Assembly (NCBI RefSeq): GCF_017348835.2
Contig: NZ_CP071375.1
Strand: one strand, 5' to 3'
Length of the DNA stretch: 64,000 nucleotides
Source of the DNA: Escherichia coli
Lineage (GTDB): Bacteria > Pseudomonadota > Gammaproteobacteria > Enterobacterales > Enterobacteriaceae
Shown: positions 1 through 64,000 of the stretch, piece by piece
Position numbering within the stretch: the stretch's first letter is position 1
Layout of the letters: every line of letters starts with the position of its first letter
Made by a program: the position numbers and the translations under genes
The notes under the pieces: generated by a model
Told to the model about the DNA's origin: nothing
Database searches by the model: none
The model's input: the letters and a program-made list of their open reading frames with translations, nothing else

Positions 1-880
1 TCGCCAACATTCCTGCCGCGCCGTCGTTGCCCATACCGGTCAGGATCACCCCAACCGCATTACGCCCCGCCTGTTTGGCGACAGAATGGAACAGCACATC
101 TACCGAAGGCCGATGACGGTTAACCGCCGGGCCATCGTGAATTTTGATTTGGTAATTTGCGCCACTACGCGCCAGCTCCATATGCCGATCGCCCGGCGCA
201 ATATAGGCATGCCCCGGCAAGACACGTTCTCCGTCTTCGGCTTCTTTAACCCCGATCTGGCAAAGCTTATTAAGTCTGTCGGCAAAAGAGCGGGTGAAAC
301 CGGGCGGCATATGCTGGGTAATTAACAGTGCCGGGCTGGAAAGCGGCAACGGTTGCAGTACGTGGCGAATTGCCTCAGTTCCACCCGTTGAAGCACCAAT
401 CGCAATCAGTTTTTCAGAACTCAACAACGGCCCCGCCTTCAGCGTTGTCGGTGCCGAAAATGGCTTATGTGCTGCAAGGCTCGCCTTTGCTGCCGTACGC
501 ACCTTTTCAGCAATCATTTCGCTATACGCCAGCATACCTTCGCGAATACCCAGTTGCGGTTTGGTGACAAAATCTATTGCCCCCAGCTCCAGCGCGCGCA
601 GCGTAACTTCTGACCCTTTGCCGGTCAGGGAAGAAACCATCACAACGGGCATTGGACGCAAACGCATTAATTTTTCGAGGAAATCCAGTCCGTCCATCCG
701 CGGCATTTCAACATCCAGCGTCAGCACATCGGGGTTGAATTTCTTAATCAAGTCACGCGCGACCAGCGGATCAGGCGCGGTCGCCACCATTTCCATGTCG
801 CTATGGCTGTTGATGATTTCTGTCATGATCTGGCGCATCAGTGCCGAATCATCGACAGATAACACCCTGATTTTGCTCAT
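1..880 (-). CDS. cheB: Chemotaxis methylesterase/response regulator CheB, 3' end cut by window edge (about 293 N-terminal codons present)
   Basis: Minus-strand ATG at 880..878 reads [12 protein letters not shown]...; the frame stays open to position 1 (...[61 protein letters not shown]). Absent from the ORF track because there is no stop inside the window. Confidence 0.93.
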
Positions 881-882
881 CG

Positions 883-1743
883 TTAATCCTTACTTAGCGC
901 ATACACCGTCTGACCACGCAGCGTGAAGCGGCGCTCGAGGTGGCTAAAGTTTTCAGAGTGACCCGCAAACAGCAATCCGTCGGGTTTAAGGAGCGGAACA
1001 AAGCGGCGCAAAATCTCCTGCTGGGTAGTTTGATCGAAGTAGATCATGACGTTACGACAGAAGATCGCATCAAACGGCCCCGGCACGGTGTACTGTTTCG
1101 CCAGTAAATTCAGCGGGGCAAAATCAACATAATTCGCCAGCTCCTGACGCACGCGTACCAGCCCTTCATGCGGTCCCGTCCCTCGCATGAAATACCGTTG
1201 CAGTTGCTGCGGCGTCAGGTTTTTCAACTCTTCATGGCGATAAATACCGCTTCTGGCTTTTTCCAGCACTTCGGTGTCGATATCACTGGCAAACACTTTC
1301 CAGCGTCCGGGCGCGGTGCCCAATGTGTCAGCCAGCGTCATCGCAATGCTGTACGGCTCTTCGCCGGTCGAAGCCGCCGCGCTCCATACGCGATACTCAC
1401 CAGAACGGCGACGTGCATGATCCGCGAGCAGAGGGAAATGGTGTGCCTCACGGAAAAATGCCGTCAGATTCGTGGTCAGCGAATTGATAAACGCCTGCCA
1501 CTCACCACTGTGCTGATTAGATTCCAGCAAGTTCAGATAATGACCGAAATCCGTCAGTCCCAGCGAACGCAAACGACGAACCAGTCGGTTGTAAACCATG
1601 TCGCGTTTATGATCGGCCAGGACGATCCCGGCTCGTTGATAGATCAATTGACTTATCCGCCGAAAATGCGCGTCGGAAAGCGCCAGGCGCTCGGTCATCT
1701 GTAACAATAAAGACGTTTGCCCACAGGGCAGAGATGAAGTCAT
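883..1743 (-). CDS. cheR: Chemotaxis protein methyltransferase CheR
   Basis: 286-aa ORF; translation matches CheR along its length. Confidence 0.96.
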
Positions 1744-1761
1744 AGCGCCTTCTCAATCACT

Positions 1762-3363
1762 TCAGGATACCACTGGCGCAATTTGTAACTGCGCCGACTC
1801 ATGTCGTGCTACTTCATGTTCTTCAAGGGTAAATACCGCCACACGCGACGAAAGATGGTCGGCCTGATTCGCCAGTTGTTCCGTTGCCACCGCCGCTTCT
1901 TCTACCAGCGAGGCGTTCTGCTGAGTCACCTGATCCATCTGGCTGACAGCCTGTGCAACCTGCTCAATCCCCCGCCGTTGTTCTTCCGACGCCGAAGCAA
2001 TTTCTCCCATAATGTCGTTCACGCGGGTCACCGAACTGACAATATCGGTCATGGTCGCGGCGGCGTTATTCACCAGTTTCGAACCCTGCTGGACACGATT
2101 GACTGACTCTTCGATCAGCCCTTTGATCTCTTTTGCTGCCTGCGCGCTACGGCTGGCAAGATTGCGCACTTCACCTGCTACTACCGCAAAACCACGCCCC
2201 TGCTCTCCGGCGCGAGCCGCTTCCACTGCCGCATTCAGGGCCAGAATATTAGTCTGGAAAGCAATTCCGTCGATAACGCTGATAATGTCGCCAATTTTTT
2301 GCGAGCTGGTGGCGATCTCCTGCATGGTGTGAGTCATGGTACTGACCTGAACACCGCCCGCCTGCGCCGTTGTCGCGGCATTTTTTGCCAGTTCCGACGC
2401 CTGTCGTGCGTTATCGGCGTTTTGCCCTACCGTGGCGGTTAATTGCTCCATACTGGCGGCCGTTTGTGCCAGCGATGCCGCCTGCTGTTCGGTACGACTT
2501 GAGATATCGTTATTGCCTGCGACAATCTCCGCGATCCCAATGTGCATCTCATGGCGTCCCTTACGCACATCACTCACCGTCCCACGCAAAGCCTGCTGCA
2601 TGGTCTTCAGGCTGGCAAAAATGGCGGTGATCTCATTACGACCATATACCGCAATCGGACGCGCCAGATTACCCGCAGCAATGCTGTCAAAATGGCTACC
2701 GATAATGGCCAGTGGTTGAACAATCATCTTGCGCGTCCACCACAGCGCACTGCTGATGTAGATCGCCGCAACAATAATCATGCTGATAAACACCAGCGCC
2801 GAAATCTGATAGTTACGCTGGCTTTGCGCACTGGCGGCTTCCAGCACATGGTTGATCTCCAGCTGCCAGGCCTCAAAGTTAACGTCAAACGCATTCTGTG
2901 ATCCCTGCACCGGCGCAGTGAGGAAATCCGAAAGTTGATTACTTTCAAGCCAGGTCGCCTGATGTTCGAGATCGTTGTGCCAGCGGGCAAAACTTTTCTC
3001 CGTCTCTTTTTGCAATGCCCTGACGTGCTCGTTGCCCGCAGTCATCGCCATAAAACTTTTAAACAGCGTGGTGGATTGCGTCAGACTGGCGCGCGCCGTC
3101 GTCATCAACGTTTTAATGTCATCCGCCGGATAGCTAAGCGCTGTCAGAGTGCCTGCTTTGTTCAGCGCGGTACTGGCCTGTAACATTACCGCCCGAGTTT
3201 GCGCTAATGCCGCACGTTGCTGATTGCTCTGCTCGACCTGATTCAGTCGTTGCAAATCGTCGCGAAATGCCCAATAAGACATGCCGTTACTGCCAATCTG
3301 CAAGATCCCGCAGAGAATCAAAATTAAAAACAGCGTGGTCGAAATTCGAATACGATTAAACAT
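1762..3363 (-). CDS. tap: Methyl-accepting chemotaxis protein IV (dipeptide/pyrimidine sensor) Tap
   Basis: ORF track 1762..3366 (534 aa); known Tap begins MFNRIRISTTL at the second Met; conserved MCP signalling domain. Confidence 0.95.
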   Translation of the reverse strand: MFNRIRISTTLFLILILCGILQIGSNGMSYWAFRDDLQRLNQVEQSNQQRAALAQTRAVMLQASTALNKAGTLTALSYPADDIKTLMTTARASLTQSTTLFKSFMAMTAGNEHVRALQKETEKSFARWHNDLEHQATWLESNQLSDFLTAPVQGSQNAFDVNFEAWQLEINHVLEAASAQSQRNYQISALVFISMIIVAAIYISSALWWTRKMIVQPLAIIGSHFDSIAAGNLARPIAVYGRNEITAIFASLKTMQQALRGTVSDVRKGRHEMHIGIAEIVAGNNDISSRTEQQAASLAQTAASMEQLTATVGQNADNARQASELAKNAATTAQAGGVQVSTMTHTMQEIATSSQKIGDIISVIDGIAFQTNILALNAAVEAARAGEQGRGFAVVAGEVRNLASRSAQAAKEIKGLIEESVNRVQQGSKLVNNAAATMTDIVSSVTRVNDIMGEIASASEEQRRGIEQVAQAVSQMDQVTQQNASLVEEAAVATEQLANQADHLSSRVAVFTLEEHEVARHESAQLQIAPVVS

Positions 3364-3408
3364 CAACGCTCCCCATCAGGCGGCAATGACCGCGTTAGTA
3401 AATACTCG

Positions 3409-5070
3409 TCAAAATGTTTCCCAGTTTGGATCTTGTTCAGCAATTCGCAGTCGTGGCTGTGCCGGTGGTTGCTCACTGGCAGGACGGGATGGTGTTTGCG
3501 GTTTATTGGTGAGTGGGCTGGCTGCCAGACGAAACGTGGAAACCGCTTGCGTTAAACGACTAGCCTGTTCTTCCAGCGCAGCTGCGGCGGCAGCTGATTC
3601 CTGCACCAGCGATGCGTTCTGTTGCGTGACGCGATCCATTTCCGAAACCGCCAATGCGACTTGATCGATGCCACGGCTCTGTTCATCCGATGCCGATGCA
3701 ATCTCGCCCATAATGTCAGTCACGCGAGTGACAGCATTGACGATATTGTTCATTGTTTCCCCGGCGCTTTCGACCAGCACCGAACCGGTATCAACGCGCG
3801 AGACGGAGTCTTCAATGAGGGCTTTGATCTCTTTTGCCGCCTGGGCGCTACGACTGGCAAGATTGCGCACTTCGCCCGCCACCACGGCAAAACCACGGCC
3901 CTGTTCACCCGCACGCGCGGCTTCAACCGCGGCATTCAGCGCGAGGATATTAGTCTGGAAGGCAATACCGTCGATAACGCTGATAATGTCGGCAATTTTC
4001 TTCGAACTATCGGCGATCTCATGCATCGTTTTCACTACGCCATCCACCACTTTGCCGCCGTGCTGGGCGGTGTCGGAGGCACTTTGCGCCAGTTGCGAGG
4101 CCTGGCGGGCGTTATCGGCGTTTTGCTTCACTGTCGCGGTGAGCTGCTCCATGCTGGCGGCAGTTTCTTCCAGCGCGGATGCCTGCTGTTCAGTACGGGA
4201 GGAAAGATCGGTGTTGCCCGCCGCAATTTCACGGGTACCGGCATAGATGGCATCTGAACCTTCGCGGACATGAGTGACGGTGTCAGTCAAAGAGCGTTGC
4301 ATATGTGAAACGCTCTGCGCCAGGTCGCCCATTTCACTGCGCCCGTCAATGGTCAGGGTATTCGCCAGGTTACCACCGGCGATTTCGCGAATGTGAGCAA
4401 TAATTTTTGCCAGCGGTGTAAGCAACATACGGCGAATGCCGTACCACGCCACCAGCAGAATCAATACCACCACCAGCGCGATAACCGCCAGTTGCCACTG
4501 GGCAAATCGGTAATCATCTGCGTTGTCAGTGACGATATTGCGATACAGTTTTTCACTGCTGAGGGCGTACTGAGCAAACGCTTCGCCCATTGCATTTTGC
4601 ATTCCCTGGGTTGGCTGAGCGAAATAAGCTCCAGTATTGCCATAATCAAGATAATCAATCAGTTCAGTTAACGCTGTGTAATAGTTTTTATATTTTTCAT
4701 CAATATTACGACTGGTAGCGACCATTTCAGGTAACGGTGCCATGCTTTTGAATTTTTTATAATGAGTCGCGGCCTGGGCCAATGTTTTCCTGGCGCTATC
4801 GAGCAATTCAACTTTGGCGTTACTTTGTTGATTGGAGGAATCCATCATCATCCGCACCGCTGAACGACTCAGGTTAATGCGCGTTTGCAGCATTAAATCC
4901 CAGGTTGACGTCAGCTCGCCCTGCTGTTCCCGTAATTGATTGGAAACCACAAAGCTCTTCTGGCTATGGTGAAGGGAAGAAAAAAACAGACTGCCGGAAA
5001 TAAGCTGTAACAGTGCGAATACCCCCAGCACCATTACCAACAGCGTGACTACGCGGATACGGTTAATCAT
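3409..5070 (-). CDS. tar: Methyl-accepting chemotaxis protein II (aspartate/maltose sensor) Tar
   Basis: ORF track 3409..5091 is 5'-extended; known Tar starts [13 protein letters not shown] (553 aa) and ends with the NWETF pentapeptide. Confidence 0.95.
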
Positions 5071-5101
5071 AAGGCACCTTCCTGAAAACAAGTTGATCTC
5101 G

Positions 5102-5128
5102 TTATCGGCAAGAAGGGGGGAAACTTTA
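5102..5128 (-). promoter_or_regulatory. FliA (sigma-28) class III promoter of tar-tap-cheRBYZ
   Basis: Minus strand reads TAAAGTTT-N11-GCCGATAA, an exact match to the sigma-28 consensus, about 30 bp upstream of the tar start. Confidence 0.85.
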
Positions 5129-5155
5129 TTGCTGATGCCACCCGCCGCGAAATTG

Positions 5156-5186
5156 AAATAAAAAACCCGATGCGCAGATCATCGGG
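5156..5186 (-). terminator. Rho-independent terminator after cheW (end of the motAB-cheAW operon)
   Basis: GC-rich inverted repeat cccgatg...catcggg followed on the minus strand by a T-run. Confidence 0.7.
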
Positions 5187-5214
5187 TTCATTTCAATTGA
5201 GGAAATCGGGAGAA

Positions 5215-5718
5215 TTACGCCACTTCTGACGCCGCGCTATCTAACAGCGCCATCTCTTCGCTGTTCAGCAGTTTTTCGATGTTCACCAGAATCAACATAC
5301 GGTCGCCCAGTGCGCCCAGTCCAGTGAGATATTCTGTTGAAAGCGTCACGGCAAACTCTGGTGCCGGACGAATTTGCTCCGCCGTCAATGAAAGCACGTC
5401 TGAAACGCCGTCAACCACGATGCCGACCACCCGCTGTCCGAGATTCAGGACGATAACTACCGTGTTGTCGTTATAGTCCACATCCACCTGGCTGAACTTA
5501 ATTCGTAAGTCAACAATCGGCACAATAACGCCGCGCAGATTCGTGACGCCTTTGATAAACGCTGGCGTGTTCGCAATCCGTGTTACCTGATCGTAGCCAC
5601 GGATCTCCTGCACTTTCAGGATATCAATACCGTACTCTTCATCACCAAGGGTAAATACCAGAAATTCCTGGCCTGACGGCTCGCTGGCCAGCTTTGTTAC
5701 ATTCGTCATACCGGTCAT
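5215..5718 (-). CDS. cheW: Chemotaxis coupling protein CheW
   Basis: 167-aa ORF matching CheW. Confidence 0.96.
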
Positions 5719-5738
5719 ATTGTTACCTTTTTACTCAT

Positions 5739-8630
<2,892 letters not shown>

Positions 8631-8634
<4 letters not shown>

Positions 8635-9518
8635 GCTTCCTCGGTTGTCGTCTGTTGTTGCGGATTTTTCACCGCACGCACATGCTCTTCCAGTTCAATA
8701 AACGACGGACGTTCGCTGGAATAGAGCGTTTTGCGACCAAACTCAACGGCGATAGGCGGTGCGTAACCGTTCAGATTAGAAAGCAGTGTGACTTTGACGC
8801 ACTGCATCATTTTGCTGGTTTCGGCGCTTTTCTGACGTAAAACACTCGCTAATGGGGAAATAAATCCGTAAGCCAATAAAATGCCGAGGAAAGTCCCCAC
8901 CATCGCATGTGCGATAAGCGCCCCCAGCTCGGCGGCAGGACGATCGGCTGAACCTAACGCGTGAACGACCCCCATTACAGCCGCGACAATACCAAACGCC
9001 GGAAGTGAGTCCCCGACCAGCGCCAGACTGTTCGCCGGGACTTCTGCCTCGCTTTCGTGCGTCTCAATCTCTTCATCCATCAGGGCTTCGATTTCGAAGG
9101 TGTTCATGTGACCGCTGATAATCAGGCGCAGATAATCGACGATAAAATCAAGCATGACGCTATCCGCGATGATGCGTGGGTAGCTGGCGAAGATCTCGCT
9201 CTCACGGGGATTTTCAATATCACGTTCCAGCGAAAACATCCCCATCTGCCGCGATTTCGCCATCAACCGATAAAGCAGAGCCAGCAGATCCATATACATT
9301 GCTTTGGTGTATTTGGAGCGACGAAACAGCAACGGCAGCGCTTTCAGCGTGCCTTTAATCGCTTTTCCATTATTGCCGACAATAAACGACCCAATCCCTG
9401 CACCGGCAATAATCACCAGTTCAGCGGGTTGATAGAGTGCTCCAAGGCTTCCACCGGTCATCAAATAACCGCCGAAAACTGTACCGAGAACAACCAGGTA
9501 ACCTAATAAGATAAGCAC
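8631..9518 (-). CDS. motA: Flagellar motor stator protein MotA
   Basis: 295-aa ORF matching MotA. Confidence 0.96.
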
Positions 9519-9586
9519 GACATCATCCTTCCACTGTTGACCATGACAGGATGTTCAGTCGTCAGGCGTTAACGCGCGATTGGGGC

Positions 9587-9619
9587 AAAAAAAAGCAGCG
9601 GTACGTCGTTACCGCTGCT
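9587..9619 (-). terminator. Rho-independent terminator downstream of flhC
   Basis: Inverted repeat gcagcggtacgtcgttaccgctgc followed on the minus strand by an 8-nt T-run. Confidence 0.75.
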
Positions 9620-9644
9620 GGAATGTTGCGCCACACCGTATCAG

Positions 9645-10223
9645 TTAAACAGCCTGTACTCTCTGTTCATCCAGCAGTTGTGGGATAATATCGGCAGGAT
9701 TCTGGGAAAGTTTACGTCTTTTTACTGCCCGGGATGGCGGTTGACATAAGCTGCAGGCAAAGCTGCCAACAGGCTGGTGAGCGTGGGTAATAAAATTGCC
9801 GCCGCAGCAGTTGCAGCTGGAAAGTTGCAGTAATCCACTTTCAACAAACCGCACCAATGTCCAGGCACGGGTTAATGCCAGCAGCGGTCCTTCTTCTGCT
9901 TGCGGGCACTGTTCAAGGTATAAACGGTAGGCTTTGATCACCGCATCGACGCCATTACACAAACCGGTTTTCAGTAAAAACTGCCATGCATTACAGAACA
10001 TCGAAGCATGAACGTTTTGTTCCCAAGTCATAAACCAGTCGGTTGAGAATGGCAGCATGCCTTTCGGCGGTGGGCTTCCGCGCAGTTCTTTATAAAGTTT
10101 TATCAGGCGTCCGCGACTTAACTGTGTTTCGCTTTCCAGCATCTGCAAACGAGCGCCCAGGGTGATCAATTCCATTGCCAGCTGAATATCCCGCGCTTCC
10201 TGAACAATGCTTTTTTCACTCAT
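9645..10223 (-). CDS. flhC: Flagellar master regulator subunit FlhC
   Basis: 192-aa ORF matching FlhC, including the Cys-rich zinc site. Confidence 0.96.
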
Positions 10224-10225
10224 GA

Positions 10226-10576
10226 TCAGGCCCTTTTCTTGCGCAGCGCTTCTTCAGGCTGATTAACATCATTCAGCAAGCGTGTTGAGAGCATGATGCC
10301 GGTATGAATTTGCTGGAGATCGTCAACGCGGGAATCTTGCGTCAACTGAGTAATCGTCTGGTGGCTGTCAAAACGGAAGTGACAAACCAGCTGATTGGTT
10401 TCTGCCAGCTTAACCATTTGCGGAAGAGTCAGTGCCGCTAATGTTGTCGCCATTTCTTCATTTATGCCGAGACGAAACATAGCGGACGCTTTGTCCTGAA
10501 CAATCAGACGCTGTGCAAGTAGTAAATATGACAAGTTGATGTCATAAATGTGTTTCAGCAACTCGGAGGTATGCAT
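10226..10576 (-). CDS. flhD: Flagellar master regulator subunit FlhD
   Basis: ORF track 10226..10585 (119 aa, [10 protein letters not shown]...); the 116-aa form starts at [12 protein letters not shown]. Either start is possible. Confidence 0.93.
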
Positions 10577-11355
10577 TATTCCCACCCAGAATAACCAACT
10601 TTATTTTTATGCGGTTTCACCGCACCCCGTGATGTCGCCGGGAAGCCCCGGTAAAAAATAATTAGCATTAGAATAGTTGCGATAAGCTGCAATAAGCAGA
10701 GCCACCTTTTTGGTTTAATAAGTCCTTACAAATAGAAGGGGGTCTTTACACTTATCTAAGATTTTTCCTAAATCGACGCAACTGTACTCGTCACTACACG
10801 CACATACAACGGAGGGGGGCTGCGATTTTCAATAATGTGTGATGCAGATCACACAAAACACTCAATTACTTAACATAAATGTATAAGTCATACTTTTGTT
10901 TTGGGTGTATTTCAATCTGTTAAAAAGTTTTTCGCTACGCTAGCAAGCAAAAATGAAACAGGAATAATCGAAATGGGATGTTGCGCACAGTTAAAATAAC
11001 TCACCGTAAATAATCATCTGCTATAAATAATCACTTTCATGCAATACCAGATAAGCTATTTTTAAACAGACACTTACCGCACAACAAACTAATTAAATAC
11101 AAAGAAAGGCAACAATCAACTTAATGTTAATAAAATGTTTTGCATATATTAACCACTTGTTTAATGCGGGGAATCAGTACATTATTTTCTTATAATTACA
11201 GTTGAAATCATATGATTACCGAGAGTGATTGATTAATTGTCTTTACTAATAATCAGACTAATATTTACCTGTTTGACTGAGTTGGGATTGCGTCGTTTCT
11301 CCATTAGGAGTAAAGCTTTAATGTCACCTGAAGTTCACAGAATAAGGAACAGGTT
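10577..11355. promoter_or_regulatory. flhDC promoter and long AT-rich upstream regulatory region, divergent from uspC; no insertion sequence
   Basis: About 770 bp of AT-rich non-coding DNA between the flhD and uspC starts; no transposase ORF and no IS terminal repeats recognised. Confidence 0.75.
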
Positions 11356-11784
11356 ATGAGCTATAGCAATATTCTTGTCGCTGTTGCGGTTACACCGGAA
11401 AGTCAGCAACTGCTGGCAAAAGCGGTATCTATCGCCAGGCCAGTAAAGGGACACATCAGTTTAATTACTCTCGCTTCCGACCCGGAAATGTACAATCAAT
11501 TAGCTGCGCCGATGCTTGAAGATTTACGCAGCGTGATGCAGGAAGAAACGCAAAGCTTTCTTGATAAGTTAATTCAGGATGCGGGGTATCCCGTTGACAA
11601 GACGTTTATTGCCTACGGTGAGTTAAGCGAACATATTCTGGAAGTTTGTCGCAAATATCATTTCGATTTGGTGATTTGCGGTAATCACAATCACAGTTTC
11701 TTTTCGCGAGCATCCTGCTCGGCGAAAAGAGTGATTGCCTCTAGTGAGGTCGATGTGCTGTTAGTTCCACTTACGGGAGATTAA
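11356..11784 (+). CDS. uspC: Universal stress protein C
   Basis: 142-aa ORF matching UspC (YecG). Confidence 0.93.
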   Translation: MSYSNILVAVAVTPESQQLLAKAVSIARPVKGHISLITLASDPEMYNQLAAPMLEDLRSVMQEETQSFLDKLIQDAGYPVDKTFIAYGELSEHILEVCRKYHFDLVICGNHNHSFFSRASCSAKRVIASSEVDVLLVPLTGD

Positions 11785-11790
11785 CCGCTC

Positions 11791-15143
<3,353 letters not shown>

Positions 15144-15157
15144 CATACTCTCCTTAC

Positions 15158-16672
15158 TCAGGCAACAGCCTGGCTGACTTTAGGCATCGCAAGGCTCAGT
15201 GCCTGACGCTCATCTGCCTGCTCGTGTAACAATTCACCGGCGATTTCACCTTCCCGCATCACCACAATCCGGTCGGCAACGCCGAGGACTTCAGGTAAGT
15301 CGCTGGAGGCAAACAGCACCGCCACGCCCTGCGCCGCCAGCGCATAAATTACGTTATATATTTCGTGCTTAGCGCCAACATCAATGCCGCGCGTAGGTTC
15401 ATCCAGCAAAATGACCTTCATCTCTTCCGATAACCAGCGGCCCAGAATGGCTTTTTGCTGATTTCCGCCTGAGAGATTCATGATCAGTTGCTCAGCGCCC
15501 GGCGTTTTGATGTTGAGCGAACGAATGTGCTGATCGGCATTGTTTTCTTCCCAACCGTTGTTGATTACACAACCGCCGAGCACATGTTTACGTCTGGCAC
15601 TGATGTTGATATTGTCGCGAACGGAGTGCACGGGAATAATGCCTTCCGCTTTGCGATCTTCCGGGCAGAGCATCATGCCTGCGGCAATGGCGTGGCTCGG
15701 TTTACGAATATCGATCGGCTGTTGGTCGATATAAACCTGACCGGCGGTGATTTGCGTCCCGCCAAACATGCCTTTCATTAATTCGCTACGCCCCGCCCCT
15801 ACCAGACCAAACAGCCCAACAATTTCACCACTGCGAACCGCCAGACTTATTGGCGTACGCACGCCTGGTGCTTTCACAGCATCAAGACGCAGGCGCTCCT
15901 CGCCATAACTACGCGGTTGCCAGCCGTAGATATCGCCAATGTCGCGCCCGACCATCGCCTGCACCAGCGCGTCGTGGTCAACCTGCTGCATATCGGTAAA
16001 GGTTTTGACATAACGTCCATCTTTAAAGACAGTGATGGCATCGCTGAGGGCAAATATTTCTTCCATACGGTGAGAAACGTATAAGATCACCCGCCCCTCT
16101 TTTCGCAGTTCACGAATAACGCGGAAAAGATTGTCGATTTCGCGGGCAGAAAGGGAGCTGGTTGGCTCATCAAAGGCGATAATTTTAGCGTTACGCGCCA
16201 GCGCTTTGGCGATTTCAACCATCTGCCACTGACCAATGGAGAGATATTTCAGCGGCGTGTCCGGGTCAATATCCATACCAAGATGTTTAAGTTGTAAACC
16301 CGCCTCATAATTCAGCAATGAGCGATTCACAATGCCGCCTTTATGCGGCAGCTGGCCGAGATAGATGTTTTCCGCGACGGTCATTTCCGGCACGAGATGC
16401 AGTTCCTGGTAAATAATCGCCACACCCGCGTTAAGTGCTGCGGTCGTGTCGGAAAAGGACATTTCCTGCCCATTAATCACTACAGAACCCGTGGTTGGCG
16501 CATAGTTGCCGCTGAGGATTTTTAAGAGAGTTGATTTTCCTGCGCCATTTTCACCCATCAACGCATGAACCTGACCGGCATAGCAGTCAAAACTAATATC
16601 CGTCAGCGCCTTAACGCCGGGAAACGTTTTACCGATGCCGCGAAATGAGAGATACGGGGTAGACTGTTGCAT
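15158..16672 (-). CDS. araG: L-arabinose ABC transporter ATP-binding protein AraG
   Basis: ORF track 15158..16717 is extended; known start [15 protein letters not shown]; two Walker A motifs (duplicated ABC domain). Confidence 0.95.
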
Positions 16673-16741
16673 AACGTCTCCGTGAATCACTGGTCGTTCA
16701 CACCCCCTCTGCATCATGCAGAGGGGAATTTTTCCGGCAAA

Positions 16742-17731
16742 TTACTTACCGCCTAAACCTTTTTTCTCCAGTTCTTCTTTAAAGTTGTCACGCGTGATCA
16801 GCACCACGTCGGTAACTTCGGTGAATTTGGTCGGTTCAACACCTTTTGCTACCCAGTTGTAAAGCATTTCGCTGGACTTATAACCATGTACGTCCGGGCT
16901 TGGCAACAGGGAACCGTAGAAGCCGGTTGCCTGTGCCTTAGACAGTTCGCTTACGGCATCCACACCGTTAATACCGATACCGATGATATCGGCCGCTTTA
17001 AAGCCCTGACCTTCCGTCGCGCGTACGCCGCCCAGCACGGTGCTGTCGTTCATACCGACGATCAGCCAATGTTTAACTTCCGGATGTTGAACCAGCATTG
17101 AGTTGGCAGCGTCAAATGCCCCGGGGATGTCGTTAGATTTGGTAGGTACCTGATAAATTTGTTTTTCCGGGAATCCTGCAGCTTTCAGCGCATCCATAGA
17201 ACCCGTAGTACGGCGACGAGCCGTATCCAGTTCGTTGGAGGTAATCGCCATCACCGCGCTTTCTTTGACATCCCAGCCACGTTTCTGCATCTCTTTATAC
17301 AGTTCCTGGCCCTGACGTTCGCCAATTTTGGTCGCCGCCATCATCACCAGAGGAACGGTATCCATTGGCTTACCTTTGGCGTTAACAAACTGGTCATCCA
17401 CGGCAATGACTTTCATATCGTAGCCACGCGCTTTCGCGACGATGGCAGAGCCGAGTTTCGGGTCCGGAGTACAAATAACGAAACCTTTTGCGCCACTGGC
17501 GGCCAGGCTATCGATCGCGTTCAATGTTTTTTCGCCATCCGGCACGGCAATCTTAATAACCTCAAACCCTAAATCCTTCCCGGCTTTATCGGCAAACTTC
17601 CATTCGGTCTGGAACCACGGCTCTTCCGGTTGCTTCACCAGGAAACCGAGCTTCAGGTTCTCCGCCATAGCGGATTGTGACATAACGGCTGCCAGACCAA
17701 TGGCTGCCAGGGCTTTAGTAAATTTGTGCAT
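16742..17731 (-). CDS. araF: L-arabinose-binding periplasmic protein AraF
   Basis: ORF track 16742..17782 is extended; known start MHKFTKALAAIGLAAVMSQSAMA (signal peptide). Confidence 0.95.
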   Translation of the reverse strand: MHKFTKALAAIGLAAVMSQSAMAENLKLGFLVKQPEEPWFQTEWKFADKAGKDLGFEVIKIAVPDGEKTLNAIDSLAASGAKGFVICTPDPKLGSAIVAKARGYDMKVIAVDDQFVNAKGKPMDTVPLVMMAATKIGERQGQELYKEMQKRGWDVKESAVMAITSNELDTARRRTTGSMDALKAAGFPEKQIYQVPTKSNDIPGAFDAANSMLVQHPEVKHWLIVGMNDSTVLGGVRATEGQGFKAADIIGIGINGVDAVSELSKAQATGFYGSLLPSPDVHGYKSSEMLYNWVAKGVEPTKFTEVTDVVLITRDNFKEELEKKGLGGK

Positions 17732-18527
17732 GGTTCTCTCCAGCTTTAGTGTCGTTTTGTGTAGGGCAAAAACGAATGACATTCGTTAAATTAATCGGAA
17801 AACAAAGCATTACCTTTTAACTAAAAGATAAGTGACTGTGTTGACATAGTTTTAGCGAGAAATTAATTCTCCATAGGAGAGCAATATCACATCGCAGAAT
17901 TACAGTGAGAACGTGCATAAATTTAGCGGGAAAAGACATAAAGGAAAGCCAATTTGTCAGACAAATTGTCGAATGCACAGCAGATTAATCCATAAGATTA
18001 GCCTGGAAATCCTTGTTGTCTTTGGTACCCATGCGGGATGTCTTCTTTTTAACCAGTCAATAGGCCGCATTACCTGGCGTTGAGTTTTTGAAATGGTGTA
18101 ATAACCACAACTCAAAGATGTGGAAAATGCGCGCCATTCATTTTGCCATTAATTATCACTGTGCTCATTAATTAACAGAACACGTATAATGAGAGCCATC
18201 TCGCAAAAATGAAAAAACGTTTTATAAAATCATCACTTCATCATGAATTCAAATTCATCGATTAATATCAACAAGATACAAAAAGCACTATCATTAAAAT
18301 TCATTGCAGTTACATTGATTTCATCAATGAAATGTAAAAATATATAAACTTGATGATTTAAGCATTTTCTTATACCCGTTCAGACGTTATTCTTATTTCA
18401 GATCATCGTCAGAATTGACTCCACGATCACATTTCGGACCGGCAGAAAGGAATTATTCTGCAAACAGTAATTATGGTGTTTTGATTTATCTTGCACCTCT
18501 CCACTTCTGGATATAAGGATATTAGGT

Positions 18528-19031
18528 ATGGCAACCGCTGGAATGCTTCTCAAACTCAACTCTCAAATGAACCGCGAGTTTTACGCATCCAATCTCTACC
18601 TTCACCTGAGTAACTGGTGTTCTGAACAGAGTCTGAACGGCACCGCCACTTTCCTTCGCGCCCAGGCACAGAGTAATGTGACCCAAATGATGCGCATGTT
18701 TAACTTTATGAAGAGTGTCGGCGCTACCCCCATCGTTAAAGCCATTGATGTTCCCGGTGAAAAACTGAACTCTCTGGAAGAACTGTTCCAAAAAACGATG
18801 GAAGAATACGAGCAACGTTCTAGTACGTTGGCACAGTTAGCCGATGAAGCGAAAGAACTGAATGATGATTCAACCGTCAATTTCCTGCGCGATCTGGAAA
18901 AAGAACAGCAGCATGATGGCCTGTTGCTGCAAACCATTCTTGATGAAGTGCGCAGTGCGAAACTTGCGGGTATGTGCCCTGTGCAGACCGACCAACATGT
19001 TCTGAATGTCGTGTCGCATCAGCTGCATTGA
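18528..19031 (+). CDS. ftnB: Ferritin-like protein FtnB
   Basis: 167-aa ORF matching FtnB (YecI). Confidence 0.94.
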
Positions 19032-19073
19032 TCATACATCGGCGCTAATGCATTGCGCCGATGAAGTTTTTGA

Positions 19074-19112
19074 GAAACCGCTGCCTCATCTTTTTGAAGC
19101 AGCGGTTTTTTT
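19074..19112. terminator. Terminator between convergent ftnB and yecJ
   Basis: Hairpin gaaaccgctgc...gcagcggtttc followed by a T-run; a second inverted repeat catcggcgc/gcgccgatg lies at 19036..19063. Confidence 0.75.
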
Positions 19113-19362
19113 AATGGGATTCGCCCTGTGGGGTAAACTTGAGTTCAATCAGCGCGATGGCTTTTTGGATTGCCCGCATGGTGACCGGGTCTGCGGCGGC
19201 GGGATGGTTAGTAAAGTCGATGTTCTTCAGCTGGCTGGACATTTTTTCGCGAACTTCAACGGGCGCGATTACATCCAGAACGTCGAGAATTTGTTTGATA
19301 ACCAACTGGCAAGCAACCACATCAGAAACCAGTTCCTGATCGGCATTCAGCGGCTGGGACAT
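19111..19362 (-). CDS. yecJ: DUF2766 protein YecJ
   Basis: 83-aa ORF matching YecJ. Confidence 0.9.
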
Positions 19363-19446
19363 CGTAAACTCCTGATAGCATTTTGAAAGCCGTTATAGTA
19401 GCGGCTTCACATCTTCAGCGATAGTCACATCCACCGTCATCAGGAC

Positions 19447-19477
19447 ACAAAAAAACCTGCCGAAGCAGGTTTTTTTG
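19447..19477 (-). terminator. Rho-independent terminator of azuC (IsrB transcript)
   Basis: A-run, acctgc-cgaa-gcaggt hairpin, T-run; abuts the azuC stop. Confidence 0.8.
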
Positions 19478-19564
19478 TTATCGGAACATATTGCCTGGCG
19501 GTACGTCTTTGAACGTCTTGCAATAGTTATTGAACATACTTTTCAGGATCTTGCGCAGTTTCAT
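19478..19564 (-). CDS. azuC: Small membrane-associated protein AzuC (28 aa; mRNA also known as sRNA IsrB)
   Basis: Manual minus-strand translation gives MKLRKILKSMFNNYCKTFKDVPPGNMFR*. Below the ORF-track size cutoff. Confidence 0.9.
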   Translation of the reverse strand: MKLRKILKSMFNNYCKTFKDVPPGNMFR

Positions 19565-19646
19565 CGCGGCACTCCGACCATTTGTTATACAGGTGTTATT
19601 GTCTTTGCGCTTATAATATGACAACCATCACAAAAATCAATCTTTA

Positions 19647-19662
19647 TGTGATACAAATCACA
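19647..19662. promoter_or_regulatory. Consensus CRP site (TGTGA-N6-TCACA) upstream of azuC
   Basis: tgtgatacaaatcaca is a perfect CRP core motif about 85-100 bp upstream of the azuC start codon. Confidence 0.7.
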
Positions 19663-19826
19663 TAAATACCCCTTTAATGTTATAAAAATGATAATCAAAA
19701 AACAGCCCCCCTATTTCTGACACCTACAGATGGCAAGAAATAGCGCCTGCCAGGCGTCTTTTCCGGCCATTGTCGTAGCGCTGTAACGCGTAAAATACTG
19801 CTTTCTCTTACTCTTCTGGCTGGACC

Positions 19827-20150
19827 ATGAGACTTCTGATTCTGACTCTTTCATTAATAACGCTGGCGGGGTGTACGGTTACTCACCAGGCCCATGTGAG
19901 CGAAGTTGACGCGGCAACAGGTATTGTACGGTTGGTTTATGACCAGGCTTTTTTGCAGCATGCCCATACCGATCGTTATGTCAGTCGCGGGATCGCCGAT
20001 CGCGCATGCCAGCAGGAAGGCTATACCCACGCGATCCCCTTTGGTCAGCCAGTAGGCAACTGTAGCCTTTTTGCGGGTTCCTTATGTTTGAATACGGAAT
20101 TCACTTTGTCATATCAGTGCCATCATTCCGCCTTCCCTGTCTTTCTCTAA
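19827..20150 (+). CDS. yecR: Lipoprotein YecR (flagellar regulon member)
   Basis: 107-aa ORF with a lipoprotein signal (LITLAGC); matches YecR. Confidence 0.9.
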   Translation: MRLLILTLSLITLAGCTVTHQAHVSEVDAATGIVRLVYDQAFLQHAHTDRYVSRGIADRACQQEGYTHAIPFGQPVGNCSLFAGSLCLNTEFTLSYQCHHSAFPVFL

Positions 20151-20321
20151 ATGTTTTAATCAGCGAGGGGGATCTTCGCTGATTAAATAAATAGCGGTAA
20201 TGCGTTTTATTCCCATTCGTATTTTTAATAAATGAAGTTTATATTTTACCTTTTGCAAATAATAAAATAACAAATTATAGTGACGCCACAGCAACAAATA
20301 TAACCTTTGTGGAGCACTATC

Positions 20322-20819
20322 ATGCTGAAACCAGAAATGATTGAAAAACTTAATGAGCAGATGAACCTGGAACTGTACTCTTCACTGCTTTATCAGCAAA
20401 TGAGCGCCTGGTGCAGCTATCATACCTTCGAAGGTGCTGCCGCGTTCCTGCGCCGCCACGCCCAGGAAGAGATGACACATATGCAGCGTCTGTTTGATTA
20501 CCTGACTGATACCGGAAACTTACCACGTATTAATACCGTTGAATCTCCGTTTGCTGAATATTCTTCACTTGATGAATTATTCCAGGAAACCTATAAACAC
20601 GAACAATTAATCACGCAGAAAATTAACGAACTGGCTCATGCTGCAATGACCAATCAGGACTACCCAACATTTAATTTCCTGCAATGGTATGTTTCTGAGC
20701 AGCATGAAGAAGAGAAACTGTTCAAATCGATTATTGATAAATTAAGCCTGGCAGGCAAAAGCGGCGAAGGTTTGTATTTTATCGACAAAGAACTCTCTAC
20801 CCTCGACACACAAAACTAA
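20322..20819 (+). CDS. ftnA: Ferritin FtnA
   Basis: ORF track 20307..20819; known FtnA starts [13 protein letters not shown] (165 aa). Confidence 0.95.
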
Positions 20820-20826
20820 TGTTCTC

Positions 20827-20853
20827 CGGCGGCAGGTTTACTGCCGCCGTTTC
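20827..20853 (+). terminator. Rho-independent terminator after ftnA
   Basis: Hairpin ccggcggcag-gttta-ctgccgccg followed by ttt. Confidence 0.75.
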
Positions 20854-20856
20854 AAA

Positions 20857-21096
20857 TCAGTGACGGCAAATCTTACTCTGATCGGTCGAAAAACCTTCTT
20901 CCGAAGGTATAAATTTGCCTTTTGCTGCCAGAAACGCTACCAGCTCTCCCGCTGTCATCCCTTCTGCCGAGCAAGTGTGAAAACGTGCCTGTTCACCAAA
21001 ACGCGCTTTAATCGCAGCTTCCAGACTGGCATGCGTATATTGCTCACCTGATTCAATCATCATATTTAACACTTCATGACCGTGAATAGAGTCCAT
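20857..21096 (-). CDS. yecH: DUF2492 protein YecH
   Basis: 79-aa ORF matching YecH. Confidence 0.9.
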   Translation of the reverse strand: MDSIHGHEVLNMMIESGEQYTHASLEAAIKARFGEQARFHTCSAEGMTAGELVAFLAAKGKFIPSEEGFSTDQSKICRH

Positions 21097-21177
21097 CGTT
21101 CCTCCTCGAAAAAAGGCTAGCGTAGCGATTGCCGCTTACCAAGACTTTGCGCCAGCGCAGGACTGAACGCATTTTAT

Positions 21178-21195
21178 TGTACATTTATATTTACA
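21178..21195. promoter_or_regulatory. TyrR box upstream of tyrP
   Basis: tgtacatttatatttaca matches TGTAAA-N6-TTTACA with one mismatch, about 95 bp upstream of the tyrP start. Confidence 0.7.
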
Positions 21196-21286
21196 CCATA
21201 TGTAACGCCGGTTTGACGAAGCAGCCGTTATGCCTTAACCTGCGCCGCAGATATCACTCATAAAGATCGTCAGGACAGAAGAAAGC

Positions 21287-22498
21287 GTGAAAAACAGAAC
21301 TCTGGGAAGTGTTTTTATCGTGGCGGGAACCACAATTGGCGCAGGCATGCTGGCAATGCCGCTGGCTGCTGCAGGTGTTGGTTTTAGCGTCACGTTAATC
21401 TTGTTGATTGGGCTTTGGGCGTTGATGTGCTACACGGCGCTATTACTGCTGGAGGTGTACCAGCATGTTCCGGCAGATACCGGTCTGGGCACGCTGGCAA
21501 AACGCTATCTGGGACGCTACGGTCAATGGCTGACGGGCTTCAGTATGATGTTCTTAATGTATGCTCTGACTGCGGCATACATCAGCGGTGCCGGTGAATT
21601 GTTGGCCTCCAGCATCAGCGACTGGACAGGTATTTCAATGTCGGCAACCGCTGGCGTGCTGTTGTTCACTTTTGTTGCCGGTGGCGTGGTTTGTGTTGGA
21701 ACATCGCTGGTCGATTTATTTAACCGTTTTCTGTTCAGCGCCAAAATTCTTTTTTTGGTGGTGATGCTGGTATTGCTGCTACCGCATATTCACAAAGTGA
21801 ATCTTTTAACCCTGCCGTTGCAACAGGGGCTGGCACTGTCTGCAATCCCGGTGATTTTTACGTCGTTTGGTTTTCACGGTAGCGTGCCGAGTATTGTCAG
21901 CTATATGGATGGCAACATTCGTAAGCTACGCTGGGTGTTTATAACCGGTAGTGCGATCCCCCTGGTGGCATATATTTTCTGGCAGGTGGCGACGCTTGGC
22001 AGCATTGATTCAACAACCTTTATGGGATTGCTGGCTAATCATGCCGGATTAAACGGGCTGTTACAGGCGTTACGCGAAATGGTGGCCTCTCCGCATGTTG
22101 AGCTGGCAGTGCATTTATTTGCTGATTTAGCCCTCGCCACGTCATTTCTCGGCGTTGCGTTAGGCTTATTTGATTATCTGGCTGATTTGTTTCAGCGTTC
22201 AAATACCGTTGGTGGAAGATTGCAAACTGGTGCAATTACCTTTCTGCCGCCGTTGGCGTTTGCACTGTTTTATCCACGAGGATTTGTGATGGCGCTGGGT
22301 TACGCCGGTGTGGCGCTGGCGGTACTGGCATTGATTATCCCTTCGCTGTTGACCTGGCAAAGCAGAAAGCACAATCCTCAAGCGGGTTACCGGGTCAAAG
22401 GTGGTCGTCCGGCGCTGGTGGTGGTGTTTCTCTGTGGTATTGCTGTGATTGGCGTGCAATTTTTGATTGCGGCAGGGTTGTTACCAGAAGTGGGGTGA
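21287..22498 (+). CDS. tyrP: Tyrosine-specific transporter TyrP (GTG start)
   Basis: 403-aa ORF matching TyrP. Confidence 0.95.
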
Positions 22499-22520
22499 TC
22501 AGATAGCCTCAAATTCCTTA

Positions 22521-22550
22521 TTGGGTGCCAGAATTAACGCTGACACCCAA
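22521..22550. terminator. Hairpin between convergent tyrP and yecA (probable terminator)
   Basis: ttgggtgccag...ctgacacccaa inverted repeat (one mismatch) followed by ttt. Confidence 0.55.
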
Positions 22551-22559
22551 TTTGACCTC

Positions 22560-23225
22560 TTAATGCAGGCAGCACTGCTTAAATTTCTTACCACTGCCGC
22601 ACGGGCAAGGATCGTTACGCCCCGGTTTCTCTTCTGCTTTGATCGGTTGCTGAACAGCTTTTTCCTGCGGATGCGCCATCCAGTATGCATGTAGATCAAG
22701 CGCCGCCAGTCGAATGGCATCTACGCTCTCTTCAAACGCTTCTGGCGACATCTTCTCTACCCGCTCGAAGTTTTCCTCAGTACCGTGCAGCGCTATCGCC
22801 TCCAGCGCTGGTTTTAACGAATCGGGCAATGTTGACCAGTCAGAAAGTGCCACGCCCCGCATATAGCCAAAGCACCACTCCTCAACAATCGTCAGCTCGC
22901 TGCCATCAACTTCTCGCAAGCCGAATAACGGCTCAAACTGCTCCGGGAATTCGTTCAGACGCTCTGCGGTATCGGCCATATGTTGAAAAGCCAGGTTCAT
23001 AAAGCGCGTCATCTCTTTCTCTGACGCCCAGCGCGGCACATAGTCAGCCCCACCCCACACGGCAACCAGCCACTGTGCCGGTTCAATCTCTTGCGGAGAA
23101 CTCAACACTGCCGTCAATAAACCGTCCAGCTCCGCCACATCAAGGATGGCGTGGTCAGTGTTGTATTTGGTCAGAATATCGTCCAGCCATTCCAACTCAC
23201 TTTCGTTTAACGGTCCCGTTTTCAT
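22560..23225 (-). CDS. yecA: UPF0149 / SEC-C motif protein YecA
   Basis: 221-aa ORF ending in the SEC-C-type metal-binding motif [13 protein letters not shown]. Confidence 0.93.
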
Positions 23226-23352
23226 ACGCTTTTCCTTGTGGATCTCAACTCGCCAGCACCTATCTTACATGCCGGTCCGTATCAGAGATACTTTTTGAGT
23301 GGCTTTGCCGGTGATTAAAAATTAAGGAGGGTGTAATGACAAGTTGCAGGCA

Positions 23353-23378
23353 CAAAAAAACCACCCGAAGGTGGTTTC
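23353..23378 (-). terminator. Terminator of the glyW-cysT-leuZ tRNA operon
   Basis: accaccc-gaa-gggtggt hairpin followed on the minus strand by a 7-nt T-run, just downstream of the leuZ 3' end. Confidence 0.8.
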
Positions 23379-23420
23379 ACGACACTGCTTATTGCTTTGA
23401 TTTTATTCTTATCTTTCCCA

Positions 23421-23507
23421 TGGTACCCGGAGCGGGACTTGAACCCGCACAGCGCGAACGCCGAGGGATTTTAAATCCCTTGTGTCTACCGATTCCACCA
23501 TCCGGGC
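23421..23507 (-). tRNA. leuZ: tRNA-Leu (anticodon UAA)
   Basis: Minus strand reads GCCCGGATGGTGGAATCGGTAGACACAAGGGATTTAAAATCCC...CCGGGTACCA (87 nt, encoded CCA end). Confidence 0.96.
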
Positions 23508-23519
23508 TCGGGAAGAAAG

Positions 23520-23593
23520 TGGAGGCGCGTTCCGGAGTCGAACCGGACTAGACGGATTTGCAATCCGCTACATAACCGCTTTGTTAACGCGCC
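23520..23593 (-). tRNA. cysT: tRNA-Cys (anticodon GCA)
   Basis: Minus strand reads GGCGCGTTAACAAAGCGGTTATGTAGCGGATTGCAAATCCGTCTAGTCCGGTTCGACTCCGGAACGCGCCTCCA (74 nt). Confidence 0.96.
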
Positions 23594-23647
23594 AAATTCT
23601 TCAGGCCTTTCAGCCAGACATCCGCTTGAGGCCGATGTCTTTTAAAC

Positions 23648-23723
<76 letters not shown>

Positions 23724-23874
23724 ATTCATCAAGCAATCAGTTAATCACTTGATTTTATTATCGTCTGGCAATCAATGCCGCCGTTCGATGCGTTGCATTC
23801 TACTTACCTGGCGCGATGAGTCAACGATATTTTTCACCACTTTTGATCGTTTGCTGAAAATTGCGCCGAAACGA

Positions 23875-24423
23875 TCACTGATCAAGCAAATCTGCACGCG
23901 CAGCGCTCAAATATTGCAACATTGACCACAGAGTCAGTACCGCAGCCACAAAGAAAAGTGCAATACCGGCGTACTCAACCCAAATGTTCGGACGCCACAG
24001 CAGCCATGCCAACGCCACCATCTGGGCAGTGGTTTTCACTTTCCCAATCCAGGAGACAGCCACGCTACTGCGTTTACCCAACTCCGCCATCCATTCGCGT
24101 AGCGCAGAAATAATAATTTCACGGGCGATCATCGTTGCCGCCGGTAAGGTCACCCACCAGCTGTGGTAATGCTCGGTTACCAGCACCATGGCGATAGCCA
24201 CGAGAACTTTATCTGCTACAGGGTCAAGGAAAGCACCAAACCGGGTACTCTGGTTCCAGCGGCGTGCCAGAAAACCATCGAACCAGTCAGTCACCGCCGC
24301 GACGCAGAAAATGAGCGCGGCGGCAAACGGCGACCAGGTGACAGGCAGATAAAAGACCAATACAAAGAATGGGATAAGGATGACACGGAACAGTGTAAGC
24401 AACGTAGGGATATTAAATTGCAT
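23875..24423 (-). CDS. pgsA: CDP-diacylglycerol--glycerol-3-phosphate 3-phosphatidyltransferase PgsA
   Basis: 182-aa ORF matching PgsA. Confidence 0.95.
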
Positions 24424-24479
24424 AATGACGGGTAACTATCTGTTGTCAGTAAGATTACCCCTATGTTGCTACAGAGACA

Positions 24480-26312
24480 TCAATGTTTCAACAACCAGAA
24501 GATCTTTTCTGCCAGACCTTGCGAAATACCCGGCACTTTTGCAATTTCCTCGACGCTGGCGTTACGTAAACCTTGCAAACCGCCCATATATTTCAACAAC
24601 ATTTGCCGGCGTTTTGGCCCGACGCCTTCAATGGTTTCCAGGGAACTGGTATTTTTGACCTTCGCCCGTTTTTTACGGTGCCCGCCAATCGCGTGATCAT
24701 GTGATTCATCGCGAATATGCTGGATAACATGCAGCGCGGGAGAATCTGGCGGCAAACTGAATCCCTCACCTTCCGGCTCAAAGAACAGCGTTTCCAGCCC
24801 AGCCTTACGATCTGCTCCTTTGGCAACGCCAAGTAGCAGCGGATGATTTTTATCCCATGAGACATCCAGTTCGGCGAAGACATTTTTCGCCTGCGCAAGC
24901 TGGCCTTTGCCGCCGTCGATAAGTATCACATCCGGGATCTTACTGTCGTCGATGGCTTTACCATAACGCCGACGCAGCACCTGATTCATCGCCGCATAAT
25001 CATCGCCCGGCGTGATGCCAGTAATGTTATAGCGCCGATACTCCGCACGCAGCGGGCCGTTAGCATCAAACACCACACAGGAAGCGACGGTTTGTTCACC
25101 CATGGTATGGCTGATGTCAAAGCACTCCATCCGCTTCACTTCCGGCAATTTCAACACGCTGGCAAGTGCTGTAAGCCGCTGGTGAACGGTAGATTGCTGC
25201 GAAAGTTTGCTGGTTAAGGCCGTCGCCGCATTGGTGCGCGCGAGTTTCAGATAACGCGCTCTATCGCCACGAGGTTTGGTTTGAACATTAATCTTGCGTC
25301 CCGCCAGTTCTGAAAGGGAATCGGCGAGCAGCGTTTTATCGCTAAGATTAAAATCGAGCAGGATCTCACCCGGTAAGGTGCGCATCTGGCTGCCTTGTAA
25401 ATAGAACTGACCTACGAAGGTTTCTACCACCTCGCTCAGTTCCGTACCGCCAGGCACTTTCGGGAAATAGCTGCGGCTGCCGAGCACTTTGCCCTGACGA
25501 ATGAACAATACGTGGACACAAGCCATGCCCGCATCGAACGCCACACCAATAACGTCGAGGTCGTCGCCGGTATTGGAAACGAATTGTTTTTCGGTGACGC
25601 GTCGCACCGCCTGAATTTGGTCGCGAATACGTGCAGCTTCTTCAAACTCCAGATTCTGGCTGGCAGTTTCCATACGACTAATGAGTTGCGTAAGCACCTG
25701 ATCATCTTTGCCAGACAAAAACAGGCGCACATACTCGACCTGCTGAGCGTATTCTTCTTCACTCACCAGTCCTTCAACGCACGGTCCCAGACAGCGCCCT
25801 ATCTGATATTGCAGACACGGACGCGAGCGATTGCGATAAACACTATTTTCGCACTGGCGAATGGGGAAAATCTTTTGCAGTAGCGCCAGTGTTTCACGTA
25901 CGGCATAGCCATTCGGGAACGGGCCGAAATATTCACCTTTGGCATGCTTTGCACCACGATGCATCGCCAGACGCGGATGGGTATCGCCACTCAGGAAGAT
26001 AAAGGGATAAGATTTATCATCGCGTAGTAAAACGTTGTAACGCGGCTGATAGAGTTTGATGTAGTTGTGTTCCAGCAACAGCGCTTCGGTTTCTGTATGA
26101 GTAACCGTTACATCAATTTGCTGGATCTGGGCGACCAGCGCTTCGGTTTTGCGCGAAGCGAGGTTGCTACGGAAATAGCTGGAAAGCCGTTTTTTCAGGT
26201 CTTTCGCTTTGCCGACATAGATAACCGTACCACCAGCATCGTACATGCGATAAACGCCAGGCTGGCTGGTTACGGTTTTTAAAAACGCTTTTGCGTCAAA
26301 CTGATCACTCAC
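24480..26312 (-). CDS. uvrC: Excinuclease ABC subunit C UvrC
   Basis: 610-aa ORF matching UvrC (GIY-YIG N-terminus, C-terminal HhH). Confidence 0.96.
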
Positions 26313-26965
26313 TGACTTGATAATGTCTCCGCATTACACAGACCATGGCGAATTGCCAGGTGAGTCAGCTCAACATCGCCATGAATGTTTAGTTTACTGA
26401 ACATACGATAGCGGTAGCTGTTCACCGTTTTCGGACTGAGATTGAGCTGTTCTGAGATCTCATTGACCTTCTGGCCCTTTGTGATCATCAGCATAATCTG
26501 CAATTCACGTTCAGACAAACTGGCAAATGGGCTTTCTGTTTTTTCTGGTTCAATCTGGCTTAACGCCATTTGTTGAGCGATGTCAGAAGCAATGTAACGC
26601 TGCCCTGAATAGACAGAACGGATCGCACTCACGACTTCCTGCGGAGCCGCGCCTTTGCTGAGGTAGCCCGCAGCACCGGCCTGCATGACTTTCGCTGGTA
26701 AAGGGTTTTCTGTATGGACGGTAAGCATGATGATTTTGACATCAGCTGTGGAACGCGCGATTTTACGCGTCGCCTCAAGACCGCCAATGCCCGGCATACT
26801 CATGTCCATTAGCACCACGTCAACGGCATTTGCCCGACACCACTTAACGGCGTCTTCACCGCACGATGCCTCACCGACGACTTTTATACCCTTTATATCT
26901 TCCAGAATGCGTCGTATCCCTGCGCGCACCAGTTCGTGGTCATCAACAAGTAGAACGTTGATCAA
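26309..26965 (-). CDS. uvrY: Response regulator UvrY (BarA partner)
   Basis: 218-aa ORF matching UvrY; 4-nt overlap with uvrC. Confidence 0.96.
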
Positions 26966-27423
26966 AGGAATATCTCCAGAAATAGGGATAACGCTACTGA
27001 TAGTTAGTCATTCGTATATTAGCGGTTTTTATTGCAACTTTGAAACGTTAAAAATGGTGGGTATTCGATTTTTCTCTCGTTTTTGTCAATTCGATTGTCC
27101 ACAGTTATGGTCACGCCCGTCACCAACGGCTTACCGGATCGTTTCACAGTAAGCCCTGCGACGAAATGTGACAAAAATTACCTTTATTCAGCAAAAATGA
27201 AAATCAGCCCGCTGAATATGTAACATTAATTAACCCGAACAATACGGGCAAAAAACATTCATGATAAAAATATTTATTGGTCATTATATTAACGCATTTA
27301 ATAGCACCGTTGACGATACGCTCAAAAAACAACCACTGCTATTTTTAGCAAAGCTTATGGTATACTCCGCCGCCTTAACATTTTTCACCGCAAATTTTCA
27401 TTGCAACATGACGAGGAAAATAA

Positions 27424-27648
27424 ATGAGTACGCCTGATTTTTCTACTGCCGAGAATAATCAAGAACTGGCAAATGAAGTCTCCTGCCTGAAAGCGATGCT
27501 GACGCTGATGCTGCAGGCGATGGGACAAGCTGACGCGGGCCGCGTGATGTTAAAGATGGAAAAACAGCTTGCGCTGATCGAAGACGAAACCCAGGCTGCA
27601 GTATTTTCCAAAACGGTTAAGCAAATTAAACAAGCCTACCGTCAGTAA
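27424..27648 (+). CDS. yecF: DUF2594 protein YecF
   Basis: 74-aa ORF matching YecF. Confidence 0.88.
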
Positions 27649-27651
27649 TAT

Positions 27652-27689
27652 AAAACCGGCTGAGAGCGTGCCTTTCAGCCGGTTTTTGC
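27652..27689. terminator. Bidirectional terminator between convergent yecF and sdiA
   Basis: aaccggctga...tcagccggtt hairpin flanked by an A-run and a T-run. Confidence 0.8.
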
Positions 27690-27715
27690 ATCTGGCACGC
27701 AGAACAGAAAAGAGA

Positions 27716-28438
27716 TCAAATTAAGCCAGTAGCGGCCGCGTAACAGGCAACCTGCGTCTTATTTGGTGCATTAATTTTTTTCTGCATGTTTTTCTGGTGG
27801 AAATTGACCGTATTCTCAGAGATTGACAAAATCATCGCTATCTCTGCTGATGTCTTCCCTTCCGCCGTCCACCTCAGAATTTCTTTTTCGCGCTTGCTGA
27901 AATTCATCTCTGGCGTCATCACTATTTCATCATTTAACCGCATCAGAGTCATCAGACTTTCGCGCACCAGTAACTGCATTTTTAATTGCAGCTCATCACT
28001 AAGAATGGGTATTTCGCGCGCGCTGCAACGGGAAAAGGACAAAAAGCCCAGCGCCCGGTTTGGCAGCATTAAATACTGAGTGACACCGCGGCGTAAACCA
28101 TGTGCGCGCGCGGCTTCCCATAACGGCTGTGCTTCGCTGAATAAGTCATCATTCCACATTAAATGGCCCTGACTAAAGTTTTCAGGGTTCAGCACCGGAT
28201 CAATTGCGAGAAAGTTTTTTGCCTGATAATAACTAACCCACGCCTCAGGGTAATTGGTGTAGAAAGCCACTTTAGGTCGCGTGAATGGTACCGGGTGGCG
28301 AACACATAACGAATAGTAATCGTACTCCAGCTGCTGAGCCTGAAGCTCTATTTCATGGTAGACCTCTTCTGCGGCCTCCATCCTCTGAAAACGCAACAGC
28401 ATCGTGCGACGCCAGCTGAAAAAATCCGTATCCTGCAT
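27716..28438 (-). CDS. sdiA: LuxR-family quorum-sensing regulator SdiA
   Basis: ORF track 27716..28450; known SdiA starts MQDTDFFSWRRTMLLRFQRME (240 aa). Confidence 0.94.
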   Translation of the reverse strand: MQDTDFFSWRRTMLLRFQRMEAAEEVYHEIELQAQQLEYDYYSLCVRHPVPFTRPKVAFYTNYPEAWVSYYQAKNFLAIDPVLNPENFSQGHLMWNDDLFSEAQPLWEAARAHGLRRGVTQYLMLPNRALGFLSFSRCSAREIPILSDELQLKMQLLVRESLMTLMRLNDEIVMTPEMNFSKREKEILRWTAEGKTSAEIAMILSISENTVNFHQKNMQKKINAPNKTQVACYAAATGLI

Positions 28439-28629
28439 AGTAAACCGCAACGCCCCTGAGAGTGAGTATCATTTATAATGATAATTCAAACTATCACATA
28501 AATAAGATTTATATATAATTTATATTATTCAGGCAATGAATTACTTTTGCAAGCCATCGCATTCTCTTATGTTATTAATGAGTTATGCTGATTTGTTAAG
28601 CAGTTTTATCAGGCTTGAAATGGCGTCCC

Positions 28630-28664
28630 GCCCCGACAGGTGAATCGTCGGGGCTGATTTTTTC
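28630..28664 (+). other. Hairpin plus T-run in the sdiA-tcyN intergenic region (terminator-like in plus orientation)
   Basis: gccccgac-aggtgaatc-gtcggggc followed by tgattttttc; lies 4-38 nt beyond the tcyN stop but its U-tract is on the plus strand. Confidence 0.5.
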
Positions 28665-28667
28665 TTA

Positions 28668-29420
28668 TTATTGCAGCAGAAACTTCTCGAGGAACTGGCG
28701 GGTGCGAGGCTGCTGGGGATCGGCAAATAACGCTTTTGCGGCCCCCTGCTCGACTATCCGCCCCTGGTCCATAAAGATCGCCCGGTCCGCAACATCCCGG
28801 GCAAAGCTCATTTCGTGCGTCACAATCACCATCGTGCGCTTTTCCTGCGCCAGCTGACGGATGGTGTTCAGGACTTCGCCCACCAACTCTGGATCCAGCG
28901 CTGACGTTGGCTCGTCAAACAAAATCACCTCAGGACGCATTGCCAGCGCACGCGCAATCGCAACACGCTGCTGTTGACCGCCAGACAAACGACGTGGATA
29001 GCTGGTTTCTTTACCGGCCAGCCCAACTTTTGCCAGTAGCTCGCGAGCGCGCGCCGTAGCCTCTTCTTTTGGTTCGCCTTTGACGATCACCGGCCCTTCA
29101 ATAATGTTCTCCAGCACCGTACGATGCGGAAACAAATTAAAGTTCTGGAAGACAAACCCGACGTGCTGACGCAACTGGCGAATCAGCGATTTTTGCTGAC
29201 TTAATGAACGTGCAGTATCAATAGTGATATCGCCAACGGTGATCGTTCCCGCTTCGGGTTGTTCCAGCAGATTTATGCTGCGTAGCAACGTGGTTTTGCC
29301 GGAACCACTCGGACCGATAATTGCCACCACTTCGCCAGGCTTTACCTCAAGGTCGATACCGTGCAGCACCGTCTGACCGTGGAATTTTTTCACCAGGTTC
29401 TTAACTTCAATGGCACTCAT
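28668..29420 (-). CDS. tcyN: L-cystine ABC transporter ATP-binding protein TcyN (YecC)
   Basis: 250-aa ORF with Walker A GPSGSGKTT and LSGGQQQR signature. Confidence 0.94.
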   Translation of the reverse strand: MSAIEVKNLVKKFHGQTVLHGIDLEVKPGEVVAIIGPSGSGKTTLLRSINLLEQPEAGTITVGDITIDTARSLSQQKSLIRQLRQHVGFVFQNFNLFPHRTVLENIIEGPVIVKGEPKEEATARARELLAKVGLAGKETSYPRRLSGGQQQRVAIARALAMRPEVILFDEPTSALDPELVGEVLNTIRQLAQEKRTMVIVTHEMSFARDVADRAIFMDQGRIVEQGAAKALFADPQQPRTRQFLEKFLLQ

Positions 29421-30085
29421 TTTGGTTCTCTCTCCTGGCGATTAAGTTGATTCTCAAAATGGTTCTGCAACGTCGATAATACTGTCGCCATGATCCAGTA
29501 GATGAGCGAAGCCGCCAGGTACATGGTGAACACCTCCAGCGTGCGCGAGGTAATCAACTGCGCCTGACGGAACAGCTCCGGCACCTGGATTGTCGCGGCC
29601 AGCGACGTATCTTTTACCAGACTGATAAAGCTGTTCGACAGCGGCGGCAACGCCACCCGCGCCGCCTGTGGCAAAATCGCGCGACGCATGGTCTGCCACG
29701 GCGTCATACCAATACTGGCTGCCGCTTCCCACTGACCTTTATCAATAGAAGAAATGGCGGCGCGCAGCGTTTCGGCAGCATAGGCGGCAGTGTTCAACGA
29801 CAGACCAATCATTGCTGACGGAATGGGATCTAATTCGATACCAAACTGCGGCAGGCCGTAATAGATCATAAACAGTTGTGCGATGAGCGGCGTACCACGA
29901 AAAATAGAGATATAAAAACGCGCCAGCCAGCGCACGGGCCAGATTGGCGACAGGCGCATCAGCGCGAGAATAAACCCGAGCAGTAAGCCAAAAAACATGC
30001 CGCCGATACTGAGTTGCAGCGTATACCCAGCCCCTTTCAGCAGGAACGGCAAGGAATCAATAACCAGTTGTATACTTTCTTGCAT
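29417..30085 (-). CDS. tcyL: L-cystine ABC transporter permease TcyL (YecS)
   Basis: 222-aa ORF matching YecS; 4-nt overlap with tcyN. Confidence 0.94.
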   Translation of the reverse strand: MQESIQLVIDSLPFLLKGAGYTLQLSIGGMFFGLLLGFILALMRLSPIWPVRWLARFYISIFRGTPLIAQLFMIYYGLPQFGIELDPIPSAMIGLSLNTAAYAAETLRAAISSIDKGQWEAAASIGMTPWQTMRRAILPQAARVALPPLSNSFISLVKDTSLAATIQVPELFRQAQLITSRTLEVFTMYLAASLIYWIMATVLSTLQNHFENQLNRQEREPK

Positions 30086-30099
30086 GAGCGTTCCCGGAG

Positions 30100-31991
<1,892 letters not shown>

Positions 31992-32078
31992 ATTCACCCC
32001 GAATGTTGTTATGTCTGTTTGCAGTGTAGAGCCATTGTTTGTAAACACAAAAACAACTCCGCTACATCTTATTCTTAT

Positions 32079-32630
32079 TTAATATATATCAGAAGAAGGC
32101 AGGCTGGAGGATTTCTGCACAAGTCCGGTACAGGTTTGGCGCTGATAGTGTTGATACTTCCGTAACGCGATGCGGTAATTGTTGGTGCTGGTGGTGGGCA
32201 GCCACGGGGCGAGGATTTCATCAAGGAAACCGTCCTGCAGCTGATCGAGGGAAATATTTTGCTCGTGTAGATGATTCCCCAAACGGCGCAAACGAACGAC
32301 ATATTCACGCACCGTACCTGGGCTCATTTCAGTTTGCTCAAAAAGAAATTGCTTAAAGCCGATAATATCGAAAAAATCACTCTGCGTTTTGCAATGTAAA
32401 TCACCGCAAAATCGGCACAATGCCGCCCATGATTTTTGTTCCGTTTGCCAGCCATTTTCATCAAGCAGCGTGTCCAGGCGGGAAATCTCGATTTTATTCA
32501 CTATTTTGCCGTCGCGAACTAAGGTAATGCGATCGAGTAATTTACGGCAATGCGCGCAATGGGTCTGGCTGTGTTTAAAGTCTTTAAGATAGCGGCTTAA
32601 TGGCCGTCTTTTCAGGTGCTGCACCATCAT
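32079..32630 (-). CDS. fliZ: Regulator FliZ
   Basis: ORF track 32079..32666 is extended; known start MMVQHLKRRPLSRYLKDF (183 aa). Confidence 0.93.
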   Translation of the reverse strand: MMVQHLKRRPLSRYLKDFKHSQTHCAHCRKLLDRITLVRDGKIVNKIEISRLDTLLDENGWQTEQKSWAALCRFCGDLHCKTQSDFFDIIGFKQFLFEQTEMSPGTVREYVVRLRRLGNHLHEQNISLDQLQDGFLDEILAPWLPTTSTNNYRIALRKYQHYQRQTCTGLVQKSSSLPSSDIY

Positions 32631-32675
32631 TAAGAACTCCTGGTAGTCAAAGTTAAAGTGCGGCATTTACTGACG

Positions 32676-33395
32676 TTATAACTTACCCAGTTTAGTGCGT
32701 AACCGTTTAATGGCCTGGCTGTGTAACTGACTGACCCGCGATTCCCCGACCTCCAGCACCGCGCCAATCTCTTTGAGATTCAGCTCTTCCTGGTAATAGA
32801 GGGTTAACACCAGTTTTTCGCGCTCCGGCAGCGTTTCGATGGCTTCCATCACCCGCTGGCGCAGATTACTGTCCAGCAGTTGTTGTAGCGGGTTTTCTCG
32901 CTGATGATCATCAGTAACCAGTTCGATGCTATCGCCGTGCTCTTCGCGCCACTCATCGTAGGAGAAGAGCTGGCTGTTATTGGTGTCGAGCAACATTTGG
33001 CGATAATCGGCAATATCGATCCCTAAACGTTCCGCTACCTCAGTTTCCGTGGCGTTGCGGCCAAGTTCCTGCTCCAGTTGCCCTATTGCCTGTGCCACTT
33101 CACGCGCGTTGCGACGCACGCTGCGCGGCACCCAGTCACGGCTGCGAAGTTCATCCAGCATAGCGCCACGGATACGCTGCACTGCGTAAGTTGTAAATGC
33201 CGTTCCTTGTAGGGCGTCATAGCGTTCGACGGCATTAAGTAACCCAATGCCGCCCGCCTGTAGCAGATCGTCAAGTTCCACGCTCGCGGGCAGTCGAACC
33301 TGCAGGCGCAATGCTTCGTGACGCACCAGCGGGACATAACGCTGCCACAGCGAGTGTTTATCCATTACACCTTCAGCGGTATAGAGTGAATTCAC
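32676..33395 (-). CDS. fliA: Flagellar sigma factor FliA (sigma-28)
   Basis: 239-aa ORF matching FliA. Confidence 0.96.
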   Translation of the reverse strand: MNSLYTAEGVMDKHSLWQRYVPLVRHEALRLQVRLPASVELDDLLQAGGIGLLNAVERYDALQGTAFTTYAVQRIRGAMLDELRSRDWVPRSVRRNAREVAQAIGQLEQELGRNATETEVAERLGIDIADYRQMLLDTNNSQLFSYDEWREEHGDSIELVTDDHQRENPLQQLLDSNLRQRVMEAIETLPEREKLVLTLYYQEELNLKEIGAVLEVGESRVSQLHSQAIKRLRTKLGKL

Positions 33396-33514
33396 GATAA
33401 ACAGCCCTGCGTTATATGAGTTATCGGCATGATTATCCGTTTCTGCAGGGTTTTTAATCGGACGATTAGTGGGTGAAATGAGGGGTTATTTGGGGGTTAC
33501 CGGTAAATTGCGGA

Positions 33515-33540
33515 GAGAAAAAACCCCGCCTGTGGCGGGG
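33515..33540 (-). terminator. Rho-independent terminator downstream of fliC
   Basis: ccccgcc-tgt-ggcgggg hairpin followed on the minus strand by a T-run. Confidence 0.8.
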
Positions 33541-33571
33541 AAGCACGTTGCTGACAAATTGCGCTTTATGT

Positions 33572-33606
<35 letters not shown>

Positions 33607-33640
33607 AAAAATGTGCAAATTCAATAAATTGCAATTCACC

Positions 33641-33670
33641 TTGTAGGCCTGATAAGCGCAGCGCATCAGG
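33641..33670. repeat. REP element, inverted relative to 33572..33606 (together a BIME)
   Basis: tgtaggcctgataagcgcagcgcatcaggc is a REP unit in opposite orientation. Confidence 0.8.
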
Positions 33671-33714
33671 CAATTTGGCGTTGCCGTCAGTCTCAGTTAA
33701 TCAGGTTAGGACGA

Positions 33715-35727
33715 TTAACCCTGCAGCAGAGACAGAACCTGCTGCGGTACCTGGTTGGCTTTTGCCAACACGGAGTTACCGGCCTGCTGGATGATCTGCG
33801 CTTTCGACATATTGGACACTTCGGTCGCATAGTCGGCGTCCTGAATACGGGACTGCGCTTCAGACAGGTTGGTAGTGGTGTTGTTCAGGTTGGTAACCGC
33901 GGAATCCAGACGGTTCTGCACCGCACCGAGGGAGGAGCGGAATTTGTCGATGGAGCTGATCGCTTCGTCCAGAGCTTTCAGGGGATCGGCGGTGGAACTG
34001 GATGCAGTAGTAGCTTCTGTTGTTAACTTACCATCAGCTGTTTCATAGATGGTACCACCGGTGCTGTTGGTAATAGCCCCATTTTTTTGTTCAAAGTAGG
34101 TTACATCTTTTGTAGCATTGGCTGAAAGTGCACCATCTTCGACATAAACATCAGCATTTGCAGCAGCTTTCACATCTCCATTGGAAACTGTGTAAGTTAC
34201 TGTACCTGTACCGCCCATATCAATGGTAAAATTGCTTTTTGTCAGATTTGCCATACCTTCGGCACTGACATGTGCGTTGGTGACATTGACAGTGTCTACT
34301 TTTGCTAAACTGGTGAACTGAGCGCCACTTCCTGTTGTGCTATAAACAGTGTTCTGGCCGGTACCTGAAGTTACGGTTAAGGTAGCATCCTTACTGTTAG
34401 CAATTAAATTATCTAACGAAGCAGCTGTATTTCCTCCAGCCGTTGTAGTGAATCCACCAGTAGTCGCATCAAGATAAAGTGCACTACCATCAGCCGCTGT
34501 TATGTTTCCATTACTTGCTACCAAAATGTCTGTAGCAGCGCCTCCCTCAATACTTACCTTAGCCGCAAATGCACCACCTGCAAGAATCTGAGAATTTGTT
34601 GAGGTCTGAATTCCTGCTCCTGCGGACTGAACAGACATTCCGGAAGCTGTACCAGAAGTAATTGTAATTGTAGTTGCAACCCCAACTGGAACCGCACCGG
34701 TAGAATCGCTGTTGGAAATTAAACCATCCCACGTCGCTGCGGTATCGTTACCTGCATTCGTTTTTGTCAAGTTTCCCTGTTTATCTAAATACAGCGTCGC
34801 ATTATCATCTGCCGCAGTAATTTTTCCATCCTGGGAAATATTAACTTTCTGCTCTTTACCACCAATAGTCACTGTCGCCTGCGACGAATCACCGGTGTTT
34901 GGATTAATGATGCTTAACGTCTTCGCTGAATCGGCACCATCTGCAGCAAAACTATAAGATTTACTTGCTGCATCATAGGTGTAACCATTCTTTGCAGCCA
35001 CGCCAAAAGCGTTTGCCCCTCCCCCAGTGATCACTGATCCATCGGTGATATTAGCTAACAGATCGGATGCTTTGGCTTTGTCATTACTAATTGTGTTTGT
35101 ATACGCGGTCACGCCATTGGTATCTGTGGTGCCCTTAGTGAAACCAGCCAGTTTTAAATCGTCGCTTGTCGCAGCTGTATTCGCTACAGAACCTTTACCG
35201 TTAACGTTAAAACCAGCCAGATTCAGCGTATCAGAGTCAATTTTCTTCAGATCAATAGTAATCGTTTCGCCATCGTTCGCGCCGACCTGAATTTTCATCG
35301 AGCCATCTTTTGACAGTACGTTCACGCCGTTGAACTGGGTTTGGCCGGATACGCGGTCAATTTCATCAAGACGGGATTTGATTTCGTCCTGAATGGAGTC
35401 CAGGTCAGAGGTGGAGTTAGTTCCGGTCGTCGCCTGAACCGTCAGTTCACGAATACGCTGTAAGTTGTTGTTGATTTCGGACAGCGCGCCTTCGGTGGTC
35501 TGTGCAACAGAAATACCGTCGTTGGCGTTACGTGCAGCCTGAGTCAGGCCTTTAATGTTAGAAGTAAAACGGTTAGCAATCGCCTGACCTGCGGCGTCAT
35601 CCTTCGCGCTGTTAATACGCAAGCCAGAAGACAGACGCTCGATAGAACTCGACAGCGCAGACTGGTTCTTGTTGATATTATTTTGAGTGATCAGCGAGAG
35701 GCTGTTGGTATTAATGACTTGTGCCAT
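33715..35727 (-). CDS. fliC: Flagellin FliC, 669/670-aa variant with a long central variable domain (non-K-12 H type)
   Basis: Conserved flagellin N-terminus (MAQVINTNSLSLITQNNINKNQSALSSSIERLSSGLRINSAKDDAAGQAIANRF...) and C-terminus (...LAKANQVPQQVLSLLQG) flank a roughly 400-aa Thr/Ser/Gly/Ala-rich middle region. Confidence 0.95.
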   Translation of the reverse strand: MAQVINTNSLSLITQNNINKNQSALSSSIERLSSGLRINSAKDDAAGQAIANRFTSNIKGLTQAARNANDGISVAQTTEGALSEINNNLQRIRELTVQATTGTNSTSDLDSIQDEIKSRLDEIDRVSGQTQFNGVNVLSKDGSMKIQVGANDGETITIDLKKIDSDTLNLAGFNVNGKGSVANTAATSDDLKLAGFTKGTTDTNGVTAYTNTISNDKAKASDLLANITDGSVITGGGANAFGVAAKNGYTYDAASKSYSFAADGADSAKTLSIINPNTGDSSQATVTIGGKEQKVNISQDGKITAADDNATLYLDKQGNLTKTNAGNDTAATWDGLISNSDSTGAVPVGVATTITITSGTASGMSVQSAGAGIQTSTNSQILAGGAFAAKVSIEGGAATDILVASNGNITAADGSALYLDATTGGFTTTAGGNTAASLDNLIANSKDATLTVTSGTGQNTVYSTTGSGAQFTSLAKVDTVNVTNAHVSAEGMANLTKSNFTIDMGGTGTVTYTVSNGDVKAAANADVYVEDGALSANATKDVTYFEQKNGAITNSTGGTIYETADGKLTTEATTASSSTADPLKALDEAISSIDKFRSSLGAVQNRLDSAVTNLNNTTTNLSEAQSRIQDADYATEVSNMSKAQIIQQAGNSVLAKANQVPQQVLSLLQG

Positions 35728-35803
35728 GATTCGTTATCCTATATTGCAAGTCGTTGATTACGTATTGGGTTTCCACCCGTCGGCTCAATCGCCGTCAACC
35801 CTG

Positions 35804-35830
35804 TTATCGTCTGTCGTAAAACAACCTTTA
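35804..35830 (-). promoter_or_regulatory. FliA (sigma-28) promoter of fliC
   Basis: Minus strand reads TAAAGGTT-N11-GACGATAA. Confidence 0.85.
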
Positions 35831-35922
35831 GAATTTTTTTCACAAACAGCCATTTTTTGTTAGTCGCCGAAATACTCTTTTCTCTGCCCCTTATTCCCGC
35901 TATTAAAAAAAACAATTAAACG

Positions 35923-35949
35923 TAAACTTTGCGCAATTCAGGCCGATAA
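35923..35949 (+). promoter_or_regulatory. FliA (sigma-28) promoter of fliDST
   Basis: Plus strand reads TAAACTTT-N11-GCCGATAA, about 45 bp upstream of the fliD start. Confidence 0.85.
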
Positions 35950-35992
35950 CCCCGGTATTCGTTTTACGTGTCGAAAGATAAAAGGAAATCGC

Positions 35993-37399
35993 ATGGCAAG
36001 TATTTCATCGCTGGGAGTCGGGTCAGGTCTGGATTTAAGTTCAATCCTTGATAGCCTCACCGCCGCGCAAAAAGCGACGCTAACCCCTATTTCAAATCAG
36101 CAATCGTCGTTTACCGCTAAACTTAGCGCCTACGGTACGCTGAAAAGCGCGCTGACGACTTTCCAGACCGCCAATACTGCATTGTCTAAAGCCGATCTTT
36201 TTTCCGCCACCAGCACTACCAGCAGCACCACCGCGTTCAGTGCCACCACCGCGGGTAACGCCATCGCCGGGAAATACACCATCAGCGTCACCCATCTGGC
36301 GCAGGCACAAACCCTGACCACGCGCACCACCAGAGACGATACGAAAACGGCGATCGCCACCAGCGACAGCAAACTCACCATTCAACAAGGCGGCGACAAA
36401 GATCCGATTACCATTGATATCAGCGCGGCTAACTCGTCTTTAAGCGGGATCCGTGATGCCATCAACAACGCAAAAGCAGGTGTTAGCGCGAGCATCATTA
36501 ACGTGGGTAACGGTGAATATCGTCTGTCAGTCACATCAAATGACACCGGCCTTGACAATGCGATGACGCTCTCGGTTAGCGGTGATGATGCGCTACAAAG
36601 TTTTATGGGCTATGACGCCAGTGCCAGCAGCAACGGCATGGAGGTCTCGGTCGCCGCCCAGAATGCGCAGCTGACGGTCAACAACGTCGCCATTGAGAAC
36701 AGCAGCAACACCATCAGCGACGCGCTGGAAAACATCACCCTGAACCTGAACGATGTCACCACGGGCAACCAGACGCTAACCATCACTCAGGACACCTCCA
36801 AAGCGCAAACGGCGATTAAAGACTGGGTGAATGCCTATAACTCGCTAATAGATACCTTCAGCAGCCTGACCAAATACACCGCCGTAGATGCGGGAGCTGA
36901 TAGCCAGAGTTCTAGCAATGGCGCACTGCTCGGCGACTCCACGCTGCGGACGATTCAGACGCAGTTGAAGTCGATGCTGAGTAATACCGTCAGTTCTTCC
37001 AGCTATAAAACGCTGGCGCAGATTGGTATCACGACCGATCCCAGCGATGGCAAACTGGAACTGGATGCCGACAAACTCACCGCTGCACTGAAAAAAGATG
37101 CCAGCGGCGTAGGTGCATTGATTGTTGGCGATGGTAAAAAAACCGGCATCACGACCACCATCGGCAGTAACCTGACCAGTTGGCTTTCGACAACGGGCAT
37201 TATTAAAGCCGCTACCGATGGCGTTAGTAAGACCCTGAATAAATTAACTAAAGACTACAACGCCGCCAGCGATCGCATTGATGCGCAGGTCGCGCGCTAC
37301 AAAGAACAATTTACCCAACTGGACGTTTTAATGACCTCGTTAAACAGCACCAGCAGCTACTTAACGCAGCAGTTCGAAAACAACAGTAATTCCAAGTAA
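35993..37399 (+). CDS. fliD: Flagellar filament cap protein FliD
   Basis: 468-aa ORF matching FliD. Confidence 0.95.
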   Translation: MASISSLGVGSGLDLSSILDSLTAAQKATLTPISNQQSSFTAKLSAYGTLKSALTTFQTANTALSKADLFSATSTTSSTTAFSATTAGNAIAGKYTISVTHLAQAQTLTTRTTRDDTKTAIATSDSKLTIQQGGDKDPITIDISAANSSLSGIRDAINNAKAGVSASIINVGNGEYRLSVTSNDTGLDNAMTLSVSGDDALQSFMGYDASASSNGMEVSVAAQNAQLTVNNVAIENSSNTISDALENITLNLNDVTTGNQTLTITQDTSKAQTAIKDWVNAYNSLIDTFSSLTKYTAVDAGADSQSSSNGALLGDSTLRTIQTQLKSMLSNTVSSSSYKTLAQIGITTDPSDGKLELDADKLTAALKKDASGVGALIVGDGKKTGITTTIGSNLTSWLSTTGIIKAATDGVSKTLNKLTKDYNAASDRIDAQVARYKEQFTQLDVLMTSLNSTSSYLTQQFENNSNSK

Positions 37400-37423
37400 T
37401 CATTATTCATCGGGAGACAGGTC

Positions 37424-37834
37424 ATGTACGCGGCAAAAGGCACCCAGGCCTATGCACAAATTGGCGTCGAAAGCGCCGTAATGAGCGCCAGCCAGCAGCA
37501 GCTGGTCACCATGCTATTTGATGGAGTGCTGAGCGCACTGGTTAGAGCGCGCCTGTTTATGCAGGACAACAATCAGCAAGGCAAAGGCGTCTCTTTGTCA
37601 AAAGCGATCAACATCATTGAGAACGGACTGCGGGTGAGTCTTGATGAAGAGAGCAAAGACGAATTAACCCAAAACTTGATTGCTCTTTATAGCTATATGG
37701 TCAGGCGCTTGCTGCAAGCCAATTTACGCAACGATGTCTCCGCAGTCGAAGAAGTGGAAGCATTAATGCGTAATATTGCCGATGCCTGGAAAGAGTCGTT
37801 ACTCTCCCCTTCTTTGATTCAGGACCCAGTCTGA
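37424..37834 (+). CDS. fliS: Flagellin-specific export chaperone FliS
   Basis: 136-aa ORF matching FliS. Confidence 0.95.
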
Positions 37835-38199
37835 TGAACCATGCACCGCATTTATATTTCGCCTGGCAACAACTCGTCGAAAAAAGCCAGCTCATGTTAC
37901 GCCTGGCAACGGAAGAACAATGGGACGAACTCATCGCCAGCGAAATGGCGTATGTTAATGCGGTGCAGGAGATTGCACATTTGACTGAAGAGGTTGACCC
38001 GTCCACCACGATGCAGGAGCAGCTCCGCCCGATGCTGCGCCTGATTCTCGACAACGAAAGCAAGGTAAAGCAGTTATTACAGATTCGGATGGATGAACTG
38101 GCGAAACTGGTCGGTCAGTCATCGGTGCAAAAATCGGTGTTAAGTGCCTATGGCGATCAGGGCGGCTTTGTGCTGGCTCCGCAGGATAACCTCTTTTGA
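37834..38199 (+). CDS. fliT: FliD chaperone / anti-FlhDC factor FliT
   Basis: 121-aa ORF matching FliT. Confidence 0.94.
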
Positions 38200-38276
38200 A
38201 TCTGAATGAGTCGATGGCTCGCGAATAATCCGATTACGGCTACGCTTCTAATGTTCCCCTTGAATGGAGCCGAAGA

Positions 38277-39764
38277 ATGCGTAATCCCACGCTGTTACAA
38301 TGTTTTCACTGGTATTACCCGGAAGGCGGTAAGCTCTGGCCTGAATTGGCCGAGCGCGCCGACGGTTTTAATGATATTGGTATCAATATGGTCTGGTTGC
38401 CGCCCGCCTATAAAGGCGCATCGGGCGGGTATTCGGTCGGCTACGACTCCTATGATTTATTTGATTTAGGTGAGTTTGATCAGAAAGGCAGCATCCCTAC
38501 TAAATATGGCGATAAAGTACAACTGCTGGCCGCCATTGACGCCCTGAAACGTAATGACATTGCGGTGCTGTTGGACGTGGTAGTCAACCACAAAATGGGC
38601 GCGGATGAAAAAGAAGCTATTCGCGTGCAGCGTGTAAATGCTGACGACCGTACGCAAATTGATGAAGAAATCATTGAGTGCGAAGGCTGGACGCGTTACA
38701 CCTTCCCCGCCCGTGCCGGGCAATACTCACAGTTTATCTGGGATTTCAAATGTTTTAGCGGTATCGACCATATCGAAAACCCTGATGAAGATGGCATATT
38801 TAAAATTGTTAACGACTACACCGGCGAAGGCTGGAACGATCAGGTTGATGATGAATTAGGTAATTTCGATTATCTGATGGGTGAGAATATCGATTTCCGC
38901 AATCATGCCGTGACGGAAGAGATTAAATACTGGGCGCGCTGGGTGATGGAACAAACGCAATGCGACGGTTTTCGTCTTGATGCGGTCAAACATATTCCAG
39001 CCTGGTTTTATAAAGAGTGGATCGAACACGTACAGGAAGTTGCGCCAAAGCCGCTGTTTATTGTGGCGGAGTACTGGTCGCATGAAGTTGATAAGCTGCA
39101 AACGTATATTGATCAGGTGGAAGGCAAAACCATGCTGTTTGATGCGCCGCTGCAGATGAAATTCCATGAAGCATCGCGCATGGGACGCGACTACGACATG
39201 ACGCAGATTTTCACTGGGACGCTGGTGGAAGCCGATCCTTTTCACGCCGTAACCCTCGTTGCCAACCATGACACCCAACCGTTGCAAGCCCTCGAAGCGC
39301 CAGTCGAACCGTGGTTTAAACCGCTGGCGTACGCCCTAATTTTGTTGCGGGAAAATGGCGTTCCTTCGGTATTCTATCCGGACCTCTACGGTGCGCATTA
39401 CGAAGATGTCGGTGGTGACGGGCAAACCTATCCGATAGATATGCCAATAATCGAACAGCTTGATGAGTTAATTCTCGCCCGTCAGCGTTTCGCCCACGGT
39501 GTACAGACGTTATTTTTCGACCATCCGAACTGCATTGCCTTTAGCCGCAGTGGCACCGACGAATATCCCGGCTGCGTGGTGGTCATGTCGAACGGGGATG
39601 ATGGCGAAAAAACCATTCATCTGGGAGAGAATTACGGCAATAAAACCTGGCGTGATTTTCTGGGGAACCGGCAAGAGAGCGTAGTGACCGACGAAAACGG
39701 CGAAGCAACCTTCTTTTGCAACGGCGGCAGCGTCAGCGTGTGGGTTATCGAAGAGGTGATTTAA
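38277..39764 (+). CDS. amyA: Cytoplasmic alpha-amylase AmyA
   Basis: 495-aa ORF matching AmyA (glycoside hydrolase family 13 motifs). Confidence 0.95.
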
Positions 39765-39770
39765 ATTCAT

Positions 39771-39789
39771 CCCCGGCAGCAAGCCGGGG
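39771..39789. terminator. Hairpin between convergent amyA and yedD
   Basis: ccccggc-agcaa-gccgggg inverted repeat. Confidence 0.6.
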
Positions 39790-39797
39790 AGATTTCA

Positions 39798-40211
39798 TTA
39801 CGGCAGTGGCGTCGGTAACGGCGCTTTATCCAGCGCGGCGGCACACTCTGCTGTCGGGCGATCCACACGCTCCATCGTCATACCATCGTACTCAATGGTG
39901 TTACCGTCACGCTCAACCTCGTACAGCTCACGTTTTACGGTAACGTTAGTGAGATCATCAGACATCAATGTCAACTTACCCGGCACGGCAATCACCCGCT
40001 GCCACTGACGGCAATCAAGAGTATCGCCCTCTTTAGTGACAATCAGGCTGCCTATCGCTTCCGGACTGACCAGCGCACGTTGCGGCCCTTTGGTCTGCCA
40101 GTAGCCCGCCAGCCAGTCCGGCGCGGGGGTTTTCACGACATTGTTATAGTTTTCGACTTCGGCACAGCCCGCCAGCAACATGAGCGCGCCTGCAATTGCG
40201 AGTTTTTTCAT
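39798..40211 (-). CDS. yedD: Lipoprotein YedD
   Basis: ORF MMKKLAIAGALMLLAGC... with a lipobox; known YedD is 137 aa. Confidence 0.9.
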   Translation of the reverse strand: MKKLAIAGALMLLAGCAEVENYNNVVKTPAPDWLAGYWQTKGPQRALVSPEAIGSLIVTKEGDTLDCRQWQRVIAVPGKLTLMSDDLTNVTVKRELYEVERDGNTIEYDGMTMERVDRPTAECAAALDKAPLPTPLP

Positions 40212-40397
40212 CATTCGTCCTGCATGAGAAGAAAAGAGGATTGTGGCATTAAAGCCCTGATGTCGCCAGCCTTTCCAGGTTCAGAGAGAAATTTGATCTA
40301 ACTATTATTTTTGTGAATTATTACCCCGAAAATAAATTTGCTTGATGTATGATTCGCGACTCTTGTTTCAAACCTTCTGAGTTCAGAGGCTACATTC

Positions 40398-41603
40398 ATG
40401 TCATGGCAGCAATTCAAACACGCCTGGTTGATTAAATTCTGGGCACCCATCCCTGCGGTCATCGCGGCGGGTATTCTCTCCACTTACTATTTTGGCATTA
40501 CTGGCACCTTTTGGGCTGTCACGGGTGAATTTACCCGTTGGGGCGGTCAGCTCCTGCAGCTGTTTGGCGTCCATGCTGAAGAGTGGGGTTATTTTAAAAT
40601 TATCCATCTGGAAGGATCGCCATTAACCCGCATCGACGGGATGATGATCCTCGGTATGTTTGGCGGCTGCTTTGCCGCAGCGCTGTGGGCCAACAATGTC
40701 AAACTACGCATGCCGCGCAGCCGTATCCGCATTATGCAGGCCATTATTGGCGGCATTATCGCCGGTTTTGGCGCGCGTCTGGCAATGGGCTGTAACCTGG
40801 CGGCGTTCTTTACCGGCATTCCTCAGTTCTCGCTGCATGCCTGGTTCTTTGCCATCGCCACTGCCATTGGTTCATGGTTTGGCGCGCGCTTTACCCTGCT
40901 GCCCATCTTCCGTATTCCCGTGAAAATGCAGAAAGTTTCTGCCGCCTCGCCGCTGACGCAAAAACCGGATCAGGCGCGGCGTCGTTTTCGTCTCGGGATG
41001 CTGGTCTTTTTCGGCATGCTGGGCTGGGCGCTGCTCACGGCGATGAACCAACCCAAACTGGGGCTGGCAATGCTGTTTGGCGTCGGCTTTGGTTTACTGA
41101 TTGAACGTGCGCAAATCTGCTTTACTTCAGCGTTCCGCGATATGTGGATCACCGGACGTACCCATATGGCGAAAGCAATCATTATTGGTATGGCGGTGAG
41201 TGCCATCGGGATCTTCAGTTACGTACAGTTGGGCGTTGAACCCAAAATCATGTGGGCGGGACCAAACGCGGTAATTGGTGGTTTACTGTTTGGTTTTGGC
41301 ATCGTGCTGGCTGGCGGCTGCGAAACCGGCTGGATGTACCGCGCGGTAGAAGGCCAGGTGCACTACTGGTGGGTCGGTCTGGGCAATGTGATCGGCTCAA
41401 CGATTCTGGCGTATTACTGGGATGATTTCGCTCCGGCGCTGGCCACCGACTGGGACAAAATCAACCTGCTGAAAACCTTTGGTCCGATGGGTGGCCTGCT
41501 GGTGACATATTTGCTGTTGTTTGCTGCGCTGATGTTGATTATCGGCTGGGAAAAACGCTTCTTCCGCCGTGCGGCACCGCAGACTGCTAAGGAGATCGCA
41601 TGA
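40398..41603 (+). CDS. yedE: YedE/YeeE-family inner-membrane transporter (putative selenium/thiosulfate uptake)
   Basis: 401-aa polytopic membrane ORF matching YedE. Confidence 0.92.
   Translation: MSWQQFKHAWLIKFWAPIPAVIAAGILSTYYFGITGTFWAVTGEFTRWGGQLLQLFGVHAEEWGYFKIIHLEGSPLTRIDGMMILGMFGGCFAAALWANNVKLRMPRSRIRIMQAIIGGIIAGFGARLAMGCNLAAFFTGIPQFSLHAWFFAIATAIGSWFGARFTLLPIFRIPVKMQKVSAASPLTQKPDQARRRFRLGMLVFFGMLGWALLTAMNQPKLGLAMLFGVGFGLLIERAQICFTSAFRDMWITGRTHMAKAIIIGMAVSAIGIFSYVQLGVEPKIMWAGPNAVIGGLLFGFGIVLAGGCETGWMYRAVEGQVHYWWVGLGNVIGSTILAYYWDDFAPALATDWDKINLLKTFGPMGGLLVTYLLLFAALMLIIGWEKRFFRRAAPQTAKEIA

Positions 41604-64000: not shown

Follow-up and report, generated by a model that had tools for sequence, protein, structure and literature searches.

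The tar and tap genes and their setting

The window analysed here is a 64,000-nt stretch of an Escherichia coli genome (NCBI RefSeq assembly GCF_017348835.2, contig NZ_CP071375.1). It carries two tandem open reading frames, both on the minus strand, with ATG start codons at 3363 and 5070. The former is tap (1762..3363, 533 aa), which encodes methyl-accepting chemotaxis protein IV, the dipeptide receptor; the latter is tar (3409..5070, 553 aa), which encodes methyl-accepting chemotaxis protein II, the aspartate/maltose receptor. Profile scores placed the TarH, HAMP, and MCPsignal domains at residues 1–167, 209–260, and 323–480 of Tap and at residues 1–169, 212–262, and 325–482 of Tar, with PF02203, PF00672, and PF00015 above the curated cut-offs in both proteins. 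Tar ends in DPNWETF and thus carries NWETF, while Tap ends in QIAPVVS and is without it; presence of NWETF marks the high-abundance receptor class and its absence the low-abundance class (PMC4692393). The gene order is cheR-tap-tar-cheW-cheA, the pair being flanked by cheW and cheR. The tar/tap region was 99.9% identical to that of strain PE164, where the RefSeq annotation reads tap and tar, and 98.9% identical to the K-12 derivatives MC1061 and HB101, which are likewise annotated tar/tap. The reading frames, the domains, and the annotation of the 99.9%-identical genome confirm the gene identities and tandem placement given in the initial annotation. Both genes are intact in the window; the fusion allele described below is absent from it and present in relatives.

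Upstream of tar lies a predicted promoter, TAAAGTTT-N11-GCCGATAA (5102..5128, minus strand), which we take to be of the sigma-28 (FliA) type from its likeness to the consensus. The same predicted promoter would also drive any Tar::Tap fusion. An intrinsic-terminator-like hairpin with a T-run (5163..5189, minus strand) is located after cheW and ahead of the tar promoter. The 45-nt spacer between tar and tap (3364..3408, minus strand) contains the tap ribosome-binding site GGGGAG. Because no promoter-like or terminator-like site was found on the coding strand of this spacer, tap is probably co-transcribed with tar.

Extent of the similarity between tar and tap

All exact tar/tap matches of at least 14 nt lay at one offset, 1701 nt, in direct orientation, and the ungapped identity over 1800–2760 was 64%, compared with 25.4 ± 1.4% for shuffled sequences. 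Identity was 94% over the best 50 nt, 85% over the best 150 nt, 84.5% over the best 200 nt (2101–2300 with 3802–4001), and 74% over the best 600 nt; it was 72.8% for the MCPsignal domain and 69% for the whole cytoplasmic region after HAMP. The longest stretch with at least 90% identity was 71 nt and the longest with at least 80% was 257 nt, corresponding to the conserved signalling core, which occupies 2072..2328 in tap and, in register, 3773..4029 in tar. The longest perfect runs were 24, 20, 18, 16, and 14 nt, and the divergence around every perfect block was 15–30%. In the ligand-binding halves, identity per 100-nt window was 35–44% for nucleotides and 9–36% for amino acids.

The initial annotation had described long near-identical stretches in direct orientation, with divergent ligand-binding halves. 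The similarity, the orientation, and the divergence of the binding halves all hold, but near-identity does not: the best 200 nt reach only 84.5%, and the longest perfect run is 24 nt. Its example pairing, 2100–2300 with 3790–3990, is 11 nt out of register, with 22% identity at offset 1690 and 84% at offset 1701. It had also taken about 80% identity across the signalling domain as the level below which recombination would lack support. The whole domain lies below that level and only the 257-nt core above it; the level itself was mis-specified, because fusions arise despite a domain identity of 72.8%. Finally, a hazard of assembly collapse had been raised. The two genes share four k-mers at k = 21 and none at k = 25 or k = 31, and the pair was resolved in 4,321 complete genomes. 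Since tar and tap have no k-mer in common at k ≥ 25, collapse is not a realistic risk.

Natural Tar::Tap fusions

Natural in-register fusions were found in public genomes. Each is an exact 1701-bp deletion that leaves a single 1608-bp gene (535 aa) between cheW and cheR, in the constant context cheA-cheW-fusion-cheR-cheB. Among 5,426 complete genomes, three have such a fusion (ET474, PEC389, and ETEC4088), and so do about 130 further contigs in public assemblies; the alleles recur across NCBI, ENA, and Logan contigs, always beside the same genes. Parental painting revealed one clean switch from tap-type to tar-type sequence, with 789–791 of 797 informative sites fitting. The 1701-bp deletion, the 1608-bp reading frame, and the single switch were all found in loci L004, L007/L013, L015, L016, and L017, and locus L005 is represented at the protein level, by an accession identical to that of L004. 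PGAP labels the hybrid genes plainly as tar. The suggestion that the pair is a substrate for deletion or fusion is thus borne out by natural 1701-bp deletions, with the qualification that their joints lie in blocks of 8–24 nt, not in long near-identical homology, and that they are rare.

A megablast search with a synthetic junction query filtered at more than 80% coverage was non-discriminating, as 5,379 genomes passed; the coverage filter fails because megablast extends across the 75–85% paralogous core. The fusion genomes were isolated by identity and piece count instead (n = 3). A junction query for the reciprocal Tap::Tar hybrid had no match at 95% identity or above. Other rearrangements made up the top matches of the reciprocal query, namely an IS1 truncation and in-frame deletions of 81 and 222 bp. 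The literature searched, whose coverage is incomplete, contained no description of natural Tar::Tap hybrids.

Fusion breakpoints

At least four breakpoint classes were distinguished, each within a block of perfect identity (24, 18, 11, or 8 nt), and the natural joints fall in Tar codons 290–368. The class A crossover lies in the 24-nt block (2267..2290, partner 3968–3991; tar codons 360–368); it is the fusion of ET474 and PEC389, and its protein occurs on 71 contigs. Class B, the fusion of ETEC4088, uses the 18-nt block (2408..2425, partner 4109–4126; tar codons 315–321), and its protein occurs on 28 contigs, in addition to variants. The class C crossover is located in an 8-nt block (2453..2460, partner 4154–4161) that extends to 16 matches in 17 with its flank. 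This class was found in two divergent backgrounds, with 42 differences between them over 4608 nt, which could mean either that the event recurred or that the allele spread horizontally. Class D uses an 11-nt block (2480..2490, partner 4181–4191) and was found in Logan ERR3550700.

The breakpoints favour long identity runs, with a mean of 15.25 nt where a uniform null gives 5.6 nt (P about 0.002). However, no crossover among the natural fusions was found in the 20-nt block (2153..2172, partner 3854–3873) or in the 16- and 14-nt blocks, although the 11- and 8-nt blocks were used. Block length is therefore not the sole determinant, and which block is used may also depend on chance or on selection for hybrid function.

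Loss of tap by intragenic deletion

A more common loss of tap was found in about 1,085 genomes. It removes 1374 bp inside tap (1858..3231, codons about 45–502), with the ends joined at a short, imperfect repeat, TCG(G/A)CCTGATTC, and is carried by B2-type strains such as UTI89, S88, and Nissle. These strains keep an intact tar, along with about 228 bp of residual tap sequence. This common loss, wholly intragenic to tap, does not derive from the homology between tar and tap. Tap loss in phylogroup B2 and uropathogenic E. coli has been described (Lane et al. 2006; Borziak et al. 2013, as cited in PMC12623472 and PMC3559539). It resembles the fusions in affecting the same locus and leaving no functional Tap, but it arises from the 1374-bp intragenic deletion, not from a tar × tap exchange.

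Discussion

With a probability of roughly 0.9, we regard tar and tap as old tandem paralogues whose similar core is the product of constraint, with no detectable concerted evolution, and whose short perfect runs serve as rare deletion joints. On this reading, the two genes belong to a presumably sigma-28-driven tar-tap-cheRBYZ operon. The periplasmic ligand-binding halves have diverged past nucleotide alignability, while the cytoplasmic hairpin that touches CheA and CheW is kept almost invariant as protein. Protein constraint alone leaves a core of about 250 nt with 80–85% nucleotide identity and a few perfect runs of 8–24 nt, and these runs, placed 1701 nt apart in direct orientation, occasionally act as deletion joints. 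An in-register exchange drops the 3' end of tar, the spacer, and the 5' end of tap, generating the 1608-bp Tar(N)::Tap(C) gene. The hybrid retains the sensing domain, promoter, and ribosome-binding site of Tar; from Tap it has the tip of the hairpin, the second methylation helix, and a tail free of NWETF. The gene anatomy, the identity profile, saturation at silent sites, the fusion alleles, and the location of their joints in identity blocks are direct observations, and the pathway and phenotype are inferences from them. The pathway may be RecA-independent short-homology slippage or template switching, or else rare RecA-dependent homeologous exchange. The predicted phenotype is aspartate/maltose sensing with low-abundance-type adaptation, relying on NWETF-bearing neighbours such as Tsr.

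Ongoing gene conversion between the adjacent paralogues might instead keep the core alike. Adjacency and shared orientation would favour such concerted evolution, and the core does somewhat exceed an independent-codon null (0.845 over the best 200 nt, compared with a 95th percentile of 0.80 when codon choice is fully independent). Residual ancestry, site-specific codon preference, and very old conversion cannot be fully separated as sources of this excess. The signature expected of concerted evolution, a silent-site identity well above that of unlinked pairs or tracts with almost no silent divergence, was nevertheless absent: fourfold-site identity between tar and tap was 0.36 in the cytoplasmic region and 0.39 in the core, within the range of five unlinked paralogue pairs (0.24–0.46). 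Moreover, the unlinked tar and tsr are 76% identical, with a longest run of 28 nt, compared with 69% for the adjacent tar and tap, and the 24-nt tar/tap run is no longer than expected from silent-site identity (P = 0.165). The two private tap substitutions in the window were considered as tar-derived micro-conversions, and this was rejected because both shift away from the tar sequence. As silent-site identity is that of unlinked pairs and tar resembles tsr more than it does tap, the similarity is attributable to protein conservation, and ongoing conversion is very improbable.

Constraint with rare short-block joints has also to be set against the view that the two genes are long direct repeats, close to identical, and as such an efficient substrate for RecA-type homologous recombination and a collapse hazard. 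The minimal efficient processing segment (MEPS) is 23–27 bp for RecBC and 44–90 bp for RecF (PMC12074656, PMC8918686), and mismatch repair edits recombination between diverged sequences (PMC8918686). Fusions do occur, the repeats are direct and spaced in register, and the 24-nt block reaches the lower MEPS bound; all other blocks are 20 nt or shorter, however, and the blocks of breakpoint classes B, D, and C (18, 11, and 8 nt) fall short of MEPS. Identity over the best 200 nt and over the domain is only 84.5% and 72.8%, a divergence expected to provoke mismatch-repair anti-recombination, and at none of the tar/tap blocks was the low flanking divergence sought around an initiating block found (15–30% throughout). 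The scarcity of fusions (3 of 5,426 complete genomes) and the lack of a Tap::Tar match to the junction query at 95% identity or above also count against an efficient substrate, as do the missing shared k-mers at k ≥ 25 and the 4,321 resolved genomes against collapse. The identity and k-mer numbers largely refute the long-repeat account, which we consider unlikely. Conversely, the fusions might themselves be assembly or annotation artefacts, that is, collapsed paralogues: the joints sit in exact sequence common to both genes, at which a graph assembler might connect the wrong paths, and PGAP calls the hybrids simply tar. Weighed against common assembler k-mer sizes, however, the shared blocks of 8–24 nt are short, lying under the k = 25 at which tar and tap no longer share k-mers. 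Three of the fusion assemblies represent complete genomes, identical protein sequences recur on 71 and 28 contigs across NCBI, ENA, and Logan beside the same genes, and painting yields a single clean switch at 789–791 of 797 sites. An artefact is very improbable.

For practice, a 535-aa "tar" directly adjoining cheR should be annotated as a Tar::Tap hybrid, not as plain Tar. A strain with the fusion is predicted to be without dipeptide (Tap) sensing, and its Tar to be without the CheR/CheB tether. The locus offers a natural example in which perfect blocks of 8–24 nt within paralogues of about 80% identity suffice for in-register fusion, and adjacency has not made tar and tap uniform. Assembly and quality checks need not treat the pair as a collapse hazard. 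The textbook view of the chemotaxis operon is unchanged. A tentative further reading, which we think rather doubtful as a whole, is that the natural hybrids recur as heritable alleles among wild E. coli and Shigella and form a second route of Tap loss, distinct from the B2 deletion; that the fusion event also turns Tar into an NWETF-less, low-abundance-type receptor; and that the hybrids could be selected, with aspartate/maltose adaptation retuned, rather than products of neutral decay.

The E. coli K-12 Tar-Tap hybrids that Slocum, Halden and Parkinson studied in 1987 reportedly arose as spontaneous deletions. Laboratory work has already documented deletion and fusion between tar and tap (Slocum, Halden and Parkinson 1987); the case is an ordinary one, and the natural fusions are a modest addition at the population level. 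PMC2229510 cites that study (J Bacteriol 169:2938, 1987) as a source of functional chimeras. The K-12 hybrids reportedly likewise join an N-terminal part of Tar to a C-terminal part of Tap through deletion between the homologous cytoplasmic regions. They were laboratory isolates, whereas the present hybrids, for which four breakpoints are mapped, occur in isolates of wild, clinical, and animal origin. The engineered Tar-Tap and Tap-Tar chimeras (Weerasuriya, Schneider and Manson, J Bacteriol 180:914, 1998) appear to share the same domain-swap logic; their junctions were chosen and made in both directions, whereas the natural alleles use identity blocks and the junction query found no Tap::Tar form at 95% identity or above. 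Work on receptor abundance (Feng, Baumgartner and Hazelbauer 1997) is reportedly similar in that signalling and adaptation track the cytoplasmic half and the presence or absence of NWETF. The joints also resemble short-homology deletions between direct repeats (Shen and Huang 1986, as cited in PMC8918686 and PMC12074656), in which perfect repeats form the joints and longer blocks are preferred, but most blocks here (18, 11, and 8 nt) are shorter than the MEPS of 23–27 bp given there. To judge from the in-register geometry of the joints, imperfect homology in the flanks probably helps the sequences to align.

Organization of the tar-tap locus

Open reading frame listing and codon-aware alignment placed tap at 1762-3363 (533 aa) and tar at 3409-5070 (553 aa), arranged in tandem and both on the minus strand, with ATG start codons at 3363 and 5070, respectively. 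When 5,426 complete E. coli genomes were searched with Megablast, the closest strain was PE164 (99.9% identity), in which the two genes are annotated as tap (MCP IV) and tar (MCP II) within the order cheB-cheR-tap-tar-cheW-cheA-motB-motA-flhC-flhD. TarH, HAMP, and MCPsignal domains were detected well over the Pfam cut-offs in both proteins, and the NWETF C-terminus was present in Tar and absent from Tap. A terminator-like hairpin lies after cheW, upstream of tar (5163-5189), and between the hairpin and tar there is a putative sigma-28 promoter, TAAAGTTT-N11-GCCGATAA (5102-5128), which fits the sigma-28 consensus. The 45-nt tar-tap spacer contains nothing but a ribosome-binding site, suggesting that tap is co-transcribed with tar.

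Extent and origin of the tar-tap similarity

The initial annotation had described long near-identical stretches in direct orientation within the signalling regions, next to divergent ligand-binding halves. The orientation was confirmed, as all exact matches of at least 14 nt fell at one offset, 1701, and ungapped identity over 1800-2760 was 64%, compared with 25.4 ± 1.4% in shuffles. The periplasmic halves were indeed divergent, with 35-44% identity per 100-nt window, and were effectively unalignable as DNA. "Near-identical", however, overstated a real paralogy. Identity was 94% over the top 50 nt, 85% over the top 150 nt, 84.5% over the top 200 nt (2101-2300 / 3802-4001), and 74% over the top 600 nt, falling to 72.8% over the whole MCPsignal domain and 69% over the cytoplasmic region after HAMP. 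The longest stretch was 71 nt at an identity of at least 90% and 257 nt at at least 80%, and the longest perfect runs were 24, 20, 18, 16, and 14 nt. The example pairing offered with that description was shifted by 11 nt from the true register; its identity was 22%, and rose to 84% once the offset was corrected. The accompanying concern about assembly collapse was not realistic, given that tar and tap had four k-mers in common at k=21 and two at k=23, no k-mer of 25 nt or longer was shared, and the pair was resolved in thousands of complete genomes.

Recent homogenisation of tar and tap was rejected by comparison with tsr and trg of K-12, paralogues that are not linked to the pair. Fourfold-degenerate-site identity between tar and tap was 0.36 in the cytoplasmic region and 0.39 in the core, within the range of 0.24-0.46 for the other five paralogue pairs. 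Moreover, tar was nearer to the unlinked tsr (L009, the tsr locus, 3658-5313; 76% cytoplasmic nucleotide identity and a 28-nt perfect run) than to the adjacent tap, which probably explains the second megablast place in most genomes. When silent identity was shuffled among identical-residue codons, the longest run reached at least 24 nt in 16.5% of trials. The core was somewhat more similar than would be predicted if codons were chosen fully independently, but this excess is not evidence of tar-tap conversion, because the silent identity of unlinked pairs was equal or higher. These comparisons indicate that the core similarity reflects protein-level constraint on the CheA/CheW-binding hairpin.

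Natural Tar::Tap fusions

A synthetic Tar::Tap junction query against the 5,426 complete genomes picked out three, ET474, PEC389, and ETEC4088, each with one 1608-bp gene between cheW and cheR. This length equals the 3309 bp from tap stop to tar start minus 1701 bp, and the hybrid retains TarH, HAMP, and MCPsignal. When each informative site was painted by parent, every hybrid showed one clean switch. The breakpoint was within the 24-nt block 2267-2290 / 3968-3991 in ET474 (class A) and within the 18-nt block 2408-2425 / 4109-4126 in ETEC4088 (class B). The exact ET474-type protein was found on 71 contigs and the ETEC4088-type on 28 in NCBI, ENA, and Logan assemblies, invariably in the context cheA-cheW-fusion-cheR-cheB. 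Searching a large protein collection turned up more 535-aa hybrids, and nucleotide-level mapping placed further breakpoints in the 8-nt block 2453-2460 (class C; 16/17 including the flank) and the 11-nt block 2480-2490 (class D). Class C occurred in two backgrounds 42 of 4608 nt apart, one of them labelled Shigella flexneri. The four breakpoints were biased to long identity runs (mean 15.25 nt versus 5.6 nt under a uniform null, P ~0.002). The reciprocal Tap::Tar hybrid had no place at an identity of at least 95% in any of the 5,426 genomes.

Four apparent Tar-Tap fusions that are in frame but out of register, P0017 (771 aa), P0018 (688 aa), P0027 (656 aa, partial), and P0028 (680 aa), were seen on one or two contigs each, with signalling or sensing segments duplicated; they may be real rearrangements or misassemblies.

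The hybrids retain the promoter, ribosome-binding site, sensing domain, HAMP domain, and first methylation helix of Tar, and gain the hairpin tip, second methylation helix, and NWETF-less tail of Tap. Judging from published work on receptors of high and low abundance (PMC4692393), the hybrid should sense aspartate and maltose, and its efficient adaptation is predicted to need NWETF-bearing neighbours, while dipeptide sensing would be gone in the fusion strains. RefSeq (PGAP) labels the 535-aa hybrids (fusion loci L004, L005, and L006, 3001-4608) "tar: methyl-accepting chemotaxis protein II", so the annotation does not reveal that tap and the NWETF tail are missing.

Possible routes to the fusions

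The minimal efficient processing segment (MEPS) of the RecBC pathway is 23-27 bp, and mismatch repair aborts exchange that enters diverged sequence (PMC12074656, PMC8918686). Rare RecA-dependent homeologous exchange is an alternative source of the fusions, and the 24-nt block does reach the MEPS bound; it is the only one to do so, and three of the four classes lie on shorter blocks amid 15-30% divergence. Short-homology deletion is therefore the most likely route, in which replication slippage or template switching would occur between direct repeats 1.7 kb apart and the imperfect flanking homology would promote in-register pairing.

Other deletions at the locus

The initial proposal that the pair is a substrate for recombination was supported for fusion, whereas the main natural deletion proved unrelated to tar/tap homology. 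Only 4,321 of 5,406 matching genomes had an intact tar-tap pair, and nearly all of the remainder (~1,085) carried one common 1374-bp deletion (1858-3231) wholly within tap, with the imperfect repeat TCG(G/A)CCTGATTC at its junction. An origin by tar-tap exchange was rejected, since such exchange would take out exactly 1701 bp. The deletion spares tar and leaves tap remnants of ~96 and ~132 bp; one tap remnant carries the pseudogene label "Tar ligand binding domain-containing". Carriers are B2-type and include UTI89, S88, APEC O1, IHE3034, Nissle, and ATCC 11775. This is consistent with the published Tap loss in B2 and uropathogenic strains (PMC12623472, PMC3559539); Tap is termed "completely lost" there.

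Further deletions at the locus also terminate in short repeats. In 30COLEC (L003, 1501-3021), an 81-bp in-frame tap deletion (2398-2478) lies between CGCCTG hexamers, and the search showed the same span in LD39-1, LR-33, and NCTC9066. Within tar, a 17/19 direct repeat, CCACGGC(T/C)CTGTTCA(T/C)CCG, at 3671-3689 and 3893-3911 codes for EQSRG and EQGRG motifs. A 222-bp in-frame tar deletion in strain 673 (L008, 4006-5445) is joined at this repeat and drops approximately Tar codons 393-467, a stretch that begins at the hairpin tip and extends into the C-terminal arm. In the search, PI24 and strain 472 matched strain 673 in both span and annotation.

Two independent IS1-bounded deletions enter from the argS side, ending in tar in 23CRST038 and in tap in 2023CK-01509 (loci L002, 5288-6191, and L014, 2289-4191). 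Both take out cheRBYZ and the flh genes beyond, and in 23CRST038 flhC additionally has an internal stop.

Differences between the window and PE164

Across 64 kb, the window differed from PE164 by four SNPs and two single-base indels. Two SNPs, 52 nt apart, are missense changes in tap, L287I (2505) and S270R (2556). Neither was present in any of the 4,321 complete genomes that have tap, and the top match to 2470-2590 among them had two mismatches. Each substitution makes Tap less like Tar at its position, and the conserved DLSSRTEQQ motif includes L287. Sequencing errors might account for the two changes, as might relaxed or altered selection on tap. One more SNP is in fliI (48769). The window has an extra base in dgcQ (58177, AAAA versus AAA) and in yedA (61758-61763). 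Because both genes are annotated as frameshifted pseudogenes in PE164, these indels look like PE164 assembly errors or real lesions, and both genes look intact in the window. In addition, the flagellin gene (33715-35727) is long, encoding 670 aa compared with ~498 aa for K-12 FliC, and a leucine-rich-repeat protein gene (42688-43827) lies between yedK and fliE.

Comparison with known Tar-Tap hybrids

The tar/tap feature itself is ordinary and already known. Slocum, Halden, and Parkinson reportedly described Tar/Tap homology, and Tar-Tap hybrids arising by deletion between the homologous regions, in 1987, and engineered chimeras were published in 1998. No description of natural Tar::Tap hybrids was found in the literature searched, coverage of which was incomplete. 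The recurrent natural hybrids, joined at micro-identity blocks, add modestly to what is known.

Follow-up and report, generated by a model that had tools for sequence, protein, structure and literature searches.

Is the regulatory region upstream of the flagellar master operon flhDC in this stretch of Escherichia coli DNA free of inserted DNA, or does it carry one of the insertion sequences (IS) found at this place in laboratory K-12 lineages? An initial annotation of the 64-kb stretch analysed here (the window) had described the flhD-uspC intergenic region as uninterrupted and flhDC as being under native control, and had pointed out that K-12 laboratory lineages commonly carry an IS at this position. 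The last point holds: MG1655 has an IS1H and W3110 an IS5 upstream of flhD, and IS insertion there leads to higher flhDC expression and motility (PMC5100188, PMC5493358, PMC11237407). We compared the intergenic region, called the spacer below, with occupied and unoccupied K-12 alleles, with natural isolates and with complete genomes of the species. Positions 10577..11355 are almost certainly the divergent regulatory region of E. coli flhDC and uspC in its ancestral, unoccupied state, and nothing in the sequence speaks against this.

The spacer and its unoccupied K-12 counterpart

The flhD-uspC spacer occupies exactly 10577..11355 and is 779 bp long (about 770 bp in the initial annotation). It is AT-rich, as had been described, with a G+C content of 35.2% compared with 50.4% for the 64-kb window and a minimum of 28.5% at 11000-11199. 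It lies between the divergent flhD and uspC genes in the wild-type arrangement, with flhC, motA and motB downstream of flhD, and the overall order is that of the E. coli chromosome: motB, motA, flhC, flhD, spacer, uspC, otsA, otsB. The features of the locus are as follows:

7708-8634, minus strand: motB
8631-9518, minus strand: motA
9645..10223, minus strand: flhC, coding for 192 aa, with the same protein sequence as in K-12
10226..10576, minus strand: flhD, coding for 116 aa, with the same protein sequence as in K-12
10577..11355, no strand assigned: flhD-uspC intergenic region, 779 bp, uninterrupted, 35% G+C
11356..11784, plus strand: uspC, 142 aa, divergent from flhD, 3 amino-acid differences from K-12

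For flhD the ATG lies at 10576 on the minus strand. An ORF initiated by GTG would be longer, reaching 10585; in the near-identical strain PE164, PGAP uses the ATG, and its annotation there gives the same gene calls at matching coordinates. Of the chemotaxis and flagellar ORFs in the window, 29 were checked and all are intact (cheR-tap-tar-cheW-cheA-motBA, flhDC, fliZ, fliA, fliC, fliDST and fliE-R), as are the uspC and rcsA ORFs.

Other genes in the window gave some observations of their own. The fliC gene (33715-35727, minus strand) encodes a long flagellin of 670 aa, which we take to be probably of the H9 type, and its variable central region is matched at 99% or more in about 417 of 5426 genomes. 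Between yedK and fliE, the PE164 PGAP annotation has a gene for a 379-aa leucine-rich-repeat-domain protein that corresponds to window positions 42688-43827 (minus strand); presumably K-12 has only pseudogene remnants (yedN) at that position. The dgcQ (57799-59508) and yedA (61015-61935) genes are intact in the window and both are labelled 'frameshifted' in the PE164 record, the dgcQ difference being one base in an A run (58177); the PE164 frameshifts are likely to be homopolymer errors of that assembly, or real phase differences. The 3' end of otsA may differ in the O157 lineage: in O157:H7 PV15-279 (record 4269-5639) the gene encodes 456 aa and ends 60 bp from uspC, and in the window (11791-13215), K-12 and PE164 it encodes 474 aa and ends 6 bp from uspC.

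The window is near-identical to the pig isolates PE164 and F2_81 and is not from K-12. Over the full 64 kb, 3 substitutions and two 1-bp indels separate it from PE164, all of them outside the spacer. The spacer itself is 100% identical to that of both pig isolates and 99.9% identical to that of many O157:H7 strains over its 779 bp; the match overlaps no annotated feature, and there is no notable difference between these natural isolates and the window.

Comparison with K-12 accounts for every base pair by which the sequenced laboratory strains differ in spacer length from the window. The MG1655 spacer of 1555 bp is the sum of 779 bp, a 768-bp IS1H (annotated with insA5 and insB5) and an 8-bp target duplication; the W3110 spacer of 1978 bp is the sum of 779 bp, a 1195-bp IS5 with its transposase gene, and a 4-bp duplication. 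Against MG1655 the window spacer aligns as two abutting blocks (query 1-305 and 298-779), and against W3110 again as two abutting blocks, with the IS5 at a duplicated TTAA. The flanks are homologous in both cases, over their whole length in MG1655: sequenced MG1655 (CGSC 7740) has IS1H and a duplicated CATAAATG, whereas the window has the single octamer and no IS1, and the W3110/RP437/MC1000-type allele, represented by W3110, has IS5 and two copies of TTAA, whereas the window has one TTAA and no IS5.

Taking the IS and one copy of the duplication out of MG1655 gives a K-12 empty site of 779 bp. The window spacer aligns with this construct without any indel and differs from it by 16 substitutions, and full-length homology (779/779 bp aligned) extends from PE164 at 100% to IS-free K-12 at 97.9%. 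The empty site is also found in K-12 itself: the K-12 records for EMG2 and some MG1655 stocks have a plain 779-bp spacer, and IS-free K-12 as a group (EMG2, WG1, non-motile MG1655 stocks and BW25113) shares with the window the 779-bp length, the gene arrangement, the IS targets and 97.9% identity without indels, and differs from it by the 16 substitutions, one of which gives the window a base at -64 that completes a CRP palindrome. The IS upstream of flhD has been described as an acquisition made secondarily by particular stocks (PMC11237407). Alignment to MG1655 and to IS1 and IS5, the check that the initial annotation had proposed, returns single target copies and neither IS terminal repeats nor a transposase fragment.

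Promoter, leader and the CRP-site allele

The flhD transcription start was placed by two independent routes, both of which transfer positions from K-12 work and which agree on 10774. In the first, 198 nt separate the flhD ATG from 1978395, where the AsflhD annotation of K-12 has its 3' end. In the second, the published IS5 target TTAA at -96..-99 (PMC5100188) was located at 10870-10873 by the W3110 junction. Relative to this probable start, the following elements can be laid out:

10555..10774, plus strand: AsflhD antisense RNA region, corresponding to K-12 1978176-1978395, mapped by coordinates from the MG1655 annotation and PMC9600491
10577..10774, minus strand: flhD 5' untranslated leader, 198 nt, transcribed from a probable start at 10774 (a minus-strand G)
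10757..10770, minus strand: RcsAB-box-like sequence TAGGAAAAATCTTA, at +5..+18, identical in K-12
10781..10786, minus strand: candidate -10 hexamer TACAGT, 4/6 to consensus, 7 nt upstream of the probable start
10804..10809, minus strand: candidate -35 hexamer TTGTAT, 3/6 to consensus, with 17 nt between the hexamers
10838..10853, no strand assigned: CRP-type site TGTGA-N6-TCACA, perfectly palindromic, with its centre at -71.5 relative to the probable start

Core promoter, CRP site and 198-nt leader are thus all present as sequence elements at their canonical distances. With hexamers of 3/6 and 4/6 the flhD promoter fell below the threshold of a consensus promoter scan and was not picked up, the one match from that scan being an unrelated plus-strand hit below shuffle expectation. 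The core promoter is probably weak, judging from its hexamers, which fits dependence on an activator. CRP reportedly activates flhDC from a site at -71.5. We take TAGGAAAAATCTTA to be the RcsAB box, which is said to have been described in earlier work. A terminator scan found none, and an Rfam scan of 9000-12500 at E <= 1 gave no match, either for AsflhD or for the flhD leader.

Similarity to the Salmonella flhD upstream region (71%) is limited to the leader and core promoter, reaching to about -80 (window 10577-10856), and the distal 500 bp, where IS land, have no detectable Salmonella counterpart. Because the similarity stops at about -80, the distal AT-rich tract is lineage-specific.

The 16 substitutions relative to K-12 are distributed over the leader (+36, +37, +54 and +74), the CRP site (-64) and positions between -218 and -504, ten of them in the distal half toward uspC. 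In a six-lineage alignment K-12 alone deviates at +36, +37, +54, -64, -218 and -465. The -64 substitution is at position 10838, which is T in the window and also in O157, LF82, O104:H4 and S931B, and C in K-12, where the half-site reads CGTGA/TCACG. We counted this allele in complete genomes with allele-specific 30-mers, having rejected a 61-mer with other polymorphisms inside it: the window's version (T) is present in 4699 of 5426 genomes (~87%), and the K-12 version (C) in 417, most of which are laboratory derivatives of K-12. The perfect CRP palindrome is the majority allele of E. coli, and the K-12 half-site CGTGA is a minority one.

These differences give rise to the alternative that survives best, namely that the spacer is free of IS and yet not equivalent to the native K-12 promoter, the completed CRP palindrome and the leader changes causing higher or otherwise different flhDC expression. 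The T at 10838, its prevalence across the species and the isolation of K-12 at six positions all speak for it. The changed base is, on the other hand, at the outermost half-site position, where a change matters less than at the G or the second G of TGTGA, and repression acting through the upstream tract may dominate anyway. We regard this alternative as possible though doubtful; if it were true, conclusions drawn from poorly motile IS-free K-12 would not transfer. A bolder version, that the CRP half-site and leader changes lower basal flhDC expression in K-12, making the IS-free 'non-motile' phenotype and the strong selection for IS partly a K-12 peculiarity, strikes us as unlikely; were it correct, K-12 non-motility and IS selection would not be properties of native E. 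coli control. A modest caution follows for either version: 'native' does not equal 'K-12 minus IS', and IS-free K-12 is an imperfect proxy for natural isolates.

Insertion sequences, their targets and the spacer across the species

Direct searches gave no sign of IS1 or IS5. IS1H from MG1655 and IS5 from W3110 were used as BLAST queries (word size 7) against the 64-kb window, and both produced only chance-level matches there, the best being 18 nt at E = 0.1 for IS1H and 19 nt at E = 0.16 for IS5. The spacer contains no ORF longer than 40 aa, and its longest stop-free stretch, 49 codons, is below all 30 dinucleotide-preserving shuffles (mean 77). Its inverted repeats are short (<=17 nt), AT-rich and 75-91% complementary, and the best pair of 20-mers at IS-like spacing, sought as terminal inverted repeats, matches at 13/20 against a shuffle mean of 13.7. 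The gap-free alignment to the K-12 empty site and these searches bear out the claims of the initial annotation that the region is uninterrupted and free of transposase-like ORFs and IS-like terminal repeats.

The known landing sites of IS1 and IS5 are likewise all present as single, unoccupied copies:

10870..10873, no strand assigned: IS5 target TTAA, at -96..-99, single copy and unoccupied, identified from the W3110 IS5 junctions and PMC5100188
10874..10881, no strand assigned: IS1 target CATAAATG, at -100..-107, single copy and unoccupied, which flanks IS1H as a duplicate in sequenced MG1655
10940..10943, no strand assigned: IS5 target CTAG, at -166..-169, single and unoccupied, position from PMC5100188 and target listed in PMC5493358
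11089..11092, no strand assigned: IS5 target CTAA (TTAG on the flhD strand), at -315..-318 and 513-516 bp from the flhD ATG, unoccupied

The TTAA site at -96..-99 is taken by IS5 in W3110, RP437 and MC1000-type strains (PMC5100188). The CTAG position is that of Lee and Park, as cited in PMC5100188, and the CTAG target appears in PMC5493358 Fig. 4. For the most distal site, an IS5 has been described at -315 (PMC5100188) and 516 bp upstream of the start codon (PMC11237407). The window thus differs from the IS1-activated (MG1655-type) allele in having no IS1, no InsA/InsB ORFs and no duplicated 8-9 bp target, and from the IS5-activated (W3110/RP437-type) allele in having no IS5, no transposase ORF and no duplicated YTAR target. 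For any other IS or mobile element, the length of the spacer matches the species norm of 778-780 bp.

Copy number points the same way. Of 5426 E. coli complete genomes, 5421 have the spacer, as a single copy (median 1 place per genome, maximum 2), and at word size 11 only 13 of 72,556 plasmid records match it; the plasmid matches listed are chromosome-sized or chromosomal-fragment/mislabelled records, Salmonella flhD upstream regions (71% identity) and one apparent contaminant. Since an IS fragment is expected to be multi-copy within genomes and abundant on plasmids, and the spacer is neither, it contains no mobile DNA. The apparent contaminant is a separate curiosity: plasmid record HM037272.1 (Bacillus thuringiensis CT-43) carries at 68388-68877 a 490-bp segment 97.6% identical to window 10866-11355, the match starts exactly at the W3110-type IS5 junction, and the segment looks like contaminating E. 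coli K-12 DNA.

Uninterrupted spacers are also what the species as a whole has. With the 779-bp spacer as query, 5271 of 5421 genomes had at least 80% in one place and 118 more had it in two places; with a 400-bp query covering the insertion-prone part, 5247 of 5414 had at least 80% in one place and 151 more in two, the one-place counts (~97%) being upper bounds on the uninterrupted fraction because some IS1-split copies are joined into one place. The split and partial cases that we opened were K-12 derivatives, or IS-mediated deletions removing flhDC. In the urine isolate E. coli E05 (NZ_CM143908.1) an IS1 adjoins a deletion that runs from the spacer through flhDC, motAB and cheAW into tar, and in the laboratory mutant EV36 mutant 5a (NZ_CP093369.1) an IS5 adjoins a deletion that covers flhD together with the 5' part of flhC. 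An IS-free spacer is the species norm, so its description in the initial annotation is correct but unremarkable, and already known; as the window is not K-12, absence of an IS is the species default and not a notable state.

Two further alternatives concern IS that the assembled sequence might fail to reveal. An IS could once have been present and been precisely excised, or could be present in part of the source population and absent from the consensus assembly. Precedents exist in the loss of IS5 from MC1000 derivatives and in mixed Keio and CGSC 7740 stocks (PMC5100188, PMC11237407), and subpopulations with an IS, known from some stocks (PMC11237407), would not be visible in a consensus sequence. 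A precise excision would be traceless and its product the same sequence as one that was never occupied; the targets, however, are all single-copy, and the spacer is the same in two independent pig isolates and nearly so in many O157:H7 strains, and we consider a lost or mixed IS very improbable. It is extremely improbable that the spacer hides the degraded remnant of an IS, a miniature inverted-repeat element or a lone terminal repeat that alters flhDC control, and for anything of ~28 bp or more this is already refuted. The spacer is AT-rich with many short imperfect inverted repeats, but these are no better than shuffled, the IS1 and IS5 matches are at chance level, and the spacer is single-copy with almost no plasmid matches. 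When it is aligned with the K-12 empty site and with four other lineages, the only indel is a 1-bp deletion in O104:H4.

Control of flhDC by an unoccupied regulatory region

With no IS in the spacer, the cis-regulatory region is the native one, and native control was the right reading of the cis region in the initial annotation, with the proviso that the IS is absent yet 16 substitutions separate it from K-12. We propose, in line with the textbook mechanism, that a weak core promoter of the sigma-70 type, some 198 nt upstream of flhD, would be activated by cAMP-CRP bound at -71.5 and held down by the repressors H-NS, LrhA, OmpR and RcsAB acting on the AT-rich upstream and leader DNA. The 198-nt leader would allow further control by small RNAs, CsrA and AsflhD. 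An IS1 or IS5 landing in the upstream tract would relieve this repression, as in K-12 laboratory stocks, and such relief is absent here. Both the repressor sites and the IS activation in the AT-rich upstream tract are published (e.g. PMC5100188, PMC5493358, PMC11237407).

On this arrangement of sites, flhDC expression is predicted to be low to moderate and dependent on conditions; that the sites are occupied is likewise a prediction. The level of expression and motility also depend on trans factors encoded outside the window, among them LrhA, OmpR, H-NS, the Rcs system, ClpXP and small RNAs. None of the known IS landing sites is taken, and if active IS1 or IS5 copies exist in the genome, selection could bring up motile IS mutants; the 64-kb window itself shows no such copy.

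For this strain the finding has little importance beyond correct annotation: the flagellar master operon lies behind a standard, multiply regulated promoter, and motility should be condition-dependent and not locked on as in IS-bearing laboratory K-12. For the species, nearly all knowledge of flhDC regulation rests on a K-12 promoter with a minority CRP half-site.

Follow-up and report, generated by a model that had tools for sequence, protein, structure and literature searches.

The araF–ftnB spacer of Escherichia coli probably consists of two divergent, known control regions and weakly constrained AT-rich DNA between them

Why are the divergent genes araF and ftnB of Escherichia coli separated by about 800 bp, a distance that seems long for promoters alone? 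A prediction made from the sequence of contig NZ_CP071375.1 had described this interval as AT-rich, with palindromes and a possible tiny open reading frame (ORF); it had expected AraC and CRP to control araFGH from here and had left the ftnB-proximal half unexplained. We analysed the interval within a 64,000-nucleotide stretch of this contig (the window). The reading that we favour, with a probability of about 80%, is that two divergent and already characterised control regions are joined by weakly constrained AT-rich DNA. The spacer as a whole is ordinary and largely already known. The remark about its length was a fair one; that length goes back to the loss, in Escherichia, of a DJ-1-family gene that its relatives kept between araF and ftnB, not to a hidden gene. 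The importance of this result is small beyond a tidier annotation.

The locus and its two control regions

The spacer is bounded by the following genes.

16742..17731, minus strand: araF, from the ORF list, collinear with MG1655 b1901 (left boundary)
18528..19031, plus strand: ftnB coding sequence for a ferritin-like protein, Pfam Ferritin PF00210, E = 5.5e-27 (right boundary)

The gap runs from 17732 to 18527, between the araF ATG at 17731 (minus strand) and the ftnB ATG at 18528 (plus strand). It measures 796 bp at 34.9% GC, in line with the roughly 800 bp of AT-rich DNA in the original prediction, and GC content falls to a minimum of 25.5% at 18200-18399 as against about 50% in the flanking genes. 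The spacer is present as a single copy in 5412 of 5426 complete E. coli genomes, and with a median of one place per genome it does not behave as a repetitive element. Window positions equal NC_000913.3 positions minus 1968397, and on this scale the spacer differs from that of MG1655 at seven of its 796 positions, the sole araF-side difference being at 17942. Among six E. coli strains 32 alignment columns vary, the majority of them within 17942-18306. A full-text literature search for araF together with ftnB found the spacer discussed nowhere.

General scans of the spacer returned little. An Rfam scan of 17000-19500 (E up to 1) gave no match in the spacer except a chance hit to mir-33 (E = 0.91), a consensus promoter scan listed zero promoters, and neither Fur boxes (up to six mismatches) nor IHF consensus sites were found. 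The predicted folds were no better than those of shuffled sequences for the araF leader (z = +0.15), for the ftnB leader (z = -0.18) or for 18195-18400 (z = -0.90). A terminator scan reported a terminator-like hairpin on the minus strand within the araF core promoter, which we judged spurious.

On the araF side, positions 17732-18017 constitute the known araFGH control region, with a leader of about 111 nt, a weak -10 element, a CRP site beside RNA polymerase, and two AraC sites further upstream.

17732..17842, minus strand: predicted araF 5' leader, about 111 nt, with its start near 17842 placed from geometry
17849..17891, minus strand: araFGH core promoter, with -10-like TAAAAC (17854..17849) and CRP site TGTGATATTGCTCTCC (17876..17891)
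17903..17940, plus strand: AraC site araFG1, with half-sites 17903-17919 and 17924-17940, 21 bp apart
17978..18015, plus strand: AraC site araFG2, with half-sites 17978-17994 and 17999-18015, CAGCAGATTAATCCATA-AGAT-TAGCCTGGAAATCCTTG

AraC sites were defined as TAGC-N7-TCCATA half-sites arranged as direct repeats 21 bp apart, and two such pairs were found, at 17903/17924 and 17978/17999; their names, araFG1 and araFG2, are those that we take the literature to use. The half-sites of araFG1 lie on the same strand with three and two mismatches and are conserved across genera. Those of araFG2 carry one and two mismatches in the same 21-bp phasing, with 88-95% identity among Escherichia species; araFG2 is itself conserved across genera, and cross-genus homology stops directly after it. 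The CRP site has two mismatches, lies 32 bp from the centre of the -10 element, between an AraC site and RNA polymerase, and is nearly invariant across genera. The promoter has a weak -10 and no -35. We place the araF transcription start near 17842, because the centre of the CRP site (17883.5) would then lie 41.5 bp upstream and the -10-like TAAAAC falls at 17854..17849. The block 17843-17900 shows 95-98% identity among Escherichia species, with 91% invariant columns, and is nearly invariant across genera; the leader block shows 86-92% identity among Escherichia species and can be aligned across seven genera. Altogether the araF-side control region is conserved in 14 genomes from seven genera. 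Thus the expectation of AraC/CRP control was borne out, by four correctly phased AraC half-sites and a CRP site that are conserved across genera.

Transcription of araFGH from the mapped start depends on arabinose and cAMP. The architecture reportedly worked out for this promoter matches the one found here, and the K-12 araFGH promoter region is the same locus with the same AraC/CRP layout, nothing substantive being different.

On the other side, the ftnB control region takes up positions from about 18330 to 18527. It contains a CpxR box, a sigmaE-type promoter candidate that overlaps the sigma70 promoter, and a leader of 128 nt.

18334..18348, plus strand: CpxR box GTAAAAATATATAAA, one mismatch to GTAAA-N5-GTAAA, centre at about -59 from A18400
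18345..18372, plus strand: sigmaE-type promoter candidate AAACTT-N16-TCTTA, from a motif scan
18388..18400, plus strand: ftnB sigma70 promoter, -10 TATTCT (18388-18393), start A18400
18400..18527, plus strand: ftnB 5' leader, CsrA-repressed, with GGA at 18436, 18449, 18509 and 18517

The ftnB-proximal half is thus better accounted for than had been supposed: its last 200 bp or so correspond to the promoter and the CsrA-regulated leader that have been published for ftnB (PMC6686035), marked by a sigma70 ChIP-seq peak, and the perfect FNR consensus upstream was already catalogued as unoccupied and overlapping with H-NS (Myers 2013, Table S6). The start of ftnB is placed at 18400 because the published work used a 127-nt UTR probe and a fusion spanning +1 to +152, that is, 128 nt plus eight codons (PMC6686035). 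The sigma70 peak at U00096.2 position 1984820 (Myers 2013, PMC3688515) converts to about 18399 in the window and so coincides with this start. The published ftnB (yecI) leader fits exactly in its length of 127-128 nt, its four GGA motifs and the GGA at the Shine-Dalgarno sequence (PMC6686035). The GGA at 18517 lies within AAGGAT before the ATG, overlapping the Shine-Dalgarno. Pourciau et al. 2019 (PMC6686035) demonstrated CsrA binding by EMSA, observed repression of translation in vitro and footprinted three sites, one of them over the Shine-Dalgarno; CsrA represses ftnB translation by binding leader GGA motifs that include the Shine-Dalgarno.

ftnB is a member of the Cpx regulon (PMC9600279; Yamamoto & Ishihama 2006 as cited in a passage of PMC6686035), and the CpxR box is conserved across genera as ATGTAAAAAnnTATAAAC, with a 2-bp AT deletion at 18340-18341 in some E. 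coli strains. A sigmaE-dependent ftnB (yecI) promoter has been published (Rhodius 2006, PMC1312014, cited also in a passage of PMC6686035). The candidate TAAACTT-N16-TCTTA has three mismatches to the GGAACTT-N15/16-TCNAA-type motif; its TCTTA is the same in all 14 genomes. Like TCTTA, both the CpxR box and the ftnB leader are conserved across genera, the leader with 93-99% identity among Escherichia species. Transcription of ftnB has been reported to start at two sites some 66 bp apart (PMC13273102), and A18466, which is preceded by a second TATTCT at 18454-18459, is a candidate for the second. Excerpts of the Term-seq tables (Adams 2021) list RNA 3' ends at MG1655 1986856 and 1986899, which correspond to 18459 and 18502 inside the ftnB leader.

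The AT-rich middle segment

Between these two control regions lies DNA of a different character.

18018..18323, no strand assigned: Escherichia-specific, AT-rich, fast-evolving filler, in the place of the DJ-1-family gene of other genera

BLAST of this segment found no homology outside Escherichia. Its left part is 88% identical to the closest Escherichia lineage and 32-41% identical to five more distant ones, and its right part 80% and 58-64% identical, respectively. In Citrobacter, Salmonella, Leclercia and other genera a DJ-1-family gene, which Escherichia lacks, stands between araF and ftnB. Indeed, in 27 of the 35 loci where araF and ftnB are neighbours a full-length or frameshifted DJ-1-family gene lies just upstream of ftnB, and fragments of such a gene were found in two more. 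The araF–ftnB spacer measures about 1100-1435 bp outside Escherichia, or 543-877 bp once the coding sequence is subtracted, as compared with 796 bp here. The gene of the related genera encodes a DJ-1-family glyoxalase of 185 aa and has an upstream region of its own in the interval between araF and ftnB. It was lost in Escherichia; what remains is AT-rich, bound by H-NS in K-12 and evolving in a nearly neutral manner.

A tblastn search found no DJ-1-family relic in the Escherichia spacer, and an nhmmer search with a profile of the DJ-1 region also found nothing (E = 3.9), whereas truncated Citrobacter controls scored from 1e-20 to 1e-206. The absence of a trace fits a deletion that retained the old upstream region and a replacement by unrelated DNA equally well. 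An origin of the segment from phage or plasmid DNA was considered and rejected, since a phage search gave no matches and the only 'plasmid' matches were Mb-sized E. coli records.

The spacer resembles other H-NS-bound AT-rich gene-loss scars of enterobacteria in its low GC content (25.5% at the minimum), its H-NS enrichment and its near-neutral divergence, and likewise in occupying a position where sister genera carry a gene. At two Citrobacter loci and one Leclercia locus the decay is still in progress, whereas the E. coli spacer holds no recognisable pseudogene fragment. We regard it as a clear gene-loss scar turned into H-NS-bound filler, one that hides a perfect FNR site. Short islands are nonetheless conserved among Escherichia species within the middle segment, namely ATAATG, TTAATTATCAC, TCATTAATTAA and CATCATCATGA, and therefore the segment may retain some function, for example protein binding or a cryptic promoter.

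Candidate elements within the middle segment

Four candidate elements were identified in the filler.

18185..18190, plus strand: perfect TATAAT, candidate cryptic promoter with no good -35 (best 3/6)
18207..18227, no strand assigned: KdgR-operator-like box AAATGAAAAAACGTTTTATAA, 15/20 against AAATGAAACAnTGTTTCATTT, containing the ATG of the ORF
18209..18265, plus strand: 18-codon ORF (MKKRFIKSSLHHEFKFID), judged spurious, with no Shine-Dalgarno and a start codon that is not kept
18258..18271, no strand assigned: FNR consensus site, TCGATTAATATCAA here and a perfect TTGATTAATATCAA in MG1655

The tiny ORF had been placed correctly, as 57 nt encoding MKKRFIKSSLHHEFKFID, and the lack of an obvious Shine-Dalgarno was confirmed: it is preceded by gagccatctcgcaaaaATG, and the 15 nt before the ATG at 18209 hold no Shine-Dalgarno-like purine run. 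The suggestion that it might be a gene did not survive comparison with other genomes. None of the six other Escherichia lineages has the ATG, its place being taken by ATA, CTG, CTA or AAT, and in O157:H7 a change from TCA to TAA turns codon 8 into a stop. Non-synonymous changes (S9L, L10P) are present in other strains, and identity over the ORF is 71% to the closest lineage and 47-60% to the five more distant ones, among the lowest in the spacer. We conclude that the ORF is almost certainly a chance frame and not a gene; 14 longer ORFs (20-56 aa) occur in the same spacer.

A small protein peculiar to E. coli, whose translation would do without a Shine-Dalgarno and whose transcript might start from the TATAAT at 18185-18190, would be compatible with a frame that is intact from ATG to TAA in five of six E. 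coli strains, with the position of the perfect hexamer 19 nt upstream of the ATG, and with a start region that is A-rich and unstructured; the peptide also begins with MKK, a beginning shared by many small membrane proteins. Such a protein is nevertheless extremely improbable given the loss of the start codon, the interrupted frame, the poor conservation and the abundance of longer chance frames, and the region is moreover bound by H-NS. The ORF is annotated in neither MG1655 nor PGAP genomes. It does not appear by name, by peptide or by MG1655 coordinates 19862xx-19867xx in one supplementary file of the ribosome-profiling sORF study of Stringer et al., and it was not found in the supplements on Enterobacteriaceae intergenic smORFs. 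Of the two observations that the original prediction had set against itself, one, a lack of sequence conservation beyond the promoters, is what we found; as to the other, a limited search of datasets turned up no transcription or translation signal.

The same hexamer raises the possibility that the middle segment gives rise to a regulatory RNA or to a far-upstream ftnB transcript, silenced by H-NS and induced by FNR or upon displacement of H-NS. The TATAAT was not listed by the consensus scan because its best -35 candidate matches at only three of six positions. ATAATG is kept in six of seven Escherichia sequences (the seventh has ACAATG), and this island and its neighbours are conserved amid surroundings whose identity to the five more distant lineages is no higher than 58-64%. 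In K-12 the hexamer is followed, 68 bp downstream, by a perfect FNR consensus, ftnB has been published as dependent on low oxygen and FNR, and H-NS is known as a silencer of promoters in AT-rich DNA. We consider such a transcript very unlikely, however: no promoter passed the consensus scan, Rfam gave no match, and the fold of 18195-18400 did not exceed that of shuffles. Excerpts of the Term-seq tables list no RNA 3' ends between MG1655 1985131 and 1986856, and the only sigma70 ChIP peak reported in the spacer is that of the known ftnB start. In addition, with its site downstream of a promoter FNR would act as a repressor, not as an activator.

The FNR motif itself is best understood as part of the filler, a far-upstream consensus site that H-NS would keep unoccupied. 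Its copy in the window has one mismatch to TTGAT-N4-ATCAA, owing to a T to C change at 18259 relative to K-12. Myers 2013 (Table S6, PMC3688515) listed an araF/ftnB FNR motif at U00096.2 position 1984679 with a score of 15.49, no FNR ChIP-seq peak and overlapping H-NS ChIP-chip enrichment, so that in these published data 18258-18271 is not occupied by FNR in vivo. The locus is accordingly one of the high-scoring entries on that list of silent, NAP-occluded FNR motifs, the window copy differing by its one mismatch. FNR binding far upstream of ftnB is ascribed to Partridge 2007 in a passage of PMC3212961.

The last of these elements, the KdgR-like box, came from comparison with the KdgR operator consensus AAATGAAACAnTGTTTCATTT (PMC5559549), and its assignment to KdgR is by similarity to a consensus that is itself AT-rich. 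No other sequence in the 64-kb window scores 15 or higher, and among shuffled versions of the middle segment 1% reach 15; for comparison, the upstream regions of E. coli kdgK and kdgT score 15 and 17. The ATG of the ORF is part of the operator consensus (AA-ATG-AAA). In Citrobacter, Salmonella, Lelliottia, Leclercia and Silvania, KdgR-like boxes scoring 13-18/20, most of them at least 15, lie between the DJ-1-family gene and ftnB, and MAFFT placed those of Citrobacter and Salmonella in the same columns as the E. coli box. These similarities suggest that the box at 18207-18227 belongs to KdgR and is orthologous to those of the other genera. Compared with KdgR operators proper, the E. coli box equals that of kdgK and comes near that of kdgT in score, as against up to 18/20 in the other genera, but it has lost the C at consensus positions 9 and 17, its centre of symmetry is shifted, and it has decayed in other Escherichia lineages. 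It may thus be a decaying KdgR-type operator that formerly belonged to the neighbourhood of the lost DJ-1 gene, its presumed target, and that persists in the middle segment. A Cra or PurR site (AAACGTTT core) was rejected at this position, as only 5/8 positions per half match by eye. A KdgR-type box is predicted beside the DJ-1-family glyoxalase gene in Citrobacter, Salmonella and Enterobacter-group genera. If KdgR still binds in E. coli, pectin/KDG catabolism would be linked to the expression of ftnB or araFGH.

Palindromes and the conserved dyad

Inverted repeats with arms of 7 nt or more and loops no longer than 5 nt are commoner in the spacer than expected by chance: it contains eight nested matches at five distinct places, as against an average of 0.58 in 500 dinucleotide-preserving shuffles, none of which reached eight. 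Three of the repeats are considered here.

17771..17787, no strand assigned: palindrome 1, AACGAATG-A-CATTCGTT, within the predicted araF leader
17950..17968, no strand assigned: perfect palindrome of 19 bp, CAATTTGTCAGACAAATTG, with the core TTGTC-N-GACAA, halfway between araFG1 and araFG2
18313..18329, no strand assigned: palindrome 2, CATTGAT-TTC-ATCAATG, next to the CpxR box on its upstream side

Palindromes 1 and 2 had been read correctly as AACGAATGACATTCGTT and CATTGATTTCATCAATG but misplaced, at 17761..17777 and 18332..18348, respectively. Palindrome 1 does fall inside the predicted araF leader, as had been stated. It is identical in six E. coli strains; other Escherichia species have no palindrome at this place (AACTAAGAACTTTCGTT is one example), and the patch is variable across genera. 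It forms no hairpin of its own in the minimum-free-energy fold, and its right arm overlaps a stretch that agrees with the H-NS motif TCGATAAATT at all positions but one. Palindrome 2 keeps its right arm, ATCAATG, in six of seven Escherichia sequences, with ACCAATG in E. albertii; its left arm varies, and the palindrome is not conserved in other genera. Palindrome 2 contains FNR-like half-sites and was rejected as an FNR site because their spacing is 1 bp too short.

The longest inverted repeat, at 17950..17968, had been missed. The dyad TTGTCAGACAA is part of it. Of 14 genomes from seven genera, 12 have kept the core of the dyad, and its flanks vary. This core fits the generic GntR/FadR-type operator shape TnGTnnnACnA. 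To our knowledge, neither the 19-bp dyad nor the leader palindrome is part of the published description of the K-12 araFGH promoter. The motif is not enriched elsewhere in the 64-kb window.

These palindromes could be operators, the dyad for a GntR/FadR-type factor that modulates AraC at araFGH and palindrome 2 for a factor that cooperates with CpxR at ftnB. The excess of inverted repeats over shuffles, the retention of the dyad core with varying flanks exactly midway between the two AraC sites, and the nearly constant right arm of palindrome 2 speak for this proposal, which is tentative and on the whole unlikely. No binder was found, AT-rich DNA readily yields short palindromes, and neither palindrome 1 nor the left arm of palindrome 2 is conserved. 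Only in E. coli is the 19-bp palindrome complete, and even there its outer bases vary. Deletion of the region of the upstream AraC site reportedly changes araFGH expression only slightly. That the dyad is an operator giving araFGH a GntR/FadR-type third input, and that the KdgR-like box is still bound by KdgR in E. coli, we likewise hold to be rather doubtful predictions. If true, the dyad would add a third input to the operon of the high-affinity arabinose transporter. The conserved dyad between the araFGH AraC sites is a modest by-product of this analysis that would be cheap to test.

Control regions at both ends of the spacer

In this E. coli window, the 796-bp spacer (17732-18527) is bordered by two genes.

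17731, minus strand: araF, 5′ side, left border
18528, plus strand: ftnB start, right border

MG1655 is collinear with the window (window coordinate = NC_000913.3 position minus 1968397), its spacer differs at 7 of 796 positions, and 5412 of 5426 complete E. coli genomes carry a single copy of the spacer. GC content is 34.9% overall and 25.5% at 18200-18399, compared to ~50% in the flanking genes. No feature is annotated within the spacer in MG1655 or in PGAP-annotated genomes, no Rfam family matched it, scanning returned no consensus promoter, and its segments gave no RNA fold signal. Short inverted repeats are enriched: eight nested matches occur at five places, whereas 500 dinucleotide-preserving shuffles give an expectation of 0.58. 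The original prediction had described an unusually long spacer containing two palindromes and an 18-codon ORF. All three sequences are present, the ORF at 18209-18265 as given, while the palindromes lie at 17771-17787 and 18313-18329 rather than at 17761-17777 and 18332-18348. The unusual length is also real, but it reflects lineage-specific gene loss between two control regions that were already known; the finding is real as a description, yet ordinary.

On the araF side (17732-18017), motif scans recovered the expected AraC and CRP control elements, with all four AraC half-sites on the same strand.

17903/17924: AraC half-site pair, motif scan, 21-bp phasing
17978/17999: AraC half-site pair, motif scan, 21-bp phasing
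17876-17891: CRP site, motif scan
17854..17849, minus strand: -10-like TAAAAC, 32 bp from the CRP centre
17950-17968: perfect 19-bp palindrome CAATTTGTCAGACAAATTG, the longest inverted repeat of the spacer

The spacing of TAAAAC to the CRP site is that of a site centred at -41.5, which would place the araF transcription start near 17842 and give a leader of ~111 nt. The layout agrees with the published araFGH promoter, where araFG1 is required, araFG2 can be dispensed with, CRP adjoins the polymerase, the -10 is weak and a -35 is lacking. This block could be aligned in 14 genomes from seven genera. The CRP site, the -10 and the four AraC half-sites hardly vary among them, and cross-genus homology ends directly after the last AraC half-site. 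Among Escherichia species the araF core promoter is 95-98% identical. The leader palindrome (17771-17787) occupies a variable patch: it is the same in six E. coli strains and is not a palindrome in the other Escherichia species, and the araF leader folds no better than its shuffles. The 19-bp palindrome, absent from the original prediction, lies halfway from one AraC site to the other and keeps its core TTGTC-N-GACAA in 12 of the 14 genomes, its flanks being variable; it is shaped like a GntR/FadR-type operator and is a candidate for one.

The ftnB-proximal half (about 18330-18527) had been called unexplained. It in fact holds a published CsrA-bound leader, Cpx- and sigmaE-dependent promoters, and a sigma70 ChIP-seq peak.

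18334-18348: CpxR box GTAAAAATATATAAA, motif scan, upstream of the ftnB -10
18345-18372: sigmaE-type motif AAACTT-N16-TCTTA, motif scan, upstream of the ftnB -10
18388-18393: ftnB -10, TATTCT

The CpxR box fits the published Cpx-dependent ftnB promoter, and the sigmaE-type motif probably the sigmaE-dependent one. Other genera retain TCTTA as well as the CpxR box and the leader (leader identity 93-99% among Escherichia species). Pourciau et al. 2019 (PMC6686035) probed with a 127-nt ftnB 5′ UTR that carries four GGA motifs, found three CsrA footprints, one covering the Shine-Dalgarno sequence, and showed repression in vitro with a +1 to +152 fusion. In the window the GGA motifs lie at 18436, 18449, 18509 and 18517, and with a start at A18400, position +152 falls after exactly eight codons. 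The sigma70 peak (U00096.2 1984820, window ~18399) and the other evidence on this side agree with that start and with the known regulation. A 2026 study (PMC13273102) reports two ftnB start sites ~66 bp apart; a second TATTCT precedes A18466, a candidate for the second start. Excerpts of the Term-seq table (Adams 2021) list plus-strand 3′ ends in the leader at 18459 and 18502 (MG1655 1986856 and 1986899), score the former as not Rho-dependent, and hold none from the araF terminator to the ftnB leader. Position 18459 lies inside a GCAGAA...TTCTGC hairpin bearing a CsrA GGA motif.

The second palindrome lies directly beside the CpxR box. Six of seven Escherichia sequences share its right arm, which has one substitution in E. 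albertii, and its left arm is variable. A 2-bp AT deletion (18340-18341) in the CpxR box spacer, found in two of six E. coli strains (L042 and L043), would change the half-site spacing. In strain Ecol_542 (L044:2036-3201), IS1 and an adjoining truncated otsA replace araFGH and the spacer to ~18325, so that only the last ~203 bp (CpxR box, promoters and leader) precede ftnB.

The middle segment and a DJ-1-family gene

Of the loci retrieved, 35 have araF and ftnB as neighbours. Outside Escherichia the gap measures ~1100-1435 bp and encloses a 185-aa gene of the DJ-1/PfpI family (PF01965), whose product scores just over the cut-off of TIGR01383 (DJ-1 family glyoxalase III); without this coding sequence 543-877 bp remain, compared to 796 bp in E. 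coli.

L013:2954-3511 (Citrobacter), minus strand: DJ-1-family gene, at the equivalent place in 26 other loci

The gene was found in Citrobacter, Salmonella, Leclercia, Lelliottia, Enterobacter and Silvania and is missing from all Escherichia loci. It is frameshifted in one Leclercia (L036) and part-deleted in two Citrobacter loci (L014, L038). Given its presence in six other genera and these decayed copies, loss in the Escherichia lineage is the parsimonious reading. Neither tblastn nor profile nhmmer found a relic in Escherichia, although the same nhmmer search readily detects the truncated Citrobacter copies. In a Salmonella enterica subsp. diarizonae locus (L009:2047-2827), araF and araG are absent, a C-terminal araH fragment (141-aa ORF) adjoins otsB, and a recognisable remnant of the araF promoter and leader (blastn matches of 76-80% to parts of window 17732-17964) lies beside the DJ-1-family gene.

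The middle segment (18018-18323) evolves fast. E. coli matches the closest Escherichia lineage (L002) at 88% in the left part and 80% in the right, and five more distant lineages at 32-41% and 58-64%, respectively. Among six E. coli strains there are 32 variable columns, mostly from 17942 to 18306, and a few short Escherichia-conserved islands surround a perfect TATAAT (18185-18190). No phage or true plasmid relatives of the segment were found.

18258-18271: FNR consensus, one T-to-C change relative to K-12

Myers et al. 2013 (PMC3688515) noted the perfect consensus TTGATTAATATCAA in the K-12 spacer, which has no FNR ChIP-seq peak and overlaps H-NS ChIP-chip enrichment. An earlier report, as cited in PMC3212961, had FNR bound unusually far upstream of ftnB. 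At 18259 this strain and three of six E. coli compared read TCGAT where K-12 reads TTGAT, the consensus being otherwise perfect. We judge the middle segment to be H-NS-bound filler containing a probable relic operator and an FNR site that is silent.

The 18-codon ORF and a KdgR-like box

The 18-codon ORF is judged spurious. The spacer contains 14 longer ORFs, all chance; no Shine-Dalgarno sequence precedes its ATG, as originally observed; and each of the six other Escherichia lineages has ATA, CTG, CTA or AAT in place of the ATG. Codon 8 is TAA in O157:H7, other strains carry S9L and L10P, and one searchable sORF supplement has no entry by name, peptide or coordinates. The T-to-C change at 18259 is silent in this chance ORF.

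18207-18227: KdgR-like palindromic box AAATGAAAAAACGTTTTATAA, containing the ORF ATG, 15 of 20 positions matching the KdgR consensus AAATGAAACAnTGTTTCATTT
L033:3475-3495, L030:3481-3501 and L009:3657-3677 (loci from other genomes): KdgR-like box near the DJ-1-family gene

Nowhere else in the 64-kb window does a match reach 15, a score attained by 1% of middle-segment shuffles; upstream of E. coli kdgK and kdgT the scores are 15 and 17. Nearly all other genera have a box with 13-18 of 20 matches, mostly 15 or higher, in the spacer between the DJ-1-family gene and ftnB. Those of the Enterobacter group are ~21 bp away from the start codon of the DJ-1-family gene, those of Citrobacter and Salmonella ~340 bp before ftnB (321 bp in E. 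coli), and the latter two align to the E. coli box in MAFFT. We therefore read the ORF start as probably part of a decaying operator rather than a translation signal, as consensus similarity and position suggest.

At 19415-19481, close to the azuC/AzuR locus and downstream of yecJ, several weak sub-threshold Rfam matches cluster (Thr_leader; OrzO-P; rsmX; STnc370, whose 33 bits fall short of the gathering score of 54), probably reflecting a terminator hairpin. In Citrobacter, a second palindromic element, CCGAAAT.ACGA..T..TCATTCGG (L013:3540-3575, with equivalents in L010 and L008), lies upstream of the DJ-1-family gene, ~37 bp from its start, and is distinct from the KdgR-like box.

Follow-up and report, generated by a model that had tools for sequence, protein, structure and literature searches.

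The azuC/azuR locus in a 64-kb window of an Escherichia coli genome: a known dual-function RNA with two phased CRP-like sites at its promoter

Introduction

AzuCR of Escherichia coli is a dual-function RNA. As an mRNA it encodes AzuC, an amphipathic inner-membrane protein of 28 aa that co-purifies with GlpD and activates it, raising dehydrogenase activity, and as the small RNA AzuR it base-pairs with the cadA and galE mRNAs and represses both (Raina et al. 2022, PMC8915982). Pairing takes place through a part of the coding sequence, and translation and pairing interfere mutually; the RNA binds both Hfq and ProQ, and compensatory mutations support the pairing with galE (PMC8915982). Translation of azuC is backed by SPA-tag and ribosome-profiling data (PMC8915982), and in a separate ribosome-profiling study azuC was among the small ORFs most strongly induced under acid stress (PMC10746267). 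Control has been described at two levels. The small RNA FnrS pairs with AzuCR at a site 25-31 nt ahead of the ORF and so represses translation; in addition, cells grown in glucose contain more AzuC-SPA than cells grown in glycerol, deletion of crp raises the AzuC-SPA level, AzuCR RNA is low without glucose, and the crp effect was attributed to CRP-mediated repression via "predicted CRP binding sites", in the plural (PMC8915982).

Among other systems, SgrS/SgrT of E. coli is likewise a small RNA that both codes for a protein and pairs with mRNAs of carbon metabolism. The coding and pairing regions of SgrS are separate, however, whereas pairing in AzuCR takes place inside the CDS and the two functions compete, and there is no sequence relationship between the two RNAs. 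Spot 42 (spf), which is also dual-function (SpfP), and CyaR resemble AzuCR in being small RNAs with cAMP-CRP-responsive transcription, but their sequences and targets are unrelated to those of AzuCR, the promoter of which carries phased sites at about -48.5 and -18.5 as mapped here.

The present locus lies in a 64,000-nt stretch of an E. coli genome (RefSeq assembly GCF_017348835.2, contig NZ_CP071375.1), referred to below as the window, where an earlier reading made from the letters of the sequence (hereafter the sequence-only reading) had placed an azuC gene too short for the cutoff of the ORF track. The locus shares with K-12 AzuCR an identical protein, promoter, 5' UTR, FnrS site and Shine-Dalgarno (SD) sequence and both CRP-like sites. 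Since azuC/AzuCR is already known and well characterised (in detail in 2022), the locus adds no biological novelty; what can be asked more closely is how its promoter is read.

Results and Discussion

Identity and annotation of the locus

The gene and its transcript occupy the following positions:

19447..19606, minus strand: AzuCR (azuR/IsrB/IS092) transcript, ends transferred from K-12 1988001 and 1987843
19478..19564, minus strand: azuC CDS of 28 codons and a TAA stop; its product is a small amphipathic membrane protein (membrane localisation as published)
19572..19575, minus strand: Shine-Dalgarno GGAG, 7 nt before the ATG, invariant in four lineages

On re-reading, the 28-codon frame proposed at 19564..19478 on the minus strand was intact to its end, translating to MKLRKILKSMFNNYCKTFKDVPPGNMFR followed by the stop codon TAA. 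The mechanical ORF list gives the same frame as a 48-aa TTG-started ORF (19624..19478), so that even at its longest the ORF falls below the 60-aa cutoff, in agreement with the sequence-only reading. The 28-codon version is the real one because the TTG at 19624 lies upstream of the transcription start.

Alignment with K-12 MG1655, where two overlapping features are annotated (the azuC CDS b4663, 1987873..1987959, and the ncRNA azuR b4434, 1987843..1988001), showed the encoded peptide to be identical to K-12 AzuC and the CDS to differ from the annotated azuC at one synonymous position. The gene order yecJ-azuC-yecR is common to the window and K-12, with ftnA and ftnB as further shared neighbours. 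In NCBIfam, the peptide also matched NF033642, the equivalog model named "stress response protein AzuC", along the whole profile (positions 1-26 of 26), scoring 75.9 bits (E = 1.3e-21) where the cutoff is 30. When a 601-bp query around the ORF was compared with complete E. coli genomes in RefSeq, azuC was annotated at the matching place in 5419 of 5426, the features beneath the match being azuC, yecR and yecJ. The query region was 100% identical in the pig isolates PE164 and F2_81, and the annotation of PE164 (NZ_CP114128.1) places azuC at exactly window 19478..19564. We therefore consider it nearly certain, with a probability of about 97%, that this is azuC/azuR of E. coli, the gene for the dual-function RNA AzuCR. 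The proposal that the ORF is the known small protein AzuC was thus borne out by the K-12-identical peptide, the synteny, the RefSeq annotation and the equivalog model, as was the statement that its mRNA was first described as the sRNA IsrB, the original names being IS092/IsrB (PMC8915982).

The window differs from K-12 by three bases in the alignment; the promoter is free of them and the protein is unaffected:

AAA -> AAG at Lys5, synonymous, at AzuCR +57 and so not in the part predicted to pair with cadA
one additional A in the A-run of the terminator
TCCG -> TTCG in the terminator loop

These differences would be expected to have no functional effect.

A Pfam search with the peptide returned no family, and Rfam 15 holds no family for the AzuR RNA, the search giving just sub-threshold, terminator-driven matches to STnc370, rsmX and Thr_leader. 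Automated pipelines consequently have no Rfam model from which to annotate the RNA function. The PGAP annotation of PE164 (NZ_CP114128.1) contains the azuC CDS and no AzuR ncRNA feature, while the curated K-12 RefSeq record has both.

Transcript, promoter and terminator

The elements that delimit transcription, together with the two CRP-like sites, are:

19647..19662, minus strand: CRP site 1, perfect palindrome TGTGATTTGTATCACA, 10/10 to TGTGA-N6-TCACA; predicted site
19635..19640, minus strand: -35-like hexamer TTGATT, from the promoter scan, a consensus match only; invariant in four lineages
19617..19632, minus strand: CRP-like site 2, TGTGATGGTTGTCATA, 9/10 with one mismatch, centre -18.5; predicted site
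19613..19618, minus strand: -10-like hexamer TATTAT, from the promoter scan, -12..-7 relative to 19606; invariant in four lineages
19449..19476, minus strand: intrinsic terminator A7-CCTGC-TTCG-GCAGG-T7, from the fold and the K-12 3' end

The RefSeq transcription start site (TSS; K-12 1988001, window 19606) puts the ATG at +43 and makes azuR 159 nt long. The published account gives the same TSS with the CDS at +40..+126 and an RNA of 164 nt (PMC8915982), which leaves an inconsistency between the two of 3 nt in the position of the ATG and 5 nt in length. Accordingly, the 5' end is given here as 19606 with an uncertainty of about 3 nt, the alternative TSS being 19603 (K-12 1987998). For this allele, coordinate transfer predicts a 160-nt RNA, and the promoter and 5' UTR are 100% identical to those of K-12. 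The promoter scan returned TTGATT-16-TATTAT at 19640..19613. A sigma-70-type promoter (TTGATT / TATTAT) would thus drive a transcript of ~160 nt that runs from about 19606 to the terminator and ends at 19447.

The hairpin AAAAAAACCTGC-TTCG-GCAGGTTTTTTT (19476..19449) had a folding energy of -21.2 kcal/mol (z = -6.8), and 0 of 200 shuffles were equally stable. Its core is a 5-bp stem (4 G-C, 1 A-U) with an A-U extension, a 4-nt loop and a T7 tract; the annotated 3' end of the K-12 RNA maps to window 19447, 2 nt past the T-run, and the range of 19447..19477 that the sequence-only reading had assigned to a strong terminator was therefore exact. A simple terminator scan did not list the hairpin at 19476..19449. 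Because A and T runs flank the stem, the terminator is symmetric and potentially bidirectional, and on this structure the A7/T7-flanked hairpin could serve termination in both directions.

Conservation of the locus was examined in an alignment of four sequences, namely the window and three divergent Escherichia loci: L009, L023 (E. whittamii) and L035 (Escherichia sp. E1V33). These loci came from a scan of species-representative genomes with back-translated MFNNYCK, among the returns of which there was no typical E. coli representative. Besides the 3 Escherichia loci, the scan gave 30 matches in unrelated, mostly AT-rich genomes, which look like chance. Across the four lineages 93% of the terminator columns were invariant, and all four CRP half-sites, the -35 and -10 hexamers and the SD were without variation, with both N6 spacers varying; in the flanks, beyond site 1 on one side and the terminator on the other, just 56-57% of positions were invariant. 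The L009 sequence (NZ_JAATUR010000018.1) is labelled Escherichia coli, and its azuC region is much nearer to those of E. whittamii and E1V33 than to that of the window or K-12; the strain is probably a member of a cryptic Escherichia lineage.

Two CRP-like sites and the regulators that may read them

The perfect TGTGA-N6-TCACA motif that the sequence-only reading had reported at 19647..19662 was confirmed. This motif occurs 2 times in the 64-kb window against an expectation of 0.09, and at least 2 occurrences were seen in 0 of 100 shuffles. Relaxing the search to one mismatch, as is needed for site 2, yielded 4 motifs against 1.88 expected, a count not above chance. Sites 1 and 2 are nevertheless the two best CRP-core matches in the azuC-yecR intergenic region, and for this reason we took them to be the published sites, of which the papers mention two, predicted or annotated, without printed coordinates. 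The original evidence for CRP is reportedly that of Hemm et al. 2010.

The centre of site 1 lies at -48.5 from the RefSeq TSS (-51.5 if the TSS is 19603) and the site abuts the -35 hexamer; site 2 overlaps the -10 hexamer and the spacer, and the two centres are 30 bp apart. Neither -48.5 nor -18.5 is known as a standard position for activation by CRP, and sites that sit on a -10 element are placed for repression. The positions of the sites therefore fit the published repression, and the single upstream CRP site noted before becomes part of a two-site repressor arrangement. In the absence of glucose, cAMP-CRP would repress azuCR transcription, most likely through the two in-phase sites 30 bp apart, at which bound CRP would block RNA polymerase from the core promoter; we infer such promoter occlusion from the geometry of the two sites. 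No direct binding assay of CRP or FNR at these sites was found in the literature searched. The sequence-only account was right as far as it went, but it omitted the repression by CRP, site 2, the dual function of the RNA and its targeting by FnrS, and the assignment of the palindrome to FNR.

That assignment was made recently, with FNR motif hits at K-12 1988039-1988055 and 1988042-1988058 (Ekdahl et al., 2025, PMC12266141), both of which map to window 19644..19663, i.e., to the palindrome of CRP site 1. NarP and PhoP sites were also given upstream (PMC12266141) and correspond to window 19665..19681 and 19651..19668, respectively. Mutating each site relieved repression, as did knocking out fnr; earlier ChIP-seq evidence of FNR binding near isrB was cited, and two previously annotated CRP sites were noted, with IPOD-HR occupancy changes mainly upstream of them (PMC12266141). 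Moreover, AzuC levels fall anaerobically (PMC8915982). These data, together with an 8/10 match to TTGAT-N4-ATCAA, raise the possibility that the palindrome is primarily or additionally an FNR operator, at which FNR with NarP and PhoP would repress azuCR anaerobically, CRP being secondary or acting mainly via the site at -18.5. We regard this as a serious possibility but on balance an unlikely one. Read as an FNR site (GTGAT-N4-ATCAC), the palindrome departs from the FNR core at two positions, the outer end of each half-site, where the discriminator T is absent, and it matches the CRP core at 10/10 positions. It is this symmetric G/T position that distinguishes CRP sites (GTGA) from FNR sites (TTGA). 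Any mutation in the palindrome, furthermore, would destroy the CRP site too, and the assays were performed in stationary-phase glucose medium, where cAMP-CRP would be expected to be active. Overlapping-site mutations were acknowledged as a confound by the authors in general terms (PMC12266141).

On the strength of the 10/10 against the 8/10 match and of the discriminator position, CRP was kept as the primary reading of the palindrome. It is also conceivable, although we put it forward only tentatively and think it rather doubtful, that CRP and FNR, which are paralogous regulators, both use the palindrome as a common operator. If so, carbon and oxygen signals would be joined on one 16-bp element, in concert with site 2 at the -10 hexamer and with the FnrS site of the 5' UTR. 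Which of CRP, FNR or both uses the palindrome at -48.5 is a narrow question concerning a single promoter.

A further possibility is that the palindrome is an activator site for the divergent gene yecR, instead of or besides serving repression of azuCR. It does lie in the 262-bp intergenic region shared by azuC and yecR, 172 bp ahead of the yecR start codon (position 19827, plus strand), and CRP sites in divergent regions often act both ways. However, conservation is tight on the side of the azuCR promoter and poor between the palindrome and yecR, where 56% of positions are invariant and an 11-bp indel occurs; the two phased sites on the azuCR -35 and -10 elements point to azuCR as the target, and neither a yecR TSS nor CRP dependence of yecR was found in the literature searched. 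A role in yecR activation is thus improbable, and repression of azuCR by CRP remains the favoured function of the two sites.

Coding capacity of azuC

Variable sites in the CDS were overwhelmingly silent: 10 were synonymous and one, K8R, was a conservative replacement, against a random expectation of 19% synonymous (P = 5e-7). Considered with the invariant half-sites and promoter hexamers, this pattern would be expected for a translated ORF and real protein-binding sites, as far as four sequences can indicate. K8R, the sole amino-acid variant seen, is carried by the L009 locus. Residues 2-21 had a computed helical hydrophobic moment of 0.605, which was matched by 12 of 2000 shuffles, and the computed net charge of the AzuC peptide is +6. 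In its role as an mRNA, AzuCR would be translated from the GGAG-N7-ATG start into the 28-aa amphipathic AzuC.

That the short ORF arose by chance within an RNA lacking any coding function might be supposed from the first cataloguing of the RNA as the non-coding sRNA IS092/IsrB and from a peptide without a Pfam family. This view has next to no chance of being correct given the predominance of synonymous change, the conserved SD and start codon, the match to the curated AzuC equivalog model, and the published work in which the tagged protein was detected, ribosome profiling supported translation, and AzuC was localised to the membrane and co-purified with GlpD; the detection of the protein has already refuted a purely non-coding sRNA. 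A 48-aa TTG-started ORF lies antisense to azuC at window 19475..19621 on the plus strand.

Base pairing with cadA, galE and FnrS

Two stretches of AzuCR are relevant to pairing:

19589..19595, minus strand: FnrS pairing site CACCUGU, AzuCR +12..+18, complementary to FnrS nt 1-7
19493..19522, minus strand: predicted cadA-pairing region, AzuCR +85..+114, inside the CDS, from the windowed duplex scan

Duplexes were sought with a windowed scan, whole-molecule RNAduplex having given meaningless molecule-long interactions. The best duplex with cadA joined AzuCR +85..+114 to cadA -16..+14 (dG = -26.9 kcal/mol) and was equalled in 1 of 30 shuffles; it covers the RBS and start codon of cadA, and the alleles of the window and K-12 do not differ in the pairing region. 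With galE, the best duplex involved AzuCR +89..+114 and galE +16..+44 at a dG of -20.5, and 16 of 30 shuffles were as good. The optimum for FnrS in the windowed scan was not above chance either, as is expected of short seed pairings, and likewise for galE.

At the published location, complementarity to FnrS is seen base by base. FnrS nt 1-7 (GCAGGUG, from K-12) and AzuCR +12..+18 form 7 bp, the last of them a G.U pair, and the site falls exactly 25-31 nt upstream of the ATG, as published. CACCTG is invariant among the aligned lineages, and the last base of the site is C in the other Escherichia, which turns the G.U pair into G-C.

In the proposed mechanism, the stretch of AzuR within the coding sequence would pair with the cadA and galE mRNAs and lead to their repression, and translation and base pairing of AzuCR would compete. 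Under anaerobiosis, FnrS would pair with +12..+18 and repress AzuC translation. A candidate pairing of the SD with codons 27-28, seen in the full-length fold, in which the first 28 nt are unpaired, was rejected: the change CGA -> AGA in the other Escherichia lineages breaks the pair G32-C124 and is uncompensated.

Small genes and other features of the window

The statement that genes of fewer than 60 aa are present in the window and invisible to the ORF track also held, as two more such genes are annotated in addition to azuC:

27107..27223, plus strand: 38-aa hypothetical protein WP_001302039.1, annotated CDS, < 60 aa
27261..27437, plus strand: yecU, 58 aa, annotated CDS, < 60 aa

In this respect azuC is a clean positive control: a 60-aa cutoff hides real, functional genes, and reading from the sequence alone recovered azuC correctly.

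The only other perfect TGTGA-N6-TCACA motif in the window, TGTGATGCAGATCACA at 10838..10853, is in the upstream region of flhDC, 262-277 bp before the flhD start codon (flhD CDS 10226..10576, minus strand). The flhDC promoter has its CRP activator site at -71.5 and its leader measures about 198 nt, an arrangement that 10838..10853 would fit exactly. A one-mismatch CRP-like motif, TGTGACGCACGTCACC at 56869..56884, belongs to the class whose count is not above chance; it is located ~80-95 bp upstream of the DsrA gene (dsrA sRNA, 56703..56789, minus strand; Rfam 102.5 bits). Finally, the Rfam C0465 RNA was found at 5118..5195 on the plus strand (111.6 bits), between the tar CDS (3409..5070, minus strand) and the cheW CDS (5215..5718, minus strand) and on the opposite strand to both.

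Follow-up and report, generated by a model that had tools for sequence, protein, structure and literature searches.

The hairpin and adjoining T-run that lie between sdiA and tcyN in this Escherichia coli genome are, with high confidence, the Rho-independent terminator common to the isoforms of SdsN, a sigma-S-dependent and Hfq-dependent small RNA (sRNA). The finding is real but already explained, since it is the terminator of a known sRNA. The element serves both strands, asymmetrically, as the terminator of a convergent pair formed by an sRNA and an mRNA, the latter being that of the cystine-transport operon, and this two-strand use of the hairpin, together with its possible co-option, is likely a small addition to what is known of it. 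The window, in what follows, is the whole stretch of DNA analysed, 64,000 nucleotides in length, and coordinates refer to it unless K-12 is named.

The gene order in the window is uvrY, yecU, yecF, sdiA, tcyN, tcyL and dcyD. The region under study and the parts of the element are as follows.

28439-28667: the entire sdiA-tcyN intergenic region, between the sdiA ATG (28438-28436) and the tcyN stop codon (28668-28670, tta on the plus strand).
28668..29420, minus strand: tcyN, encoding the cystine ABC transporter ATPase, convergent with sdsN, with its stop codon 13 nt from the hairpin.
28630..28654, plus strand: terminator hairpin with the arms gccccgac (28630-28637) and gtcggggc (28647-28654) around the 9-nt loop aggtgaatc (28638-28646).
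28655..28663, plus strand: U-rich tail UGAUUUUUU, with 7 U in 9 nt, including the T6 run at 28658-28663.

Read directly from the sequence, the stem comprises 8 bp, seven of which are GC pairs, and TGATTTTTTC (28655-28664) stands directly 3' of it on the plus strand. A 48-nt plus-strand RNA folds into the same 8-bp helix (centroid −16.8 and MFE −17.0 kcal/mol, z = −1.77). Since the stem is a palindrome, the hairpin forms on the RNA of both strands; the minus-strand RNA has 9 pairs, owing to an extra G-U, with −19 kcal/mol and z = −3.2. On that strand the stem is followed by GGGACGCCAUUUC, which contains no U-tract. The symmetrical arrangement of A-tract, hairpin and U-tract of a bidirectional terminator is therefore absent here, with the U-run present on the plus strand only. 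The preliminary description of this DNA had reported an 8-bp GC-rich stem at 28630..28654 followed by tgattttttc, two flanking genes (sdiA and tcyN) both on the minus strand, and no U-tract in the tcyN orientation; the first statement is exact, the second agrees with the gene calls, and the third is borne out by the minus-strand tail.

The combination of hairpin and T-run is well beyond chance. A strict scan of both strands of the 64-kb window, demanding a perfect stem of 8 bp or more with six or more GC pairs, a 3-10-nt loop and 6 or more T in 8 nt, returned three separate sites, the hairpin at 28630-28654 among them; it returned none in any of 30 dinucleotide-preserving shuffles. A standard promoter/terminator scan of the window did not report this hairpin, because its 9-nt loop exceeds the 8-nt limit of that scan. 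The other two sites found by the strict scan, at 9594-9619 (minus strand, AGCAGCGGTAACGACGTACCGCTGCT then TTTTTTT) and at 56705-56729 (minus strand, ATCCCGACCCCCTCAGGGTCGGGAT then TTTTTT), are presumably ordinary gene terminators.

The identity of the plus-strand transcript follows from comparison with the genome of E. coli K-12 MG1655 (NC_000913.3), in which an ncRNA gene, sdsN (b4719, "small regulatory RNA SdsN"), is annotated between sdiA and tcyN at 1996921..1997057 (+). The intergenic region aligns with that of K-12 without gaps and with a single substitution, at 28629 (C here, A in K-12), and the annotation can be carried over as follows.

28527-28663, plus strand: sdsN gene, SdsN137 isoform, 137 nt, from the K-12 annotation via the alignment; 136 of 137 positions are identical to b4719.

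Locus, strand and synteny all match those of K-12 sdsN, in the sdiA-tcyN spacer on the plus strand. The annotated 3' end of SdsN coincides with the last T of the run (28663), 9 nt past the stem, and so lies within the 7-9 nt expected of an intrinsic terminator, as far as the K-12 annotation places it. A ninth pair, A-U between 28629 and T 28655, could form in K-12 and is lost here because C replaces A at 28629. With its GC-rich stem-loop, adjoining U-tract and annotated 3' end, the element has the shape of an intrinsic terminator for a rightward transcript that was originally ascribed to it. One of the two explanations offered at the time was that a short unannotated plus-strand transcript, starting in the AT-rich region upstream of sdiA, ends at the hairpin; such a transcript is annotated as SdsN, so that "unannotated" is wrong for K-12 and correct for the PGAP-annotated genomes inspected.

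None of these PGAP-annotated E. coli genomes has a feature at the SdsN site, and an Rfam 15 scan of positions 27000-30000 (E <= 10) returned no SdsN family and nothing at the gathering threshold; the element had appeared unannotated because neither source lists anything there. The Rfam match to Spot_42 was rejected as a chance, terminator-driven hit (17.3 bits, the gathering score being 80, and E = 5.2). The curated Term-seq tables of Adams et al. 2021 (LB at OD 0.4 and 2.0, and M63) contain no 3' end at the hairpin on either strand; since these tables are curated selections and not complete lists of 3' ends, such absence is weak evidence, and with neither strand represented they are uninformative at this site. 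Nothing was found for the hairpin site in the TERMITe supplements. The preliminary description, working from sequence alone, had picked out the terminator of a bona fide regulatory RNA. SdsN matches no Rfam family, and the Escherichia alignments could be used to seed a covariance model for it.

SdsN was reportedly described by Hao, Updegrove, Livingston and Storz in 2016 (Nucleic Acids Res, 44:6935), who are also said to have found a third form, SdsN124, arising by cleavage of SdsN178, and an atypical mode of Hfq binding by SdsN178. Passages of the published literature state that SdsN137 and SdsN178 are made from two RpoS-dependent promoters and share one common terminator. In four reports that deal with this sRNA (PMC8139620, PMC9262595, PMC7004380, PMC7038943), SdsN137 is presented as Hfq-dependent and as a repressor of narP, with nfsA and hmpA as the other confirmed targets, and SdsN as protecting against nitrofurans. 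The 5' region of the gene contains the following features.

28486..28663, plus strand: SdsN178, approximate extent, with the 5' end placed from the isoform length alone and the 3' end as for SdsN137.
28514..28519, plus strand: perfect TATAAT, a −10-like hexamer, 7 nt upstream of the SdsN137 5' end at 28527.
28474-28479, plus strand: second TATAAT, 7 nt upstream of the presumed SdsN178 start at 28486.
28499 (K-12 1996893), minus strand: sdiA transcription start, from SMRT-Cappable-seq Supplementary Data 2.

The sigma-S dependence of SdsN is taken from the literature, and the contribution of the present sequence is the two TATAAT boxes, which may serve as −10 elements. With the sdiA start lying between the two sdsN starts (28486, as deduced, and 28527), the promoters of sdiA and sdsN point away from each other and overlap within about 30 bp. 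If SdsN178 starts near 28486, its first 14 nt or so would run antisense to the sdiA 5' UTR. Unrestricted RNAduplex runs of SdsN137 against the initiation regions of nfsA, hmp and narP yielded long spurious duplexes no better than those of shuffles. In 22-nt windows, the predictions pointed to 28608-28629, with equally good shuffles in 16 of 40 cases for nfsA, 12 of 40 for hmp and 3 of 40 for narP; as these pairings are not significant against shuffles, the targets named here are those given by the literature. SdsN ties stationary phase to nitrofuran resistance and to the handling of nitrogen oxides, a function that depends on its 3' module.

On the opposite (minus) strand, K-12 position 1997018 is entered as a "novelTTS" in the SMRT-Cappable-seq data for K-12 cells grown in M9 (Yan et al. 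2018, PMC6131387, Supplementary Data 1). The corresponding features and read counts are given below.

28624 (K-12 1997018), minus strand: 3' end of the dcyD-tcyL-tcyN and tcyJ-dcyD-tcyL-tcyN mRNAs, from SMRT-Cappable-seq.
dcyD-tcyL-tcyN, transcription start 1999508: 117 reads, of which 31 end at the mapped termination site, 17 read through and 4 end within 50 bp; median read-through 631 nt.
tcyJ-dcyD-tcyL-tcyN, transcription start 2000468: 103 reads, of which 10 end at the mapped termination site, 8 read through and 3 end within 50 bp; median read-through 293 nt.

This end lies 6 nt past the hairpin, and the tail, GGGACG, is without a U-tract. When both transcripts are pooled, about 56% of the reads that reach the site end at 28624 and about 34% continue into sdiA; a dcyD-tcyL-tcyN-sdiA read-through transcript is listed in the same K-12 data (Yan et al. 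2018, PMC6131387). At the hairpin the cystine-transport operon has a leaky 3' end, so that tcyN and sdiA are in part co-transcribed. The alternative first proposed for the element, that of an atypical tcyN terminator, thus finds its counterpart in a published minus-strand termination site. The two original proposals had been framed as an either/or, and each of them holds while their mutual exclusion does not, given that sdsN ends at 28663 and the tcyN mRNA at 28624. The 3' ends of both convergent transcripts, annotated on the plus strand and mapped on the minus strand, lie on either side of one hairpin, with an overlap of 40 nt (28624-28663).

How the minus-strand end is generated admits more than one answer: it could result from termination driven by the hairpin, from termination driven by collision of polymerases, or from exonuclease trimming after termination further downstream. 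In the last case the hairpin would not terminate minus-strand transcription at all; the polymerase would stop further downstream, at a Rho site or at the yecF/sdiA terminator, and position 28624 would mark the point to which a 3'-to-5' exonuclease had trimmed the RNA, up to the stem. This is a serious contender, to which we give somewhat less than an even chance. It is favoured by the lack of a U-tract past the stem and by the length of the 3' tail, which at 5-6 nt is shorter than the tail at the tcyJ terminator, a canonical one whose 3' ends these data place 7-9 nt past the stem, inside the U-run. The one third of reads that extend a median of 293-631 nt into sdiA point the same way, and Rho-terminated transcripts are said, in work by Dar and Sorek from 2018, to be commonly trimmed to a stem-loop. 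Against it, the Rho regions of Adams et al. 2021 include no minus-strand region in or just downstream of the spacer, the nearest being antisense to yecF, at K-12 1995939, and SEnd-seq work indicates that polymerase collisions can allow a hairpin between convergent units to terminate transcription even when it has no U-tract.

The age of the two sides of the element was approached through 80 loci from species-representative Enterobacteriaceae genomes, retrieved with SdiA as anchor. In about 76 of the 80, tcyN is directly upstream of sdiA. The Escherichia set comprised E. coli lineages, E. whittamii, E. albertii and further Escherichia species, and in this set hardly any position of the intergenic region varies between the sdiA start and about nucleotide 70 of SdsN137. 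The approximately 35 nt before the stem are variable within the genus, and conservation resumes with the GGGGC arm and the T-run. None of the nine aligned Escherichia sequences lacks the T-run (5 T long in E. albertii). Within the genus, 85% of stem cells are paired, and at three pairs both partners have changed, an example being GGT/ACC in place of GAC/GTC in E. whittamii. Outside Escherichia, profile searches show homology only over intergenic positions of about 3-113, corresponding to window positions 28441-28551, that is, the sdiA 5' UTR, the promoter and the first 25 nt or so of SdsN137; no homology was detected over the remainder of SdsN.

Hairpins were counted across the loci by pairing-enforced folding, a stable hairpin being one with dG <= −12 kcal/mol at 0-25 nt from the tcyN stop. 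A stable hairpin follows the tcyN stop in 71 of the 72 non-Escherichia loci, with genus-specific sequences. On the sdsN side, at least 6 T in the 9 nt past the hairpin were found in none of these 72 loci, and in Escherichia in 5 of 6 loci by script and in all 6 by eye, the script having over-extended the helix of locus L004 into the A-run. On the tcyN side, at least 5 U were present in 13 of the 72 non-Escherichia loci and in 1 of the 6 Escherichia loci. Most simply, this pattern of presence and absence suggests a hairpin of long standing at the 3' end of tcyN, to which Escherichia has added the T-run and the sRNA body.

Some of the retrieved loci deserve separate mention. The tcyN-sdiA spacer is 1505 bp long in a Pluralibacter MAG (L066) and 572 bp in Klebsiella indica (L076), compared with about 220-320 bp elsewhere, and insertions may account for the difference. 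A 503-bp contig labelled Terrisporobacter mayombei (L065) encodes an SdiA 98% identical to that of E. coli, and a contig labelled Chryseobacterium sp. (L080) carries a tcyN-sdiA locus of the Enterobacteriaceae type; both look like contamination or mislabelling in public assemblies.

That the hairpin exists without SdsN, given the 71 of 72 loci in other genera that carry it without a plus-strand T-run, and that a minus-strand 3' end is mapped 6 nt past it, could also be taken to mean that it serves the minus strand only, as a terminator or 3' stabiliser of the tcyN operon, the plus-strand T-run being incidental and merely the A-tract upstream of the hairpin in the mRNA. For E. coli we consider this very unlikely, because the annotated sdsN ends exactly on the T-run, the literature describes a common terminator, and the T-run is conserved in all Escherichia sequences while the sequence immediately upstream of the stem varies freely. 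The two roles are, moreover, compatible, so that only the word "only" is in dispute.

It is extremely unlikely that the plus-strand RNA is an mRNA for the 35-residue ORF at 28536-28643, which is initiated by ATG, lies wholly within SdsN137 and has its stop inside the stem, or that it is a dual-function RNA. The start codon is ATT in one of the other Escherichia species (L003), and a stop appears at codon 8 in two more (L005 and L006). The sole purine-rich stretch before the ATG (AGG) is 3 nt upstream, too close for a good ribosome-binding site, and K-12 calls the locus an ncRNA although its curated small-protein set includes the neighbouring yecU. A coding role was rejected on the grounds that the ORF is not conserved in Escherichia.

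Next to no credence attaches to a REP-type repeated extragenic element: the RepRanger paper does list sdsN as "REP"-associated, under a broad definition of palindromic elements, but a 50-nt hairpin query was found in 5375 of 5426 E. coli genomes at a median of one place per genome and a maximum of two, and the palindrome, being single-copy and not dispersed in many copies, is not a REP in the usual sense. Its sequence is also, we presume, unlike the REP consensus.

The preferred reading, SdsN termination on the plus strand, can be laid out as a sequence of steps. SdsN transcription would begin from promoters within the AT-rich stretch upstream of sdiA, at 28527 and, for the longer form, about 41 nt upstream. 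The polymerase would head toward tcyN and stop 9 nt past the stem, at 28663, leaving an RNA whose 3' end would consist of the stem-loop and a poly-U tail. As in other Hfq sRNAs, this tail may protect the RNA and bind Hfq, and the U-tail of SdsN is likely to be an Hfq-binding 3' module. SdsN137 would then, according to the literature, pair with the translation-initiation regions of nfsA, hmpA and narP and repress them. The same DNA also supplies a hairpin to the dcyD-tcyL-tcyN mRNA that converges on SdsN, where it marks a leaky 3' end without a U-tract.

One could further hypothesise that the hairpin is the ancestral 3' stem-loop of tcyN and older than the sRNA, and that in the Escherichia lineage a T-run arising in the 13 nt that separate it from the tcyN stop, together with some 110 nt of new sequence upstream, made a terminated, Hfq-competent sRNA out of divergent transcription from the sdiA promoter region. 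We put this forward tentatively, as a scenario with not quite an even chance of being right. If true, it would be a documented instance of an sRNA gene born when the strand opposite an existing mRNA terminator was co-opted, with the corollary that the leaky minus side, having no U-tract, couples transcription of the cystine operon to sdiA; convergent transcription of SdsN in stationary phase might in turn modulate this leakage. As the hairpin is family-wide and the T-run and sRNA body are restricted to Escherichia, the locus is a candidate for studying the origin of a new sRNA gene.

Other signals in the neighbourhood concern the far end of sdiA. Between the convergent genes yecF (+) and sdiA (−), inspection by eye of positions 27650-27692 revealed ataaaaccggctgagagcgtgcctttcagccggtttttgc, in which a long stem (AACCGGCTGA/TCAGCCGGTT) stands between an A-run and a T-run; it was not listed by the standard terminator scan, and from its sequence looks like a symmetric bidirectional terminator, unlike the asymmetric sdsN/tcyN element. 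Adams et al. 2021 report a minus-strand 3' end inside sdiA (K-12 1996471, window 28077), a Rho-termination region antisense to sdiA (1996249 on the plus strand, window ~27855) and the above-mentioned Rho region antisense to yecF (minus strand, window ~27545). In view of the latter two, mutual read-through between yecF and sdiA seems to be cleared by Rho. A 58-codon ORF at 27261-27437 (+), overlapping the start of yecF by 14 nt, is yecU (b4752), a small protein annotated in K-12.

Comparison with known systems places the element as follows. It shares with K-12 SdsN the locus, the strand, 136 of 137 bases and a 3' end on the same T-run, and differs from it in the substitution at 28629, which leaves a stem of 8 bp instead of 9 bp; the match is known here from sequence. 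Like the 3' modules of the Hfq-binding sRNAs SgrS and RyhB, it has a GC-rich hairpin followed by a tail with six consecutive 3' U, preceded by a U-rich UUUUAU (28604-28609) upstream of the hairpin, Hfq binding at this site being putative; PMC9765468 states that the 3' portion of a terminator generally acts in Hfq binding. Like the bidirectional terminators of convergent gene pairs mapped by SEnd-seq (Ju et al. 2019; for the collision model, bioRxiv 10.1101/2022.10.23.513370), it is a single hairpin flanked by the ends of sdsN (+) and tcyN (−). In contrast to them, it is asymmetric, with a canonical U-tract on the plus strand only and a leaky minus side, and one of its partners is a 137-nt sRNA made mainly in stationary phase. 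In its minus-strand end, a few nucleotides past a stable stem, it resembles the stem-loop-protected 3' ends without a U-tract (Dar and Sorek 2018).
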